A stretch of 64,000 nucleotides of DNA from Thalia democratica (Eukaryota). The stretch spans positions 30,194,001-30,258,000 of the forward strand of contig OZ241832.1 of the NCBI GenBank assembly GCA_965202585.1, written 5' to 3'. The notes under the pieces were generated by a model. The model worked only from the letters and a program-made list of their open reading frames with translations, ran no database searches and was not told the origin of the DNA. The position numbers and the translations under genes were made by a program. Of the stretch, positions 1 through 64,000 are shown in pieces (position 1 is the first letter of the stretch; each line of letters begins with the position of its first letter).

Positions 1-249
1 AAATCAAGGCATTATACTATTAAATTTTCTTAATTAACAAAAAATTAATTTTAAATAAATTACCTACTTTTGTCAAAACCTCGTCTAACAATAGACTTCA
101 AACCACAATCAGATTGTACGTTTTTTATAAGCACGGAGCATTTTGTAATGCAACAGAGCAGCACTATACTCACCGAGACGCGCACAATGGAATACCTCAG
201 CCAAGCCATATTGAACATAACGTGCAAGTTGAGCCAAAACTGCTTTGGT

Positions 250-530
250 TTAAGTTGAACAAACTTTTAGGAGAAGTAAGTTATAAACTCTATGGAAAAT
301 TTTTTGTTCTGAATTAACTTCTACAAGTAAAAAATTTAAATCTCCTATAAGTCCAGACTAGTTTAATCAGCTTTACAAACAAACTGGAACTGTTTGAAAA
401 AAGATTTTAAAAATTATCAATTAAACCAGTTTTCAAGCTTAGCAAACTTAAAGTATCAGTTAATTTAAGATGAAGTAGAAATTTAATCATTCCACTTGAA
501 AGAGCTTAAAATTTATATGGATCAAAGATT
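250..530 (+). pseudogene. Degenerate hAT (Buster/Charlie-type) transposase fragment
   Basis: 280-530 aligns by eye with 60210-60470 (e.g. agctttacaaacaaactggaactg, tcattccacttgaaagagcttaaaatt), which directly follows an LHTEVRWLS hAT motif; stops and frameshifts are present. Confidence 0.5.
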
Positions 531-1386
531 TTAATATTTAAGGTATATTTTTAAACTTTCATATATTTTATTTAATTTTTTCATCATAAAAGAAAATATC
601 CAAGTAATCATATCTGGGTTTTCTTATTTACATACACAACATACATATATGTGTTTTCTTAAATATTGTTCTTAGTTTTGTGAGTTAGACGTGAAAAATT
701 TCATGTAATAACAAACTACGTTGTAATCTTTTGTTAACATTTCTATATTTTTTAAGGTTTAATAACTATTTGTTTAAAATAAGTCAAAAATATTTTTACA
801 AGTTTTGTGCAAGCATTTTTCAAGAATCCTAATTCAATTTTGAAAAGTTTTAGTAAATGTGACAAAGTTGACGATACAAATCCTAAATTTTATAATAATT
901 TTAATTAAGGTGTTTCCTCCAAATGCATTGGGAAATTTACATTGACTGCTCACAAAAAATGCATTAAAGTTGATGATGCAGAAATATATACTTTTTTTTA
1001 ATAATATAAATTCACTTTTGATGAAAACATGTTTCCACCAAGTGTGACGAAATAGGGATCAAGTATGCCAATAAGATTGACCGCATTTTTAAACCATAAC
1101 AAATGTTTGTGTTCCTTTTGATAAAATAACATCAAACAAAGATGCCCTAATCCTAACAAGGAGATTTCTTCAAATTTCCTTTAACATACCATACCACCCA
1201 AATATAATGATATTACATAATAATAAAACAAGTATGAATTACCTTCAAATTCATCTTGCATTCTTAGAGTGAAAATTGATCTTATCATGTTGATTTCTAT
1301 GAAGTGATTTTAGTTAATCTTTTACAATTCATGATAGATAGTTATTAAAAACATTATTTAAAGAATTTTCTGATGATTTTTTTCTG

Positions 1387-2140
1387 ACGATGTGGCGCAA
1401 CTTTAAGCCAAAAGCAACGTAATTTTAAAACAAAATGTGGTAGGACAATAATAATTATTAACAACAAATATTACATAAAGTCCTTGGACGGGAAAATATA
1501 ATACCCTTAGGCTTGACAGCAACAGCACATAAGCATTATAGTGGACAAAAAATTATCGTAATAACTTCGAAGATTGTTTTTTATTTGTTTTGTTCCTAAA
1601 AAAAACAAAGACTTTAAGAACTTGGACAAGAAGAAAAGGCTATTTTGATTCTCAACATAACAGCTTAAACAAGCATGCAAAAGAAAGTTCAGAATCATGC
1701 AGTTCTAAAGATGAGGAAGAAAATATCATATCCTTACCAGTTTCAGAAGAGGAGTGTAAACTTATTTATAGTGAAAACAGTAATTTAACTGGTAAATATA
1801 TTTGATTGACTATAAAAGGTTAAACCGATGTAAGTATGTAATTTGTTTATTTGTTTGTTAATCTTAATAAAGTTTAAATCGAACTTTTCTATTACAATAA
1901 TTGTTATAAAATTACAATAGTAAAAAAAAATTCAAAACAGCATTTTAAAAAGTTAGGAGATAGAAATGAAATAAGATTCCAAACGCTTTTATTGTTTTTA
2001 TTTATCAAAATAGGTCCTACAGCACTAAACTGCACGAAAAAATTAAACGTTGCCACACATACAAGTTTCATAATACTTATTACACGAAAACTAAAGATTT
2101 CAATTAAAACCGAAATTACATAACGTTTTATAAAATAAAT
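1387..2140. repeat. Copy 1 of a locally amplified repeat block (gacgatgtgg...gttcagaatcatgcagttct...gttgccacacatacaagtttca)
   Basis: Close but non-identical copies at ~2550-3560, ~5500-6538 continuing at 9592-9965, ~26770-27790, and partially at 20400-20580. Confidence 0.85.
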
Positions 2141-2549
2141 CTTCATAACATCAGTTTATAATAATAACTTGAAAATAGTTCATTTTAAGATTGCAGATAT
2201 ACATCCAGAAATCAATTACAACCATTTTCTTTTGAAACAGGTTGTATGTGATTACAAAGAATACATAACGAAACTGTTATTAGAGTTCGGAAAACGTATG
2301 CCAACAAATCTACGCTTCATGATGTCTTTTAATGTTGTTAACCAAGTTGGTTATGTTGTTTAGTGTTTAATGAGCTAAATATATTATGATAAAAAAACAT
2401 ATACAGACCGAAAACTGCATGAAATGTTAAAAATAAATGTAATGTAAATATTTAAAGGCTTTAAGAGAGCCACAACCGTACGTAGAGGATTTTTTGGAGT
2501 TGCCTAATGTAAAATATTTGTACTGTTCAAAAAGGCTAATTTGATTGTA

Positions 2550-3560
2550 CACATAACAACTTAAACAAGCATGCAATAGAAAGTTCAGAATCATGCAGTT
2601 CTGAAGATGAGGAAGAAAATATCATATCCCTACCAGTTTCAGAAGAGGAGTGTAAACTTATTTATAGTGAAAACAGTAATTTAGCTGAGAAATGTATTAG
2701 ATTGCCTAAAAATGGTTACACCGATGTAAGCATATTGTTTGTTTATCTTAATAAAGTTTCAATCGAACTTTTCTATTACATTTGTTGTTATAAAATTACA
2801 AAATAGTAAGTAAAACTTAACAAGAATATTTTAAAAAAGTTAGGAGATAGAAATTAAATAAGATTCCAAACGCGTATATTGTTTTTATTTATCAATATAG
2901 CTCCTACAGCACTAAAATGCAGGAAAAAATTAAACATTGTCACACATACAAGTTTCATTATACTTACTACACGAAAAAATAAATAGAATAATGCTTCAAG
3001 CTGACATTGTGTTGCACTGTTAAAGACTGTAATATGAAACGGAAGGAATTGTTAACAAAGAAAAGATTGAACTTCAAAGATTCGGTGTTCCAAATCACAA
3101 AAATACCAATAACAATAGCAGGACTAAACTTAGTCAAAAACAACTTGGTAATAGTTGTATAAAATTGAAATCGTATACATCAATATAAATAAAAAAATTT
3201 AAACGTATCTAAAATAGTAAATTGTTGCTTATTAAACTTATGTTTAGCTAATTATTTTTCGATATATAACAAATTTAAAGCTATTAAAGTTTTGTTATAA
3301 AACATAATTTTACTTACAAAGAAACTATGGAAAAAACATCTGTTAGACGAAAACAGCAACATTGACTTCGTTGCTAGAAAAATGTCAAAATCGGTGAAAA
3401 GAAATGATTTAGATAGAGGCAAACAAAATATATTTTGGAAAAAGTAAAAATAAACTAGATCTTTTCCAAAAACTTAAAATTAAACAATTCTAGTTCTTTA
3501 CATATAAAAAAAGGGATGTAGGGCTCCACTGTCGTCTTAAGAAGGGATAGTTTATATATT
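2550..3560. repeat. Copy 2 of the amplified block
   Basis: Shares catgcaatagaaagttcagaatcatgcag, caagctgacattgtgttgcactgttaaagactg and catctgttagac..aaa.agcaacattgacttcgttgctag with the other copies. Confidence 0.85.
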
Positions 3561-3599
3561 AACTAACAAGCATCTTGGTATTTTGTATGACAACCTTGT

Positions 3600-4010
3600 A
3601 TTGGACAACATTTGGACAACATTGTGTCTTTCAACTTCTTAGGTAAAAATTGCATCCAAATTCATTTAAGTAAAAACTATCAGGATAGTATTGAAAAACA
3701 CAATGAAGAAATGAGAAAAACAGATAAGTATTGACTATTTTGATTGACAGTGTACTTTTTTGTGGTCAACAAGAAATTGCTTTACAAAGGCACAATGAAA
3801 CAGAAAGTTCCTTGAATCTTGGTGACTTTAGGTCTTAGCTTAGATATGCCAGCAAGCTAGATAGTGATCTAGAAAGTCACTTAGAAAAAAGCAAAGCGTT
3901 TTTAGGAGTGTGTGCCACAACACAAAATGAGATTTTGGAATGCGCTTTGAAAGTTTATAGAAGAGAAGTTGTCTCACAAGTAGAACAAGCACATTTTATA
4001 GCAGTCATTG
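3600..4010 (+). pseudogene. hAT transposase fragment, ZMYM1/DUF4371 type
   Basis: Translates across frameshifts as SIEKHNEEMRKNR..LTILIDSVLFCGQQEIALQRHNETESSLNLGDF, matching the family pattern HN..V..NR.IL..IID.V.F.G.Q.LA.RGH.E...S.N.GNF. A duplicate lies at 18040-18450. Confidence 0.7.
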
Positions 4011-4356
4011 ATTTTTTTAACAATATGAAAATACTACCTATGATAAGTACTGGATGATTTAACAGCTTTAAAAGAAAGAATAACTAAATTTAATACCCGT
4101 ATGTCTCAACACTCAAACCGAAAAAAAAACAAGTACATTACTCTTTCAAATAGCAGAAGAGTTACACAAAAAGTTAAAAGGAAAATCGATGTTAAAAGAG
4201 AACAACAAAAACAGAAGTTGTTAGACGAAAGTAAGGCTGAGTTGAAGAAGACTGTTTAAAAAATTGATAAGAACTATTTTGAAAAAACATAATGGTTTCA
4301 AAATAATCAATTTGGTTTTTTAAAGCACCTGTAATATGAAAATATGTTACTAAACA

Positions 4357-4796
4357 GTGTGCTACAACATCCTTGTAGACCCCAACGGGGCGTCGATGGA
4401 CTATAATTGCCACCATAAAGCCAATCACAGTATTAGTTTTGTTAATCCTTTTAACCGTTGGGTTCATACCCAAACAGTAGAAAGGTTTTGGGGAAAACTG
4501 AAGGACCACATAAGTGGTCGTGGCAAAGGGATGAAAATCAAACAAAATGTTTTAAAATATTTGTTTTTAAAAATGCAAAAAATAAACAAGTTTCATCAGT
4601 TGTTAACTGAATGCGAGAAGTCATTCCCGTACGAAGAAGAAGACTAATATTTAATTTTAGCACATTAAAAAAAAACCTGATTTTCAAAACATTGTAAATA
4701 AATAATTAGACACAGTTTTGAAGCTAAATATAATGTTGAGCATATCCACTCTTTTGTCAGTTGTTGCAAAAAGGGGAATAAGCGGGTTATCTTACC
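4357..4796 (+). mobile_element. Merlin (ISXO2/IS1595-like) DDE transposase 3' half with candidate right TIR
   Basis: ORF 4357-4647 has YNCHHKANHSISFVNPFNRWVHTQTVERFWGKLK, the ISXO2 pattern H..VNHS..FV.P..G.HTQ.IE..W...K. About 150 bp after the stop is gcgggttatcttacc (reverse complement begins GGTAAG). Confidence 0.75.
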
Positions 4797-6538
4797 GGAC
4801 AGTAAACAGTGTCATCTGAGTAACAATCATTGAATACACTTTAGTTTAACTACTAAGTTATCTTTTTTTTTTTCTAAACCAACTTTGACTAATAGCGTTT
4901 AATGCTGCTCACCAGGTACATCTATAAAAAAAATATCCTAGCTGTCACATAAGACCATTAAAGACCGTCTCTAAAAATGTATGAGTAGCATTATGTGAGA
5001 TTATGCCTAATATGTCATGCAGTGAAAATTGATTAAGAAAATACAGATGTTGGTCACTCAAAGAAAATAATTGATGCAAAGATCAGTTTTATGGAAAGTT
5101 GACTCGGGTTAAGCTTGCCAAATAATTCCTTTAGGATAACTATAGAAAAATAATTATTGAAAATAATTATAGTAAAAGTGGTTTGGACAATTGTATGTTT
5201 TGCAAGTGTATGCAGATCATACATAAGCAGTTAAAAGAAGATATTGTTTCTACATTTTTTCATTTACAAAAAAATATAACAAAAACTGCATTAGATATAG
5301 CCTCTGGCTCCAAAGAAGTACTAAGTATGTGTGGGATATATTTTAAAAAGTTGTTGCAGATGTAAGTGTTATGTTCTTAAAAAATTTAGATATTAGTTTT
5401 TATTGATAACTATTTCTAGCCACTTGAATAATAGATAATAAATTTAAACTGCTGCTCATTGCAATTGAAGAAAACTCTGGTCACATGAAGTGGTACAAGT
5501 GACGATGTGGCACAACTTTAAATTAAAAAAACAACGTAACTATTATGGTAGTACAATAAATATTACATTTAGTCCTTGGATGGGGAAAATATAATATCCC
5601 TCAGGCTTGACAGCAACAGCACATAAGCATTATAGTGGACCAAAAATTATCGTAAGAATTTCCAAGTTTGTTTTTTATTTTTTTGTTCCCAAAACAAAAC
5701 AATAACTTAAAGAACTTGGACAAGAAGAAAAGGCTATTTTGATACTCAACATAACAACTTAAACAAACATGCAATAGAAAGTTCAGAATCATGCAGTTCT
5801 AAAGATGAGGAAGAAAATATCATATCCCTACCAGTTTCAGAAGAAAAGTGTAAACTTATTTATAGTGAAAACAGTAATTTAACTGGTAAATATATTTGAT
5901 TGACTAAAAATGGTTACACCGTTGTAAGTATGTAGTTTTTTTATTTGTTTGATAATCTTAATAAAGTTTTAAATTTAACTTTTCTATTATAATTGTTGTT
6001 ATAAAATTACAAAATAGTAAGTAAAACTTAAAAAGAACACTTTAAAAAATTAGGCGATAGAAATGAAATAAGATTACAAACGCGTTTATTGTTTTTATTT
6101 ACCAATATAGGTCCTACAGCACTAACCTGCAGGAAAAAATTAAACGTTGCCACACATACAAGTTTCATAATACTTATTACACGAAAAAAGATAAATGCTT
6201 CGAGCTGACATTGTGTTGCACTGTTAAAGACTGTAATGTGAAATGGAAAGGAATTGTTATTAAGAAAAGATTGAACTTCAAAGATTTGGTGTCCCAAATC
6301 ACAAAAATACTAATAAAAATAGGAGGACCAAACTTAGTCAAAAACAATCTGGTAATAGTGGTATAAAATTTAAATCGTAAACATCAATATAAATAACAAC
6401 TTTTTAACTATATCTAAAATAGTAAATTGTTGCTTTAAAACTTGCGTTTACCGAAATATTTTTCGAAATCTAATAAGCTTACTTTAAAACTTTTCAAGAA
6501 ATTTTACTTCAAAAGAAACTATGGAACATCTGTTAGAC

Positions 6539-9500
6539 CAGGGGTCGGCAAACTGCGGCCCGCGGGCCAAATGCGGCCCTCGAAGGGTAAATCTGCGGCC
6601 CGCGGGCACGTTTATTTTTTGAATGGAATGCGGCCCGCGGAAGAAAATTTTATGGCCCGCGAGCATGTAAATGTGGCCCGCTGAGCAAAAAAAAAATTAA
6701 GTTTATATCATTTTGATTTTATGATTAATTTTATTAAATTCGTTTTAAGTCGCTGTTTAACATTTTAAAACAATCAAAAAACTTGACAGTATCAGCTTTA
6801 AAATGTAAAAAAGACAGATTAGCATTCCACCAGGTTTTTTCTCAGTTTCGTCATAACTTTCTTTTTACAACAGCAAATTTAGGTATTTTTTACATTTTTT
6901 TAAAACTAAGTTTCGTTTGTAGACGTTTTATTACTAAAAGTTATATTTGATTGTGCACAAAAACATTTAAATAACATATTAGTAAGAAAAATTGTTTATT
7001 TTATTTTGATTTTTACACATTTTGACATTTTTATAAGTTAATTTAGCACTTTAAACTAATCCCTATGCACACAAATGTACAAAGATGCTCATATTTTAAT
7101 TGGCATACTGACAATTCCTACCCGCGATTATTCCCACCCAATCAAAGCCCAACCGCGCACAATTACCACTCAAAAAGTTTTTAACTTTTATTATTTATTC
7201 CTTTATTTAAATTTTGTTTTTATTTAATATTAAGTTATGTTTTACCATCACTGTTACCCCTAACCCTTGGTTGGTAAGCGGTTATTGGATTTGATTGAGT
7301 GGGAAATGATCGTGGGTTGAAAATTAGCGGTTCCCGTTTTAAACCACATTTTATTTAATACTTAAATTAGATTAAGTTTAATTAATTCATAATTTTCTAA
7401 AATTATTGTTTATACATGTAGTATCTAGGTGTGTAAAGACACATTTAAAACAATACATGATATAAATTAAAATATTTTTTGATAGGTATACATTTTCATT
7501 TTTCAAACAATGTTTTTTTGACAAACTAACTAAATTTTTAAGCACTAATATACACAGTTACTGTTTTTTTGAACTATCTATTTAATACAAACTAAATTTA
7601 GGGATGGTAAATTTACAAGGTTTTTATATTGTTAATCAAAACAGCCAAAATTCAAGCAAATAAACAACTAAAAATTGCCACACACTTAAACTATGACTAT
7701 CTGCAGAATTTCAAATATAAAGTCAATTTAGTAATTTTTTCAGTTTTTGGTTTGAATAAATATTTGTATAATAAAATATAAGGCTAGCTTTTGGTTATTA
7801 GGCAGGCTTTTTTGCTTTATGAGTGGCAAATTAAACTTATGATGTATGTTTTGTTCAATTTACAGTGTTGGTTTAAATTATAATATACATTAAATTTCAA
7901 GTCTTGCAGCTGATAAAATTTGAAATTTGATAAATCTATATAATGGCATACATAAAGGTGTGAACAATAAGTGTTGTTAAAAAATTAGAATTCCGGAAAA
8001 GCTTGGAATTTGAAAGTTTATGCTTAAAAATTCTAGAAAAACCTTGATTTAGAGAATTTGTGAAAAATACTGGAATTTTAAACATCTTTTACGTGTAAAG
8101 TATGAAATTTCGATTTGACAGAAAAAATTTACCATATAGATACTTTTTTTTAAACACATTAAAAGTAGTTTAACAGTTTTATTTAGTATTGCTATATTAC
8201 AAAAGACAGTTTTTTTTTAAATGTAATCTAATTTTATATCAAAAAAAGTAGCAAAAAATTTTACTTTCAAAAACTTTATGTAAGTGCATTGCATCTTTGC
8301 TTTTAAAACGCCTTTACTTATTATTGTGCATTCAAACTAAACCTAGAAACTTTTCTAGAATATCAAAGTCAGTAAAAACACCTCTAATAAAAATTCTCAG
8401 ATGAGCAATATTTGTTGTACCATTTCTCCCATCTTAACAGTTTGATTTTCTAATTTGATTTATGTTGCTTTATAATCTTTAGAGATTTACTAAACACGAA
8501 TTCTTGTTGTCATTGAAGAAATAAACAAAAAAAAATATTACCGCCAACATAAGTTCTTAAAAAAGATTTTAATTCTAAACGGTATCTTCTTTCTGGTAAT
8601 TATTTTTGATACTTTATAACTTGCCTTAAAAGTTTTTTCTGATCAGTCTGTAGAAACTGTATATAATCATTTGCTTTATTAAAACTGACTATAGCTATTT
8701 TTTGCTTTTCGCAATAACTCCTAACTAACGTTTTTTAGTTTTTATAGCTCGTCTTATATTTCACATTTACTCTTTATATACAACATCTTTATTGAAGAAA
8801 AAGAATTGTAATAATTTTCAATAAAAAAATAAGTTTTTCTACTTTATTAATGGCTTAATAAATTTTTAAACTTTGTTAAAAATGTTTAAGAAACTTAATT
8901 TTCCATTCAAGCTGACTTATGATATTATTTTTGCTATATATTTAATTCGCTGTTAATAAACTTCGTTATTTCTTTATTTTGTGACTTTATTTTAAAACGG
9001 GTTGCCAAACATACAATCTAGTTTAAATTTTTTTTTAATTCAAACTAGGTTAAACTTCTTTGAGACATTTAAAAGAAACTCAGATAAACTTTTATTTCAA
9101 ACACTTTTTATAAATCTTCGAATTTTCAGAACAGTTTTTATGACTGTAGTGTAGTTAACTATATGTAATGTTTACTGGTCTACTAATACATTGTGTACTT
9201 TTTATACTGATGAAATTTTAGTTAGGTGTCTGAGCTTGATTAATTGCAAGTTTTTTATTTTCTAAAGTGGAAACCCTGTTAAAAGCTAATTAATTACTAA
9301 TAAGGTACTATAATAGTGTACTCGAGCATTAATTATATTAAAAAAGTACACAGTTAATTAAGTATATTTGTCAATGTAAATTTTACTCCAATATATTATT
9401 TTAATTTTAAAAGGCATTCTATGTGTAGCTAAATATCATTAAAATTAATAAAGTGAACAAAAGTAAAACTTTCTTTAATGCGACTAAAATTAAAATCAAA

Positions 9501-9591
9501 ATATTATTCAAATACCACTAAAACTGCGGCCCGCGAAGATTTTGGAAACTTGAAATTTGGCCCGCGAGCACCAACTGCCTGCCGACCCCTG
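6539..9591. mobile_element. Non-autonomous hAT (Buster/Charlie-like) element, 3,053 bp
   Basis: 12-bp TIR CAGGGGTCGGCA / TGCCGACCCCTG; perfect 8-bp TSD TGTTAGAC (6531-6538, 9592-9599); subterminal GGCCCGCG repeats at both ends; no transposase ORF inside. Confidence 0.95.
7105..7335. repeat. Small GC-richer element with imperfect terminal inverted similarity and an internal taaccc motif, nested in the hAT
   Basis: cccgcgattattcccaccc..aatcaaa at the left versus tttgattgagtgggaaatgatcgtggg at the right; the internal catcactgttacccctaaccc resembles 51025-51050. Confidence 0.4.
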
Positions 9592-10324
9592 TGTTAGACG
9601 AAAAAAGCAACATTGACTTCGTTGCTAGAAAAATGTCAAAATTGGTTAAAAGAAATGACTTAGATAGAGGCAAACAAAACATATTTTGGAAAGAGTAATA
9701 AAAATTGATTTTTTTTTAATTTTCAGTTTAAAATTCTAGTCCACTTCTTTAGAAATGTATATAGAGTTCTAGAGTCCTCAATAAAAGGGATAGTTTATAT
9801 AAAATATACACGCAACTTCGTGATTGAAAACCCATAAGCCTTAAAACAGACTAAAAAATACTATATCTTTTCCAAAAGCTTAAAATTACACAAACTCTAG
9901 TACACTTCTTTAAAAATAAAAGAAAGGAAGGTAGGGCTTCATTGTCGTCTTAAGAAGGGTCAGTTAAGTAAATCTTCTTCAAGTAATGGGAAAAATATAT
10001 AAAAAGTCTTAAGGAAAAATGTTTTCAGGAAAACTATTGGCTTTGTTCAAGTAGGGTGGATAATTCTTTGTAATGTTTTCCATGTTAATTATTTAATACA
10101 GGTGCTAGAAGTAATTTTGTTAAATCAGGTTTTACTAATAATGTTGTATTGCTGTAAGAATTAGGGAATATGAGAGTACTGAGAGTCATATAGATAGTTT
10201 GGTTAGCCTTTAGCTTTTATCCAAATCAGGTATTGAGGAAAGTTTAGGATTTGCTCAGAATAAGTTCATTTCTGATTATAATAAAAAAGTAAAGGAAAAC
10301 TTAGAAGTTTTAAGGAATGTAATA

Positions 10325-10640
10325 ATGGTTATAATTTTTTTAGGTTCTCATGAGTTGCCATTTAGGGGAGATAACAAAGGGGATTTTTCAGTAAACAAGG
10401 GGGTAGTTTTAGACATAATAGATCTCTTGGCAGATGATAGCCCTATAATTAAAGCCGATTTAAATAGTAGCTTAGGTTCAAATTGTAAGTTAACTTTCCC
10501 AGACATCCAAAATGAAGTTAATTCAGGTATATACGAGGAAAGTTATTTTTGAAATAAGTCATGGTAAATATTTAGCAGTGATAGCAGATGAAAGCATTGA
10601 TAATAGTGGCCAAACACAGTTAGTTATTGTTTTTACGTTA
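10325..10640 (+). pseudogene. hAT transposase fragment (DUF4371 region through the first catalytic Asp)
   Basis: FLGSHELPFRGDN...NKGVVLDIIDLLA...LTFPDIQNE, then in another frame YLAVIADESIDNSGQTQLVIVF (the ADE..D.S...QL motif). Confidence 0.75.
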
Positions 10641-10799
10641 CTTATAAAGCTAATAAAAAAAAAACATTTTCGCTCCAATTGATACCAAATCATTAATAAA
10701 AACAGTCAATGAACTGTCCAAATACTTTTAACTTTCCCTTTATGTCGATTCGATAATACTTGGTTTTTAAGTTGAAAGTTTTCAAAGACGCAATAGAGT

Positions 10800-11046
10800 A
10801 CAAGTCATTGGAGGAGTAGGTGTGGTCATTGAAATAGACAAAACCAACTTTACCTCTAAGGCTAAATACAACATGGGAAAAGAAGTAAAAGAGAACACAT
10901 GTGGGCATTCCGAGGAATTGAAAGATACACTGGCCGAAGGTTTTATGTTTTGCTTTTGGTTAGGCGGTACACGGCACATGACAAACCTTGAACCGCTCGT
11001 TGTAAAGCTCATCAGAAAGTGGTCAATAATCATGAACAAATCTTAG
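10800..11046 (+). pseudogene. Merlin/ISXO2 transposase fragment (first catalytic region)
   Basis: GVVIEIDKTNFTSKAKYNMGK resembles the VEIDE..F..RKYNRGR motif; abuts the hAT fragment. Confidence 0.55.
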
Positions 11047-11989
11047 TATGCATAAAATAACATTGAGAACTTATTAAATGCAAATGGGGAATTGATGAAT
11101 TAATTTCACTTAAGGCTTTAAGGGAGCCACAACCGTACATTTAGGATTTTTTGGAGTTGCCTAATGTAAAATATTTGTACTGTTCTGACCACAAGCATGT
11201 TATAATAGATCAATACAAAGGGTTGATGACTTATGACAGTTTGATTGGTTAGTTTAATTGACATTTATAAAGATAGACCGAACTGTTGAATAAAGTCAAC
11301 TGTTACTTTATTATATCTGTCATAAGATATTTATCATCCCTGTTAACTTTTTGGATATGTTAAGGCTGCAAAATTTTACAGTAAATAGTTTTAGTAAAAT
11401 AATAATACTTAGTTGACAGTAAGGATTTTTTTTGTTGTTTTAGTTTCTTTGGTTTAAAAAATTCTTTATTAGATAAAGCTAAATAAGTAAGACAAATGAC
11501 ATCAACAATGACACCAACACTCATTAAAAAAAATTGTGTCACAAAATAGAAAATAATGTTTTCGGAAATAAAAGATACAGTTTAAAAATTTTTGTTGAAA
11601 AGCTGTGAACAAATTTAAACAGGCGACATGTTGATATAAAAAGTATTTCTTTATATATTTATTTATATAGACTTTATCTATGCAAAACGTTTTTAAGCAT
11701 AAAATAAAGAGGGCTAAGAGAAAATTAAATCACAGCAGTAAGATTTAAGCTGCAGAGATGTGGTCTGAGAAGAGAGCTGCAACCCAAGTTATCCAAGATA
11801 AAACTAAAAAAAAATATTACGTTTCACCTTTAAGTAAGTCACGTTCAAGTGACAATAAATCTCAAGTAATTTCTTTTACAAGTCCTTAAATAAGACCACA
11901 ACTACTTTGGATCGAAATACTGTTTTTTATTACATTATTGATCATATCTATGATAAACCAGCTAGCAAATTATAAAAGATTAAGCAACA

Positions 11990-12400
11990 TCTAAATATCT
12001 TTGACACATTAAAAGGAGGTCATTGGCTTAATAGGATATAGTAAATGATTATTTTACTTGATTTGATTAAATGATTTTGAAATAATTCGACAACAGAGCA
12101 AAAATAATTTTGATGGAACAAAGTTAATCAAATCACGATAGTTTCAAACAATGCAACACTGTAAAAGAAGTAAGAATTAAATTTTATCTTAAACTCTACC
12201 ACACAAGCGATTTGACACAATGGAATTTAGATCATGCTGCTGACACACCTCAACAACCAGATGGCAATAATTGTGGAGTTTATGATTGCTAAAAGATAAA
12301 ATGTGTTTCAAGGAGAGAGAAAACTTTTCAGTCTGTCCATCTGATCTTCCAGCTATTGAAAGGGGATGGTGGCAAAGCTTGCTATTGGCTTTCTTTTTTA
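11990..12400 (+). pseudogene. Ulp1/SENP-family (C48) cysteine protease relic
   Basis: IFDTLKGGHWLN...VNDY (the WLND.IIN.Y pattern) and AADTPQQPDGNNCGVYDC (the PQQ.N..DCG catalytic Cys motif); broken by stops and frameshifts. Confidence 0.65.
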
Positions 12401-13094
12401 TAAGAATTGTTAGTAAGGTAAGGTAGATATGCATAGATGACAAAATCCTAAAACACAAAGTCGGAAAAACAATTAAAAACAGAATCTATACTAAAATCAA
12501 AAGTACAATAAAAAAAATTTCAATGTAATGATTCTGCCTACGCCTACCCTCTATTTAAAACACACAAATTGGAAAATTCTAAAATAAGTAAAATTATTTC
12601 ACGCATTTATAAAGTTTCAAACCAGCTGTAAACAAAAAAATAAAAATTTATCAATTTGTTACAATGATAAAAATATATTAACGAGCTCAATCTTTGAATC
12701 TTGGTTCGAAGTTGTAAAACACAGCATTTTTCTGATCATAGGAAACTCAAAAAAAGTAAATTTCTCACTGATATGTCTTACCATTTAAATAGAAAAATAA
12801 TCGAGTATAATACTTTCTCAAATACTAGATTAATACGAGTTAAAGCAATTCAAAGAGAGTTTTGCGATGAAGACTATAAAACTTTGCTAACCATGCATCT
12901 TATGAGCCGCTCATTGTAAACTACATTTGAAAGGGGTAAATAATCATGAGCTACTCATGGTTTGCATACAATAACGTTAAGAATCTAGTAGACTGAAATG
13001 GGGAGTCAATGGATTGCTTTATTACAATTATAAACATCGTATTAGTTTCGTAAGTCCTTTCAACTATTGCGTTTAATTACCTTAAAAAAAATAA

Positions 13095-13235
13095 TTTTTA
13101 ATTAACTATAAAAACTAGTCTTCTTCTTCGTATGGAAATGACTTCCCGCATTCAATAAATAAATGGTAAAAGTTATTGATCTTATGCTTAAAAAGAATCT
13201 AATAACATTTTGTTTCATAACCATGTAATGACACT
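13095..13235 (-). pseudogene. Merlin transposase C-terminal fragment, inverted
   Basis: Reverse complement matches 4530-4660 (gaatgcg.gaagtcatt.cc.tacgaagaagaagacta). Confidence 0.6.
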
Positions 13236-15128
13236 GGCTATAAATAAAAAAGGCGCTAGAGATCAGATTTTAAACTTGTTTTGAAGCTGATAAGTGCATA
13301 GGCACGAAACTCGAGTCCTTTGAGTTTTATATCTTGAAATAAACCTTTTTATTTATATATAATTTATATATATTTATGTATATATAAAGGTTTTATAGTT
13401 TTTACAAATTATAATAAACTGTAACTAACTGACGATCACATGAAATTTTACATTTCAATGTGTGAAACAGCTGTTTAAATTATAGTTTTTATATAATTAG
13501 ATATATATTTTTATATATATGTACTAACAAAATACATTACAATAATAGGTTTTGTATGAAAAGAAAAAACTTTCAAGAATTCAAAATCTTGGATAAGCAG
13601 AATTATCAAATTATATCGCACCAAAAAACTCAACTCCTAAGAAAAGAAAATAGAAAGATAAATACTTATCATTTAGCTTTTTTTACCTAGAAGTAAATCA
13701 AGTTTGTCAGATAAAGTAGTTGTCGATTGTATGCTTTGTAAAACAACTTACAGCAACCGAGTCTGGTTGGATAGTAAATTTCAAAAACACTTGGGAAAAC
13801 AACAAAAAGAGCATTTGAACAAATCTAAACAGTTTTTACAAAAACTACTCCAAAATTAAATTCTTTAATTAAGTTTTGGGTTTTTTTAAACACTTTAAAT
13901 ACAAAAAAAAATTAAAAAGTCATACTAGAAGTAGTCCTGCAATATTATCTTGAACAGAAGTAGTACATTACTAAATGCAGAGAAAAACACAATTTACTGA
14001 TTCTTGAGATAAAAAAGTGATTGTCTTAAAAATTGCAGATTTTTTCTTTGGTAGAAATGCAGCAAAAAAACTGAAACAACTCCTGTATCTGACTCCAAAA
14101 AAGCTAGAAGATGCATGCTTATAGTATTTAATAAATATACCTAGGAATTCTACTTTACAACAAATTAAACATTTACACACTAAAAATGAAAAATAAGATC
14201 TTGACCCCTTTGGTTGAAATTATCAAATTTAGAAAAGTGCATCTATCCTAAAAAATCAATTACATAAGAGAAATGTCATGTGTCCCTTTTACAACTTTTT
14301 TGTAATTTTGGATATTATTAAGACAGATATGTAAAGCTGTAACTTTAATTGGTTTTATTCAAGGTTGTTTATTTTTTAAAATAGAATCAAAGTAATACTG
14401 ATTAAACAAACATATCTTCAGAGTAACTACGTTTATCATTTTTATATGATTTTTAAAAGTTATGTAATTTTTATTATTCGTTGTAGAGAGGGAGTAGACC
14501 AGGGTTTCCCAAAGTGGGCGATATCGCCCCCCTGGGAGCGATTTTAGTATTTTGGGGGGCGATAATTAGTAAGGGGGCGAAAGGGTGGGCGATATCTAGT
14601 ACGGGGGCGAAAAGGGGGCGATTTTAAAATTTTGGGTTGTCATAAGATTTTTCTTTTTTTCTTGCTATTTTACTATTTTTAGCTTGCTATTAATTATTTG
14701 ACCCTGAGGTAAAACTTAAACAAAAAAGTTTATTTTATTTATGAAAAAAAAAGAAAAATATCTAGTGCTTATGACTCATAATTTCAAGTAAATACTATAT
14801 TTTCAATTATATATTTCCATATTTAACAATTACATATATCATAGATGATTGGAATCCCTCTCACTATTTTATAACCTGATAATATGATATTTTGGGTTAT
14901 AAATGGTTCGTAAAAATCTATGTTATTTTTTACTAACTATCACCTCATGATATTTCCAGTTGCTTTTTGAAAAGTCACTAACTTAGACTAAGAAATAAAA
15001 CTATACAGGGTTGCCAATTTACCTAGAAACCTGGAAAAACCTAGAATTTGACAATTTAAGCAAAAAAACTCCTGGAAAAAATCTGCAATTTTTAACAATT
15101 TTAACATTCTAAGTAGTAAAATTTAGAT

Positions 15129-15470
15129 TTGAAACAAAAAAGCTATCATATAGATAAAAGTATGGATCCCTTCGAGGCAAATACTTTTGAAGTAAACGAC
15201 TTACAGGAAACCTTCTCAGACTTACAAAATGACCTTGAACTTAAAGTAAATTCTTCCAAAGAACGATATGAAAGCTTTTGGACTCAAAAAAAACTAAGGC
15301 AAAGTATCTAATCGTTTTAGAGGAATTTAGATTGTTGTTTATAGCTTTTCCTTCTAGCTATGTTGTTGAGAAAGCTTTAAGTTCAGTTATCAACATCTTC
15401 AGCAAAAGGTCTAATCTAGATATTTATAAAGGAGGTGACTTAAGGCTCTATTTTACTAATTAAGAATAAG
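15129..15470 (+). pseudogene. hAT C-terminal dimerisation-domain remnant
   Basis: DLQNDLELK...FW / LLFIAFPSSYVVEKALSSVINIFSKRSNLDIYKGGDLRLYFTN matches FPSSYLVE.GFS.V..L..K.RN.L.I..RGDLRL.LT; split over two frames. Confidence 0.8.
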
Positions 15471-15695
15471 ATTAGAAAACGTTGCAAGCAGTCATATTCC
15501 TCATCCTTCACATTATATTAGACTTCAGTAGCAGACATTATTTTATGGAAGTTTTTTTATTTCATTTAATCTTTTGAAGTATTTCTTATTTAACCTGGTT
15601 TGTATTGTATTTAAGTAGTCTTTTTATAATAACAACTTTATAAAGCTATTTATTCTACAACAGGTTTGCATAATGCCTAATAAATATTATTTGCG

Positions 15696-16010
15696 GTAGA
15701 CTTCCTCTTGAGTTCGCACTTTTTACCCAAAAAAAAATGCAAAAATTTATTTTCTTAAATTTAACTAAGTAAAGTCTATTACTAACTAAATATTAATAAA
15801 ACAAAATATATATAATATTTAATAGATTATATAGATCTTTTTTTTTTTTTGATGAAAGTTTATTTTATGTTTTAGTGGATTTCATGTTTATTCATAACAT
15901 TATTCAATATAACATTGAAATTTATCATTTTGTAAAAAAAATATGGTAATAATTTTTTGAGTTTGCACTTTTTGTTTTTTTTTAAAGTGCGAACTCAAGC
16001 GGAAGTCTAC
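15696..16010. mobile_element. 315-bp MITE nested in the hAT
   Basis: 27-bp TIR with one mismatch: gtagacttcctcttgagttcgcacttt versus the reverse complement of aaagtgcgaactcaagcggaagtctac; AT-rich non-coding interior; TSD not clear. Confidence 0.8.
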
Positions 16011-18039
16011 TATATTTATTAAATGGTTTATGTTTTAAAGATTTTAATAATTTTATTTTGACCTGGTTAATTTTGTAGTTGATATTCGTTGATTTACATT
16101 ACGCTAAAAACTTTTATAGCATAGTGATTAAAATATTTGTTTGAAAGACCTTTTTTGACAGGTTTTTGTTATTACTAGTTTAATCTGTATACAACTTATA
16201 TAACTATAAAACTATTATCTGATTGTAATACTTTGACAACCATTAAAGTTTTTATTTCTAAAAAGATTTTTTTGGTTTTAAAAGAGTATAAATTTGAGGT
16301 CTCTATTTGAAATGACTTCTACTTTTTCATTTAAAAGTTTCTTAAAAACAATTTTATTTTCTAACTTAATTTATTATTGTTTAAAAGTTTATTATAATAT
16401 AAGGAGTTTTAAACTATTAATACAACTGTTTTTTGTTTTATCTGAATTCAATATACATTAGCAATTAGAATATACTTAGTTTATTTTAATACTTCAACAC
16501 TAGCTTTTAGTTTTTCACTATTTTCCTCTGTTAAATTATTGTAGGCTAATAGCTAGAAAAAAAACTTTTTAAACAGAATTAAATAAGCCATCAAAAAGAT
16601 TGCTACAGTTACAAAACAAAATTTAAACCTAGTTAAAAGTTTTTTTTAATTGATCACTTTCTGTTCACAGAATTAACTGTAAAAGATTGGATTTTTTTTG
16701 AATTTAAATAAAGAAAAAAAATTGTTAGAATTAAGGTTTAGTTCCCTAAAGATTATTCCAAGTCAAATGCTATTTCATGGTATTCTACTACGAAAAAATA
16801 GTTTAAAAAGTTAAAAATTAAATTTTTAACTTTTCAACTAAATTGCTTACAATATATCTTAGCATTAAAATTAGTAAATTTACTGCATTAACTTAAGCTG
16901 TTGATGAAACCACTTTTCATGTGAGATAATCAACCAGTCGGTCAAACTTCCTTTAAATAGATTAGAAATAATGTTTTAATATTTATAACATTATGTGTAA
17001 AATAAACTGTTAATTCTTTTAAAGTTTTTTAATCTCTTGTATAGATATTTTAAAAAAGCCTATTTATAAAGTAATTTAAGTATTTTGTGCGGCTTAGTAT
17101 TAACTTCTAAATGTCTGAAATTTGTTATATGAGATATTATTAAAATGTCAGGTTTAAGTTAAAATTTCAAGTGGGTAACGTACGGCTCAGATCCAGTCGC
17201 AGATCCAGTCGAATTTCGACCCGTCAAGTAAATTGAAAACTACTTGTGCAAAATAAATAAAATTTAGTTTTTTGATATTTAATATTTTGATATACGCTTT
17301 CATTTCGTTTTCAGTTCACAAAAGTATTTCCTAGATCACAATAATACAAAATCATTTTATTACAACTTTGCTCGAGTTTTTTAATTTTCTTATTTGTAAT
17401 TTTTCTAAATCATGCAGCCCGCAATTACATTTTCTATCGAGCTGAAAATAGAAAATATTTTTTATTAAATATGAATTGCTGACTACAAAAGTTGTCCACC
17501 ACTGACGTAAAAGTTTCAATAGTTTCAAAACAGATCATATTTAAACAGAATTGATTACAGATTACTCAAGGCTTATAATAATTAAGTATTTTGATACATT
17601 TTACTGGGCTTCTAAGAAAATAACTGTAAATTATTTTCTCAAGCCCTGTAAACTACTTTGAACACAAAAGTGCGTGCATAAGAAGTACAAGACTAAATTA
17701 AATTTCGTACACAGCTTTTTTTAGCTCAAAAGTTTGTACTCAAAAGAAAAACTACGTTGTAAAATCGTGGGGGGCGATTTTTTTTCAAGTTACTGAAAAG
17801 GGGGCGATTTAGTAAATGAGTTTGGGAAACCCTGGAGTAGACGAAATTTTAAAAAGCAAATATCAAACAAACTCAGGCAGATAAATTTAGTGATGATGCT
17901 GAAATGTCAAGTGACACTTATAAGTGATTGCCCTATACTGTTTTCCTTGTATTCTGTTTAGAGATGAAGATGCTTGGACAAAAACTGGTTTCAGAAACTT
18001 GTCCAAAATTTCTTCAAATTCTTTAACTTAAGCCAAATC

Positions 18040-20580
18040 TTTCAAGCATTTGGACAATATTGTGTCTTTTAACTTCTTCAGTAAAAATTGCATCCAAATT
18101 CATAAAAGTAAAAGCTACTAGGATAGTATTGAAAAACATAATGAAGAAATGAGAAAAACAGTATTGACTATTTTGATTGACAGTGTATTTTTTTGTGGTC
18201 AACAAGAAATTGCTTTAAGAAGGCACAATTAAACAGAAAGTTCCTTAAATCCTGGTGGCTTTAGGTTTTAGCTTAGATATGCCAGCAAGCTAGTAAGATA
18301 TCTAGAAAGTCACTTAGAAAAAAGCAAAGCGTTTTTTAGGAGTGTCTGCCACAACACAAAAATGAGATTTTGGAATGCGCTTTAAAAGTTTATAGAAGAG
18401 AAGTTGTCTCACAAGTAGAACTACCACACTTTATAGCAGTCATTGATTTTTTTATTAACATTATAAAAAATACTACGTATCATAGGTACTGGATGATTTA
18501 ACAGCTCTAAAGCCTTGAAGTAACTTATATGTACAAAATTAAAGAGTTTAAGTAAAAAACAGCAGGCCAACACCAGATGTTTTAATTACCCTTAATTCAA
18601 AAGGTCAAAAAAAGTGTTTTAAAATATGTTTTAATCTTTAACTTTCTTTCAAGTACTTGAAGGTTGAACTAGATGAAAAAAAACAAGATCATATAAATAA
18701 ATATGATTTTGTTAATTAATATAACAAGAAGATCATATAAATATAATGGAATTTTATTTATTAGACATAAACTTTAAACATGTGTTAAACAATAGATTTC
18801 AAAAAATTATTTTAAGAGAATTTTAAAACAAATAAAGAACATTGATAAAATAAATAATATTATCATCCTGGGTTTATTGTTCATATAAATATCTATGACA
18901 TGCGACATGGACAAATATTTAAAAAATATTTTAAAATAGAAACAGATTAACACACTAAATCTTAGAATCGTGGTTTAAGGTGGTAAAGCACAACATTTAT
19001 TCTGATCAAAAGAAACTTTAAATAACTAAATTTATCACCGATATGTTTCAACACTCAAACGGAAAAAAATCGAGTACAATCTCTTTCAAACAGCAGAAGA
19101 GTTACACAAAAAGTTAAAATGAAAATCGATAAGGGAAGAAAACAACATAATTTGTTAGACAAAAGTAAGGCTTAGTGGAAGAAGGCTGTTAAAAAAATTG
19201 ATAAGACCTATTTTGACCAAACATGATGATTTCAAAATAGTAAAGTTAGGTTTTAAAGCACCTGTTATATGAAAATATGTCACCCAACATTGTACAACAA
19301 CATTCTTGTAGACGCCAACGGGGCGTTGATGGATTACTGCCATTAGACAGTAAATCACAGTAATAGTTTTGTCAATCCATTTAACCGTTGGGTTCATAAC
19401 CAAACAGTAGAAGAGTTTTGGGGAGACCTGAAGGACCACATAAGTGGTCGTGGCAAAGGGATGAAAATCGAATAAAATGTGTTAAGATAATTATTTTAAA
19501 AAATGCACAAAATAAACAAGTTTCATCAGTTGTTGAGAAGTCATTCCCGTACGAAGAATAAGATAAATATTTAATTTTAGCACAACAAAAAAAACCCTGA
19601 TTTTTAAAACATTGTAAATAAATATTTAGACACAGCTTTAAAACTCAAAATGATGTTGAGTTAATCCATTTTTTTGGCAATTGTTGCAAAAGGGGGGAAT
19701 AAGCGGGTCATCTTACCGGACAGTAAACAGTTTCATCTGAGTAACAATCATTGAATAAACTTAGCTACACAAATTATCTTTTTTTTCAAACCAACTTTGA
19801 CTAATAGCGTTTAATGCTGCTTAACAGATACTACATTTACAAATACACAAGTCTAGCTGTCGCAAAAGATTATTGAAGACCGTCTCTAAGTAAGTATGAG
19901 TAGCATTATGTAAGATCGTGTCTAATATGTCAGGCAGTGAAAACTGATTCAGTAAATACAGATGAGATGGTCACTCAAAATAAATTGATGCAATGATCAG
20001 TTTAATGGAAAGTAGACGCGGATTAAGCTTTCCTAAAAATTCTGTTAGGATAATTATAGAAAAATAACTATAAAAAAGTGATTTATACAATTGTATGTTT
20101 GCAGGTGTAAGCATATCATACATAAGTAGGTTGAAAGAAGATACTGTTTCTACACTTCTTCATTTACAAAAAATTAAAACAAAAACTGAAGTAGATATAG
20201 CGTAAGGCTTCAAAAAAGTGCTAAATATGTATGGAATAGAATTAAAAAACGTTGTTTCAGTTTGTAAGTGTGACGTTCTTGAAAAACTTTAAATGTTAAT
20301 TTTTTATTGAAAACTATGTCTGGCCATTTAAATAATAAATGATAAATTTGAACTGATGCTTCAATCGAAGAAAACTCTGGTCACATGAAGTGGTAAAAGT
20401 GACGATGTGGCACAACCTTAAGCCAAAAGGCAACGTAATTTTCAAACAAAATATGGTTGTACAATAATAATTATTAACAACAAATATTACATTTAGTCCT
20501 CGGATGGGGAAATTATAATATTCCTTAGGCTTGACAGCAACAGCACATAAGCATTATAATGGACCAAAAAATATCGTATT
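18040..20580. repeat. Segmental duplicate of ~3600-5640 (hAT fragment, Merlin 3' end, flank, amplified block start)
   Basis: Same order and the same junctions, including ..tcttaccggacagtaaacag.. at 19711 versus 4790; this copy has an extra ~0.5 kb at ~18480-19000. Confidence 0.85.
19290..19717 (+). pseudogene. Second copy of the Merlin 3' end
   Basis: VNHSNSFVNPFNRWVHNQTVEEFWGDLKDHISGRGKGMKI, with an in-frame stop upstream; ends in gcgggtcatcttacc. Confidence 0.7.
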
Positions 20581-20780
20581 TCAACAAATGATTCTAAAAA
20601 ATTATTGTTAAAAATTAATGAATCTTTTTAAAAATTTATATAAAAAAAGTATTTAAAAATGTTGAAAATTTAATTTACTTAGATTTTTCTAAAGATTATT
20701 TAGTTTTCCCTCACAGCGACTCAACAAATAGTTCATCTTGTACACATGGTGATCTTGTCTCCGGTCTAATAAAATTGCTT

Positions 20781-21235
20781 AAGAAAGGTTTGGTACCAAG
20801 TTTACCAACCTCTTCTAAAGTTTTTGAGCCACTGAATATTCTGGGTAAGAGGGTTTTAGGTACATAAAATAGTAAAATAAATGTCTCAGGTCCAATTTTA
20901 GTTAAGAAAGGGATGGTACCTAATTTAGCTAATTCTTCTCAAGTCTTCTAGCCACTGAACACTTTAGGTAAGGCGGTCTAGGTCCATCAAATAGTAAAAT
21001 AAATGTCTCAGGTCCAATTTCATTTAAGAAAGGTTTGGTACCAAATTTACCAACCTCTTCTAAAGTTTTTGAGCCACTGAATATTCTGGGTAAGAGGGTT
21101 ATAGGTATATCAAATAGTAAAATAAATGTCTCAGGTCCAATTTTGGTTAAGAAAGTGATGGTGCCTAATTGAGCTAATTCTTCTAAAGTTTTTGAGCCAC
21201 TGAATATTCTGGGTAAGAGGGATTTAGGTACATGA
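20781..21235 (+). repeat. 123/122-bp tandem repeat array (~3.7 units)
   Basis: aagaaag anchor at 20781, 20904, 21026, 21149; the unit translates as KKGLVPNLPTSSKVFEPLNILGKRVLGTSNSKINVSGPISF (41 aa). Confidence 0.9.
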
Positions 21236-21564
21236 AATTTTGGGTGTCAAACACACAGAAAGGTTAGGGATAAATGCCAAACTGTTGGCCAACAGCTTGA
21301 AAGATAAATTTCAACTGACACTCATTGCAATTGAAGAAAACTCTGGTTACAAGCGGAGGTACAAAACTTCATTTTAAAAATTTCATCTTGGATAAAGAGT
21401 TTTAAAATTTGTCAAAAATACATATTGATATGATATTCAAAACTTGAGAGGACAATTTTTGTGAAGGAAAGATGTATTAGGTACTACAATAGTTAATACC
21501 AAGGAAATCTCCATGGTCTCATACAATTTAACGCTGTAAAAATAGTTTAAGAATCCAACATCAT

Positions 21565-21980
21565 CTTAAACTCTACCACAAGCGATTTAACACAATGGAA
21601 TTTAGATAATGCTGCTGACACACCTCAACAACCAGTTGGTCATAATTGTGGAGTTTATGTTTGCTATAATATAAAAAGTATTTCAAGGATAGAGAACTTT
21701 GTAAAGAGAAAGAAGTCATTCCATCTGATCTCCTAGCTATGAGAAAAGAGATGGTGACAAAGCTTGCTATTGGCTTTTTTTTAGTTAGAATTATTAGTAA
21801 GGTAAGGTAGATATGCATAGATGACAATATCCCAAAACACACGTTTGGAAAAACAATTAAAAACGGAATCTACACCAAAATAAAAGATACGATAAAAAAA
21901 AATTCAATGTAATGACTCAGCCTACGCCTACCCTCTATTTAAAACACACAAACTGAAAAATTCTAAAATAAGTAAAACAA
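21565..21980 (+). pseudogene. Ulp1-like protease C-terminal relic, copy 2, with shared downstream flank
   Basis: AADTPQQPVGHNCGVYVCYN; matches 12190-12600. Confidence 0.6.
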
Positions 21981-22789
21981 GAGTCCTAAAACTAAACATA
22001 CCCGTACGCCTAGTACAGCATCTTTACATTAATTTTTAGACAAGAACCAATTTTATATGAAAAATGTTACTAGTACTTTTTTTTAACTTCTCTACAGAAA
22101 ACATACAACAACAAACAGATATAAGATATAACATAAATCTTATAAAGCTGCATGCTGGAACAACTTCTAGAAGCACATATTTCACACAACAACACATAAA
22201 CTTGTTCAATTTATAGATGAAAAACCAAATTGTACTAGTTGTAATCTATATGATCAGAAAATAACTTTTCTTAAAAATAAAAGTTTAACCTCATCTAAAA
22301 ATTTTATTGAAACCCTGATATATATAGGGACGCACAACAGGTGTCAAATATGAAAAGAAAATGTGCTGTAAATGATAGTAGTGGTAATAAATTTAGAATA
22401 TTTAACTATATTGCAGACGAATTTCAATCAATCGAAAATTGAAATTTCAAAAATCATTTAAGTTAATAAATAACACTTATGACAACTCAATTGATTGGAT
22501 TCGCCTGCTGTCATATTAGATGACATTAAAATACTTAAAGAAAAGCTGTTTTCCTCACATAGAAATAAAGTACTTTGACAAAACCTATAACTGCTTAGTA
22601 TATCACATCAGCACAGTTTCTTTTCTTTCAGAAAGAGTGATAAAAAAAACTAGATAACAGAGTCAGATATAAGGGGTCTATTTCCTCCATAAATCTGGTA
22701 ATAAAATATTTCTACCGAATTTTATGACCATTTAAAAATAGTTATGATGTCCCTTGAAAATAAACATAATTCAAGTTATTCCTTTGAGG

Positions 22790-23065
22790 ATCTGTTTGCA
22801 TTTTGCACAGATAAGGAAGGAGGCACCGTTTCGGCTCTAAAATAATGCTTTAATAACATTGACACATTTTATTGTTGTATTCATGTACAAAAAACATTTC
22901 ATACAAACTTACAAGTAATCCTAAATTAAAATATTTTCTAAGTAGTTTGACTAAATGTAAAACAATAGAAGAATTAAATGATAAATATGCTTTTATAACA
23001 AGCTCTGAATATTGTATTAATAGTAATAAAAATATTCATGATTATGATGATGTATTTTAAAATCA
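22790..23065. repeat. Paralogue of 36420-36703; acts as the empty site for the LTR insertion
   Basis: Aligns with 36500-36703 up to ...gATGT (23050-23053) and continues attttaaaat, like the post-LTR flank ATGTattctaaaat (42936-42949). Confidence 0.75.
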
Positions 23066-25214
23066 AAAATTATGTAATACACATTAACAAGTTTTGTAAA
23101 TGCAGCAGTGACCTGTGCAATAATGAACGATTGTGCAGAGTCAGCAAACGTTAAAATAAAAATCATTTAGAACTTAATACTTCAACTCCCTTAGAGTTTG
23201 AGAGAATTAAACAATCATCAACTCAACCACTTCAAGCAAATGTTTTCTAATAAGGGTGACTATTATCTATAAATATTTGAAATTAAAGCCAAAGCAAGCT
23301 TTAAATCTAATTTTTAATTGCAAAAAGTTTATGATTTAGATTAAATTTTAAGTACTGATTTATCTAACAAATATTTTATAACATCAAATAACTTTGACCA
23401 CAAGCATATTGTTTGTGTCTGGAAAAATGTAAGTGCAGTACATTATAAATTTTAAGTTTTTCACAATACTGAAACAAATTTTTGTTCTGTTCTTTGTATG
23501 AAAATATCTAATTTAATACCTGTAAATGAAACGGATGAAAACATTAATAAATTTTACAACAAATATTACAAACCAAATTGTAGATAAGCTTTTTAATACT
23601 GAAAAACAAAAAAGATTTATAATGCTCAAATTTGGTACAGTAAAAGTTAAGGGGAAAAAGACTTATACGCAAAAACAAAAGTTTCATGTCAAATCAGCTT
23701 CATTTTTTTTTACTTAAGCTCTTTAGTCAGCAAAAAGTTACAGTTAAGTTTGAGCTGCATCCATTATTGGCAAATAAAAAATATTTGAAAAAAAGATTTG
23801 ATCAAAATAAACATAAACTAATTGCTGAATTTATTAGGAAAAAAGTTTTAACTGATACAAATTCAACAACAATCACTTTATTTGTAAGGATATATAATCC
23901 AAAATGTGATTCTAGATTTTTATGCTGGTTTTTTTATACTTGTGACTTTAAATTATTAAATTTTATAGGTGACAAACCTAATTGTAAATGTACCTAATTG
24001 CCTCAATAAGAAAACAACCACTTAAGTATTGATAAAGACAAATCTCCTAGCAAGATTTATTCAAGTCATTATAATTTATTTATAAGACCCACAACAAATT
24101 TCATACCTTATAAGAAAAAATTCTGATATAGTACCAAGTATTTCAAAACGTAGCCGTTGAGCTACAATTTATTGAAAATCAAAAAAATAAAGAGAGTTCT
24201 ATTAAAGTTGTCCATAAAATAGAAAAATTTGACATAAATAATATATGCACCGATCGACCAATAATAACAATATGTTACCACGAACTTTTATTAGCCGAAA
24301 TGTTAAATAGTGCTTGAAATAAAAATTATTGTATTTTGATGAAACATTCAATACATCTATATACTATTTATTCAAAGTGTTGTATAAATATAATTTTAAC
24401 TTATCTAGAAAAACAGGTCATTCAGTTCTCATATTAGCTATGCTTTTGTTGCATAAATTTAGTAGCAAAAAAGGTTTTGGTTGTTATTTTCAAAACTATA
24501 AAACTATTATATTATCTAAAATGACAGTAATATTTGTTAATTTTGAGGACCCTTTTTAATCTGTATTGACTAAGAAAAGGGCATTACATGCGCCATCAAA
24601 AAAACTTTTACTAATATCGAAAGGATTCTTTGCAAAGACATGTTTCTGATAATGTATCCCATAACATAGGAAATAAAAATATTGTAAAACTATTAAAAAG
24701 TTTAACAACCTGAAATATCAAAACGAGTTTCTAGCTAAGAAAAGTGTCAAGTTAGCATCTGAGTCAAATAACTGATTGTGAAATTTACTGATCCTATGCA
24801 TTAAAAAATAATACCTCATAATACTTTTTTAATAATAATTCATTTTTCACGATCCCCTATATGGTCGTTTAATTCTCCCCAAAATCTTTTAATCGTTTTG
24901 GTATGTACCAAATGGTTTGAATGCTATGTAAAAGGTATGTGTCTAATATTTTGCATCTTACTTTGAATCTTATAAAAAAAGAAGTGATAGAGTGTTTTGG
25001 TAGAAAGAAGAATAAGTTTGTAGTAGATTTTTATATTCATATTAAACTTAAATAGACACTAGATCAAATTTATTCGACTGAAACTAATGTAATACTGAAG
25101 ATCTGATGAAATTCTAAGTCGGGTAAAATTTTGTTTAAAAAATACAAATTGGTGATGGATTTGTTCAATATATAAAATAATTAATAACCCGGTATTTGAT
25201 ATATACATGATAAC

Positions 25215-25570
25215 TTGTCTTGGTTTGTCCTTATTACAGAAGATCAGTTTCTTGACGCGATCACATCTTCGAAAGATCTTGGATCTGTTTTAAGTGTAGA
25301 CAGGACTTCTAACTTCGGAGCATATTTCTTAACAGCTATTACTTTAAAAACAACAAAGTTATGTTTAGAAATAATAATTCTAATCATGTGTTATTACAAA
25401 GACATATATGAGAAATAGCAAATTTTAAGTTTTCATGTTGACTGTAATGATAGTTTAACCAGCAAATATAAAAATAAGTCACTATTTTACTACTCCATTT
25501 CTTTACTCAGTATAAAAAGTCCTATTTCGAATGACAACGCTCTATCTCTTACAGTTGCTGAGGCGGTAAA
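25215..25570 (+). pseudogene. MULE-like DDE transposase relic
   Basis: VLSVDRTSNFGAYFLTAITLK resembles the MULE l.vD.Tfn motif; the following sequence (aagttttcatgttgactgta...) is paralogous to 33880-34020. Confidence 0.4.
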
Positions 25571-26769
25571 TCTTAGTGGTGTTAGTAAAAAATATAGTTT
25601 TAATTTAAATGAAGTTGAAGTTATGTCTTCAAAAAGACCAGAAAGCACAAAATATTTGCAAAAAAAATAAACAATGTTGCCAAAGACAATCTCTAAGACA
25701 TTTTGACAATACTAACTCTTCCGGTTTAAACAGAAAAATTTAAAGACTGTTACATAACAGTTTTGTTTGAAAATAAAACTTAATTGTCAATAACAGATGA
25801 TTCAGAGTTGGAATCTTTTTGTCAACAAAGGGTTTGCAAGAATTAATTAGAGAAATGTGTATCATTCTATAAATCCTTAGTTACCAGTTGTGTAGATAAT
25901 GTGAACTTAGGTTGTCAGCAAATTATCTGAAAAGTTCCTGAATTATTCTACAAGCAAATGTAGAAAACTTTAGATATCCAAAAACTTTGAAAAAAAACAT
26001 ATTTACCACAATTCTTCAAATAACATTCAACGCCAACTTAGATAATTAATAATAAAGTTATAGTAGATGATGTTTTGAGAAAAAATCAAAAAACATAAAA
26101 AAAAATTTGTTATATAATTTGTTAGAAAAAGCTCTGGACAATTCAGGACAATAGGCAGGAAAGTAGAAAATTTTCTTTAAATCAGCTAGTTTTGCGTGAA
26201 GAGGAAAAATTCTTAAACTAATGGGAAAATTTATTTTAAATATGGTCCAAGTATTGACAAAGTTCTAATGTTTGCTACTCAAGGGGGAACCTAAGACAAA
26301 CAGGTAAACAATTTTTGATGAGTTAATGCTTGAAGGTTTGGAAGAGTAAAATATCAGAAATAGGGTAGAGTTAGAATCCACAATTACAAAACAAAAAGCT
26401 TTGCTACTTATGCAGGATGTCTAAAAGAAGATTGAACCCTCCCTACCTTATGCACAAAAGAGTGGAAAAGTCAAGAGCAGAAAACTTTTTTGTATTAATT
26501 AAAGAGAACAATTTCTTTAAGTTTGTAACTTAAAACTGTTAAAATCGTTTTAAAAAGTCTAACTTTAAAAGTATCCGCCTTCAAAAGATTATTTCAAAGA
26601 ATTTAACAAAAATACCATATTTACTCAAATCAGTAGCTCATTCGAGAAAATTGGGATTTCGGATTCGGGTTTAGATATCACTCAATGTGTGGCTTGAGGT
26701 TCTGTTCGTTTATGACGATAATTTAGTCCTTAACTTTCTTATGGGAAAGTGTGAATGGTATGATAAAAA

Positions 26770-27790
26770 AAAGAAAATGTATTAGATTGACTAAAAATGG
26801 TTACACCAATGTAAGTATGTAATTTGTTTATTTGTTTGTTAATCTTAATAAAACTTAAATCGAACTTTTCTATTACAATTGTTGCTATAAAATTACAAAA
26901 TAGTAATAAAACTTATAAAGAACAATTTAAAAAGTTGGGTAATAGAAATAAAATAAGATTCCAAACGCGTTTATTGATTTTATTTATCAATATAGGTCCT
27001 AGAGCACTAAAATGCAGGAAAAAATTAAACGTTACAACACACAAGTTTTATTATGCTTACTACAAGAAAAAATAATATTGCTTTAAGCTGACATTTTGTT
27101 GCACTGTTAAATACTGTAATGTGAAATGGAAAGGAGTTGTTAACTAAGAAAATATTGAAATGCAAAGATTTGATGTTCCAAATCACAAAAATACCAATAA
27201 AAATAGGAGGACTAAACTTAGTCAAAAACAATCTGGTAGTAGTGGTATAAATTGAAATCGTAAACATCAATATGCATAAAAACTTTTTAAACATATCTAA
27301 AATAGTAAATCGTTACTTATAAAACTAATTTTACTTAAAAAGAAACTATGGAACATCTGTTAGACAAAAAGAGCAACATTGACTTCGTTGCTAGAAAAAT
27401 GTCAAAATCGGTTAAAAGAAATGACTTAGATAGAGGCAAACAAACCATATTTTGGAAAGAGTAAAAAAAAGACTAGATCTTTTCAAAAAGTTTCAAATTA
27501 CACAATTCTAGTATACTTTTTCAAAAATAATAGTAATTTATATAGGGTTTTCGCGTTCTCAATAAAAGGGCTAGTTTATTTTATTAACAAGCAACTTCGT
27601 GATTGAAAACCCATAAGCCTTATAATGGACCAAAAAAGACTAGATTTTTTCCAAAAGCTTAAAATTACACAATTCAAGCACCTTTATTTAAATACAAAAG
27701 AAAGGGGAGCTAGAGCTCCATTGTCGTCTTAAGAAGGGGTAGTTTATATAATAACTAACAAGCATCTTAGTATTTTGTATGACAACCTTC
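26770..27790. repeat. Copy 4 of the amplified block
   Basis: Collinear with 5890-6538 plus 9592-9965, but without the hAT insertion. Confidence 0.85.
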
Positions 27791-29030
27791 AATTAAAATT
27801 TCAACAAAAGAGAGATACCTATTATACGTAAAGAATTGGTTCAGAATATCAAAAAACAACATTTTAGTTGAAACTGAAAACATAAGTAAAAGGTTACTAC
27901 AGTGAAATCATTCACCAGAACATATTCGGAAATTTCTTTGAATCAGATTTACGCAGAGAAAATTTTAAGGTCGTAATAAGTACTTATCAGGAATAAATAC
28001 GAAATTTGTCTATGACAATTAAAAAAAAATTACAAGACTTTTATGATGAACTTATAAATACTTCAAACTTTTTTATTTAACTAATTACTCTAACAATTAA
28101 ATATCTACCATTAGAACTTTTTTTATGTGGCCAGAGTTTAAGCCAGAAGAGTATAACAAAAAGATAAAATATTAATGATCAGTTTATTGATGGCATAACA
28201 GCAATACGTGTTCAACAATTGTTACAAAATATAAAATATCAAAGCGGAGAGGTAAGACGTGGAAGGTTGATGGTTTATTACTTTTAATAATTAATCTTTA
28301 GAAAATTCAGATAGCTCAGAAACCGAATGACAAAATAACTTCTCTATGGTGAAACTATAAAAAAGAGTATCAAGACTAAAATAATAACAACATTCATAAT
28401 TTGATGAATTTTTATTGAAATCTTGAAAAGTACTTACAAAACTAATAAAAAACACATTTTTGCTCCAATTGATACTAGATCATTAATAAAGAAAGTCAAT
28501 GAACTGTCCCTTTATGTTAACTTGAGAAGACTTGGCTTAAAAATTTATTTTCAGTTTTTTACATAGATTTATGATTTTTTTGAATGAAGACTTAAAGAAG
28601 TTGCAGTTAAGAATTAAACTGTATTTTAAGAAGTCCAACCTATTTATGGTTTTCAATAGGTTGACATTGTTAATCTCAAACTACAAAAAAAAAAACAAAG
28701 TCAAGCCACTGCATTTAAAACATGCTATAAATTGTCTTAAAACTTACTTGATGCATTTGATTTATAATCCAGAAACACAAGTTAGCAAAAAACTACTAAA
28801 AATAAGACTTTCAGCTAATATTTATGTTTATGATATATTTATTAAATAAATAATTTTATAGCTCAGTTTTTGGCAACAACTAATTTTCCATCAAACTCAA
28901 AATTTTTGGTTGAAAGTTTAAATATTGAAGATATAAATAAGGTAAAAATATCATAAAACTTTAGTTTGTTGTAGCTGTTTTATTGTTCAAAACAATTTAA
29001 TGACTTTGTAACATTTCAAAACTTTTTTAC

Positions 29031-29388
29031 TAAGATTTGGTACTAAATTTACCAACCTCTTCTAAAGTTTTTGAGCCACTGAATATTCTGGGTAAGAGGG
29101 TTTTAGGTACATAAAATACTAAATAAATGTCTCAGGTCCAATTTTAGTTAAGAAAGGGATGGTACCTAATTTACCAACCTCTTCAAAAGTCTTTTAGCCA
29201 CTGAACACTTTAGGTAAGGCGGTCTAGGTCCATCAAACAGTAAAATAAATGTCTCAGGTCCAATTTCGTTTAAGAAAGGTTTGGTACCAAATTTACCAAC
29301 CTCTTCTAAAGTTTTTGAGCCACTGAATATTCTGGGTAAGAGGGTTTTAGGTATATCAAATAGTAAAATAAATGTTTCAGGTCCAATT
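29031..29388 (+). repeat. 123/122-bp tandem repeat array (~3 units)
   Basis: Anchors at 29150 and 29272; carries the same 122-bp variant unit (aacactttaggtaaggcggtctaggtcc) as 20904-21025. Confidence 0.9.
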
Positions 29389-29559
29389 GTTGTTAGAGTT
29401 AGAAAAACGTATGCCAACAAACCTACGCTTCATGATGTCTTTTAATGTTGTTTAGTTGATTTGTGTTTAATGAGCTAAATATATTATGATAAAAAAAACA
29501 TATACAGGCTGAAAACTGCATGTAATGTCAAAAATAAATGTAATGTAATTATTAAAAGG

Positions 29560-30770
29560 CTTTAAGGGAGCCACAACCGTACATAGAGGATTTTCTGGAG
29601 TTGCCTAATGTAAAATCTTTGTACTATTCTGACCACAAGCATGTTATAATAGATCAATACAAAGGGTTGATGACTTATGACAGTATGATTGGTTAGTTTA
29701 ATTGACATTTTAAAAAGATAGACCAAACTGTTGAATAAAGTCAACTGTTACTTTGTTATACCTGTCATAAGATATTTATCATCCCTGTCAACTTTTTGCT
29801 TATGTAAACTCAGAAATCAAGATTGTACAATAAATATTTTTAGTAAAATAACAATACTTAGTTGACAGTAAGGATTTTTTTTGTTGTTTTAGTTGTTTGC
29901 TTTAAAAATTTCTTCTTTAGATAAGGCTAATAAAGTAGGACAAATGACATCAACAATGACACCAACACTCATGTGGAAAACTTGCCTCACAAAATAGAAA
30001 ATAATGTTTTCGAAAACAAAAGATACAGTTTCAAATTTTTTGTTGAAATACTATAAATAAATTTAAACGGGTGACATATTGATTTAAAAAATATTTTATC
30101 TATGCAAAACGTTTGTATGGACAAAATTAAGGGGGATCTAAGAAAATTAAATGACAGCAGTTCGTCTTTAGCTGCAGAGATGTGGTCTAAGAAGAGAGCT
30201 GCGAGCCTCGTTCTCTCAAATAAATATTAAATTAAACATGTTTCACCTTTAAGTAAATCACGTTTAAGTGACGATAAATCTTAAGTAATTTCACTAGTCC
30301 TTACATAAGACCATAACTACTTTGTATCGAAATACTGTTTATTTTTACATTCTTGATCATATTATGATAAACCAGCTAAGCAAATTATAAAAGGTTAAAA
30401 GATATCTAAAATATCTTTGACACATTAAAAGGAGATCATTGGCTTAATGGGGATGTAGTAAATGGATATTTCGAAATAATTCGACAACAGAGCAAAAATA
30501 ATTTTGATGGAACAAAGCTCATCAAATCTCAATGGTTTTAAACAATGTAACACTGTAAAAGAATTTTAAGAATTAAACTTTATCTTAAACTCTACCACAA
30601 GCGACTTAACACAATGGAATTTAGAAAATGCTGCTGACACACCTCAACAACCAGTTGGTCATAATTGTGGAGTTAATGTTTGCCAAAATGCAAAATGTAT
30701 TTCAAGGAGAGAGAAATTTGCAATCTGTCCATCTGATCTTCCAGCTATGAGAAAAGAGATGCAAATTAAA
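29560..30770 (+). repeat. Duplicate of ~11110-12400, including Ulp1-like relic copy 3 (30400-30770)
   Basis: Collinear match; the protease end reads AADTPQQPVGHNCGVNVCQNAKCISR...DLPAMRKEM. Confidence 0.8.
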
Positions 30771-31288
30771 CAATTGAATATAAATAAAATAAGAATATTA
30801 AAAATTTATTTGAAAGATACTAGCTACTAAAAATTTCTTAGTAAAAAATGAAAACTATTCTACAAGCAACAAGGCAAAAGCTTTAGACATTAAATTGACA
30901 AGGATTTTCTCAAATAACCAACATTTAGAACATTTCTTCAAATAACACGCAAGACCAACTTAAAGAACAATTATTAATATCAATAGTTGAACTTGCGAGT
31001 TTGATGAGCACGGATGACCTGTCAGGTATTCATTTTATTCAGTTTCATATTCATTATTGAAATTAAAGAAAAATTTCCAGAAGGTATTTCAACAAATGAT
31101 TCTAAAAAATTATTGTTGAAAATTAATCAATCTTTTTAATAATTTATATAACAAAAATATTCAAAAATATTGAAAATTTAATTGACTTAGATTTTTCTAA
31201 AGATTATTTAGTTTTCCCTCACAGGGACTCAACAAATAGTTCACCTAGTACACATGTTGATGTTGTCTCAGGTTTAATAAAATTGGTT

Positions 31289-31560
31289 AAGAAAGGTTTG
31301 GTACCAAATTTATTAGCCTCTTCTAAAGTTTTTGAGCCACTGAATATTCTGGGTAAGAGGATTTTAAGTACATCAAATAGTAAAATAAATGTCTCAGGTC
31401 CAATTTCGTTTAAGAAAGGTTTGGTACCAAATTTACCAACCTCTTATAAAGTTTTTGAGCCACAGAATATTCTGGGTAAAGGGTTTTAGGTACATCAAAT
31501 AGTAAAATAAATGTCTCAGGTTCAACTTTGGTTTAAGAAAAGGTTGGTACCTAATTTGGT
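31289..31560 (+). repeat. 123-bp tandem repeat array (~2.2 units)
   Basis: Anchors at 31289, 31412, 31535; ORF 31283-31489 reads through the units; the upstream flank 31080-31288 matches 20575-20780. Confidence 0.9.
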
Positions 31561-32415
31561 GGCTGACTCTACTGAAGTAAGTATATGTGGGCCACTGTGT
31601 TTTCTTAAAAGAATCTTTTTATTTCTTATTTTTATTTATTATATATAAGACTAATATTGACAAAAAGCTGTTGTCTGACAGCTTAAAAGAAATTATAAAT
31701 TGAGTTATAATTAGCTTTTACCGTCAAACCATCTGCAACATACAGTGAAAATAAAAATTAAGTTATCCAATCGATTATTTTTGGTTAGATCACATACCCC
31801 TTTGGGAGGTCTTTTAAGAATCCTTGACATTGTAAACCAGTTTGAATGCTGTGTTCTGAGTGGTGTTGTAATAAAAAAGGAGTCTCATTGCTCTTTCAGC
31901 ACTTGCCTGTGAGCTTTTATAAAAACTATAGGGATATCTCCGCATATACTCTGTATTGAGCTAGTGGCTCGGGGAAAAGGCCACTAGCTCCATACTTCTG
32001 GGTAAAAAAATATTTGCAGTTGATGATAACAAATACAATTTTGATGAAAACTTGCTTCCACTAAGTGTCACGGAACAGGGATTAAGTATGCCAATAAGAT
32101 TGACAATATTTTTAATCACAACAAATGTTTATGATCCGTTTGATAAAATGGCATCAACGAAAGATACAATAACAAGGAGATATTTTAATTTCCTTTAACA
32201 AACAATACTACCCAAATGTTTCCTTTTTCAATTAAAAAAAGCAAAATGTTTTACTCTACCTTCTTTTTCAATATGTTGCAAATAAAAATCCTTTTAACTT
32301 TAATTTTGGTCTTGATGCTAATAACCAGAAAAGAAACAATATTGAAAAAAGAAATGAAAAAAAGTCACATATAGTTAGCTAGTATGCTGTAAGTAAACTA
32401 GATAAAAACTTTGAT

Positions 32416-32760
32416 ATGGAAGAAACACCTGAGTTTTTAAAAGAAGGTTTTGATGATGAACGTTTAGTTTTGGTTTTAGAAAGTTATAAATCAAAAGAAA
32501 ACCATTTCCAATGTAACATATCCACGAAAGAGCGTGGAAAATCAAGAAAAAGCAATATCCGACCAATGGGGGCTTACAATGACATTGAAAGATTAGTAGA
32601 TAGAAATGGTGAAGTGATGAATTATGAACACCACACGGTTAATCATAAAGTAGGCTTTGTTAACTTCGAAAACGGTGGATACACACCCAAACAAAAATTA
32701 AATTAAGTCAGGATAGTTTGGCTCAGCAAATGAAACGTTATTATGCAAGTGTGGCAGCAG
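32416..32760 (+). pseudogene. Divergent Merlin/ISXO2 transposase fragment
   Basis: AYNDIERL...YEHHTVNHKVGFVNFENGGYT matches AY..L....Y.H.TVNHS..FV.P.TG.HT. Confidence 0.7.
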
Positions 32761-33840
32761 TTTGACAAACAGGATTTTCTTATTGACCAGTTGCACTTAA
32801 AAGCCTCAATAAAAAGTAAAATAAAACTTGCTAAGTGGCTGTAGTGCCTTCATGCTGTTTAACTTTCTGTGCCATCAGAGGAGTTGCAGCTTTCTTTGTT
32901 GCAATTTCGGATAAAAAAAAGGAATAGAAGAATAAAATAATTTTTTTAACGGAATTGACCGAGATATCCTGAAAAACTAGTTAGTAATTAATTTATCTTA
33001 ATGTTTTTGTAAAACAAACTTAAACAAGAGCATTTACTTTGTAGGTCCAATTTATGTGCCATAACAAACCACATGAAAGTAGATATTAACCTAAAACATT
33101 AGCAAAGAGGAATAGTAAAGGAGTTATTAGGGAGATAAACCGTTGGGACATCTATTTTCTATGTTAAAAACAAAAAAAAAGTTTACATCTAATGTATGTT
33201 GACTTAGTTAAAATCTCTTTTTAGTAAGTAATTAGTATGTAGTTTAATATGGGTTTATCAATTATAAATTTTCCATAAATAAAAAGGTCATTTATGGTTC
33301 CTTTTTGACAATTTTAATATTAAAAAGGCTAATGATATACTGCTTGTGAAGGATTCCAATCAAAGAATACAATTAGAAAAACTGTATATAGGAGAGAAAG
33401 TAGAGCTTAGTTTCCTATTTTTTTCAAAACACTAAATAATCTTAGTACGAATTTTATCTACAAAATAAAAAAGTACAAGTAAAGAAGTAGTACATTAGTT
33501 AATGCAGAGTAAAAAACCTTTTACTGATGCTCAAGATATAAAAGTGTTGGTCTTTAAAAATGTTTAACCTTTTTTGGTAGAAATGCAAATAAAAACTGAC
33601 ACAACTCCTATGTCTGACTCCACAACAGCTAGAAGTTAATGCTTGTGAAGATAGTTTTGTAAATATACCTGGGAATTCTACTTTACAGCAAATTAAACAT
33701 TTACACACTAAACATGAAAAGTTGGATCTTGACCCACTACTTGAAATTATTAAATTTAGAGAAAAACAACTATCCAAAAAGATCAATTACATAAGAGAAA
33801 TTTCATATTTCCCTTAAAGAATTTAACTTATCAAGAAGCT

Positions 33841-34080
33841 TTGGATATTATTAATACAGAAATGATAAATAGCAATTTTATAAGTTTTCATGTTGACTGT
33901 ACTGGTAGTTTAACCAACAAATATAAAGATAAGTCACCATTTTACTACTCCATTTGTTTACCAAGAATAAAAATTCTCAATTCAAACGACAGTGCTCTGA
34001 CTGTTACTGTTGCTGATGCGATTTTAACCGATTATACCACACCCTCTATTGAAACTTTTCTAGGTAAGTTTCTTCAATAG
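33841..34080 (+). pseudogene. Probable MULE-like DDE transposase relic (HVDCTGS region)
   Basis: SFHVDCTGSL...KSPFYYSI...TVADAILTDYTTPSIETFLGKF has the beta-strand-Asp / YY / VA..L....I..FL..F layout recalled from Mutator-like transposases. Confidence 0.4.
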
Positions 34081-36703
34081 CTATATAAATATACCAATAA
34101 GTCACATCAAGTCAAAAAGGTCAAGTGTAATTTTTATGGGGTTTCAATAATTTGACAATGGAAACTTTTTATAATGTGAAACTAAAACCTTTATTCAGCG
34201 GTCCTTTTATATAGTAATGAATTTAAACGATGTATTAAGTTTTTCATATTTTACAGTAACTCATTTGTATGCAGCACACATAATTAGAGCCATAAATAAT
34301 AATTCATCTAAAAATAAGTATAAGTAAAAAAGTTTAAAAAAGTTTCTAACTAGCTTTGCCCGTCTTCAAAATTGTAATGACTTAAAGTAGAGCAAAAAAA
34401 TGTATTTTATCATTCACTAATAGTTTTTTATCTGGGTATCAAGGTGAAAATTTTAAAAAGAGTCAAAAATAATAAATAACAGCAAAATTTATTTTGATGG
34501 AATAAAGATCATTTTAATGGTTTAGTAGACTCCAGATTAGTAGAAAGTAGACTCCAGAATAAATTGAAAAATGGCGTGTATGGAGCTTGAAAAGATAAAC
34601 TATAAAATTAGATGGGACCTGAATAGACTACAAGCTTTTAATTTGCAAGTTTCATACTGAATCTGGATCAAACCTACAACAAGTTGTATCAAATTCTGAG
34701 TGCAAAAAAGGATTTGGATCAAAGGTGGGTTGCGCAGTTTTCCTAGCTTATTAGAAGTAACCAAAAAATAAAAAGATAGCCAAAACACAACAATCACATA
34801 TAGTTATAGAAAACAAAAGAAGCTGTAATTCTGAGAATTTCTGGTGAAAAAAAAATCTTTTGTCCAGTTTTCATATTTTATTTCAACAAGCAGTAGGCTC
34901 CAATAATTCCACTGTGGACAGCAATTTTGCTTAGCTTCTTGCCCAGTGAAAAGACTTTTCAGGATGGTCAAGCCGTGGAAACCCATTTAGTACGCTAAAC
35001 ATTTATTGAGAAATGACAAAAATGGCATAAAACTTACAAACTTTAAAAAACACAATTTGGTACAGACAAGAATTCTGAATGATATTCTACTTAAGGTGGA
35101 CAATTGAACTCATTAAAAGAAATAGATGTATGTTTTCAATGTGGAAAAAAAGTTTTGACAAGGAAGAAAAAATAATAAATTACATCTGGGTATATAATTT
35201 AGTATTTTTTTATAAATGATTTTTTACAATAATTTAATATTCTCTGCTAATAAAAAGAATGCAGACGTTGGTTCCACACTGACTCCTTTTAGTTAAAAAA
35301 TAAACGAAGAATAACATGGGATTCGTCCAACGTGAAGATAAATTTTCAATAGTAGACTAGTACTTCTTTTAAGAAAAAAACTAGATACTGGTGGGGTTGT
35401 TTTGATAATGGATAAGGAATCAAGCAAGGCTATCTTAGTTTGCTGTGTAAAAGATCTAAAAAATAACTTATAACTAACTGGCATGTCTTTTTATTACATA
35501 TATTTAGACAAGTACGTATAATTTAAAGTTAGATAGTTTAGTAACTATTGATTCTGTATGCAGTGTATGTCAAAAAGATTTTGAGCCTCCAAAAACTAAT
35601 TCCACTTGTTTTGACAACAAACAGAAATATTCCATTTAATATCTGAACATGTGGAATATCTGAACATGAGTTTAGTTTATATGTTAATAATAAAAATCAC
35701 TTTTATTCTATAGACTGTGTAAATAACTTAGGATTAATTAATGTTGGGAGTGATGATTTCTGCAAATGTTGTAATTTTTTTTTTCTAATTTAGATGATTG
35801 TTTGTTATGTGAAGGCTGCTTTAAATGGATACATCTTAAATATTCCTAAGCATCAATTAAAAGGTTTGCAGAAATGTGAAAAAATTATTTATCCTTTTTT
35901 TGTAAAACCATAGAACTAAAAATACCTGTATGTTTTAAATGTATTTTGTGTTGAAAAAACATCTAAATATTATTTAACCTGTTTTTTTTGCTTCCAAAAA
36001 TGTCATTTTGAGTGTTCTCCTGAAAATGAAATGAAACTAAGCCTATACAAAAAATGGGATAACAAGTTTTTTTGTGATATATTTAATGAGTCTGTTTTTC
36101 CCTTTCAGAATATTGTTACTTTGCTTATGATTGTTTTTATGAATCTGTTAAGCCTTTTCTGAAATAAACAAACAGATATAGTTAGATTTGTATAGTGTAT
36201 AAATTAGCAAAAAAATTGTATTAGTATTGTTTTTGTGAATATAAGAAGCTTGAATGCAAATATTTATAAAAATGAGGAATTTTTGAGTGTAGTTGAGGGG
36301 TTGCCTGATGTGATTTGTGTGTGTCAAACGTGGCTAAATGAACTGGTACAAGTACAAAATTTCATTTCATAATGTTTTATAAGAGAAATCAATGCTCACC
36401 TTTTTTCTCGTGCAATGAAAATGTTTTCTTTTAACAGAGCAAATGATCTAGTTGGTGACATCTTATTTAAAGATGGAAGAGTCATATTAATATTACAAAT
36501 CATTGACACATTTTATTGTTGTATTCATGTTGAAAAAAACGTTTCCCACAAACTTAAAAGTAATCCTAACTTAATTTTTTTGCAAAGTAGTTTGACTTAA
36601 TACAAAACCATAGAAGAATTAAATGATAAATATGCTTTCATAATAAGCTCTGAATATTATATTAATAGTAATAAAAATATTCAAGATTATGTAAAAAAGA
36701 TGT

Positions 36704-37176
36704 TGTAATGAATACGTGCATTATTCATTATTCAAAGTTGAGCTCAGAGAATATTTTGAGTTTGACACGCTTCATTGCACTAGCCAATGAGAATCATCTG
36801 ACGTGTTTCAAACTAATTCTGATGCAACTAAATATGAGAAAATGACAGTCAGTGTATTTGTAAGCAGTTGGTGAGTTGGTGTGCAGCTGGAACTACCTTG
36901 TATTGATTTGTGATTGTGTATTGTAAGTATTGTTTTGTGTTAAAAGTGAATATTTTAACTGGTATTTAATTGTTTTAATATTTAAGCCAGGTTTATAGTT
37001 AATAGTTTATTCTTTTACAGTTTCTTCTTTACTAAAAGTTTTACTTAATTTTTAGTTTATTGTTTAAAGTCTTTTAAAGAGATTTAAATAGATTGTAATT
37101 TCTAAAAAGTTTGTCATAGTAATTTATAGTTTTGTATATGCTATTATTTCTTGTTGTGTTTTATATAAAAGATTCA
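36704..37176 (+). repeat. 5' LTR, first 473 bp (interrupted)
   Basis: No mismatch found by eye versus 42277-42749. Confidence 0.97.
36784..37170 (+). promoter_or_regulatory. Candidate LTR transcription signals: CCAAT (36784), TCAGT initiator-like (~36849), GTAAGT...TTTTACAG possible intron (36923-37020), TATATAAAA (37162-37170)
   Basis: Motifs are read directly. TATATAAAA could be either a TATA box or a variant poly(A) signal; function is inferred from LTR context only. Confidence 0.4.
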
Positions 37177-39764
37177 GCGTCCTGCGCGGGGCCCGAGGTT
37201 TAGAGATGTGACAGCTCCTATGTTAGAGAAATTGAATGATAGTCTATTTACCTACTATAACTGTTTAACTGGCTTTTTTGATAACAGAGTTCCTAATGAG
37301 CTTGACATTCGCTCTGTGGCTGATTATAGTGCAGATGTGCAAAAGGAAGTTAACAGGAGGGCTAGTTCTCGAATTATTGACCAGTTTAATACAGAGAGAG
37401 CTGCTATGGGGTTGAGACCGCTGACTGTTGAATATCTAGAAATAGCGAATCTCAAGGGTATGGATAATTTCAATCTACCAGGCAAGCAGATAAATGATCT
37501 TGTGGCTGATAACTTTAAGATCAAAGACGTTGAGATCGTTAGAGCCGACGTTTATCGTGACGGAGGTATGAGGAAAACTAGTTTATTTAAGGCTAGCACA
37601 GTTCATGGTAAAGATCCACTCAAAGAGGTGATCGAATTAGGGACAGTGTCTGAATTATTAAAGCAAGATGAGCTAAAGGTGATTCATCATAATGATAACC
37701 CTCTGGTATTCTTGGTTCATAAAGATTATTTAAAAGTGGGTGATGGCCAGGAGGAAGATGATCCTGAGGTTGCTAAGGGTATCTCTGTGACATGGTGGAG
37801 AGAGTTAGCGCCATTTCTGTTAGAGTTAAAGGATATTAAATTGACGAGTGACGAAAAGAAGTTATTTGATTTGTCAGATAAGGTTCCTTTGAGGCCATAT
37901 ACTTATAAGTTGATGAGGGAGAAGATAGGATGGAATCCAAGATTATTATTGCGAGATTATCCTTACGAGAACAGGAAAAGTTATATGTCATTCGGAAAAG
38001 GTATTGATTCTACATCCGATATATGGAGATTGAATTTCTCCGGTGAGTCAGCGAGGTTACCTAATGTAATTCTGTCAGATGTTCCTACAGACGTCGATGT
38101 TATGGATGAGTTTGAGGTCGAGTCTGACGAATCTGGGTTAGCTATTCAGAAAGCATATAGAGACGATAAGAGGCGTGACTCTGATTTAGTTGGTGTACTT
38201 AATGAAGACGAACTCCAATACTTCAAATCTTCCAATTACAAGCTGAATTTAAGAAGAACGTTGATAAAACGTTTACCGGAGGAGCAATCTGTTTATGGAA
38301 TGATGAAGTTAGAGGATAGGTTAAGGCATGTTGCGATAGTAGCTAGAAGGGATTTTTCTAAAGTTGGACCTGTGGTCCCTGTCCTTCTTAAATTGTTGGG
38401 CATCGCCTATCATGAGGTCGGGAAGAAAGGTTGGTTTAATACTGCAATCAGAAGAGCGGGTGATATGTCTATTATAGTTAATGACTGCTTATTGTTTCAT
38501 AAGACGGTTTCAGTCGTTTTAAATGCGATAGAGTTATATATCTGTTTTTCGTCTATTAAAAGGAGTGATTGGGCGGACAGGTTACTATTACTTTCGACTC
38601 TTTTTCTAATGGCTGATCCTATAATTAACACTGCTAAGCTGAAGAAGATCTTGACGGTTGGGAAACAGGGCTGTTTTTTAAGAGGTAGGAAAGCTGATGG
38701 AGTGCTATACCACAAATCTGATATGAAGGATTTTAATGTCAACATAAATATTGAAAGAGTTCTGAAGGGGGATGCGAAGATGCCTATCCTGCTTTATAAC
38801 AGATATCTTGATGAGGAAGTGTTGAAATTGCGAGAATCTTATGTTGCGGGTCCCAAATGGCAGAAAAAATTAACTGACGGGCTGCTAGATCTAATGATGG
38901 ATATTGTCAATGAGGATGGCTTAGCATGCAACATGTGGAAGTACACTTTTTTGACTTCTGTCAATAGACTGTCGGGATTCGTAGCTTCGGATCAGTTGTC
39001 AGCTTATTTAGTTGCTAGTGATAAAGCGTATAGAATAGTTCCTCCAGAGTCCTTTAAAAACAGATTATCTGAGACGTTTTATTCGGAGGCATTAAATGCA
39101 TTCAAGGCCTTTCCCCCTGAGGATACTCCAAAGACGAAGGTGATAACTGATGAAGCGAGAAGAACAGCCTCTGCTTGGGAAGAAAGACAATCTGTAACTG
39201 TTAAGAAAAAAGCTCCTAGGATTCAGAAGGGGAAGTTGATTTTAGTAGACCAGAAAGTAGAGTTGAATACAGGAAAGAAAAATATCGCTCAAATGACCGC
39301 AAATAAGATGTTAAATGTTGATGTGATTGCCAATATAAATCCAAGGATTTCTTCGGGTTCGAGAATTGTTCCAGGTGGAAAGGAAAAAAGAACGGTCTAT
39401 CCAGTTCCCTTCTGGTTTCAGGTGATTGAGTCTATTGGTAATCAAAGCTTTAATAGATATGTGAATCAAAGATTAAAAAGAGATGGTATTAATAGAAGCT
39501 ATGGGCAAGGGAAAGATTCAGCTCTTCCCCACGAAATTATAGGAGCTATTTTTTATGCTACAACACGGAACGTTCATATGATAGGGTTCGATGTGACGGG
39601 ATTTGATATCTCTCAGACTCCTTATAAGCTGTTAATTAAGAGAGCGTTTAGACAGGCAATTAAGGACTATTTCGAGGGTATCCCTAACGTTATAAGTAAT
39701 AAGAAGTTGAAAGATTTGACTCACGTAGAGACCATGTATATGGCATTTCAAGACAATTTTCAAG
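37177..39764 (+). other. Endogenous viral element: 5'- and 3'-truncated reovirus-like (Sedoreoviridae-type) RNA-dependent RNA polymerase coding sequence, 2,588 bp
   Basis: Motif F SSGSRIVPGGKEKRTVYPVP (~39350-39410; compare recalled orbivirus GSRDVPIKATRTIY and rotavirus GRRDVPGRRTRIIF). Motif A IGFDVTGFDISQ (~39581-39616; compare rotavirus YTDVSQWDSSQ). Intronless, GC-richer than flanks, ends before motifs B and C. Confidence 0.85.
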
Positions 39765-41677
39765 CAACATCGGTAGCCCACAATGGCGTCCTTTTAAGTA
39801 GTGAGAACTACCAATCTTTTAACCAACAGTTAAATAAGTCAGAATTTGATAAAAATAATCAACATTCTTATATGGGTAATTACAGTCAGCACCTTATACA
39901 TGAAAATGTGCAGGCCAATAGACATAAGCAGTCTTTAGATTATGAAAGTTCACTAGAGGTGGAAAACTTGGATATAGAGCAGCTTACAAAACTAGTAGCC
40001 CAAGCTAGAATTTTAGAAAAGAAGGCCACCTTAAAAAAGGAATTAAATTCAATTTATAATAGATTATACAAAGGTCAAAACAAATCCCAAAGTAAGATAA
40101 GTTATAGTGGCAGTAGTCCTGTATATAATTCTTCCCACACTGTAGGGGCTACATATAACAGCAATTTGAAACATAGGACCCTAGAAAATTGCAAACTTTT
40201 TTCCCAGATTGAGGCCATAGGGGACCCTGTCATTGAATTAAGATTTTTTGAGGATAGGTGTAGTACTTTTGGCATTACTGATGATACTGAGAAGTTTGAA
40301 ATACTTCAAAGAATCTGGCCACGTCCTGATATAATAGATTTTTTTGAAGCTTATGATGAGGACAGAACATACTTTAATCTTTTCAAATTTTTAGAAGGCA
40401 AAGGCAGTAAATTGCCAAAAATCTTAGGAGCCCATCCAACATGGGAAGGGCCAGTAAAATTCCAAAATTTATACTTATCAGCAAAAAAGTGGGCAAAATC
40501 AAATGAGCAAGATAGAATTAAGTATTTCATGTATGTTCATGCTCCTGATAAATTAAAAAAGAAAATTAAGGAAAATTTTGGGTTAAAGTATGAGGAATTT
40601 TTAAGGCACACAGAGTCCATATGTGAGATAGAAGAACAGAGAATTGTTGAGCATTCCAAAAACATTTCATATGAACCTCACAAACCATACTATGGTAGGT
40701 ACAGAAGTAAGAGTCACAATAATGTAGGTTGGCAGCAAAACCAAAATCTGTTTCATAATAACCACAGTAGTAACCAGCCTAATCAAGAGCACTATAGGCT
40801 GGGAGACAACCAATGTACAAATAATGGCAGAGACCACTATAACAACAAACAAAATGAAGGCTATCTAAACCAAAATTTTTCCAAAGTACATGGAAAAAAT
40901 GATAGAACAGTAAAACACTGTAATTTTGCAACCATAAAAACTCCTTCAGTTTATTCAATCAGAAAGGCACAAAAATTTAAACCTCAAGCTCCAAGAAAAA
41001 TTATAAGATATGGAGTAACAGGCCGAGTTGTGTGGTTTAATGTCAAAAAGGGATATGGATTTATTCATTGTGATAATAAAGACAGTGATGTTTTTGTTCA
41101 TCACACTGAAATTACTAAAAACAACCCTAATAAGTTTTTAAGGTCACTTGCTCAAGGTGAGGCTGTTCAGTTTGATGTTATAATAAGTGAAAGAAATTTA
41201 CCACAGGCTGTGAACGTAACAGGTCCTAATAAAAAACCAGTTAAAGGTTCCAAATATGCCCAAGACAGGTGGCCAAGCTATAACCAGAGGATTAACAGGC
41301 AACAGAGGCCTCAACAAAAATGTTATTTTGTCAATGACTATTATAAAGTAAGAGAAAAACAGCAAAGAGAGCAAAACTGTTATGAGATAAAACACAACCA
41401 CCAATTAACCCACCAGGGTCAAGCAACTGATGATAGACAATTTGCAAAAGAAAGCACCCAAACTAATTGTTCAAATGATTCATTTAAAATTAGCTCAACA
41501 GGCTATCAACCTATTAGCAATGAACAAGAACAGGTTGAACCTCAGAGTGAAATTCTAAAATTAATTTCAGAAAAAGATGAGTTGATTAAAGAAGGTTTGA
41601 AAATTGAAGAAAATGTTGAGAGTATTAAACTTAAAATTGAAAAATTAAGAAATAAAGTTTTTGAAAGGCTAATGTAA
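37220..41677 (+). CDS. Chimeric 1,485-aa ORF: truncated reovirus-like RdRp, Gag-like protein, Y-box cold-shock domain, C-terminal coiled coil
   Basis: A single open frame (open from 37169; first ATG 37220). The junction ...DNFQA|TSVAHNG... falls at 39764/39765, where LTR-derived sequence resumes. Confidence 0.9.
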   Translation: MLEKLNDSLFTYYNCLTGFFDNRVPNELDIRSVADYSADVQKEVNRRASSRIIDQFNTERAAMGLRPLTVEYLEIANLKGMDNFNLPGKQINDLVADNFKIKDVEIVRADVYRDGGMRKTSLFKASTVHGKDPLKEVIELGTVSELLKQDELKVIHHNDNPLVFLVHKDYLKVGDGQEEDDPEVAKGISVTWWRELAPFLLELKDIKLTSDEKKLFDLSDKVPLRPYTYKLMREKIGWNPRLLLRDYPYENRKSYMSFGKGIDSTSDIWRLNFSGESARLPNVILSDVPTDVDVMDEFEVESDESGLAIQKAYRDDKRRDSDLVGVLNEDELQYFKSSNYKLNLRRTLIKRLPEEQSVYGMMKLEDRLRHVAIVARRDFSKVGPVVPVLLKLLGIAYHEVGKKGWFNTAIRRAGDMSIIVNDCLLFHKTVSVVLNAIELYICFSSIKRSDWADRLLLLSTLFLMADPIINTAKLKKILTVGKQGCFLRGRKADGVLYHKSDMKDFNVNINIERVLKGDAKMPILLYNRYLDEEVLKLRESYVAGPKWQKKLTDGLLDLMMDIVNEDGLACNMWKYTFLTSVNRLSGFVASDQLSAYLVASDKAYRIVPPESFKNRLSETFYSEALNAFKAFPPEDTPKTKVITDEARRTASAWEERQSVTVKKKAPRIQKGKLILVDQKVELNTGKKNIAQMTANKMLNVDVIANINPRISSGSRIVPGGKEKRTVYPVPFWFQVIESIGNQSFNRYVNQRLKRDGINRSYGQGKDSALPHEIIGAIFYATTRNVHMIGFDVTGFDISQTPYKLLIKRAFRQAIKDYFEGIPNVISNKKLKDLTHVETMYMAFQDNFQATSVAHNGVLLSSENYQSFNQQLNKSEFDKNNQHSYMGNYSQHLIHENVQANRHKQSLDYESSLEVENLDIEQLTKLVAQARILEKKATLKKELNSIYNRLYKGQNKSQSKISYSGSSPVYNSSHTVGATYNSNLKHRTLENCKLFSQIEAIGDPVIELRFFEDRCSTFGITDDTEKFEILQRIWPRPDIIDFFEAYDEDRTYFNLFKFLEGKGSKLPKILGAHPTWEGPVKFQNLYLSAKKWAKSNEQDRIKYFMYVHAPDKLKKKIKENFGLKYEEFLRHTESICEIEEQRIVEHSKNISYEPHKPYYGRYRSKSHNNVGWQQNQNLFHNNHSSNQPNQEHYRLGDNQCTNNGRDHYNNKQNEGYLNQNFSKVHGKNDRTVKHCNFATIKTPSVYSIRKAQKFKPQAPRKIIRYGVTGRVVWFNVKKGYGFIHCDNKDSDVFVHHTEITKNNPNKFLRSLAQGEAVQFDVIISERNLPQAVNVTGPNKKPVKGSKYAQDRWPSYNQRINRQQRPQQKCYFVNDYYKVREKQQREQNCYEIKHNHQLTHQGQATDDRQFAKESTQTNCSNDSFKISSTGYQPISNEQEQVEPQSEILKLISEKDELIKEGLKIEENVESIKLKIEKLRNKVFERLM
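39765..39782 (+). repeat. Last 18 bp of the 5' LTR (caacatcggtagcccaca)
   Basis: Identical to 42918-42935, the end of the 3' LTR. Confidence 0.95.
39784..39795 (+). promoter_or_regulatory. Candidate tRNA primer-binding site (TGGCGTCCTTTT)
   Basis: TGG one base after the LTR-terminal CA is the canonical PBS position; the cognate tRNA was not identified. Confidence 0.7.
40208..40630 (+). other. Helical Gag/capsid-like core within the ORF
   Basis: ELRFFEDRCSTFGITDDTEKFEILQRIW...RTYFNLFKFL loosely fits the Gypsy-type gag pattern F..FE..F...GI.D...K...L....Y..LK..L; its position just downstream of the PBS supports Gag. Confidence 0.55.
40997..41269 (+). other. Y-box-type cold-shock domain within the ORF
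   Basis: GRVVWFNVKKGYGFI (RNP1), DVFVHHTEI (RNP2), KNNPNKFLRSL..GE.V.FDV and NVTGP...PVKGSKYAQDR closely parallel the recalled YBX1 CSD plus its C-terminal extension. Confidence 0.95.
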
Positions 41678-42250
41678 AATAACATTATTCTAGGGTTTAG
41701 TTAGGCATGACAATTGAGTGATGATTCTGTATGACTAAAAGAAATTTTTATTTTTTATTTTTTGTGAAAAAATTTTGATTCTAATACCAATTGATACTAT
41801 ATTGCCAAAGATTTTTTTTTTGAGTTTAATATTTTGATTAAGAGTTGTTTATCTATTTATAGTAAAAATAATATTTGGAATTGTAACCGTAAATTTATTG
41901 ATATTTCATTTTATTTATTGTGCAAATACTATTATGTTGATACCATTTTTTTTTTTTTTTTTTTACCATGTTGTCTAAGATTTTTTACTGAGTTAGTTAT
42001 TCTGATAAAACTTATGTTATTATATAAATTTTTTATTATGTGAAAACCAAATACTAAATTTTTCTTTCTCCTATTAATATTCTACTTAAGTTTGATTTTA
42101 AAATTAGTTCATGACTATTTTGAATTTATTTGTTCTTTACACTGTTCCTTTTATTTTGTTTTTTGCTGTTTACCAATTAGATTTAGGTGAACATCACCTT
42201 AGAATTCTTCTAGCAGGAGGCAAGCAGAGGATAGAGTGATAATCCTCTTC

Positions 42251-42276
42251 AAAAAAAAAAGGACTACAGAAGATAG
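42251..42276 (+). promoter_or_regulatory. Candidate polypurine tract
   Basis: aaaaaaaaaaggactacagaagatag lies immediately 5' of the 3' LTR. Confidence 0.6.
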
Positions 42277-42935
42277 TGTAATGAATACGTGCATTATTCA
42301 TTATTCAAAGTTGAGCTCAGAGAATATTTTGAGTTTGACACGCTTCATTGCACTAGCCAATGAGAATCATCTGACGTGTTTCAAACTAATTCTGATGCAA
42401 CTAAATATGAGAAAATGACAGTCAGTGTATTTGTAAGCAGTTGGTGAGTTGGTGTGCAGCTGGAACTACCTTGTATTGATTTGTGATTGTGTATTGTAAG
42501 TATTGTTTTGTGTTAAAAGTGAATATTTTAACTGGTATTTAATTGTTTTAATATTTAAGCCAGGTTTATAGTTAATAGTTTATTCTTTTACAGTTTCTTC
42601 TTTACTAAAAGTTTTACTTAATTTTTAGTTTATTGTTTAAAGTCTTTTAAAGAGATTTAAATAGATTGTAATTTCTAAAAAGTTTGTCATAGTAATTTAT
42701 AGTTTTGTATATGCTATTATTTCTTGTTGTGTTTTATATAAAAGATTCATCACTCAAAACTGTCTTGTCTGATTTATATAAAGTAGTATTAAGTAGTGTA
42801 TAGTTTCTATGTCCAACTATAATAATATGAATGAGAAGTATGAACAAAAAGGTCAGGTTGACTATCTGCCCACAGTAAGTCACCCTGACCCAACTGAGGC
42901 TTTAGATGTTGAGTCACCAACATCGGTAGCCCACA
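42277..42935 (+). repeat. Intact 3' LTR, 659 bp
   Basis: TG...CA, followed by TSD ATGT; contains both segments found in the split 5' LTR plus the 168 bp (42750-42917) missing there. Confidence 0.95.
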
Positions 42936-43069
42936 ATGTATTCTAAAATAACTAAAGCAATAGTTGAGCACTAGTAAGAGTGTTTATTGAATTAAGAGCC
43001 TAACTGTAAGTTTTAATCTCAAAAAAAAATATTTGTTTTAAATATTTATGTTTTTGGCTAAAAAGGAGT

Positions 43070-43135
43070 TCATGGGCCAAATATTTTGACTTTAATGGCC
43101 ACATTTGGCGTACGTGTGCAGTATGCCAACCCCTG
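43070..43135. mobile_element. Orphan right end of a Charlie-like hAT
   Basis: ggccacatttggcg...tatgccaacccctg resembles the TGCCGACCCCTG end at 9580-9591; no matching left end was found. Confidence 0.45.
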
Positions 43136-43521
43136 ATCTATAGGATAGATCTTTTGTGACAAATTAAATTTTTACCAATTAACATGTAGAAATTGTTCAA
43201 AATTGTTTTTCTAGTTTATTTTGTGATTTTTGTTTAAAATTCCAGGTTTTTTTTCTTAGATTCCTTGTTTTTCCAGGATTCCAGGTTTAGTGGCCACACT
43301 GTATTAGTTGTAAACACTAACATGTAACTTAAAATAATAACTAAATTTGGTAAATATGTTTAAAAGATTTTTTTTTTCTTAACCTTTGCAAAAAAGTTCT
43401 AAAATAAATTGGTAACTATTTATTTTCATATTGCATAGTTGTGCATCTTAATTTAATATTTTTAAAATTTTCTAAAAAAAGATCAGTTAATTAAGAAAAT
43501 TTAAAATGCCTTAATATTATA

Positions 43522-43874
43522 CAGGGTTACCAAAGGTTTTTTGAAGTTTTTTTATCAGATTTTTTAAACTTCTTCCAGGTTTTTTAAAGTATAAAAATGT
43601 CTAAAATGGTATAAAAATATAAACAGAAACTGAAATCATTCTAGAATGTGTTATATTTATAATTGTAAATAAATTGAAGTAAAAAAAAATTATTGTACAT
43701 TACATTTTTTTGTACCTATATAGGTTTCACAATTTTACATGTAAAAACTGTTTAAAATTCAAAGTTTTTATAGATTTTTTAGCAATTTTGTAGAAAAATT
43801 CTTATATTAAAAGTTTTTCTAGCTTTTTTTTTTTTTGCTAAATTGTCAAATTCTATGTATTTTTTGCATCCTTG
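43522..43874. mobile_element. ~350-bp MITE, CAGGGTTGCCA-TIR family (degenerate)
   Basis: Starts cagggttacca, ends tgcatccttg; the interior matches 51520-51876 and 52220-52575. Confidence 0.55.
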
Positions 43875-46800
43875 ATGATATGATCACTAAATTGAAACTA
43901 CTTTATTCAAATCAAAGGAAAAAATACACTAATCAAAATAAAAAATAAAATAAAAAATACTAATCAAATCCTTACTGCTCACTTAATTTCATTTAAATTG
44001 TGATAAAAATAATTTTCATTTTCTTATATTTAATTTTATTATACCAATTAGTTTTGATTTATCCCACTTATTTTAGCATCCATGCCCTAATAACCCTAAA
44101 TACTAATTAAACAGTGATGTAGCTTAAAGTTTTGTTTTATTAATCTCCCTATGCCCTTAATATCTTATTTGCACCTTTAAGCATACTTTAGGTATAAATA
44201 TGTTTTATACTATTTATATTTTAATAACTTTTGTATGTAACTTAAAATAAATGAATACAATGTTATCATTATTACCACTTCTAAGGCAAAAAAGCTAGTC
44301 TAAGTGAGAAAAATCTATACTGAGTTGGCTTTAAGTTTAAAATAGAATTAGACTTATTTATGAGCCAAAATTTTTAAATACATAGTATACTATTTGCCAA
44401 GCTTAAGAGCCTTTAAATAGCCATAAAAATAACTGAAAAATTTAAAACATTGAAACAAATATAGTTTTCTAATATTTTTAAAAAAATGAAAAAGCAAGTG
44501 CAAGATTTTAAAATTTATCAAAAATAGCCTGATTAAGCTTGAGTTTTGTAAAACTTTATAAGTAGCTTAAGTAGACTAAGTATGTGGCAACCCTGTTTGA
44601 TCAACAATATTTTTGTTAAATTTTAACCATTTGAAGTCCTTAAGTCTTAAAGATATCATACATCTTTATTTGTTATTAACAAACAACATTAAGATTAAAT
44701 AGTAAAACTAGTTGATTTAAGTTATGTCAAAATCTAACTTTGATGTCATATTTATAAAAATCTTATTCTTAAGTACAGATTAAAATATTCGATCATACTT
44801 AATGTTAAAAAGAAAAATAATGACTGGAGCTAACTTATCAGAAGTTAGAATAATAAACTAGTTAAAGACTTAAAAACCTATACTGATTTACTAACAACAT
44901 TATTGTGAATGTTTATTTTTTTATAAATACAAAACTTATTAATTTAAATTCCCTAAGATACACTAGTTAAACTAACTTTCAATGATGATGCAGTTGTTTT
45001 AAAGGCCTTCCTTTAACAAAAGTATAATCCTGTAGAAATGTAGATAGTGGCTGGAAAACTGGTGGAATTATTCTCCCTCTAAAAATAAACTTTAAGTTCG
45101 ACTTTTTTGACCTTTAACCTCAGCGCTACCAATAAAAAATTAATTAGTAGCAGGGATTTTTAAGTCAAGTCAACTAAATTATCAAAGTAATATAATCGAG
45201 AATGATAAATACAAATTAAATAAAACATGTGTGTTAAAAAGTATTCTTTAATCATAGTACTTTTTAAAAAATCACATATAAAGAAGGTACAAACAAATAG
45301 CACAAGTATAAACTAGTATCTTAAAATAAAATTAATGTCTTTAATTTTCAATTATATTTTACTGAATATTGATCATTAAGAATTTTTTTTTTGTTTTTTT
45401 ATACACTGTTGTTGTTGAAATTTTGTTCAAAACATTTGTGTTTATACAATCTTTAAAGGATTTTTTTTATTAAAATAGTGTTAAAATTGACCTGTTTGAC
45501 TTTGTTTTAAATATATTTTACTCATATTTATTTCTTTTTTGGTTCAGTTTAAGGTATATTTTTTAGTTTAATCTCGTAAAAAAAATCACTCAAGTCAAGT
45601 TAAGAAAGACATAGATATAGTAACCTACGCAATTAAAACACTTATTTGTCTTTTTTTTTTTGTTTCTCGTTGTTTTCTTTAAATATAAACAAAATAAATA
45701 ACCGGAGTTAATCTTACACATTAAATCTAGGCTTTAAAAATTAGATAAATTTAAAAAAAATAAAATAGTTTATCTCCCATGGTGATGTGCTGAGTTAGCT
45801 AAATTAAGAAGCAAAATGTTCTTAATTTAAGTAAAATGTAGCTCAAGTTTCATGTTGCAGCTATTTAATCTATCAGTATTTTATAGAACATCAAAAAAAC
45901 TAAATATAGTGAAACTGTATCTCTTTTTGGTGAAAAAGTAAATTAAACAGTGTTTAATTAAAGTTTAATTAACTAAAAATATTATATTTACTTATAGCTT
46001 AAAAACATATTTTCGATAGTTAGCAAAACATACTCTGATTACTCTTAACGATCAGCTGACAAAAAGTATTTATTTTTTTTTGTTAAAGACTTCTATACGC
46101 AAAACTTTTTTTTTATAAACTGTATGTCATTTTTAAATTAATATATGTTATTATTTAATTTAATAGAATTTCTTCAGAACTTAGGTGTAGTAGCTTGTAG
46201 CGGTACTGCATTTATTATTGCTAGTTTCATTTGTAATTTTTAAATGTTTTTTTAAATAATTAAGTAATTCAATACCATAAAATAATGAACAAATGTCAAT
46301 AAATAGTTACGTAGGTATACAGTACAGACACTTTATCAAATAAATAGTTTTTTTAAAAAATGTTTAAAGATAGTACAAAGTAATTTTTTAGTATTTAACT
46401 TGAATAATATTTAATGTATAATAATTTAATTTCTATTCTTATTCATTACTCGATGTAAACAATATTTCTATTGAAAAAACCAATTAGTTCTTCAATTACA
46501 AAATACGGATTAGTTGTTTTGTTTAAACTTTTACTTATTCAAGTATTAAAGAAAAATCATACTATTGTTTTATTTCTTTAGCAACAAAATAAAGATTTAG
46601 ATGGGTTGAAAAACTTTATGCTGTTTAGTTTAACAGTTAAAGTTACAGTTAAATTCTATTTATTTGGAGTACTGATATAAAATGTCAGCTATATTTTTTC
46701 TTAAGTTGTTTTGTTGTTATTAGCGCAGTAAATCATTTAGTACAACAAAAAATTTATAATTTAGTAATACAAATGCTCATAATATTTTTTGTTTAAAAAT

Positions 46801-49249
46801 ATTATACTATCAAAAATAGCAAAAATTAGATAATTCTAACTATAATAAAACAGTTGACAAAATTCCATTTCGATTTAAGCCTAAGAGCATCAATTTGTTC
46901 TACTCTTAAATATTTTTTTATATTTCAAAATAATTGCTTTACGTCAAACTCAGTACAAAAATTTTCTGTAGTATTTGAAAGTTTCTAACGCCTTCAAACA
47001 AACTAAAAGTACGAAAAAACATCTGACTTGATAAAAAGCACTGAATTTAGTGTAAAAAAATGACCAACAGTAGGACTTATTTTTTTATTTTCGTTTCTTA
47101 ATAAGTTTATAATCAATAAACGAGTTAAATTGACTTCTTATAAAGCAATGAAAATTAAACAATATATTTATTTTTCTACTCAAATATAAAAATATTAATT
47201 ATTTAAGTAGTTCAACCAATTATAAAAAAAAATAAAAGTTAAACTTTTGGAAAAAATATAGAATTTGACCTAAAAGTATTTCAGCTTATTACAATTTTAC
47301 CTTCTTTAAAAAAGTTATGACCTACTTTCTAGTGTTTTAATGTCTGCTATTAGTATTGTTTATTTCGTTTTATAATTTTAGTTAATTTATTCAGTCTAAA
47401 ATGGTCCTCCACTTCTATGCTTATTCTTTTAAGTTTTTGGCTTAGACTGTATTTCATCTTTATCTTATTAAACAATGTTTTTAGTACGTTATGAATAAAA
47501 ATTTCCTAAGTAAACACAAAACTTTGTTATTTATTTTATTTTTCTTTTCAAATCATTCAATTAGTTAACTTGAATATTTTATACCTTTTATACCTTTTCT
47601 AAAGTTTTAAAAGTTTAGATTGAAAAAAAATTTAGCTTGTAAAAAATTGTATAAGCATGTGGTGTACGACTCGATAACAGAAAGGATTTTTTGTACACCA
47701 GGTCCTTAGACCAAACTTTTTGAGCGCTTTTTTATGGTTCAATAAACAATATACCCCTCTTTATAGAGGAGAAAATAGCTTTAATGTATTAAAAAATTGT
47801 TATATTAAAGAAATGTTTATAGTTTTTTTCTGTTGTAAATAAATTTATAAGTTTGGTTTTTAAAATGAGTTATAGTTGATATAAAAGTTGGTCAAAATGT
47901 ATTACTTTTTTATTGTTTATGGGTTAGTAAGTAAAGCCAACCAATATTCTTTTAATTTATGCTTACATAAAACTATGAATATACATAATTGTTCATTCAA
48001 AGACTAAACAGCTCGTAAAAACAATAAAAGAAAACAAAGCATAATTAAAAAATAAGTATCATTCTTTTTCAATCTAAAAAACTTAAATAAGTAAGTTTAT
48101 AGCAAACTTAGTTGAAATGTTTTTAAATCAAAAAGTATTATTATCAGTGCTAAAAATGTAAGTTAAAAAAGCAATTTTTTAAGTTTTAGAGTGAACTTTA
48201 TGTTGGATATCTACAAAAATAAATTTACTTATAAACTTATGAAGAACTGCTTTTGCACCTAACGGTTAGAGGTTTAACGTTGCTTAAATTACAAAAGTAC
48301 TCGCAAAAAGACAATTTAATGTTAATCCATATTTTTATACGATGCAATAAGTTATCTGGTTGACCAGTTTTTATAAAACAAAACCATGTAGTTATCTGTT
48401 ACAAAATGTGCTGTATTATTCGATTGTAATGCTTTAAGAAAACTTGTTATGAAGACACCTTTATGTAAGTAATATCTGTATTTAAAAGTTGAAACAATGA
48501 TTTACCCATTTTGACAATACACAAAAAAAAAACATTTTATTTAATATAAAATTATTAGCTCTTATTAAAAGTATTGCACATTTTATTGTAAGTTAAGAGC
48601 TTATTACAGTCACTTCTTTTTAATCTACGCACATTGTGTCCACGACAAAAAAACGTTACTACAAGAGAGAATGTAACTAAGCAAGAGGTAATAGATCTAT
48701 TTATTATTTTGGATGTTTTCTTACAATGCATTTGATTAAATACAGTTAGATGACTTTCTAACTTTTTTGATTACAAAAAAAAAGTATTCATTCAAGTTAT
48801 ACATATATGTCAAATTTTTTTTTGTAAAATTTGTTTATGCGTTAAAGTTTTTTATTTACATTTTTCGTTGCCTACCGATTAAACTTGTCTTTAACGGTCA
48901 ACTGCAAAGATCTTTTTCTATTACCGTGCAAGACAAGTTTAATCGGTGGGCAAGGAACAAATAAGCTAAAATTACGAGATTTATTGAGTTGAAATGAAAC
49001 GTTATGCCATAAGTATTGTGACGAATTGAACACTGAACCTTGTTTAATTTAAAGGTATAAAGGCGGACTAAGACACTTAAAATATAAAGATCAAAGCGAA
49101 AGAGTTCAATATGTTACTTATCGGACACACTAACTATTTCTCAAAATGTTGTTTTAAAATCAAGTAAGCACACAAGGTTTTTTTTTAAGTGTAGATTTAT
49201 TATTTCTAAGTAAATACTTGATATTCAACGCACTAAAACATCGGTAGCT

Positions 49250-50258
49250 TCACACACGAATAACAAAACAGAGCTTCCATAGGAGCTGGAGAAATTTTTT
49301 TGACCAAACACCTTCATCGACGTCATACACTGTTACGGGATACGCACATTCGTGGAACATGAATATCTTGCTTCCGATCGACAAAGCTTTGCTGTACCGA
49401 AGCTGCATGTAGGGCACTCTCAATGCAACGAACCTGCCGTCGTCTAAAACCTCGCACTGGTTCACTCTTCCTTTTAGTAGCAGTAGTTTTCACGATCGTC
49501 AGCAACTTTACCTATTTCTCCCCATTTGTTATTAGCAGGCGAATATTTGCTAACAGACTTTACCAAAGTGAACTCGGTGTCGTGCCCACCGAAAACATAA
49601 ACCTCAAATTGCACACAGGCCACTTTTGAGTCTCTTCGTTCTTCAACATGGAAAACAGAGATTTTGTTTTAAAACTGTTAGCATTAAGCTGCAAGACGCC
49701 CCGCAGAGCTGTCTCGTGTTCTAAACAGTATCCTCCTACGACTAATATGTTAGACGACTCTTGTGTACAATACCTCTTTGTATAATAAACACAAGACCTG
49801 CTCGGTAGCTTTGTACCTTTGTCCAGCAAAAATTCATTTATTACTGAAATGCAGTCGGCTGTTTTAGCTAAAGAACTAGATCCGTTTAAAATATTTCTCA
49901 ACGTGTTTTCTGATAGCAAATTAAGACGAACTTCTAGCAACAGTTGTTTCGCGAATTTACCACGTTGTTTGAGATCGTAGCTCAACCACTCATTTACAGC
50001 ATTAAACACTTCAAGTTCCGATTTAACGCGCAGTTCAGGAGACGAAAGTATTCTTTTCATTGAAGAGTAGTTTAGTTCTAAAAAGTTTTCTTTTTTAACT
50101 ACTACTGCGAAACAGCGCTCTATATAGCTGAGCGCTGTTTCGCGAAAAGTTGTTGGAAAAAGTTCGTAGGCAGCAGCAGCGTTATTAACATCCAGCCTCT
50201 TTTTAACAATTTTACATACTTTACTAATTTTGGTTTCATCTAAAGAAAGTTTTGTCAA
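49250..50258 (-). pseudogene. Intronless BACK-Kelch (KLHL-like) pseudogene; BTB domain absent
   Basis: BACK domain FLELNYSSMKRILSSPELRVKSELEVFNAVNEWL...VRLNLL. After a frameshift near 49650 the Kelch repeat EVYVFGGHD...SVSKYSPANNKW follows, then a stop and another frame with KIFMF...VTVYDVDEGVW. Confidence 0.85.
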
Positions 50259-51519
50259 CTTGATAGCTGTAATTGTCTAAGAGTCATCTAAAGCTAAAAA
50301 TACTGTTTGATTAATTAGTTTAATGTACTTTAAATTGAAAAAACATTGTCAAAAGGTATTGTTTTTAGTATTTAAGTGATAATGTTTTAAATAAAAAATT
50401 TTTTTTTTTTAGATTTAGATATAATTAAAAAGTTATACAACTATCCCATTGAAAAACAAGATTTTTTTGTTTTGCGATGGAACTTTAAGTGTACAGTTGA
50501 AAAAGTAAGATTTGTTTTATTTCAATATATTTTAGAGAATTCATAACTCAATTTTTATGCAAGATATTAATAACACAAACCTACCTTGTTTAGCAAGATC
50601 TTTATATATATTTCGTGTCTTCTTGCTAGAAGATTTCAATAATATTTTCTTGCACATGTTCACATAATCAAAACTTTTATAGTTATTACGAATTGCATTG
50701 AAACTGAGTTTATTCTTATGGTAGTTTTCTAGTTTCGTCTTTTTCCAACTAATTCTGTCAGGAAGAATTGCTTTTGGCGAGAACTTGTTTGAATTTCTTT
50801 CCATGAGTTAATTAAGCTGTAAAAAGTTTAAAAATAGTTTAGAGTTAAATTTATTCATGTTTGTAGCTTTTAGTAAAATAATGTATTAATAAGTGGGTAG
50901 GTACCAAAAAATGCACGAAGTGACATTTTTGCATGAAGAGTAGCTTTTGCACGAAGACACTTTTGCACGAGAAGTCACTTTTGCACGGGTTGAAATTTTT
51001 TTAAAATTTATTTTTCTTTTTTCTCACTATCACTGTTACCCTTACCCGGTAATTTTTTTTTCTATTTCTTATTATTACTATTTTTTTAATCACTGTTACC
51101 TCTATCCCTTACGCTTTGTCGATTTTTTAAATCTATTGTAAATATGTAAGGTATGAATGTTGGTAAAGTTGATTTATTGGTACTACTCACCATAACTAAA
51201 CCCTACCTTATTAAACAGCTATCATTATTATACTAGATGCTACTTTGTATAAGTTAGACAAGACATTTTGAACAATGTAGCTATTATAAAAATAAAACAA
51301 AACACTATACAAAATCTCTAGTTAAAAAATATAAAATAAAAAAAATTTTTAGTACAAAAAATAAAATATAAGTAATTTTATGTTAAGTATTTAAAAATTT
51401 GCCGCTTTTAAAGTTTATGTGTTTTGTAGGGCATATTTTTTATGAACATTACCTATTTGTGCATGAAACTTTGCGTATTTTTTGGTGAATCAGCTTTGAC
51501 AGTTGTATTATGAGTACAT

Positions 51520-51876
51520 CATGGTTGCCACTGACTTTTGGAAAATTTTCTTTAGGTTTTCAAAATTTCTTCCAGGTTTTTTAAAGTAGTTGTCTATTTA
51601 TAGCTTAAACTTAAGTTTTGAATAGTATAAAAATATTGAAAAGATACTGTAAAGCTACTTCAAATATGTTTTTTAATGAAATTATTTTTGATGATGACAA
51701 AATTTTTAATCTATATGGTAGATTTTTTGTGTCAAATTAAAATATATCTATTGGTTTTTAAGTGATTCTTGTTCTAAGTTCCAGATTTTTTATGTTTTTT
51801 CCAAAATTTCTCAAATTCCAGTTTTTTTTTGCCTATATTCTCAAATTCCAGGTTTTCAGGTAAAGTGGCAACCCCG
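51520..51876. mobile_element. 357-bp MITE, CAGGGTTGCCA-TIR family
   Basis: catggttgccac ... gtggcaaccccg; interior homologous to 52220-52575. Confidence 0.7.
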
Positions 51877-52219
51877 ATACATGTAAGTTAGTTTTATTTG
51901 TAAAAAAGTATGGTAAGACCATCAAACATGGTTTCATATTTTACAACATTTAAACTTGTCCTAAATGTAAATTCATTATAAAACTTATCTAAACAGCTAC
52001 AAACACAATTATAAGCTAACAATTACACTTTTTTTTGTAAAACCAATAAAAAAAAAAGTTTATGACTGATAAATGGATGTAAAGATATATTTCACTATCT
52101 AAACAGTATAAACCAGCCTAGTTTGGCTTGAGAATAGCCTGTTATAGTTTTTAAACTTCAAATAGCTTTTGTAGGTCTGAGCCTGAAATTTTATTGAAAT
52201 TGTTCTTTTATATCAAAAT

Positions 52220-52575
52220 CAAGGTTGCCAAATGTTTTTGGAAAATTTATTAAGGTTTTTAAAACTTCTTCCAAGTTTTTAAAATTAAACATTTCTGAGT
52301 CTTTTTTTAGTTTAAGGTAAAAAACTGTTTTAAGTAATAGTATAAAAACATTGAAAAGATACTATAAAGCTACTTTGAATGTGTCTTCTAATTGAAAAAA
52401 AAAAGTTTTACTATAACAAATTTTTATCTATACGGTAGATTTTTTGTGTCAATTCTAAGTTTTTCTACTTAAAATGTAAAAATTGTTTAAAATTCCAGGG
52501 TTTTTTTCAAAAATTCCACCTAATCCTTGGTTTTTTAGAATTAATTGTCAAATACCAGGTTTTTTGGCAACCCTG
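52220..52575. mobile_element. 356-bp MITE, CAGGGTTGCCA-TIR family
   Basis: caaggttgccaa ... ttggcaaccctg; same length and interior as 51520-51876. Confidence 0.7.
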
Positions 52576-53524
52576 TAATATATACATGAATAAATTATTA
52601 TTACATATCAAGTTATTTAAATATATATGTTTATTAAATTGAACTAATTAGGTGTTTTAAACTAAAATCAGACATACTTTTTGACTATCTTTTATATCAA
52701 CAATAACTCATTTTAGACAACAAATTTTTGATTCTACATTCACGAGACAAAAATTATAAATGTTTTACGGATAAAACAGTTTTGGTTCAATTTAGGTTAT
52801 CACCATATTTAATATCAAAACCGTTTTCATAGGTGAGTTTATAGTTTTATGTTCAATTTTACAAGATTTTCTACGGTTTGAAAATTCCTTGAGTGATTGG
52901 AAAACCTGTGGGTGTATCGCTAAAATATTCAAATTATTAAAACTTTCACTTGACTTTTAAACACTAATCCGTCTTAGTTGATTTTTCTGTTGAATTATTG
53001 GTTAACTACGTATGAAACTTAATAAATTATCAATAGAATTGTAACTTGATTTTCACTATTTAAGAAAGCCTAGACAAAAAAACTAATTTGTATTATTACC
53101 AAAGAGCAATTAGTAAGGTCAATTGAAAAATTATTATTAAAAATCACGTGTCTAAATCTTACGTGGTCTTTAAAAACATTATTTAGGAATAATCGTATCA
53201 ATTTATTTTTAAACAAATACTTATGTAAGTCATCTCTTTAAAGTTAATTAAACATAAATTAAGTAAATATTTTTCGTCTAATTTAAACATTTTAGAACAA
53301 TTAGTAACCTTTTCCCTATAACTTTAAAGTTTTTCTTGATCTTAAATAAATAATTGTCCCTGATACCTAAGCGAGTAAAATAAAACAACAATTCAGTGTT
53401 CTCATTTTTATAACGATTCACAAAATTGATACGAATAAAAAAATAAAAGTTAAAATTGTAAAACGTTCACATTAATTTGTTCAGTCGTCAACAACCTCGC
53501 TTAATGTTATTGGTGCATATCTGA

Positions 53525-53545
53525 TTGCTGGCACGTGATTGGTCG
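53525..53545. promoter_or_regulatory. Possible promoter module: E-box CACGTG abutting an inverted CCAAT
   Basis: gctggCACGTGATTGGtcg within a locally GC/CpG-richer patch (53470-53620); no linked gene was established. Confidence 0.25.
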
Positions 53546-54765
53546 AAGTTCCCATTGTTTAAACACTTCCTTTGCGTTCTGAAGTTTGTACACAGAAAAC
53601 TTGTGTGTTTGGACTGAAATGTGAATAACTTAATTATAATAAATTCCTTAAATTTGTAAGCATAAAGAATATGTACTTAAAAAGTAATTTATATTTTGGT
53701 AACATTTATATTTTTTAAGGCTTACTTCAAAATTTAAAGTATTTTTATATTATTAAAACAATATAGGTTTTGAGTTTTATATTGATTTTTGAGTTTTGTT
53801 AATATTTTGTCGATATTTGGTTTAAATTACAATATATAAAATAATTATAAATTCTATTATAAAAAATTTCAGTGAATTTGAAGTTTTTAGATAGTCCTTA
53901 GTTCTATTTGAATTATGATTTGGTTTATTAATTTAATTCGTTTAGTTCAAATTTTACCCAATTATACACTAATAGGATTGAATTGTTAATTTAAGTTTTT
54001 TTTAATTATAAACATGTTTTGCTTTAACGTATTAAATTGAAGGTATTTGTCGAACTTAAGTATTAATTAGACTAAATACACATACTAAAAAAGTTTATAA
54101 AAATTACAACCATATTAAATTAGTAATGTATTATAAATTTAATTCAAGTAGAAAATTTACCTGAAGAAATTCGAGTGTGGCAAAGAAACTGATGATGTAG
54201 CTTCTAAGCGGCTTTAAAATTAAAATGGGTTAGAAGAGCTTTATCCACATATCAGGTACTTTCCCTATGATGAGACTCACACATCAGGGTTTCCAACTCG
54301 CTGATCATACAACCTCTTATTGCCTTCCTCAAGTTGATCAGCGTCACTCGAATAACTCGCAGCAAACTGTTAGTTATTTTAATAATAAAAAAAAAGTTTC
54401 AATTTAAATAAAATATATCTAAATTAATATTTTGTAGAGATTAATTACAGGTTGTCGTATTTTAACTTACAAAAATTTTAAATTTAAAACAACAAACTTG
54501 TAATGAATTTAAATTTTAAACAATCTGTCACCCTGATAAATTCGACGTTTCAATCGTACTTCATTGGAGGTAAAACTTCCCCTTTTTTGGGTATTTGGCA
54601 AAATTTCTGTTCTTTTTGGTGTTTGGTGAAATTTATCTTGTGCTCATGGAAAACCTCGTACGAATAGAAATCGACTTTACCATTGAAACAAACACATTAA
54701 TATATACTTAACATAGTTGAACTGTCAGAAACAACTTCGTTTAAACTTACAAAGTAAAACATGGA

Positions 54766-54870
54766 ACTACAGATGGAGCAGCCGCAATGGTTGGAAAGCA
54801 CAGAGGACTAAATGCTTATATAATAAAATCTTCTGAGTGTCAGTTTCTTCATTGCATGTTCCTATAGTTT
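54766..54870 (+). pseudogene. hAT transposase fragment (second catalytic region)
   Basis: TTDGAAAMVGKHRGL followed shortly by QFLHC matches TTDGA.AM.G...GL...HC..H. Confidence 0.65.
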
Positions 54871-55779
54871 ACTTGAACTTAGTTACTTAAGAAAGAAATT
54901 CCTCAAAAGATTTATTGTATTAGAAAACACAATAAAATACTTAAATATTCAGAAAAAAAATGAAAGTGCAAATCACTTCAAAGATCAGAGTGTCTTGGTG
55001 GGTTTCACTATTTATTTTATATTTTTATAGATCTCAACATACTAAATACTTCACACCAAAGTTCAGGTAGGGATATTTGTCTTTCATTGGAAAACTAACT
55101 ACTATGAACGAAAAGTTAACTTATTAGATTGATAAAAGTTAAATCTTGAGATTTTCAAATGTCACCAGATCTTAGATACTTTCTGAAAACATGAAAGTGG
55201 GAAACAGAAAATACGGATCTAGAGAGTAATTTGAAGAGGTTGGTAATAAGTCATCTCAACTTTTTTTCGACAGTTTTCTTTATATTTCTCAAAAAGTCAT
55301 CCAGATGGTTGTAAAAATTTTTAGTGGATTGTGAATTCAGTTATCTACACAGATTATAAAGATTACAATCGAGGTGTAAACAGTGAAAATATACTTACAG
55401 GGATCAGTAATGATAGAGTTCAAGAAGCTAACTTTCATAATATCAAACAATCTTCTGGGTTTAAGTTGTACAAAATTCTCGATACAACCGACTTGTGACA
55501 ACAGCAGTTAATTAACTGGTCATGATGCCAACCACCTATCTTGCATAATAAGGTTTCTGAGCTCTAGTTGACATAAAATACAAAAAAAGATACAAGCAGC
55601 AGTTTAAATAAACAGTTGTATATGGTAAGATAATTATAGAACAATAGGTCTCTTGTAATTTTTGTTTCTACTATTACACTGAACAAATGTTGATGTCGAA
55701 TTTTTTTTCAATTATTATAAGCAAAATGATATACTTTACCTTATTTATAACTGAGTTGCAAATAAATGTTTATTAAATT

Positions 55780-58238
55780 TTGACCATATTTTCGAAGTCA
55801 AGGACCAGATTGATAAGTAACGCTGTGAAAAAAAGAAACACTTTTATTTTAGTGCACAAGTTTGCTGGAAGTAAACCGGATAAAAACTCCAAGTATAAAA
55901 AAAAAAGATCAGAGTTTGTAAACGCCTTAGGTAAATTATTAAAATCTACACAGCTTACCAAGGATTCGAACAAAATAGACGCAAGCATGGAAAAAAAGTT
56001 TTAAAAGAACTTTAGAAGTCATCTGCGAAGCAGAGAGGCATATGTACAGGAGCGATGACAGGCATTTAAACCATTTAGGAACATCCAAATTTGAGTTAAA
56101 TTATCAATCGAAATAGTTTATGAAAGTTTTAGTAATTATTCTACTTTAAATACACTGTAAAAATGTTTATATTCAATGGTCATCAATAGAATTAAAACAA
56201 ACTTTTTTGTTTTGAAAATTTAAAAAAAAAATTCATATATTAAAAGACTTAAAGTAAGTTTCTGGGTATTTCATTATTTCATAATTTGCCAGGAAGTAGG
56301 TCCCAATTCCAACATGAATTAAAATGTCTATTAATTAACTAAAACATAAGACATTTAGAAAAAAGATAACGTTATCAAAATTGTTTAAATACCATTTTGT
56401 ATCAACTCATTAATACTTAAAAATTAATTTAATTAATAATAACTAAACCAGGTGATATATGGGCCAGGGCAATCTGCTTATTCTATAATCTTAATTCAAG
56501 ATTCAGATGGAAATCACAATTTAAGTTTCCGTCTAACCCAAACCAACCTTTCGAGATAATTATCAGACAAATGTTATGTATAGAACCTAGCTCGAGCAAC
56601 TTTTTAAGAACATACGGGTAATTCTATTGGTGAATTTTATAAGTCATCATCCCTGCATCCGAGTTCCTGAAAAACTGAAATTTATTAAAAGCCATTTTGT
56701 GATAGTTTAGTTTTTTATTTTATTTATATTGATTACACTTGAATTTGGTTAATTGAATATTTAATATATTTATGTAATATTGTTTGCGTTTTTTACAAAT
56801 TTATTGTTTTGATAGTAATTTCGCTGATGAAAACTGATGAAATTTATTAGAAAAGATAGAATTAAAGTTATTTTATTTATTCAGATAAGTTTAAAAATAA
56901 GCCTGATGTTTACGCTGATAAAGTAAATATATATTTAGATTAAGTTACATGTATTGTTAGCTTTTCAACCTTGAACGGCTTCTGTTCTTTTAATGCAAGT
57001 GAACAATTATTTAATAAAATTCTTCAGCAGACACAAAGACGCCTGTTTGTCAAACTTAAGTATGTCTTTTAATGTCAATGAAACTATGAAGCTCAACAAA
57101 GTACACCAAAATTTGCAATTGAAAGCTCTGAGGGAGGAATATCAGATGGTTACTGATAGATTGAAATCGGATAATGCCCTTGAAGATGATAAGAAGTTCA
57201 AAACCAATCTGAAAATTATTATAGCTAAGAAACTTCTGAATAGTTAAGGTGAAGAAGCAGACTTAGCTTGCAGAGAGGTTACCTTAACCAAGAGTATATC
57301 GAATTTTAAAAGAAACATCAAAAGTATGTCAGAGGCTTTATAATTCTTTAGTAAAATTAACTTAGGTAACCTATTGTGTTTTAGATAAACTATTCTATAA
57401 AGAGTTATACATTATAGTCTGACTCTTGTATTTTGTATTTCAAGTAGTTTAAATTATTGGGTGTTTATAAACATATTAACTACTTGTTCAGTTTGACACC
57501 TTCCAGGTATTTTGTTAGTAAGTATATTTTTAAATAGTGTCGCAGTATTATTTGTGTGTTTTTATTTTGTATATAAATAGTACCATTTTCAACTTCCTGT
57601 CTGTTCTTATATTAATTAATTATGAGTAAAAATAACCTAAGCAATAATAACGAACCCCTTGTTGAGCTATCCCCCAAGCGCAAGCGGACTAGGGCCTCTG
57701 CACGTTCACAGCAGGTGCATGAGGAAAAAGGTATATTGACAATACGCTCTCTGGCGGTCAACCTGATCTCTCTGAACCTTTGGGCCATGAGGCACCAACA
57801 TCCACTGCTTACAAATAGTGTGTTTTCTGTAGGTAGCTACTCGATAGTCAGAAGTATTTAACTGCAAAGACAAAAAAAAAAAGTCCAGCACGAACAAGTG
57901 TAAATCAAAAAACGTTTTTCACACAGCAGATACAAAGCAAAGACGATATATCATATATTGGTACCACTCAGTGACCTTTCAAGAACAGATTATACGATCA
58001 TAGAACATTAAATGAAATATTGTATTTAGAGGATTACGAAGCTTACATGGAAGAAGGTCAGCAAGATCAGCTTGGATTAAACAGAGAAAACGATGCCAAG
58101 AATTTTTATTCTGATGAGTTTCAGAAAACCGTTAGGGATATGTCACAAAGAAAAGGTAATGAATTTGATAATATAATTAATCAAATTAAATTTCTTAGAA
58201 AAAAAATCATAGGTAAATCAAAAAATGGTCCATGGTAG
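55780..58238 (+). other. Several short coding-like patches (55780-56060, 56993-57340, 57622-57900, 58020-58238), possibly exons or relics of an unidentified gene
   Basis: Protein-like composition and raised GC between AT-rich spacers; no recognisable domain, and in-frame stops are present. Confidence 0.25.
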
Positions 58239-59929
58239 GTAGGCATATTGAGTTAATCACTTTTTAAAAATGAAGCCTAATTTATTTACAATACATTGCA
58301 TAATACATTTGAAACATTTAGTTGCTAAAAAGATAAGTTATCTTCTACACACCAGACTTGTCATAATTTGTTTTTAACTTAATTAAAGCTGTTTAAACGA
58401 GAGTGTTGTTAAGCATGCGTTGTAGTAAAAAAAAAAAGAAGTTTAAATAGTGAGAGAATAAGCTAAAGAAAAAGTTTGCAATGCATTTTAATGCAGTTCT
58501 CAACTATTTTTTTCCTTACGTTTAGGGGTTTAAAATGTTTAAATAACTTTTTGTGTATTAAAATGTTCTCTTTTGTTATTTGTGATTCCTTTTAATTGAT
58601 AAAAAATTTATTAATTTTAATAATAAAATGTACTTGAATATAATTGAAACATTGAAATTGAAATACTTTTTATGGATTGAAATTTTTTTTTTGTTGGAAA
58701 CTTTCAATATTTTCATTTTAAGATGCTTGCTTAAATTGAATTATAACTAATTTTCTTTTATTTAAAGTTTACCCAATTATAAATAATTTTATTCTAATAA
58801 GCGCGATTGTTAACAATTGTTGACCAACCTCAAACTAAATTTTATTATTATTATGAAGGATAAATTTAAAAGGTGCTTAAATTAGTTTATTTCTACAAAA
58901 CAGTTTTTTTAACAAGAATGTATAAGTGTTTTCAATTAAATTTAAGACATAAATTTTTACATTAAATAACTTTCATATCTATAAGCTTTTGAGATTTTAT
59001 TGATCAATGTTGAGTATTATAGGTTGCTTATGAAAGGAGAAAACTATAATTTTAGTTTTTCACTTATACCTATATATTTCTTTAATTTTCAAGCAATCTT
59101 TACCTGAAAAAACAAGTCTTAAAGGATTTTAAGAAACAATTATTAAAAACTTCTATCAATTTTTTTTATTAAATGAAAATTTTATTTAAAATCGTTTTTA
59201 ATCATACAATGATTAGTTAAAAAAAAAGGTAGGTCATAAGCTAATTTTTTTTTATTACCTTAGATATGTGGTAATTTCAAAATAAAATAGAAAGATAAAA
59301 ATTTATAACATATCTAATGAACTAATGTTATCATATTATATTTATAGAATAAAACACTTATCCTTCTTTTAAACTTAAAAACCAAAATGACAACTACATA
59401 ATTTAATTAATAAAAAAAAACCAAATATTTAAAAAAAATTTTTGGTGTTATAAGTATATTTGAAAACAATCATAAACTTTGAGTATAAAAAAGAAGTAGA
59501 TTCAAGTTACTATAAAAATAATTTTGTTTTCAAAACCAACAATAGGAAATATATATGATTTCAAGCAAAATACAATCAATTTTTTAATAAAAAGACAAAA
59601 CAGCAAAACAAGTTCTGAACTTTATTTAATTTACTAAAATAGAACCATAACTTTACATTAGACTTAAACTACACAACACCATTCATTTAAAGTATTTTCT
59701 AAAATTGAAGTGTTTTGTTCAATTCTTAAGTAAAGATTAATTTACCATTTTTTATTTATCTACAAAAAACTCATAAATGTGAAATTTACATGGTTGTTTT
59801 GATTCATTATCTCCTTCTTATTTTATTAATTGTTTGATTTTGTATCCAAGCAAATGTCATTCATTATTTTTTAAAATAGAGTATTCCCCTACGAGAGATA
59901 TTCATATACTGTAAAAAATGAATTGTAAA

Positions 59930-60470
59930 ATGTTCATTTGACAAGTCTGCTACACACCCCATTGAATTTGGAGATTAAAGCTGTGAACAAAGTAAAAAGG
60001 CATGGTTTGCAGACTCGTTTGTTTAAAGAGCTTTGTATGTCAATGAGGAGGAGTTTGACAACTTAATTTTACACACTGAAGTCCGATGGTTATCATAAGG
60101 AAACTGCTGGGATAGGTTCTTAGCAGTTTTTGATACAATAATTGATATTTTTTCCACAAAAAAAGTGAATTAGCAAATAAACTACAAAAAAGAAAAAATG
60201 AAATTACATTCTTGTCTAAACTATATGGAAAATTTAATGTTCTGAACAAACTTCTACAAGGAAAAAAACTAAATCTCGTTAAGGTAAAGGCTAGTTTAAT
60301 TAGCTTTACAAACAAACTGGAACTGCTTGTAGGAAATTTGAAAAAAGATATATATTCTACCAGTTTTCAAACTTAGAAAACTTAAAGCATAAGTAAAGTA
60401 AAAATTAAGCAAAAATTTTTTCATTCCACTTGAAAGAGCTTAAAATTGATATGGATAAAAGATTTAAAAA
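59930..60470 (+). pseudogene. Degenerate hAT (Buster/Charlie) transposase
   Basis: TRLFKELC...NLILHTEVRWLS*G (the RLF..LC and LLHTEVRWLSRG hallmarks), followed by YLxxxxxKFNxLNxxLQG-like sequence; multiple stops. Confidence 0.8.
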
Positions 60471-61232
60471 TTTATTTCAAAACTTACATATGTTTTACTA
60501 AAAACGCACAAAAAAATTATCCAATAAAACCAGTATTATCAGCTATCAACACTCCAGAGTACAATCTAGCTAAATGCTTAGAAAAACAAATATTAAGTTG
60601 TTTGTATGACAAATAGTGTTTCATCATCAAATGAATTTGTTAACAAAATATCCAAGCTAAATATTAAAATAGACATACTTAACATAACATTTAGTACATG
60701 TTAACTTTATTGTTAATTTTCAAGTATTTTTTCTTATTGATTATTATGTCGCTTTATAAAAATGCCACTTGATAGTAGAAAATTATTAAAATATATTAAT
60801 ATGTGTGTTTTAAAACTGAGAGCACTGATTTTACTTATCTCAATTAGGCCATGCAACTGTATAGGAGATATATAGTTGATAGCAAACTAAAAATGAAAAC
60901 TATTCTACTGGGAATGAAACAAACGGGTACTCAATTAAATTTAGTATACTGAAAAGTAGATACAATATACTTAATTAATTACAGTCAAAACAGTCAAAGG
61001 TTTGTACGAAGAAAGAGAAAACTCAAGTACTCAGAAGTGCTTCACTAAAGTGAAGGAATATCCAAAAGTTCATTTATAATGTCAACTGTTCTAAGCTAAA
61101 GTTTCCAAATCACTATGTAAAAAAAAGGCTTACTACTCATTTTTTTACTACTAGTGACTTTTACTAGTACTTGATTTTATTTTATAAATAAAACCAGATT
61201 ATGAATAATGTTATCTCCCAGATGATTGATGA

Positions 61233-61844
61233 AAAACTATCCATCATAACCATCTCAAAGAGTGTCACATCACCCAGGACCTGGTCGCACAGAGGCACAA
61301 GGCGGTGATGGAGAAGCTTTGGGATAGATACGACCGAATCGAGAGAATGTATTGGAGAGGCGAGTCCGGAGAATACGGTGCCGACTTCTACCTGCAGGAC
61401 CCACAGAGGTTCCGAAAGACCGTGAGCCTTGCCATTATGGATTCCGGAGTGAACCTATGCAAGGTCAGAGACCGCTTCTACGGGAAAGAGGCGACGGTGT
61501 ACGCGCATTCCAACGGTGCGGAGGAAGTGGTCTTCCTAGTGATGGATGATCGAGGGGCCTGGGCGAGAGGCAGCCGGACCGATTTGAGAAGAATTGGTTT
61601 GGAGAAAACGGTTCTTGAAGCTCTGACAGTTGAGGTTTTGGCATGGACCGCCAAGACAGTTGCGTATTGGAATCGCAACTCGCGAACCCACAGGATACTG
61701 GCCGATAGTTTAAGTCTGAATGCAGAAACTGAAATAGAAGTGTTGATGGCAGCAATCACATGGTTGAATTCAGGTAATGGAAGAGAATTTTTCGAAGAAC
61801 TTTTTTTATATATTCGATTTTCCTTTTTGCACGGAAAACATTAG
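61233..61844 (+). CDS. GC-rich ORF (open from 61233, ATG 61308); tentative N-terminal part of a divergent CAF1/DEDD exonuclease-like protein
   Basis: TWLNSGNGREF has the spacing of the recalled CAF1 KWLSFHSGYDF (ExoII); AIMDSG could be a degenerate ExoI; the composition contrasts sharply with the flanks. Confidence 0.35.
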   Translation, partial: KTIHHNHLKECHITQDLVAQRHKAVMEKLWDRYDRIERMYWRGESGEYGADFYLQDPQRFRKTVSLAIMDSGVNLCKVRDRFYGKEATVYAHSNGAEEVVFLVMDDRGAWARGSRTDLRRIGLEKTVLEALTVEVLAWTAKTVAYWNRNSRTHRILADSLSLNAETEIEVLMAAITWLNSGNGREFFEELFLYIRFSFLHGKH

Positions 61845-62183
61845 AACATCTCAGTTAGAAAATTTGTTAAATGATCAGATGTTAAGGAAAGCTCTAGAAA
61901 ACAGTTTAAATTACACATGTTCAGTCAATGTGTTAAGATAAAAAGTATATTGAAATTTTCATTTTATTGAAAAACCAGCAGACAAGGCAATATCTTACAA
62001 GAAAGTTTTAAACGATGAAGAAGAATTTATAGTTCTTAGTTAATAGTTTTCAAGGAGTTCTGAATAAAAAATATTCTTAACGCCAACGATCAAAAATAAA
62101 ACAGTTCTTGAAAGGTAAAAGCAGAGTTGTAAAATTGTTTGGATTGGAGAGAAGCATGAAAATTCTTAAGTAATAATTGGTAG

Positions 62184-62456
62184 GATTTTTTTATAATGCA
62201 TACAAACTTCAACAGGTTTGTCAGAACGCATTTCAAGAACATTTTCGACTTGAAGTTTTTAGTGACTCGTCACTCCCATTTCGAAGGGGTGAAACACCGT
62301 GGGCTGATGACTATTATGAAGAATGTCGGTTTGGAAGTAAAGAAAGGCCATCACGGTGGAAGAGACGCTGAAATGGCGATGGATCTTTTTTTCTACTGTG
62401 CTAAGAATGTTCCAGACTATCGCAACTACGAGAACCAGCTTTGGAGTTTGTGCTAA
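62184..62456 (+). CDS. C-terminal half of a CAF1/PARN-family DEDDh 3'-5' exonuclease-like protein
   Basis: NFNRFVRTHFKNIFDLKFL aligns without gaps to the recalled CAF1 DFFEILRLFFPVIYDVKYL; then GL..I...VG.E...GHHGGRDA.M...FF matches GL...A..L..ER.G..HQAGSDSLLT...FF (ExoIII). Confidence 0.6.
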   Translation, partial: DFFIMHTNFNRFVRTHFKNIFDLKFLVTRHSHFEGVKHRGLMTIMKNVGLEVKKGHHGGRDAEMAMDLFFYCAKNVPDYRNYENQLWSLC

Positions 62457-64000
62457 GATACGAAGAAATAACTCTCGAAAATTATTAGGACATTTATAGG
62501 AATTTTTGTTGTTCGTCTAATAAACTTTATTAGTAAATAGAAAAACTTTTAACAGTCATTCTTAAAAGTGTCAAGTAAACTTAAATAATATTTCAGTTTA
62601 GATAAATGTACAGATTCGGTATCTGATAAGAATTTAAACAGATTAATTTTATAGAATTAATTTTAACTTATAAGTTTGGTCATAGCATAAAAGAAAGAAA
62701 AATGTTAAACATAATTCTTTTGAAGAAATTGGTTAGTCAATTTCGACAAAAATTATGAATCAATAAATGGTGTTCCTTTATTATGTCAAGATTGACAAAC
62801 AACTTGACACTTTTGTATTTTTTACCCGGAGAACAAAATTAACCAGGATATATTAATTTTAATTGTACTATTCATCATTTTTGTTTATCTAAATTTTGTC
62901 CGATTTTTCAAGTATTTCTATTTCTTTATTTTAATCGTTGGGTATGATAATTTAAATTGCACTGTTCGTTATTTTCGTTAAATAGACAAACGTAATATGA
63001 TTGTTTTAAATTAAATAACTCAATACTGAATACTAAAATAAAATACTCAGTAAATGCAGAAAGATCAAACAATTCAATTACAAAACAACCCGACAACGTT
63101 AGTAACATCAACAGTAAATTGACATTAGTAACAGAAAAATTGATCGATGTAAGTGAAGGAAAACTTAAAAAGAAAAAAGCTTTAAATGTCATAAATTTTT
63201 ATGTTCCTGAAAATTGTAACAGTCCATCAGTTTACACAATTCAATTGCTAAAAAACACCTCAACTTAATTTAAGATAGCTTAGGTTCTAACTAGTTGACT
63301 GAGACTGAACTAAATACTTTATACCGTTTGAGTTAATATATCAGCAATAAAACAAGACAAGTTATTCTGAAACTAAGAAGTCAATCTATTAGAAAAAGAC
63401 TACTGAGTTTAAGAAACCTTAAAACATTCCACCATGGAAGAGGAATTAAAATATACATTTATGTTGACCGTACAAATCAAGAAATGGATAATTTTAGAAG
63501 ATTAAGAGCTGAACTGAAGGAAAAAACAAGCAGAAGCTGAAGTTTGAACATTAGCTACATGATTAAGCAATTAAGAATAGTTGAAAACTTTGGACAGCAC
63601 TTTTGTTTCAACACCCATGATCTGTGAGTCTACTAAGTCAAATTTCTTTAGTTTTAACAAAGAGCTTAAAATATAACAAAGACAAAAAGTTTCATTACAA
63701 TTATACCAAAAATATATTCAGTTTTTTTTTAGTGGTTGTACTTAAGCCTCAAGCACAGTTATTTGTAATAATTTTAACTTTAGTAAAAGTATTGTAACCT
63801 TTTGTATAAAAATTTATAAAATAATTTTGTATAAAAAAATTGTATAAAAATAGGCAAACACATCATTTCGTATATCAACTAAGTTACTTACTACTGTTTA
63901 TAGAAAACCAACTTTTGCCCGCCAATATATTCCTTTTCAGTCGCCTTTATCACAAAAAATGGCTTTATTTCCTGTTTAATTATCAGAGCACACAAGATTT

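Follow-up and report, generated by a model that had tools for sequence, protein, structure and literature searches.

An LTR element of Thalia democratica bearing an apparently recent, near-pristine fragment of a reovirus-like RNA polymerase

The analyzed window (the whole stretch of 64,000 nucleotides) contains an element at positions 36704-42935 that begins with TGTAAT, ends with CCCACA and is flanked on both sides by an ATGT target-site duplication (TSD). TG..CA LTRs, a primer-binding site (PBS), a purine-rich tract (PPT) and the TSD identify it as an LTR retroelement. The sequence-only reading had described such an element without pol, in which a single ORF of 1,485 aa joins an RdRp to Gag and a Y-box cold-shock domain (CSD). 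Both TSD copies, the absence of pol and the three parts of the ORF (7xr3_Z, capsid matches and PF00313) agree with this description. The following features were identified:

36700..36703, + strand: left TSD ATGT (4-bp TSDs also at 8 parent copies)
36704..37176, + strand: part of the 5′ LTR, positions 1-473 of 659 (473/473 identical with the 3′ LTR, 0 mismatches)
37167..37176, + strand: 10-nt microhomology AAAAGATTCA between LTR 464-473 and virus (three-way comparison with viral copy C4)
37177..39764, + strand: fragment of a Crabreovirus-related VP1 RdRp, sense (N-terminal domain and part of fingers/palm)
37220..41677, + strand: fused ORF of 1,485 aa that starts at an internal Met of the viral sequence
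39765..39770, + strand: 6-nt microhomology CAACAT between virus and LTR 642-647 (comparison with C4)
39765..39782, + strand: final 18 bp of the 5′ LTR (642-659), here part of the coding sequence
39784..39793, + strand: PBS, complement of a tRNA-Asn 3′ end
40121..40681, + strand: predicted Gag capsid (CA) core, aa 968-1154 (model; VIA matches to Copia, dArc1, PEG10 and MLV capsids)
40877..40921, + strand: putative degenerate remnant of the CHCC-like zinc knuckle of the helper element, first Cys gone (by-eye comparison with L046 Gag, motif scan)
41018..41224, + strand: Y-box-type CSD, aa 1267-1335, which characterises the parent family
41543..41671, + strand: long helix at the C-terminus, probably a coiled coil (residues 594-636 of the Gag part in the model, low overall confidence)
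42251..42276, + strand: purine-rich tract preceding the 3′ LTR, also in the helper element (326 bp at 96%)
42277..42935, + strand: intact 659-bp 3′ LTR, with the native Gag ATG at LTR 533
42936..42939, + strand: right TSD ATGT

The viral 2.59 kb sits within the 5′ LTR only, where it takes the place of 168 bp that contained Gag's own ATG. The proposed capture of an RNA virus by an LTR element is therefore supported as an apparently recent and near-pristine one, but the virus lies inside the 5′ LTR and not in the interval between LTR and gag. A scan for TATA-like words found TATATAA retained at LTR 459 of the 5′ LTR. The PBS (TGGCGTCCTC) fits a tRNA-Asn-like gene ending in GAGGACG at C7 position 6114779 of the genome. 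The host site of the element is a decayed LINE. Targeting of insertions to tRNA genes was ruled out (1 tRNA gene in 38 loci scanned, 0 in the window).

Four ATG ORFs in the window reach 100 aa, and of these the fused ORF alone exceeds 180 aa. Its start Met lies 67 codons downstream of the viral start present in C4. The viral frame is open over 849 codons and the whole frame over 4,455 bp. Compared with the PDB, the viral half gave a single match at E≤10, VP1 of mud crab reovirus (MCRV; 7xr3_Z, E=7.7e-42; ~25% identity), in line with the earlier proposal that this half is viral and not cellular or derived from a retroelement. No Pfam family matched the viral N-terminal half, a word-indexed homologue search with the RdRp half found 0 of 7,998 candidates to be related, and a search of viral contigs gave 0 relatives. 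Given its homology to a reovirus protein and its integration into host DNA in the assembly, the insert is a non-retroviral Reovirales EVE. Its composition (GC 39%, 71 CpG in 2,590 bp) differs from that of Gag (33%, 5 CpG in 1,911 bp).

The insert comprises the first 60% of a polymerase gene resembling that of crab reoviruses and ends near MCRV residue 850-860 of 1,425 (domain limits taken from PMC10155992). A motif scan detected only motifs F and A, motifs B and C (GDD) being missing from the ORF, so the set that defines an active RdRp (motifs A, B and C(GDD), thumb, bracelet) is incomplete. Since the insert stops before motifs B and C, the fused protein is predicted to be unable to polymerise.

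Both junction microhomologies are revealed by C4, an endogenous copy in which more of the same virus is preserved. The junctions, which the sequence-only reading had given as single positions, are actually the tracts at 37167-37176 and 39765-39770. The chance of such a tract in a random join is 4e-5 for the 10-nt and 2e-3 for the 6-nt tract, and the junction 10-mer is among just 5 longest words common to 3.3 kb of virus and the LTR. Between C4 and the window insert there are 30 synonymous and 26 non-synonymous differences (pN/pS 0.23, Fisher p=8e-8), and C4 bears deletions that the insert is free of. Because of this synonymous excess and its own deletions, C4 was rejected as donor and is a separate viral genotype. 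In the 20 kb read around C4, no sequence of the LTR family was found. The 1,012-bp direct repeats flanking C4 were rejected as a second LTR family; matches along the full repeat are confined to the two local copies, and TG..CA ends are absent. The first bases of C4 (GATTTAAAAATG) do not match the Crabreovirus segment start AUAAAYWHH. Presumably they resemble a Cardoreovirus 5′ end; a confirmation of this was found neither in the literature nor in PMC8407731.

A further copy, C6, is an independent capture by the same LTR family. Its viral piece is 99.5% identical, in sense orientation, and reaches 60 bp beyond the 3′ junction of the window, with an imperfect microhomology. An AAGT TSD abuts the viral TGTAAC, which mimics an LTR end, and the right LTR is folded back; the virus was therefore joined before integration. 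The viral part of C6 is out of frame with Gag and forms no fusion. Altogether, the viral segment was captured three times, on three chromosome-scale contigs and with distinct junctions.

The 5′ junction word occurs three times in the genome: in the viral parent C4, in the window and in a duplicate of the chimera with the same flanks and TSD. The duplicate, on C8, may be a tandem copy or the other haplotype. The chimera has not transposed. The duplicate carries two nonsense codons, a 33-bp deletion, an internal duplication and substitutions.

An assembly chimera of host DNA and contaminating viral sequence is scarcely credible. The junctions are known from the assembly alone; however, the same junctions recur in the diverged duplicate, the virus lies on three chromosome-scale contigs with distinct junctions, and the flanks with the TSD are CpG-poor. 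Moreover, public runs from two studies contain 0.92, 0.91 and 0.68 of the words, the best of which may be the assembly's own source. RNA runs did not figure among those listed as containing the words, which has no bearing on expression. The share of 0.68 (organism B) is close to the 0.62 expected from C4, C6 and parent copies and does not imply the presence of the chimera there. Shares of 0.08-0.10 were left unused, as they are near the 0.04 given by LTR/Gag words alone.

The chimera is probably a dead-end reverse-transcription product, formed when the reverse transcriptase (RT) switched template onto a viral mRNA while building the 5′ LTR. In a germline cell carrying an infection with a dsRNA virus related to Crabreovirus, a non-autonomous Gag-CSD element would have been copied by the RT and integrase that its autonomous Ty3/gypsy partner supplied, with the viral plus-strand VP1 mRNA inside the particle. 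We infer that the switch took place at the last step, when minus-strand DNA copying U5-R-U3 was building the 5′ LTR. At CAACAT the RT would have switched to the viral mRNA and copied it for 2.59 kb towards its 5′ end, before returning at AAAAGATTCA and completing the LTR. The integrase would then have placed the product in the genome, its ends normal and its TSD 4 bp long. Late template switching onto viral mRNA is suggested by the junction microhomologies together with the C6 TSD lying against the virus. Precedents for RNA-virus capture by LTR elements were described (PMC5177903; 10.1101/127498).

Microhomology alone is no proof of an RT switch, being a mark of DNA repair as well. Alternatively, the parent element could have integrated first, and microhomology-mediated repair or ectopic conversion could later have patched viral cDNA or an older endogenous copy into a break in its 5′ LTR. 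The 168-bp deletion and the microhomology seen at each end fit end joining, and C4, with no LTR family in 20 kb, shows that other entry routes of viral DNA exist. We nevertheless consider this quite unlikely, as the deletions and synonymous excess of C4 are not seen in the window, C6 is too short for a donor, its TSD abutting the virus requires a chimera before integration, and two hits by random repair on one family of 190 LTRs in 802 Mb are hardly to be expected.

The partner required for template switching was found as a 6.8-kb element (L046) with an LTR 97% identical, the same PBS and pre-LTR tract, and PR-RT-RH-IN. Its RT matches Ty3 RT (4ol8/7q5b, E=2e-62), which assigns it to Ty3/gypsy (Metaviridae). 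In the single helper copy read, pol is disrupted by frameshifts. As the sequence-only reading had supposed, the chimera has a parent of ~3.8 kb; this Gag-CSD element is present in many genomic copies (3.75-4.06 kb where measured), next to one duplicate of the chimera. It is TR-GAG-like, being shorter than ~4 kb, gag only, and having an autonomous partner with common LTR, PBS and PPT.

For the model of the CA core (pLDDT 67), retrotransposon and retroviral capsid domains fill the top 18 of 50 VIA rows, the best match having Z 6.8 and an rmsd of 3.6 over 78 aligned residues. The model thus gives moderate support for a retroviral-type capsid fold, moderate because Pfam found no Gag family in the Gag half and Foldseek nothing at E≤0.001 for both Gag models. 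A Gag profile gave no meaningful match in the PDB, and 0 of 344 pattern matches to the Gag alignment in metagenome contigs were confirmed. Matches of Retrotrans_gag to Gag were seen in the Atlas only at 0.80 and serve as leads only. Across the family, pN/pS was 0.23 for the CA core and 0.28 for the CSD.

The CSD was identified by PF00313 (E=6e-20) and by YB-1 (E=1.7e-27). Like the coiled coil, it is a feature of the parent family and did not originate with the chimera. The region 40877..40921 may be a leftover of the zinc knuckle of the helper. Longer proteins joining Gag-CSD to pol were sought, and one unrelated CSD match only was obtained. Among the papers listed in a literature search for CSDs in LTR elements, none was on topic by title or start of abstract (subscription journals, Repbase, GyDB and supplements lay outside its scope), and PMC6338049 mentions none.

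A function of the fusion protein, as considered in the sequence-only reading, is unsupported: the insertion is young, and an open frame is therefore expected. In simulations of random substitutions, the chance that the frame stayed open was 0.74 with 5 of them and 0.56 with 10. The in-frame join of virus and Gag is a one-in-three accident, and the fused protein is probably accidental as well. The window lineage shows 2-4 derived events and the duplicate 8-10 (binomial p 0.04-0.39, depending on the assignment of two unpolarised sites), which is a weak hint of constraint.

It was also considered whether the chimera is an expressed and selected antiviral gene, either as a dominant-negative decoy or through a transcript feeding piRNA/siRNA against the virus. 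The frame open over 4,455 bp, the TATA-like word kept 50 nt ahead of the viral ORF region, the retention of three captures of one segment and the Gag-region differences between window and duplicate (9 of 9 derived in the duplicate) fit such a role, as do the piRNAs from Aedes EVEs (10.1101/127498) and the reported fusions of LTR proteins with viral helicase domains (PMC6338049). Against it, the insert is in sense to the LTR promoter, unlike the piRNAs of Aedes, which are described as antisense (10.1101/127498), two out-of-frame ATGs lie upstream (one with a stop directly after), the duplicate already has nonsense codons, both polarised changes of the window copy are non-synonymous, and the age is too low for selection to be visible. 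Together with the loss of motifs B and C and the unfused C6, this makes an antiviral gene unlikely. The retained TATA could drive a transcript; any predicted protein would be polymerase-dead. The putative R region and transcription start were placed from TATA-like words only. As the swap cost the element its likely 5′ R region and its Gag start, this copy is probably immobile.

That LTR elements capture RNA viruses is known; the literature and database searches gave no earlier example of the anatomy resolved here, of the virus lineage or of the Gag-CSD carrier family. Natural captures rarely keep both LTRs, the TSD, both junctions, a helper and a longer copy of the viral template, all of which are present in this one genome. 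They would place the recombination at one step of reverse transcription, and they show that it occurred in one family on two or more occasions. The insert documents a reovirus lineage, unsampled so far and akin to the crab reoviruses, that reached the host germline, and primers for finding this virus are available. Interest in the chimera may be outlasted by that in its carrier family, whose Y-box CSD takes the place of the knuckle and is under purifying selection. The family could represent an apparently undescribed large class of gag-only Ty3/gypsy derivatives in which a captured CSD replaced knuckle and pol and which package bystander mRNA, an idea that we regard as rather unlikely. If true, a CSD of low specificity would let capsids take up reovirus mRNA as it leaves the viral cores, and this would account for the same segment having been captured twice by one family. 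The CSD elements would then keep a heritable record of infections by RNA viruses, and a polymerase decoy anchored to the capsid could be made from the window copy.

The helper resembles the CsRn1 clade (PMC2582038) in its PR-RT-RH-IN order, 4-bp TSD, CHCC-like knuckle, and gag and pol in the same frame with a stop between them. The knuckle spacing differs (C-x2-H-x9-C-x5-C in L046, CX2HX9CX3C in CsRn1), and the PBS described for CsRn1 is complementary to tRNA-Trp, whereas that of the helper fits tRNA-Asn. The parent corresponds to the TR-GAG elements of plants (PMC4350172), which are described as shorter than ~4 kb and recently active, with LTRs, PBS, PPT, TSD and a single gag ORF. In contrast to these, it is found in an animal genome, its Gag includes a Y-box CSD and the Gag ATG lies inside the LTR.

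On the viral side, the fragment aligns with VP1 of MCRV (Crabreovirus, Sedoreoviridae; 7xr3_Z; PMC10155992; PMC12451637) at MCRV residues 302-847, including motifs F and A, but has no thumb, no bracelet and not most of the palm. Three named crab viruses share 86-87% identity (PMC4748042), compared to ~25% here; the source virus is therefore a distinct lineage. This VP1 identity and the absence of an AUAAAY segment start in C4 speak against membership in the genus Crabreovirus, as far as the VP1 segment shows. The Reovirales EVEs of insects and filarial nematodes (PMC12548735) are likewise endogenised reovirus RdRp fragments. These are described as orbivirus-like, those of nematodes being highly degraded, whereas the window holds 849 open codons in a dated element.

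The most similar capture is eBxnv-1 of Bursaphelenchus xylophilus (PMC5177903), a nodavirus RdRp fragment between recent LTRs of a Bel/Pao element, which is also of low copy number and attributed to RT copy-choice. It is described as keeping the RdRp catalytic motifs in a separate ORF beside a degenerate pol and as lacking gag, and neither junction is reported as resolved with the help of a viral parent. The chimera differs in its dsRNA virus, the insert inside the 5′ LTR, the fusion to Gag, the absence of motifs B and C, the visible microhomologies and the second capture. EVEs of Aedes aegypti beside Ty3/gypsy and Pao/Bel LTRs (10.1101/127498) are described as same-strand virus/LTR chimeras, also ascribed to copy-choice. 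They are mostly fragments of flavi-, rhabdo- and chuviruses in piRNA clusters, whereas the window has a whole TSD-bounded element within a decayed LINE. In the fusions of viral SF1 helicases with retrotransposons (PMC6338049), a piece of an RNA-virus replicase likewise shares a reading frame with a protein of an LTR element. These fusions have complete motif sets and spread together with the element, while the chimera is truncated and has not transposed.

The only long ORF of the window (37220-41677, 1,485 aa) lies in an LTR element that starts with TG at 36704, ends with CA at 42935 and is bordered by ATGT duplications on both sides, in agreement with the sequence-only reading of a single ORF in a TSD-flanked TG...CA element. 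The right LTR is 659 bp long. The left LTR is in two pieces: positions 1-473, with 0 mismatches to the right LTR, are followed by 2.59 kb of foreign DNA, the final 18 LTR bases and the primer-binding site (PBS). Foreign DNA has therefore replaced LTR positions 474-641; an intact LTR has TATATAA at 499 and the Gag start codon at 533 in this interval. GC and CpG are higher in the insert than in the remaining element. The surrounding region of the window is a duplicated gene cluster. Two gene pieces were located:

49560-50060, minus strand, BACK/Kelch gene piece
61308-61844, plus strand, BACK/Kelch gene piece

Several segmental repeats (82-95%) are spread over 1400-31600, and a decayed LINE apurinic-endonuclease fragment was recognized by eye from its motifs at the insertion site (36230-36700).

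The N-terminal part of the ORF had been read as a reovirus-like RdRp, and the only solved-structure match was indeed mud crab reovirus (MCRV) VP1, at E=7.7e-42 over residues 302-847 of its chain. When 1.84 billion proteins were scanned in full by HMMER, 5 relatives were obtained, the best being an RdRp of 1,415 aa with 25% identity to the viral part. Since VP1 identity among named crabreoviruses is 86-87% in excerpted text of PMC4748042, the source virus is a distinct, unsampled lineage. One RdRp relative is full-length (P0003, 1,543 aa). Crab-reovirus-like RdRp fragments (P0004-P0006, P0008-P0010) are encoded on ENA contigs of 359-397 kb and are probably EVEs in other eukaryotes. The motif scan of the window fragment found two motifs, at aa 712 and aa 790, which we take to be F and A, respectively. 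Motifs B and C were absent from the fragment, so that the predicted fusion protein could not be an active polymerase. For MCRV VP1, polymerase (618-1090) and bracelet (1091-1422) domains are delimited in an extract of PMC10155992.

A protein search of the genome (G000) with the viral part, in which all 9 candidates were scored, resulted in four places, namely the window and the following:

G000:C8:30161862-30170627, duplicate of the chimera (L035/L036), about 69 kb upstream of the window copy
G000:C6:41288927-41292947, second capture (L033/L034)
G000:C4:294453-297734, minus strand, viral RdRp copy (L031/L032)

One viral segment was integrated three separate times, since the duplicate, with flanks and TSD identical to those of the window copy, is the same insertion; the shared sequence stops 14 bp beyond the element. 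The duplicate carries two nonsense codons, a 33-bp deletion and a 2.56-kb internal duplication. C6 is a separate product of the window copy's LTR family. Its viral piece is 99.5% identical, runs 60 bp past the window's junction and is joined to LTR position about 135-141; the viral left end is abutted by the left TSD (AAGT), the right LTR is folded back at an imperfect hairpin, and the Gag-CSD ORF (694 aa) is intact and not fused to the virus. The C4 copy is longer; it begins at the native ATG, includes motifs B and C and ends short of the C-terminus. Its frame is broken by 8-bp and 1-bp deletions, it sits between two local 1,012-bp repeats (92%), and no sequence of the LTR family was found in the 20 kb read near it. 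Synonymous changes between C4 and the window copy number 30, non-synonymous ones 26; the pN/pS of 0.23 (p=8e-8) indicates divergence in the virus, prior to capture.

With C4 as stand-in for the viral template, both window junctions were found to be microhomologies, AAAAGATTCA and CAACAT (random-join chance 4e-5 and 2e-3, respectively). It is highly improbable that the chimera is an artefact. In retroviral replication, the U5 copied in the first step passes into both LTRs. An insert confined to the 5' LTR must come from a minus strand finishing U5-R-U3 copying or have arisen after integration. Repair that patched viral DNA into an integrated element would fit the latter, but is unlikely, because the integrase's TSD against viral DNA on C6 shows that chimeras of virus and LTR family predate integration. 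Double template switching is the probable origin: the RT would switch onto viral plus-strand mRNA and back while the minus strand copies U5-R-U3. Both captures (window and C6) are in sense orientation, as expected with plus-strand mRNA, the only known free strand of a reovirus, as template.

A possible function of the fusion protein, suggested earlier, is not supported, given the absent motifs B and C, the nonsense codons of the duplicate and the unfused C6 ORF; an accidental, catalytically dead fusion is the likeliest reading. The in-frame join, its register set by the 3' microhomology, happens by chance, consistent with the previous estimate of about 1 in 3. The open frame says little on function, since 2-4 events are derived in the window lineage and a frame survives 5 random substitutions in 74% of simulations. 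The sole point against neutrality, the asymmetry in derived changes between window and duplicate (p 0.04-0.39), is weak. A transcript could begin inside the viral sequence from the TATA kept at LTR 459, but an ATG-stop lies 14 nt ahead of the ORF's Met. Judged from the inferred start site, the swap probably took out the 5' R region; this loss would block further transposition and fits the genome search, in which no transposed copies of the chimera were found. Among the sequencing runs that contain the stretch searched are marine metagenomes, at 0.22-0.24 of words, and a marine host is suggested by this.

The only Pfam family matched on the carrier protein was the CSD, which is nearest to YB-1 and follows a degenerate zinc knuckle in the short family. 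For the structure model of the Gag core (pLDDT 67), capsid domains (Copia, dArc1, PEG10, MLV and RSV) occupy the first 18 of 50 match rows, with Z up to 6.8. This suggests with moderate confidence a retrotransposon/retroviral-type capsid; its position and the helper element add support. The sequence-only reading had proposed counting chimera against parent: LTR-start matches number 190 in 802 Mb, the chimera being present as the window copy and one duplicate. The full Gag-CSD ORF is kept in 15 of the 26 best-scoring parent loci read. Exact 4-bp TSDs flank 8 of 10 parent loci with both ends parsed (the remaining two are a tandem pair), and the two LTRs of a pair mostly differ at 0-3 bases. The pN/pS against the window copy, in non-independent comparisons, was 0.23 for the capsid, 0.28 for the CSD and 0.78 for the linker. 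The helper was located at:

G000:C7:60873908 onward, helper copy (L046), LTR spacing about 6.05 kb

This longer element (LTR identity 97%) shares PBS and pre-LTR tract with the short family and encodes Gag with a CHCC-like knuckle followed by PR-RT-RH-IN. It is an autonomous-type partner, with pol frameshifted in this copy; at least two more LTR pairs have similar spacing. The PBS fits a tRNA-Asn-like gene over 9-10 bases after CCA addition. A tRNA-Arg(TCG) gene lies about 110 bp past the 3' LTR of L046.

Several other short LTR families with a Y-box CSD occur in the genome. Two loci were read: L044 has LTRs of 562 bp, a Gag frame of 419 aa and the CSD in an overlapping -1 frame at the usual pol place, and L045 has a Gag-CSD frame of 611 aa (core 27% identical). 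Among 150 scored of 709 candidates in a genome CSD search, many lay in 590-611-aa frames.

No report of CSD-bearing LTR families was found among the papers listed from the literature searched, which took in a minority of subscription journals and repeat databases; among the papers listed from the same literature, neither a crab-reovirus-like EVE nor an RdRp-Gag fusion inside an LTR was found. RNA-virus capture by LTR elements is already in print, as are Reovirales EVEs (PMC12548735), gag-only LTR elements (PMC4350172) and fusions of viral domains to retrotransposon proteins (PMC6338049). The proposed capture of a reovirus RdRp by an LTR element stands as a real, unusually complete new case of a known process; its fusion is not to be read as a working polymerase. 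In extracts of the respective sources, a copy-choice model was proposed for Aedes EVEs (10.1101/127498) and for eBxnv-1 (PMC5177903), which is similar to the template switching proposed here for the window chimera.

Follow-up and report, generated by a model that had tools for sequence, protein, structure and literature searches.

A reovirus-type polymerase fragment in one LTR of a young retrotransposon, and the probable role of template switching in its capture

Many invertebrate EVEs are explained, under the accepted model, by LTR retrotransposons capturing RNA-virus sequence, and the pathway has been described in several forms. In the LCMV-IAP case (Geuking et al. 2009), as recounted in PMC3205384 and PMC5177903, the RNA of a non-retroviral virus was converted to DNA that recombined with an LTR retrotransposon and was thereby integrated. 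In Aedes aegypti, virus-Ty3/gypsy hybrids and EVEs are presented under a copy-choice model, with the EVEs described as fragments in piRNA clusters (PMC6797480; bioRxiv 10.1101/127498), and Tassetto et al. inferred from coverage that homology does not drive the recombination between virus and LTR (PMC6797480). In Bursaphelenchus xylophilus, the nodavirus RdRp eBxnv-1 is reported between the LTRs of a degenerate Bel/Pao element, with its catalytic sites kept (PMC5177903). The background to copy-choice is treated in PMC3187697, and normal reverse transcription, as outlined in PMC6894440, gives identical LTRs.

The locus described here lies in the window, by which we mean the whole analysed stretch of 64,000 nucleotides from Thalia democratica. 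Like LCMV-IAP, it carries RNA-virus sequence integrated through an LTR retrotransposon; unlike that somatic event in mouse with an arenavirus, it is heritable, involves a dsRNA-virus gene in an invertebrate-type genome, and affects one LTR of a complete element with its target-site duplication (TSD). With the Aedes hybrids it shares the Ty3/gypsy partner, the agreement in polarity between virus and element, and the copy-choice model. However, the Aedes authors favour sequence-independent recombination, and the crossovers here run contrary to that view, with short homology, exact or imperfect, at 3/3 virus-LTR junctions. As in eBxnv-1, an RdRp was captured in the germ line by an LTR element, recently and at low copy number, but here the viral sequence takes the place of part of U5 in a single LTR, stops short of motifs B and C, and is fused to gag in frame.

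A one-sided LTR in a young element

The element occupies 36704-42935 and is flanked by ATGT duplications. Its parts are as follows.

36700..36703, + strand: 5' target-site duplication ATGT (sequence comparison)
36704..37176, + strand: 5' LTR positions 1-473, with TG start; 473/473 identical to 42277-42749
39771..39782, + strand: final 12 nt assignable to the 5' LTR alone, with CA end (LTR comparison, viral copies)
39784..39792, + strand: PBS, pairing over 9 nt with the 3' terminus of tRNA-Asn(GTT), CCA included (tRNA comparison)
39785..41677, + strand: the element's own gag-like frame, without pol (at least 150 related genomic places; gag common to the pol-bearing member)
41018..41224, + strand: cold-shock domain PF00313 in the element frame (E 6e-20)
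42251..42276, + strand: purine-rich stretch ahead of the 3' LTR, at the PPT position (interrupted, not a pure purine tract; read from the sequence)
42277..42935, + strand: intact 3' LTR, 659 nt (LTR comparison)
42750..42917, + strand: 168 nt absent from the 5' LTR, holding the family's gag start codon at 42809, LTR position 533 (LTR comparison)
42936..42939, + strand: 3' target-site duplication ATGT (sequence comparison)

Judged by sequence, this is a non-autonomous Ty3/gypsy (Metaviridae) LTR element; the pol domain order is also compatible with Bel/Pao. The LTRs have TG...CA ends and a short TSD, which is likewise 4 bp in 6/7 other copies (the end coordinate of the seventh being mis-set), and a 1-nt spacer separates the 5' LTR end from the PBS. 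An autonomous member at C7:63955937-63962560 has its LTR and gag in common with the window element and encodes PR-RT-RH-IN in that order, so that RT and integrase are obtainable in trans. Exact LTR starts of the family number 145 in 802 Mb, about 0.012% of the genome.

An earlier reading, made from the sequence only, had proposed that a viral segment replaces 168 nt of the 5' LTR and leaves the 3' LTR intact. This is confirmed: the 5'/3' LTR identity breaks at 37177/42750, and the final 18 nt of the LTR are found again at 39765-39782. The positions of its partition into 473 and 18 LTR nt stand, but only 463 and 12 nt are unambiguously LTR, since 10 and 6 nt are common to the virus; allowing for these shared nucleotides, the replaced stretch measures 168-184 nt and the insert 2,588-2,604 nt. 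The missing 168 nt are kept in the 5' LTR of 7/7 other family members examined (whole in six, the 3' half in one, a long-LTR variant), and were therefore lost from the window copy. The 5' LTR was thereby deprived of the family's gag start codon.

The LTR pair differs at 0/473 positions, whereas seven other 5' LTRs differ by 1.3-4.3%. The window element is a young retrotransposon, and the identity of its LTRs leaves little time for any later event. A 3' LTR taken from another copy is ruled out for the copies examined, whose LTRs differ (40 of 1,953 candidates scored). The 4-bp TSD brackets the element and not the viral segment; around the latter, neither a TSD nor a poly(A) occurs at the junctions examined, the target has suffered a deletion, and the viral ends are internal on both sides. 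That a LINE placed viral mRNA in the LTR, a route that PMC3205384 describes for other RNA-virus insertions, is scarcely credible against these four features.

The viral gene and its genomic copies

37177..39764, + strand: RdRp fragment of reovirus type (VP1-like), in the same sense as the element (protein matches, viral copies)
37169..41677, + strand: 1,502-codon open frame that runs from the viral fragment into the gag-CSD frame, with its first ATG at 37220

The viral fragment (2,588 nt) starts about 50 codons into the viral frame, has motif A at 39590 and ends before motifs B and C. Motif B and GDD do not occur in the window, and both are present downstream in the copy on contig C4; with motifs B and C cut off, the window fragment cannot be an active polymerase. 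In a search of 1.84 billion representative proteins its translation matched five, of which the top one is 25% identical (E 1.3e-37) and belongs to a cluster with a member named RdRp. The best and only structural-database match is to VP1 of PDB 7xr3 (E 7.7e-42 over residues 283-830), which we take to be the VP1 of mud crab reovirus, and the closest library relative of the insert is itself near-full-length similar to 7xr3. The K-x3-H pair Lys642/His646 cited in PMC10155992 fits the 7xr3 chain with an offset of 3. No Pfam family was matched in the viral part, and a search for longer homologous proteins gave no scored match among 7,899 candidates; the Atlas matches of the insert, to RdRp clusters only, are of mixed phyla with a weak recognition value under the threshold, and represent a lead. 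By protein comparison the insert belongs to a distinct, undescribed virus lineage whose closest library relative is 25% identical. Its G+C content is 39%, against 29-30% in the flank and LTR. Word matching to sequencing runs returned 7 runs, 3 with at least half of the words and 4 RNA runs at 0.12-0.13, a result that says nothing on expression, habitat or free virus.

The open frame that fuses RdRp to gag is most likely a by-product without polymerase activity. An in-frame fusion has a chance of one in three, and a comparison of the window with its C8 duplicate (3 synonymous and 4 non-synonymous differences, p 0.17) gave no signal of selection on the fusion frame.

A protein search, in which 9/9 candidates were scored, gave 7 matches at four loci, and a DNA search agreed. 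These represent three independent insertions of the viral gene, namely the window with its C8 duplicate, C6 and C4. Two of the three are joined to the window's LTR family, both in the 5' LTR and both in sense, virus and element thus having the same polarity in 2/2 chimeras.

The C8 copy, 69 kb upstream, has the same junctions, flanks and TSD as the window, and differs from it by 0.3-0.4% over the element and 5' flank with identical LTR parts; a tandem duplication of 2.56 kb lies within it, and its gag is interrupted by a stop. Sequence comparison makes it a segmental duplicate or an uncollapsed haplotype; the same flanks and TSD exclude a retrotransposed daughter. Daughter copies with the virus in both LTRs, which the sequence-only reading had suggested looking for, were found in neither search.

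The C4 copy is 3.3 kb long (3,291 nt), 97.4% identical to the window, carries three small deletions and extends beyond both window junctions. The 20 kb of sequence taken at this copy hold no similarity to the LTR family, and the virus can thus also enter the genome without a trace of this family. Between the window and C4 there are 27 synonymous and 29 non-synonymous differences (pN/pS 0.29, p 8.5e-6), a ratio that marks them as distinct genotypes of a virus under replication, with decay in addition. The ratio and C4's own deletions rule it out as a direct DNA donor. C4 serves here as a stand-in for the virus at the junctions; upstream of the left junction, its viral nature is supported by frame continuity over 148 nt to an ATG and by dissimilarity to two parent elements rather than by a protein match.

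In C6, 645 nt of virus are joined to LTR position ~141 of another family member, with the crossover in an imperfect match of ~14 nt. The order is AAGT, virus, LTR 141-end, internal region, LTR 1-131, a foldback to an inverted LTR start, and AAGT. Only the 5' LTR carries virus, which begins with TGTAA, a pentamer that occurs in sense just once in the 3,291-nt viral copy; the other end is an inverted U3 end, with AAGT as the TSD. As both ends resemble the LTR start and are accompanied by a 4-bp duplication, we infer that integrase acted on a molecule that was chimeric before integration; the chance of a 4-bp match is ~1 in 100-250. Additionally, both limits of the element part fall no more than 10 nt from LTR position 135-140, as they would if an RNA with a short R had been copied from end to end, or if a one-LTR circle had been opened.

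The window and C6 have 3 differences in 570 nt, 2 of them private to the window copy. The C6 virus runs past the window's right junction, and the window virus begins far upstream of the C6 start. Each thus holds virus that the other lacks, and the two are separate captures of nearly one genotype. This near identity could also point to an endogenous donor, an older copy since lost or missing from the assembly that acted through its transcript or cDNA, or to joining between unintegrated cDNAs, because neither sequence can be derived from the other as they stand. Such an origin is quite improbable: no such donor is present among the 9/9 scored candidates, the window frame is undamaged, and a single infection episode accounts for the identity equally well.

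Junctions and the route of capture

37167..37176, + strand: left microhomology AAAAGATTCA, common to LTR and virus (present in the longer viral copy C4)
39765..39770, + strand: right microhomology CAACAT (the C4 and C6 viral copies both carry CAACAT, then continue as virus)

Microhomology at both junctions, a test that had been named beforehand, was found through the longer viral copy, with 10 nt on the left and 6 nt on the right. There are 2,168,769 LTR-by-virus junction placements, of which 55 fall in matches of at least 10 nt and 4,530 in matches of at least 6 nt, giving chances of 2.5e-5 for the left and 2e-3 for the right junction. Five sense 10-nt matches exist between the LTR and the viral gene, none longer, and the left junction falls in one of them. 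Between the right junction and the PBS lie 12-18 nt. With both microhomologies present and no TSD or poly(A) around the virus, the proposal that RT switched templates onto viral plus-sense RNA is supported.

Polymerase-theta end joining, too, typically involves microhomology of 6-10 nt. The element could have been inserted first and broken later in its 5' LTR, the break being patched with viral cDNA by microhomology-mediated end joining; such a repair would fit the 168-nt loss as well as the 10- and 6-nt microhomologies, would explain the asymmetry of the LTRs without a further step, and has a parallel in C4, an insertion of the same gene without an LTR. Nevertheless, it would have to account for two of three insertions hitting a 0.012% target in one polarity, for the integrase-cut viral end of C6, and for the identical LTRs. 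In addition, the only evident DNA-level rearrangement at this locus, the tandem duplication of the C8 copy, carries a 9-nt templated insertion at its join (n=1), while the viral junctions are clean, and a virus-free allele is absent among 40 scored flank matches. We consider post-integration repair unlikely. The polarity, the recurrence in ~0.012% of the genome, the proximity to the PBS and C6 together favour RT template switching, which very probably made the virus-LTR join.

Within template switching, the question is when RT left the element RNA. The sequence-only reading placed this at the beginning: RT would leave the element RNA 12-18 nt after priming, copy the virus and return at the 10-nt match, whereupon a plus-strand strong-stop DNA of more than 3 kb would transfer to a second, normal minus strand. 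The right junction does adjoin the PBS, where synthesis begins, both microhomologies fit this order equally, and two co-packaged RNAs of one parent would yield identical LTRs. Against this, the default product of an early switch has the virus in both LTRs, and none was found. An extra intermolecular plus-strand transfer is also required; PMC6894440 and PMC3187697 give intermolecular transfer at the first jump, and in the accounts consulted no instance at the second was found.

The early switch had further been tied to a return point at the R/U5 border, with GATTCA marking a poly(A) site at LTR position 473. The signals of the LTR bear on this claim.

36827..36883, + strand: LTR 124-180, with ACTAAA, TCAGT and a step to G+T-rich sequence; the putative neighbourhood of the U3/R/U5 borders (sequence inference)

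Neither AATAAA nor ATTAAA occurs in the LTR. A TATAAA at LTR 461 lies 7 nt before 473, but after 473 the G+T content is 0.47-0.57, with no G+T-rich stretch; in contrast, G+T rises from 0.47 to 0.72 at LTR 141-180, after ACTAAA (124) and around TCAGT (146). In the description of Metaviridae LTRs in PMC3601003, U5 begins at a G/T-rich stretch. Circumstantially, then, the R/U5 boundary would lie near LTR 145 and not at 473. Poly(A)-tailed genomic copies at LTR ~140 and ~473 number 0 and 0, and are uninformative. GATTCA as the boundary is left unsupported, as the 10-nt match alone can account for the left junction and the LTR features favour ~145; the same features argue against the early switch. 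We regard the early switch as possible with a lesser probability, and its sub-claim of a return at the R/U5 border as very improbable.

A late switch in the minus strand, which the sequence-only reading had listed as an alternative, is the origin that we prefer by a modest degree, on grounds of parsimony and analogy to yeast Ty3. That reading thus had the pathway right, and the step and the poly(A) prediction probably wrong. Early and late switches leave identical junction sequences and are inseparable from these; the late switch explains the asymmetry more simply, since it needs only two jumps, while the early one needs one more rare step. In Ty3, according to section 2.2 of PMC5371799, the minus strand has the complements of R and U5 at its 3' end, and the plus strand transfers to these, which would make the entry of the minus strand into U5 a normal step; the PBS of the window element, at 9 nt, is short as well.

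Under late minus-strand copy-choice, the RNA of the gag-CSD element and the plus-sense RNA of a reovirus polymerase segment would have been co-packaged in one particle, with pol supplied by an autonomous member. The 3' LTR would have been synthesized normally at the start. With the minus strand nearly finished, RT would have passed the PBS, proceeded 12-18 nt into U5 and paired through CAACAT with the viral RNA, copying ~2.6 kb toward the viral 5' end before returning through AAAAGATTCA to the element RNA or to plus-strand strong-stop DNA, with the omission of 168 nt. Integrase would then have inserted the product with the TSD ATGT, a heteroduplex in the 5' LTR, if any, would have been resolved to the viral strand, and the locus would later have been duplicated together with its flanks.

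Meaning for viral capture and the element family

The capture pathway itself is already known; what is unusual is a base-resolved record in the germline. Natural cases rarely retain both crossovers, an intact element with its TSD, and a junction-spanning donor-like sequence, and here all three are found in one genome. In the literature searched, outside of which most subscription journals lie, we found no description of a viral replacement in one LTR with resolved microhomologies. The alteration of only one LTR restricts the stages of reverse transcription in which capture can have occurred, the insert indicates that a dsRNA virus is able to donate through its plus-sense RNA, and C6 suggests that integrase is able to use a viral end.

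A wider reading of these observations, doubtful as a whole, is that the family with a cold-shock-domain Gag acts as a recurrent trap for viral RNA. In this joint reading, the non-autonomous members would carry a Y-box-like cold-shock domain, maintained by selection, in place of the Gag zinc knuckle and pol, and a Gag with broad RNA binding would draw reovirus mRNA into the particles. RT would switch at short homologies near pause points of the 5' LTR, and integrase would take a viral look-alike end. The window and C6 would then record a single infection episode that led to two captures in the germline. If so, the LTR promoter could drive, at the window locus, the expression of viral-sense RNA or of a truncated RdRp-Gag fusion.

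Copies of the viral polymerase gene

Apart from the duplicate block on contig C8, the viral polymerase gene is represented elsewhere in the genome at two loci, at one of which it is joined to an LTR:

G000:C4:294440-297730, minus strand, longer copy of the viral gene
G000:C6:41288927-41292947, second virus-LTR chimera

The copy on contig C4 is older and of a different genotype. It is flanked by direct repeats of 1 kb that are 92% alike, and the LTR of the element family is absent at this locus. The chimera on contig C6 possesses a viral look-alike end, a foldback at the 3' LTR and the TSD AAGT; a 20-bp tandem array lies about 400 nt away. Fragments of related reovirus-type polymerases (P0004, P0005 and P0006) were found on ENA contigs of 359-397 kb, and are probably endogenous copies in other hosts.

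The duplicate block and the surrounding window

The region carrying the element has a duplicate on contig C8, and two further open frames lie in the window:

G000:C8:30153426-30190551, duplicate block, 98.6-99.7% identity to window 29385-52829
window 49560-50276, minus strand, open frame, BACK (BTB-kelch) domain match, E 9e-22
window 61233-61844, plus strand, open frame, BACK (BTB-kelch) domain match, E 0.0013

There is no N gap between the block and its window counterpart, and the element inside the block bears an internal tandem duplication, the junction of which contains a 9-nt templated insertion. Window 1-32000 contains diverged multi-kilobase repeats and a tandem unit of 122 bp.

Gag start, leader and cold-shock domain

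Three features concern the coding frame and leader of the element family:

window 36923-37020, LTR 220-317, candidate 5'-leader intron, read from sequence
window 41018-41224, cold-shock domain of the element frame
window 42809, LTR 533, gag start codon of the family

The start of the family gag frame lies within the LTR, and the frame continues across the LTR end and the PBS. The candidate intron opens with GTAAGT, followed by a pyrimidine run and CAG about 100 nt downstream, and this interval may possibly be spliced from the leader. Non-autonomous members retain the N-terminal portion of gag, while about 1 kb with a Y-box-like cold-shock domain stands in place of the knuckle-like gag end and pol. 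Comparison with two divergent copies gave pN/pS of 0.21 and 0.26 (p 0.002 and 0.004), and comparison with four other copies gave no significance. Five related proteins bearing the domain were found on ENA contigs; among the 7 papers listed by a literature search, none dealt with this arrangement, judged by title. A related gag family (68% identity, frames of 418-419 aa) is present in dozens of near-identical copies and has apparently been active recently.

Follow-up and report, generated by a model that had tools for sequence, protein, structure and literature searches.

A sedoreovirid-like polymerase fragment in the 5' LTR of a young Ty3/gypsy element of Thalia democratica, probably captured by template switching

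How part of the polymerase gene of an RNA virus came to lie, in open frame, in a chromosome of Thalia democratica is the question raised by a stretch of 64,000 nucleotides (GCA_965202585.1, OZ241832.1:30194001-30258000), here called the window, in which positions are counted from the first letter. The initial annotation had described positions 37177-39764 as the stand-alone fossil of an undescribed Sedoreoviridae-like virus whose polymerase is cut off just after motif A. Instead, the 5' LTR of an intact retrotransposon has received a very young insert there, which is joined to the gag and cold-shock domain (CSD) of that element. The viral part and the frame that contains it are the following.

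37177..39764, plus strand: insert from reovirus VP1 (RNA-dependent RNA polymerase, RdRp), matching 7xr3_Z at E 7.7e-42
39356..39406, plus strand: motif F (GSRIVPGGKEKRTVYPV), aligning with the crabreovirus motif
39590..39607, plus strand: motif A (DVTGFD), aligning with the motif-A aspartate of mud crab reovirus
37220..41677, plus strand: fusion ORF RdRp-gag-CSD, 1485 aa from the first in-frame ATG, with the right junction in frame with the ORF of the element

The insert encodes most of the N-terminal domain, the first part of the fingers with motif F and the first part of the palm with motif A. As had been noticed at first, both motifs are present (from 39356 and 39590), neither a GDD nor a motif-B pattern occurs anywhere in the window ORF, and the frame is open to the left junction, reaching back to 37169. 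The viral start was also correctly taken to be missing, since a longer copy on another contig (C4, see below) has an ATG 50 codons upstream of residue 1 of the window. The statement that the sequence stops about 50 residues past motif A holds for the viral homology, which ends after 54 residues, but not for the frame, which continues past 39764 to 41677; from stop to stop the ORF is 1502 aa long and some 635 element-derived codons follow the insert in frame. Mud crab reovirus VP1 is divided into an N-domain (1-617), a polymerase (618-1090) and a bracelet (1091-1422), and by these domain limits the insert lacks the motif-C aspartates (PMC10155992). As a copy without motifs B and C it should be a catalytically dead fragment, as was first proposed.

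The affinity of the insert is indicated by several searches. With the first 865 residues of the frame, phmmer against the PDB returned mud crab reovirus VP1 (7xr3_Z; query 286-833 aligned to chain 302-847) as the sole match at E<=10, and the GC content is 39% compared to 28% in the window, so that a chance match can be set aside. A profile search added Banna virus VP1 (8k43_Z; PMC10937716) at E 1e-20 to 4e-22 and nothing else, and Pfam gave no match on the insert. A first AlphaFold model (pLDDT 33.9) was too poor for use; a second, still weak model (pLDDT 48.7) led Foldseek in ranks 1-11 to the polymerases of mud crab reovirus, Banna virus, rotavirus and bluetongue virus (BTV), and VIA-align placed 7xr3_Z first (Z 11.0, rmsd 13.4, 382 aligned) followed by unrelated helical matches. 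A toti- or partitivirus origin was rejected, no such match being found among the PDB, profile and structure rows listed. Judged from these comparisons, the insert is a Sedoreoviridae-like VP1, in agreement with the family first suggested. Its nearest relatives are not the orbi-, rota- or phytoreoviruses whose form of motif F was first compared but the crabreoviruses, a genus ratified in 2025 (PMC12451637; for background see PMC4748042), and then Banna virus.

A search of 1.84 billion representatives gave five matches, and a further search from the best of them gave six crab-type sequences, including the Scylla and Eriocheir reoviruses. The lineage is only 25-27% identical to the crab-type sequences, the five closest of which are 80-86% identical to each other; this bears out the idea of an undescribed lineage, which is probably new at the genus level. 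An unrooted tree of 10 rows, saturated, with long branches and built without an outgroup or the window and P0006 sequences, places it outside the crab-type group, for which the support is 98/96. The protein resembles Crabreovirus VP1 (mud crab reovirus 7XR3, Scylla, Eriocheir) in domain order and in the forms of motifs F, A, B and C, and differs in that the first ~270 residues are unalignable and the host is a chordate; the sequence would appear to work like Crabreovirus VP1 but not to be a member of that genus. No close exogenous relative was found in the word-index search (nothing scored among 8000 candidates with the insert as query), among the 1.84 billion representatives or in a metagenome scan with the C4 frame. 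Tunicate metatranscriptomes contain Reovirales contigs that could include this lineage (10.1101/2024.12.15.628590). What the locus preserves is a sedoreovirid lineage, probably of genus rank, with a tie to the germline of a chordate invertebrate, and this tie argues against a dietary origin. In keeping with a tunicate host, the genome has 59 exon-sized matches to connexins, a family restricted to tunicates and vertebrates, a GC content of 28%, an occurrence in marine datasets and an 18S sequence of tunicate-like appearance; the best marker, cellulose synthase, gave no match, nor did GH6, and a search for an arthropod cuticle family was also empty but had an uninformative control. As a separate observation, ENA contigs of 359-397 kb (P0004, P0005/P0009 and P0006) contain crabreovirus-like RdRp pieces, of which P0004 groups with the lineage in the tree; they are probably endogenous viral elements (EVEs) in other genomes.

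The surroundings of the insert have the structure of a complete LTR element.

36700..36703, unstranded: left target-site duplication (TSD) ATGT, the same 4-mer as at 42936-42939
36704..37176, plus strand: left part of the 5' LTR (LTR nt 1-473), identical to nt 1-473 of the 3' LTR
37167..37176, plus strand: left junction microhomology of 10 nt common to LTR and virus, the same 10 nt standing in the viral context of the C4 copy
39765..39770, plus strand: right junction microhomology of 6 nt, from which the C4 and C6 copies run on into viral sequence
39765..39782, plus strand: last 18 nt of the 5' LTR, ending in CA, without difference from the corresponding end of the 3' LTR
39783..39791, plus strand: PBS-like site, with TGG right after the LTR, conserved family-wide behind the 5' LTR
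40163..40699, plus strand: gag-like capsid core, homologous to the ORF that precedes PR-RT-RH-IN in two relatives (L040, L041)
41018..41224, plus strand: cold-shock domain of Y-box type, Pfam CSD E 6.1e-20
42251..42276, plus strand: polypurine tract, a purine-rich run immediately before the 3' LTR
42277..42935, plus strand: intact 3' LTR of 659 bp, TG...CA, containing the element's own ATG at 42809
42936..42939, unstranded: right target-site duplication ATGT, matching the left copy

The element is a young, intact, non-autonomous derivative of Ty3/gypsy that encodes gag and a CSD in the place where pol would be; it is non-autonomous because it has gag-CSD only and no pol of its own. TG...CA LTRs, TSD, PBS-like site and polypurine tract are all present (no tRNA gene was found in the window), and the pol order PR-RT-RNase H-IN of Ty3/gypsy is found in two relatives: L040, with an intact PR-RT-RH-IN of 1181 aa, and L041, whose LTRs, 96.5% like those of the window, enclose broken frames for gag, RT, RNase H and integrase. 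For the gag-like core an atlas search also gave a lead, and a lead only, to retrotransposon gag (0.83-0.84). The CSD is nearer to animal YBX than to Lin28 or bacterial Csp, its best PDB matches being YBX2/YBX1 at E 2e-26 versus 2e-12 for bacterial Csp. The limits of the LTR were set by comparing 25 family loci, in which a TG start, a CA end and the element's own ATG are followed by TGG; this comparison rules out a shorter LTR ending at 37176 with the virus replacing the PBS. The insert replaces 168 bp of the 5' LTR, including the element's own ATG, and the 491 remaining bases show no difference between the two LTRs (95% upper bound 0.6%). In the family as a whole, a 4-bp TSD is found in 26 of 30 scorable copies from 59 screened loci (the top scorers, a few of them overlapping), and 18 of 19 scored LTR pairs diverge by 0-0.39%, which indicates recent activity; the DNA search scored the best 40 of 2042 candidates, so the family is larger than the sample. 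The locus reveals in this way an active gypsy subfamily with a Y-box domain in place of pol. The CpG observed/expected ratio is 0.77 in the insert versus 0.09 in the element ORF, which marks the insert as a recent passenger.

Some further features of the family were observed. The gag-CSD ORF (window 39771-41674 and family copies) is very CpG-poor, with 5 CpG, and the pol regions of the relatives are not (o/e 0.65 and 0.91); an open frame of ~680-710 aa is retained in many copies. A second related gypsy family (L039, G000:C5:45430001-45440000) has a 418-aa gag, a CSD ORF in the place of pol and an inverted second copy.

At both ends of the insert virus and LTR share sequence, 10 nt on the left and 6 nt on the right, which blurs the exact junctions and gives a maximal viral span of 37167-39770. 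Per random junction the chance of a 10-nt match is 3e-5 and that of a 6-nt match 2e-3; 6-mers shared by LTR and virus occur at 621 positions and are no commoner than in shuffles. In the standard scheme of reverse transcription, the 5' LTR is completed last, by synthesis of the minus strand on a plus-sense template. It is likely that the capture took place at this stage, by copy-choice template switching onto plus-sense polymerase RNA during completion of the 5' LTR, whichever donor provided that RNA. The non-autonomous element would depend for RT and integrase on a gag-pol element whose LTR is the same, and plus-sense RNA encoding reovirus VP1 would have been packaged together with the element RNA. 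In the final step of reverse transcription the 5' LTR is built by the minus strand with plus strong-stop DNA as template; after 18 nt of it the RT may have switched at the 6-nt match to polymerase RNA, copied 2.6 kb of this and gone back at the 10-nt match. Because both LTR termini were intact, normal insertion by integrase with a 4-bp TSD could follow, and the product would be a dead-end chimera with a frame that is open mainly because it is young. A switch during 5' LTR completion predicts a same-sense insert in the 5' LTR only, and this is seen in two of two events.

The second of these events was found among the other copies in the genome, where a search gave seven matches that represent four loci on three chromosome-scale contigs: the window, a twin on the same contig (C8), one locus on C6 and one on C4. 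At C6:41288927 (41.29 Mb), 639 nt of the VP1 gene replace nt 1-134 (U3) of the 5' LTR of another family member. The viral piece extends 67 nt beyond the junction of the window and therefore does not derive from the window chimera. Where the viral piece adjoins the TSD, 5 nt are common to it and the LTR terminus (P 7e-3); the right junction has an imperfect match of 9/11, and an AAGT TSD encloses everything, including a fold-back 3' LTR. That the viral end adjoins the TSD and the TSD encloses the whole indicates that viral DNA already belonged to the end of the cDNA when integration took place. Concerning the 3' LTR of this element (L037:8698-8947 = C6:41292698-41292947), it stops at nt 137 and folds back over nt 120-1, a point that nearly equals the viral join in its 5' LTR (135).

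Microhomology marks template switching in DNA repair too, and the window junctions alone would fit a later insertion. An intact element may have integrated first and later repair, by microhomology-mediated template switching or ectopic conversion, may have copied viral cDNA or C4-type DNA into its 5' LTR; this would explain that a single LTR is affected with microhomology at both ends, and a DNA donor (C4) exists in the genome. However, two independent events would have hit the same LTR of one family in the same sense, the C6 viral sequence forming the integrated end next to the TSD fits poorly, and the window differs from the assembled C4 copy by 56 substitutions and 3 indels, so that this allele was not the template. 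Later repair is accordingly held to be an improbable account of the locus, and copy-choice switching during reverse transcription is preferred, with the reservation that independent captures number only two among the 59 loci screened (top scorers, some overlapping).

The twin on C8 (30.16 Mb) has the same TSD, both junctions and the same flanks as the window over ~23 kb (window ~29385-52829 against G000:C8:30153426-30190551, 98.4-99.6% identity). Set against the window, it has 7 substitutions and an internal duplication, has lost 33 nt and contains a stop in gag, and the flanks of the two copies differ by 0.39-0.86%. Judged on this resemblance, the twin reads as a DNA duplicate (tandem) or an uncollapsed allele. 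Further retrotransposition of the chimera was ruled out, given the shared flanks and TSD of the twin, and no copy has virus in both LTRs.

That the junctions themselves are an assembly chimera or contamination seems extremely improbable. Among the contig pieces listed from four sequencing runs none bridges either window junction, and the twin may be an uncollapsed allele, both of which would be compatible with an artefact; nevertheless, a DNA assembly should not contain an RNA virus, the four loci lie on three chromosome-scale contigs with TSDs and distinct junctions, the twin shares both junctions yet has mutations of its own, and run X1 contains variants of the C4 type, the C4 deletions among them, as well as of the window type. 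From runs X4 and X7 came short pieces of low depth and nothing more.

In several other family copies (L074, L090, L068 and L019/L093) only the final 10-25 nt of the 5' LTR remain in front of the PBS, the rest having been deleted or replaced; these loss points, near the right junction of the window, possibly mark a hotspot of switching. Foreign stretches of 350-400 nt are also present in family copies (L083:2889-3237, L088:3782-4175 and L091:3765-4165); the one in L083 is GC-richer, sits after the PBS and has no match in Rfam.

Template switching requires an RNA donor, and the locus on C4 bears on what it was. At C4:297725-294454 lies the longest copy, which measures 3272 nt, is located outside any such element and is 97.4% identical to the window. 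In it motif A is followed by motif B (GNTSG..T..N) and motif C (FGDD), its end falls near position 1055 of mud crab VP1, and its only Pfam match is RdRP_1 (E 0.011); within the span shared with the window it has two frameshifting deletions and one in-frame deletion. From its position the upstream ATG may be the viral start; the 50-aa N-terminal stretch that it opens does not significantly match a crabreovirus-like N-terminus. Searches of the genome at 25% identity found nothing downstream of about residue 1045 in a full-length relative. Of the 56 differences between window and C4, 30 are synonymous versus 17.9 expected under the same spectrum (p 0.0008; pN/pS 0.24) in a test aware of spectrum and CpG; an equal-rates dN/dS test overstated the significance. 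Two readings are open to choice here: capture of two strains of the virus, or host selection on the C4-type locus with an allele of it as the donor.

The first possibility corresponds to viral mRNA as donor, to which we would give close to an even chance; some other donor appears unlikely. According to the second, which is credible although clearly short of even, the host itself supplied the donor RNA by transcribing an older endogenous C4-type copy, kept open by purifying selection, with its own ATG, the N-domain and the whole catalytic core but without the C-terminal bracelet; the window and C6 inserts would then be retrocopies and the mechanism of capture would be unchanged. Both captures nest within the 3272-nt C4 span, both independent captures of a foreign ORF among the 59 loci are of VP1, and the genome has nothing past residue ~1045, although at 25% identity the bracelet region and all the other segments may escape a search. 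The 1-kb duplication at the 3' junction of the C4 copy has diverged by 4.1% plus 9 indels, comparable to the synonymous divergence between window and C4 (5.4%) and far above that of the window LTRs (<0.6%), a time in which an RNA virus should have drifted by more than 2%; the duplication may, however, predate the insertion. The synonymous excess appears on both lineages (15/23, p 0.0016; 10/18, p 0.03), but would be equally normal for two viral strains, and 5.4% is high for alleles when the C8 flanks differ by only 0.39-0.86%. In run X3, labelled as another organism, contigs cross both junction sites into non-LTR sequence, one of them running 533 nt past the right site as in C4, ungapped in the four pieces listed; this contig may nonetheless be a collapsed mixture, and the comparison covers 24 of the X3 differences. 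Finally, the assembled C4 copy is itself frameshifted twice. A stronger version, in which the C4-type locus is a domesticated, bracelet-less reovirus polymerase under purifying selection, transcribed in the germline and repeatedly packaged and retro-copied by the CSD gypsy element, is considered unlikely; if true, a chordate would have co-opted the RdRp of a dsRNA virus, and the CSD would serve as a module for RNA capture.

The flanks of the C4 copy form a direct repeat of ~1 kb that is locally unique (G000:C4:293476-294453 and 298662-299672; 4.1% substitutions, 9 indels), one unit of which begins precisely where the long viral copy ends on its 3' side. These repeats were considered as LTRs of another family and rejected, only two full-length copies having been found.

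Selection could also have acted on the window product itself, if the 1485-aa RdRp-gag-CSD fusion or its small RNAs were expressed and maintained as an antiviral factor, as a decoy made of dead polymerase or a source of piRNAs. The frame is open across both junctions with an in-frame ATG at 37220, the U3 part of the LTR is intact upstream, and EVE loci of mosquitoes are described as yielding piRNAs. On the other hand, a junction falls in frame by chance one time in three, and at so young a locus an open frame does not imply selection. Two short out-of-frame ATGs lie upstream of 37220, and in the C8 twin gag has already acquired a stop, besides the loss of 33 nt and the internal duplication in that copy. 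Selection on the fusion is thus regarded as very unlikely.

LTR-mediated capture of viral RNA, rare reovirus EVEs and the gain of ORFs by LTR elements are all already known. In work by Geuking from 2009, LCMV-IAP recombinants reportedly joined RNA-virus sequence in the same sense to an LTR element. For mosquito EVEs, copy-choice capture of viral RNA by LTR elements has been proposed as a model (10.1101/127498; PMC5497376). The present locus is similar to the Aedes and LCMV-IAP cases in the same-sense join of RNA-virus sequence to a Ty3/gypsy element and in the copy-choice model; unlike them, it preserves the whole product with both LTR ends, the TSD and both switch points, its insert lies inside the 5' LTR and in frame with gag, a second independent event is present, and the host is not an arthropod. 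LTR-element copy-choice capture has so far been mostly inferred from strand bias and proximity, and the two independent products described here, which keep termini, TSDs and switch points, would place the event at completion of the 5' LTR, making the locus a rare clean record of RNA-virus sequence entering an animal genome. Among reoviruses, segment 5 of Liao ning virus is reported in Aedes aegypti, with a mechanism left unclear in that account (PMC2987831), and VP1/VP5 integrations are described as rare (PMC5497376). As in these insects, a segment of a dsRNA reovirus is found in an animal genome; in contrast to at most one integration per species in the insect accounts cited, there are four loci here and a readable route. 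LTR elements with captured extra ORFs are known from bdelloid rotifers (PMC5408684). The present element resembles such ORF-capturing and non-autonomous gag-only elements in keeping LTRs and gag, depending on pol in trans and gaining a foreign ORF, and differs from them in that a Y-box-type CSD replaces pol, in two related families (including L039). A literature search, with most subscription journals outside its scope, found no report of an endogenous reovirus element in tunicates and no paper on a virus-in-5'-LTR arrangement; among the papers listed, none had gypsy elements carrying a Y-box CSD for pol as its topic either. A probably new sedoreovirid lineage is thus preserved here as an unusually complete, probable template-switch product in an active CSD-bearing gypsy element.

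Other features lie in the neighbourhood. The first half of the window (1-32000) is dense in interspersed repeats and ~122-bp tandem repeats, and host frames with a BACK domain (kelch-like) are located at 49560-50276 (minus strand) and 61233-61844 (plus strand). About 10 kb upstream of the C8 twin, a GC-richer island (L042:2169-3330 = G000:C8:30150169-30151330) contains two abutting frames, one of 177 aa and one of 274 aa that extends into a common repeat, with a weak Pfam match to Tenui_N (E 0.0028, below the cut-off). Relatives of the island are found at C5:14850571 (56%) and at C6:67117035 and 67130333 (71-75%), and together these sequences are probably EVEs of phenuivirus-like nucleocapsid genes.
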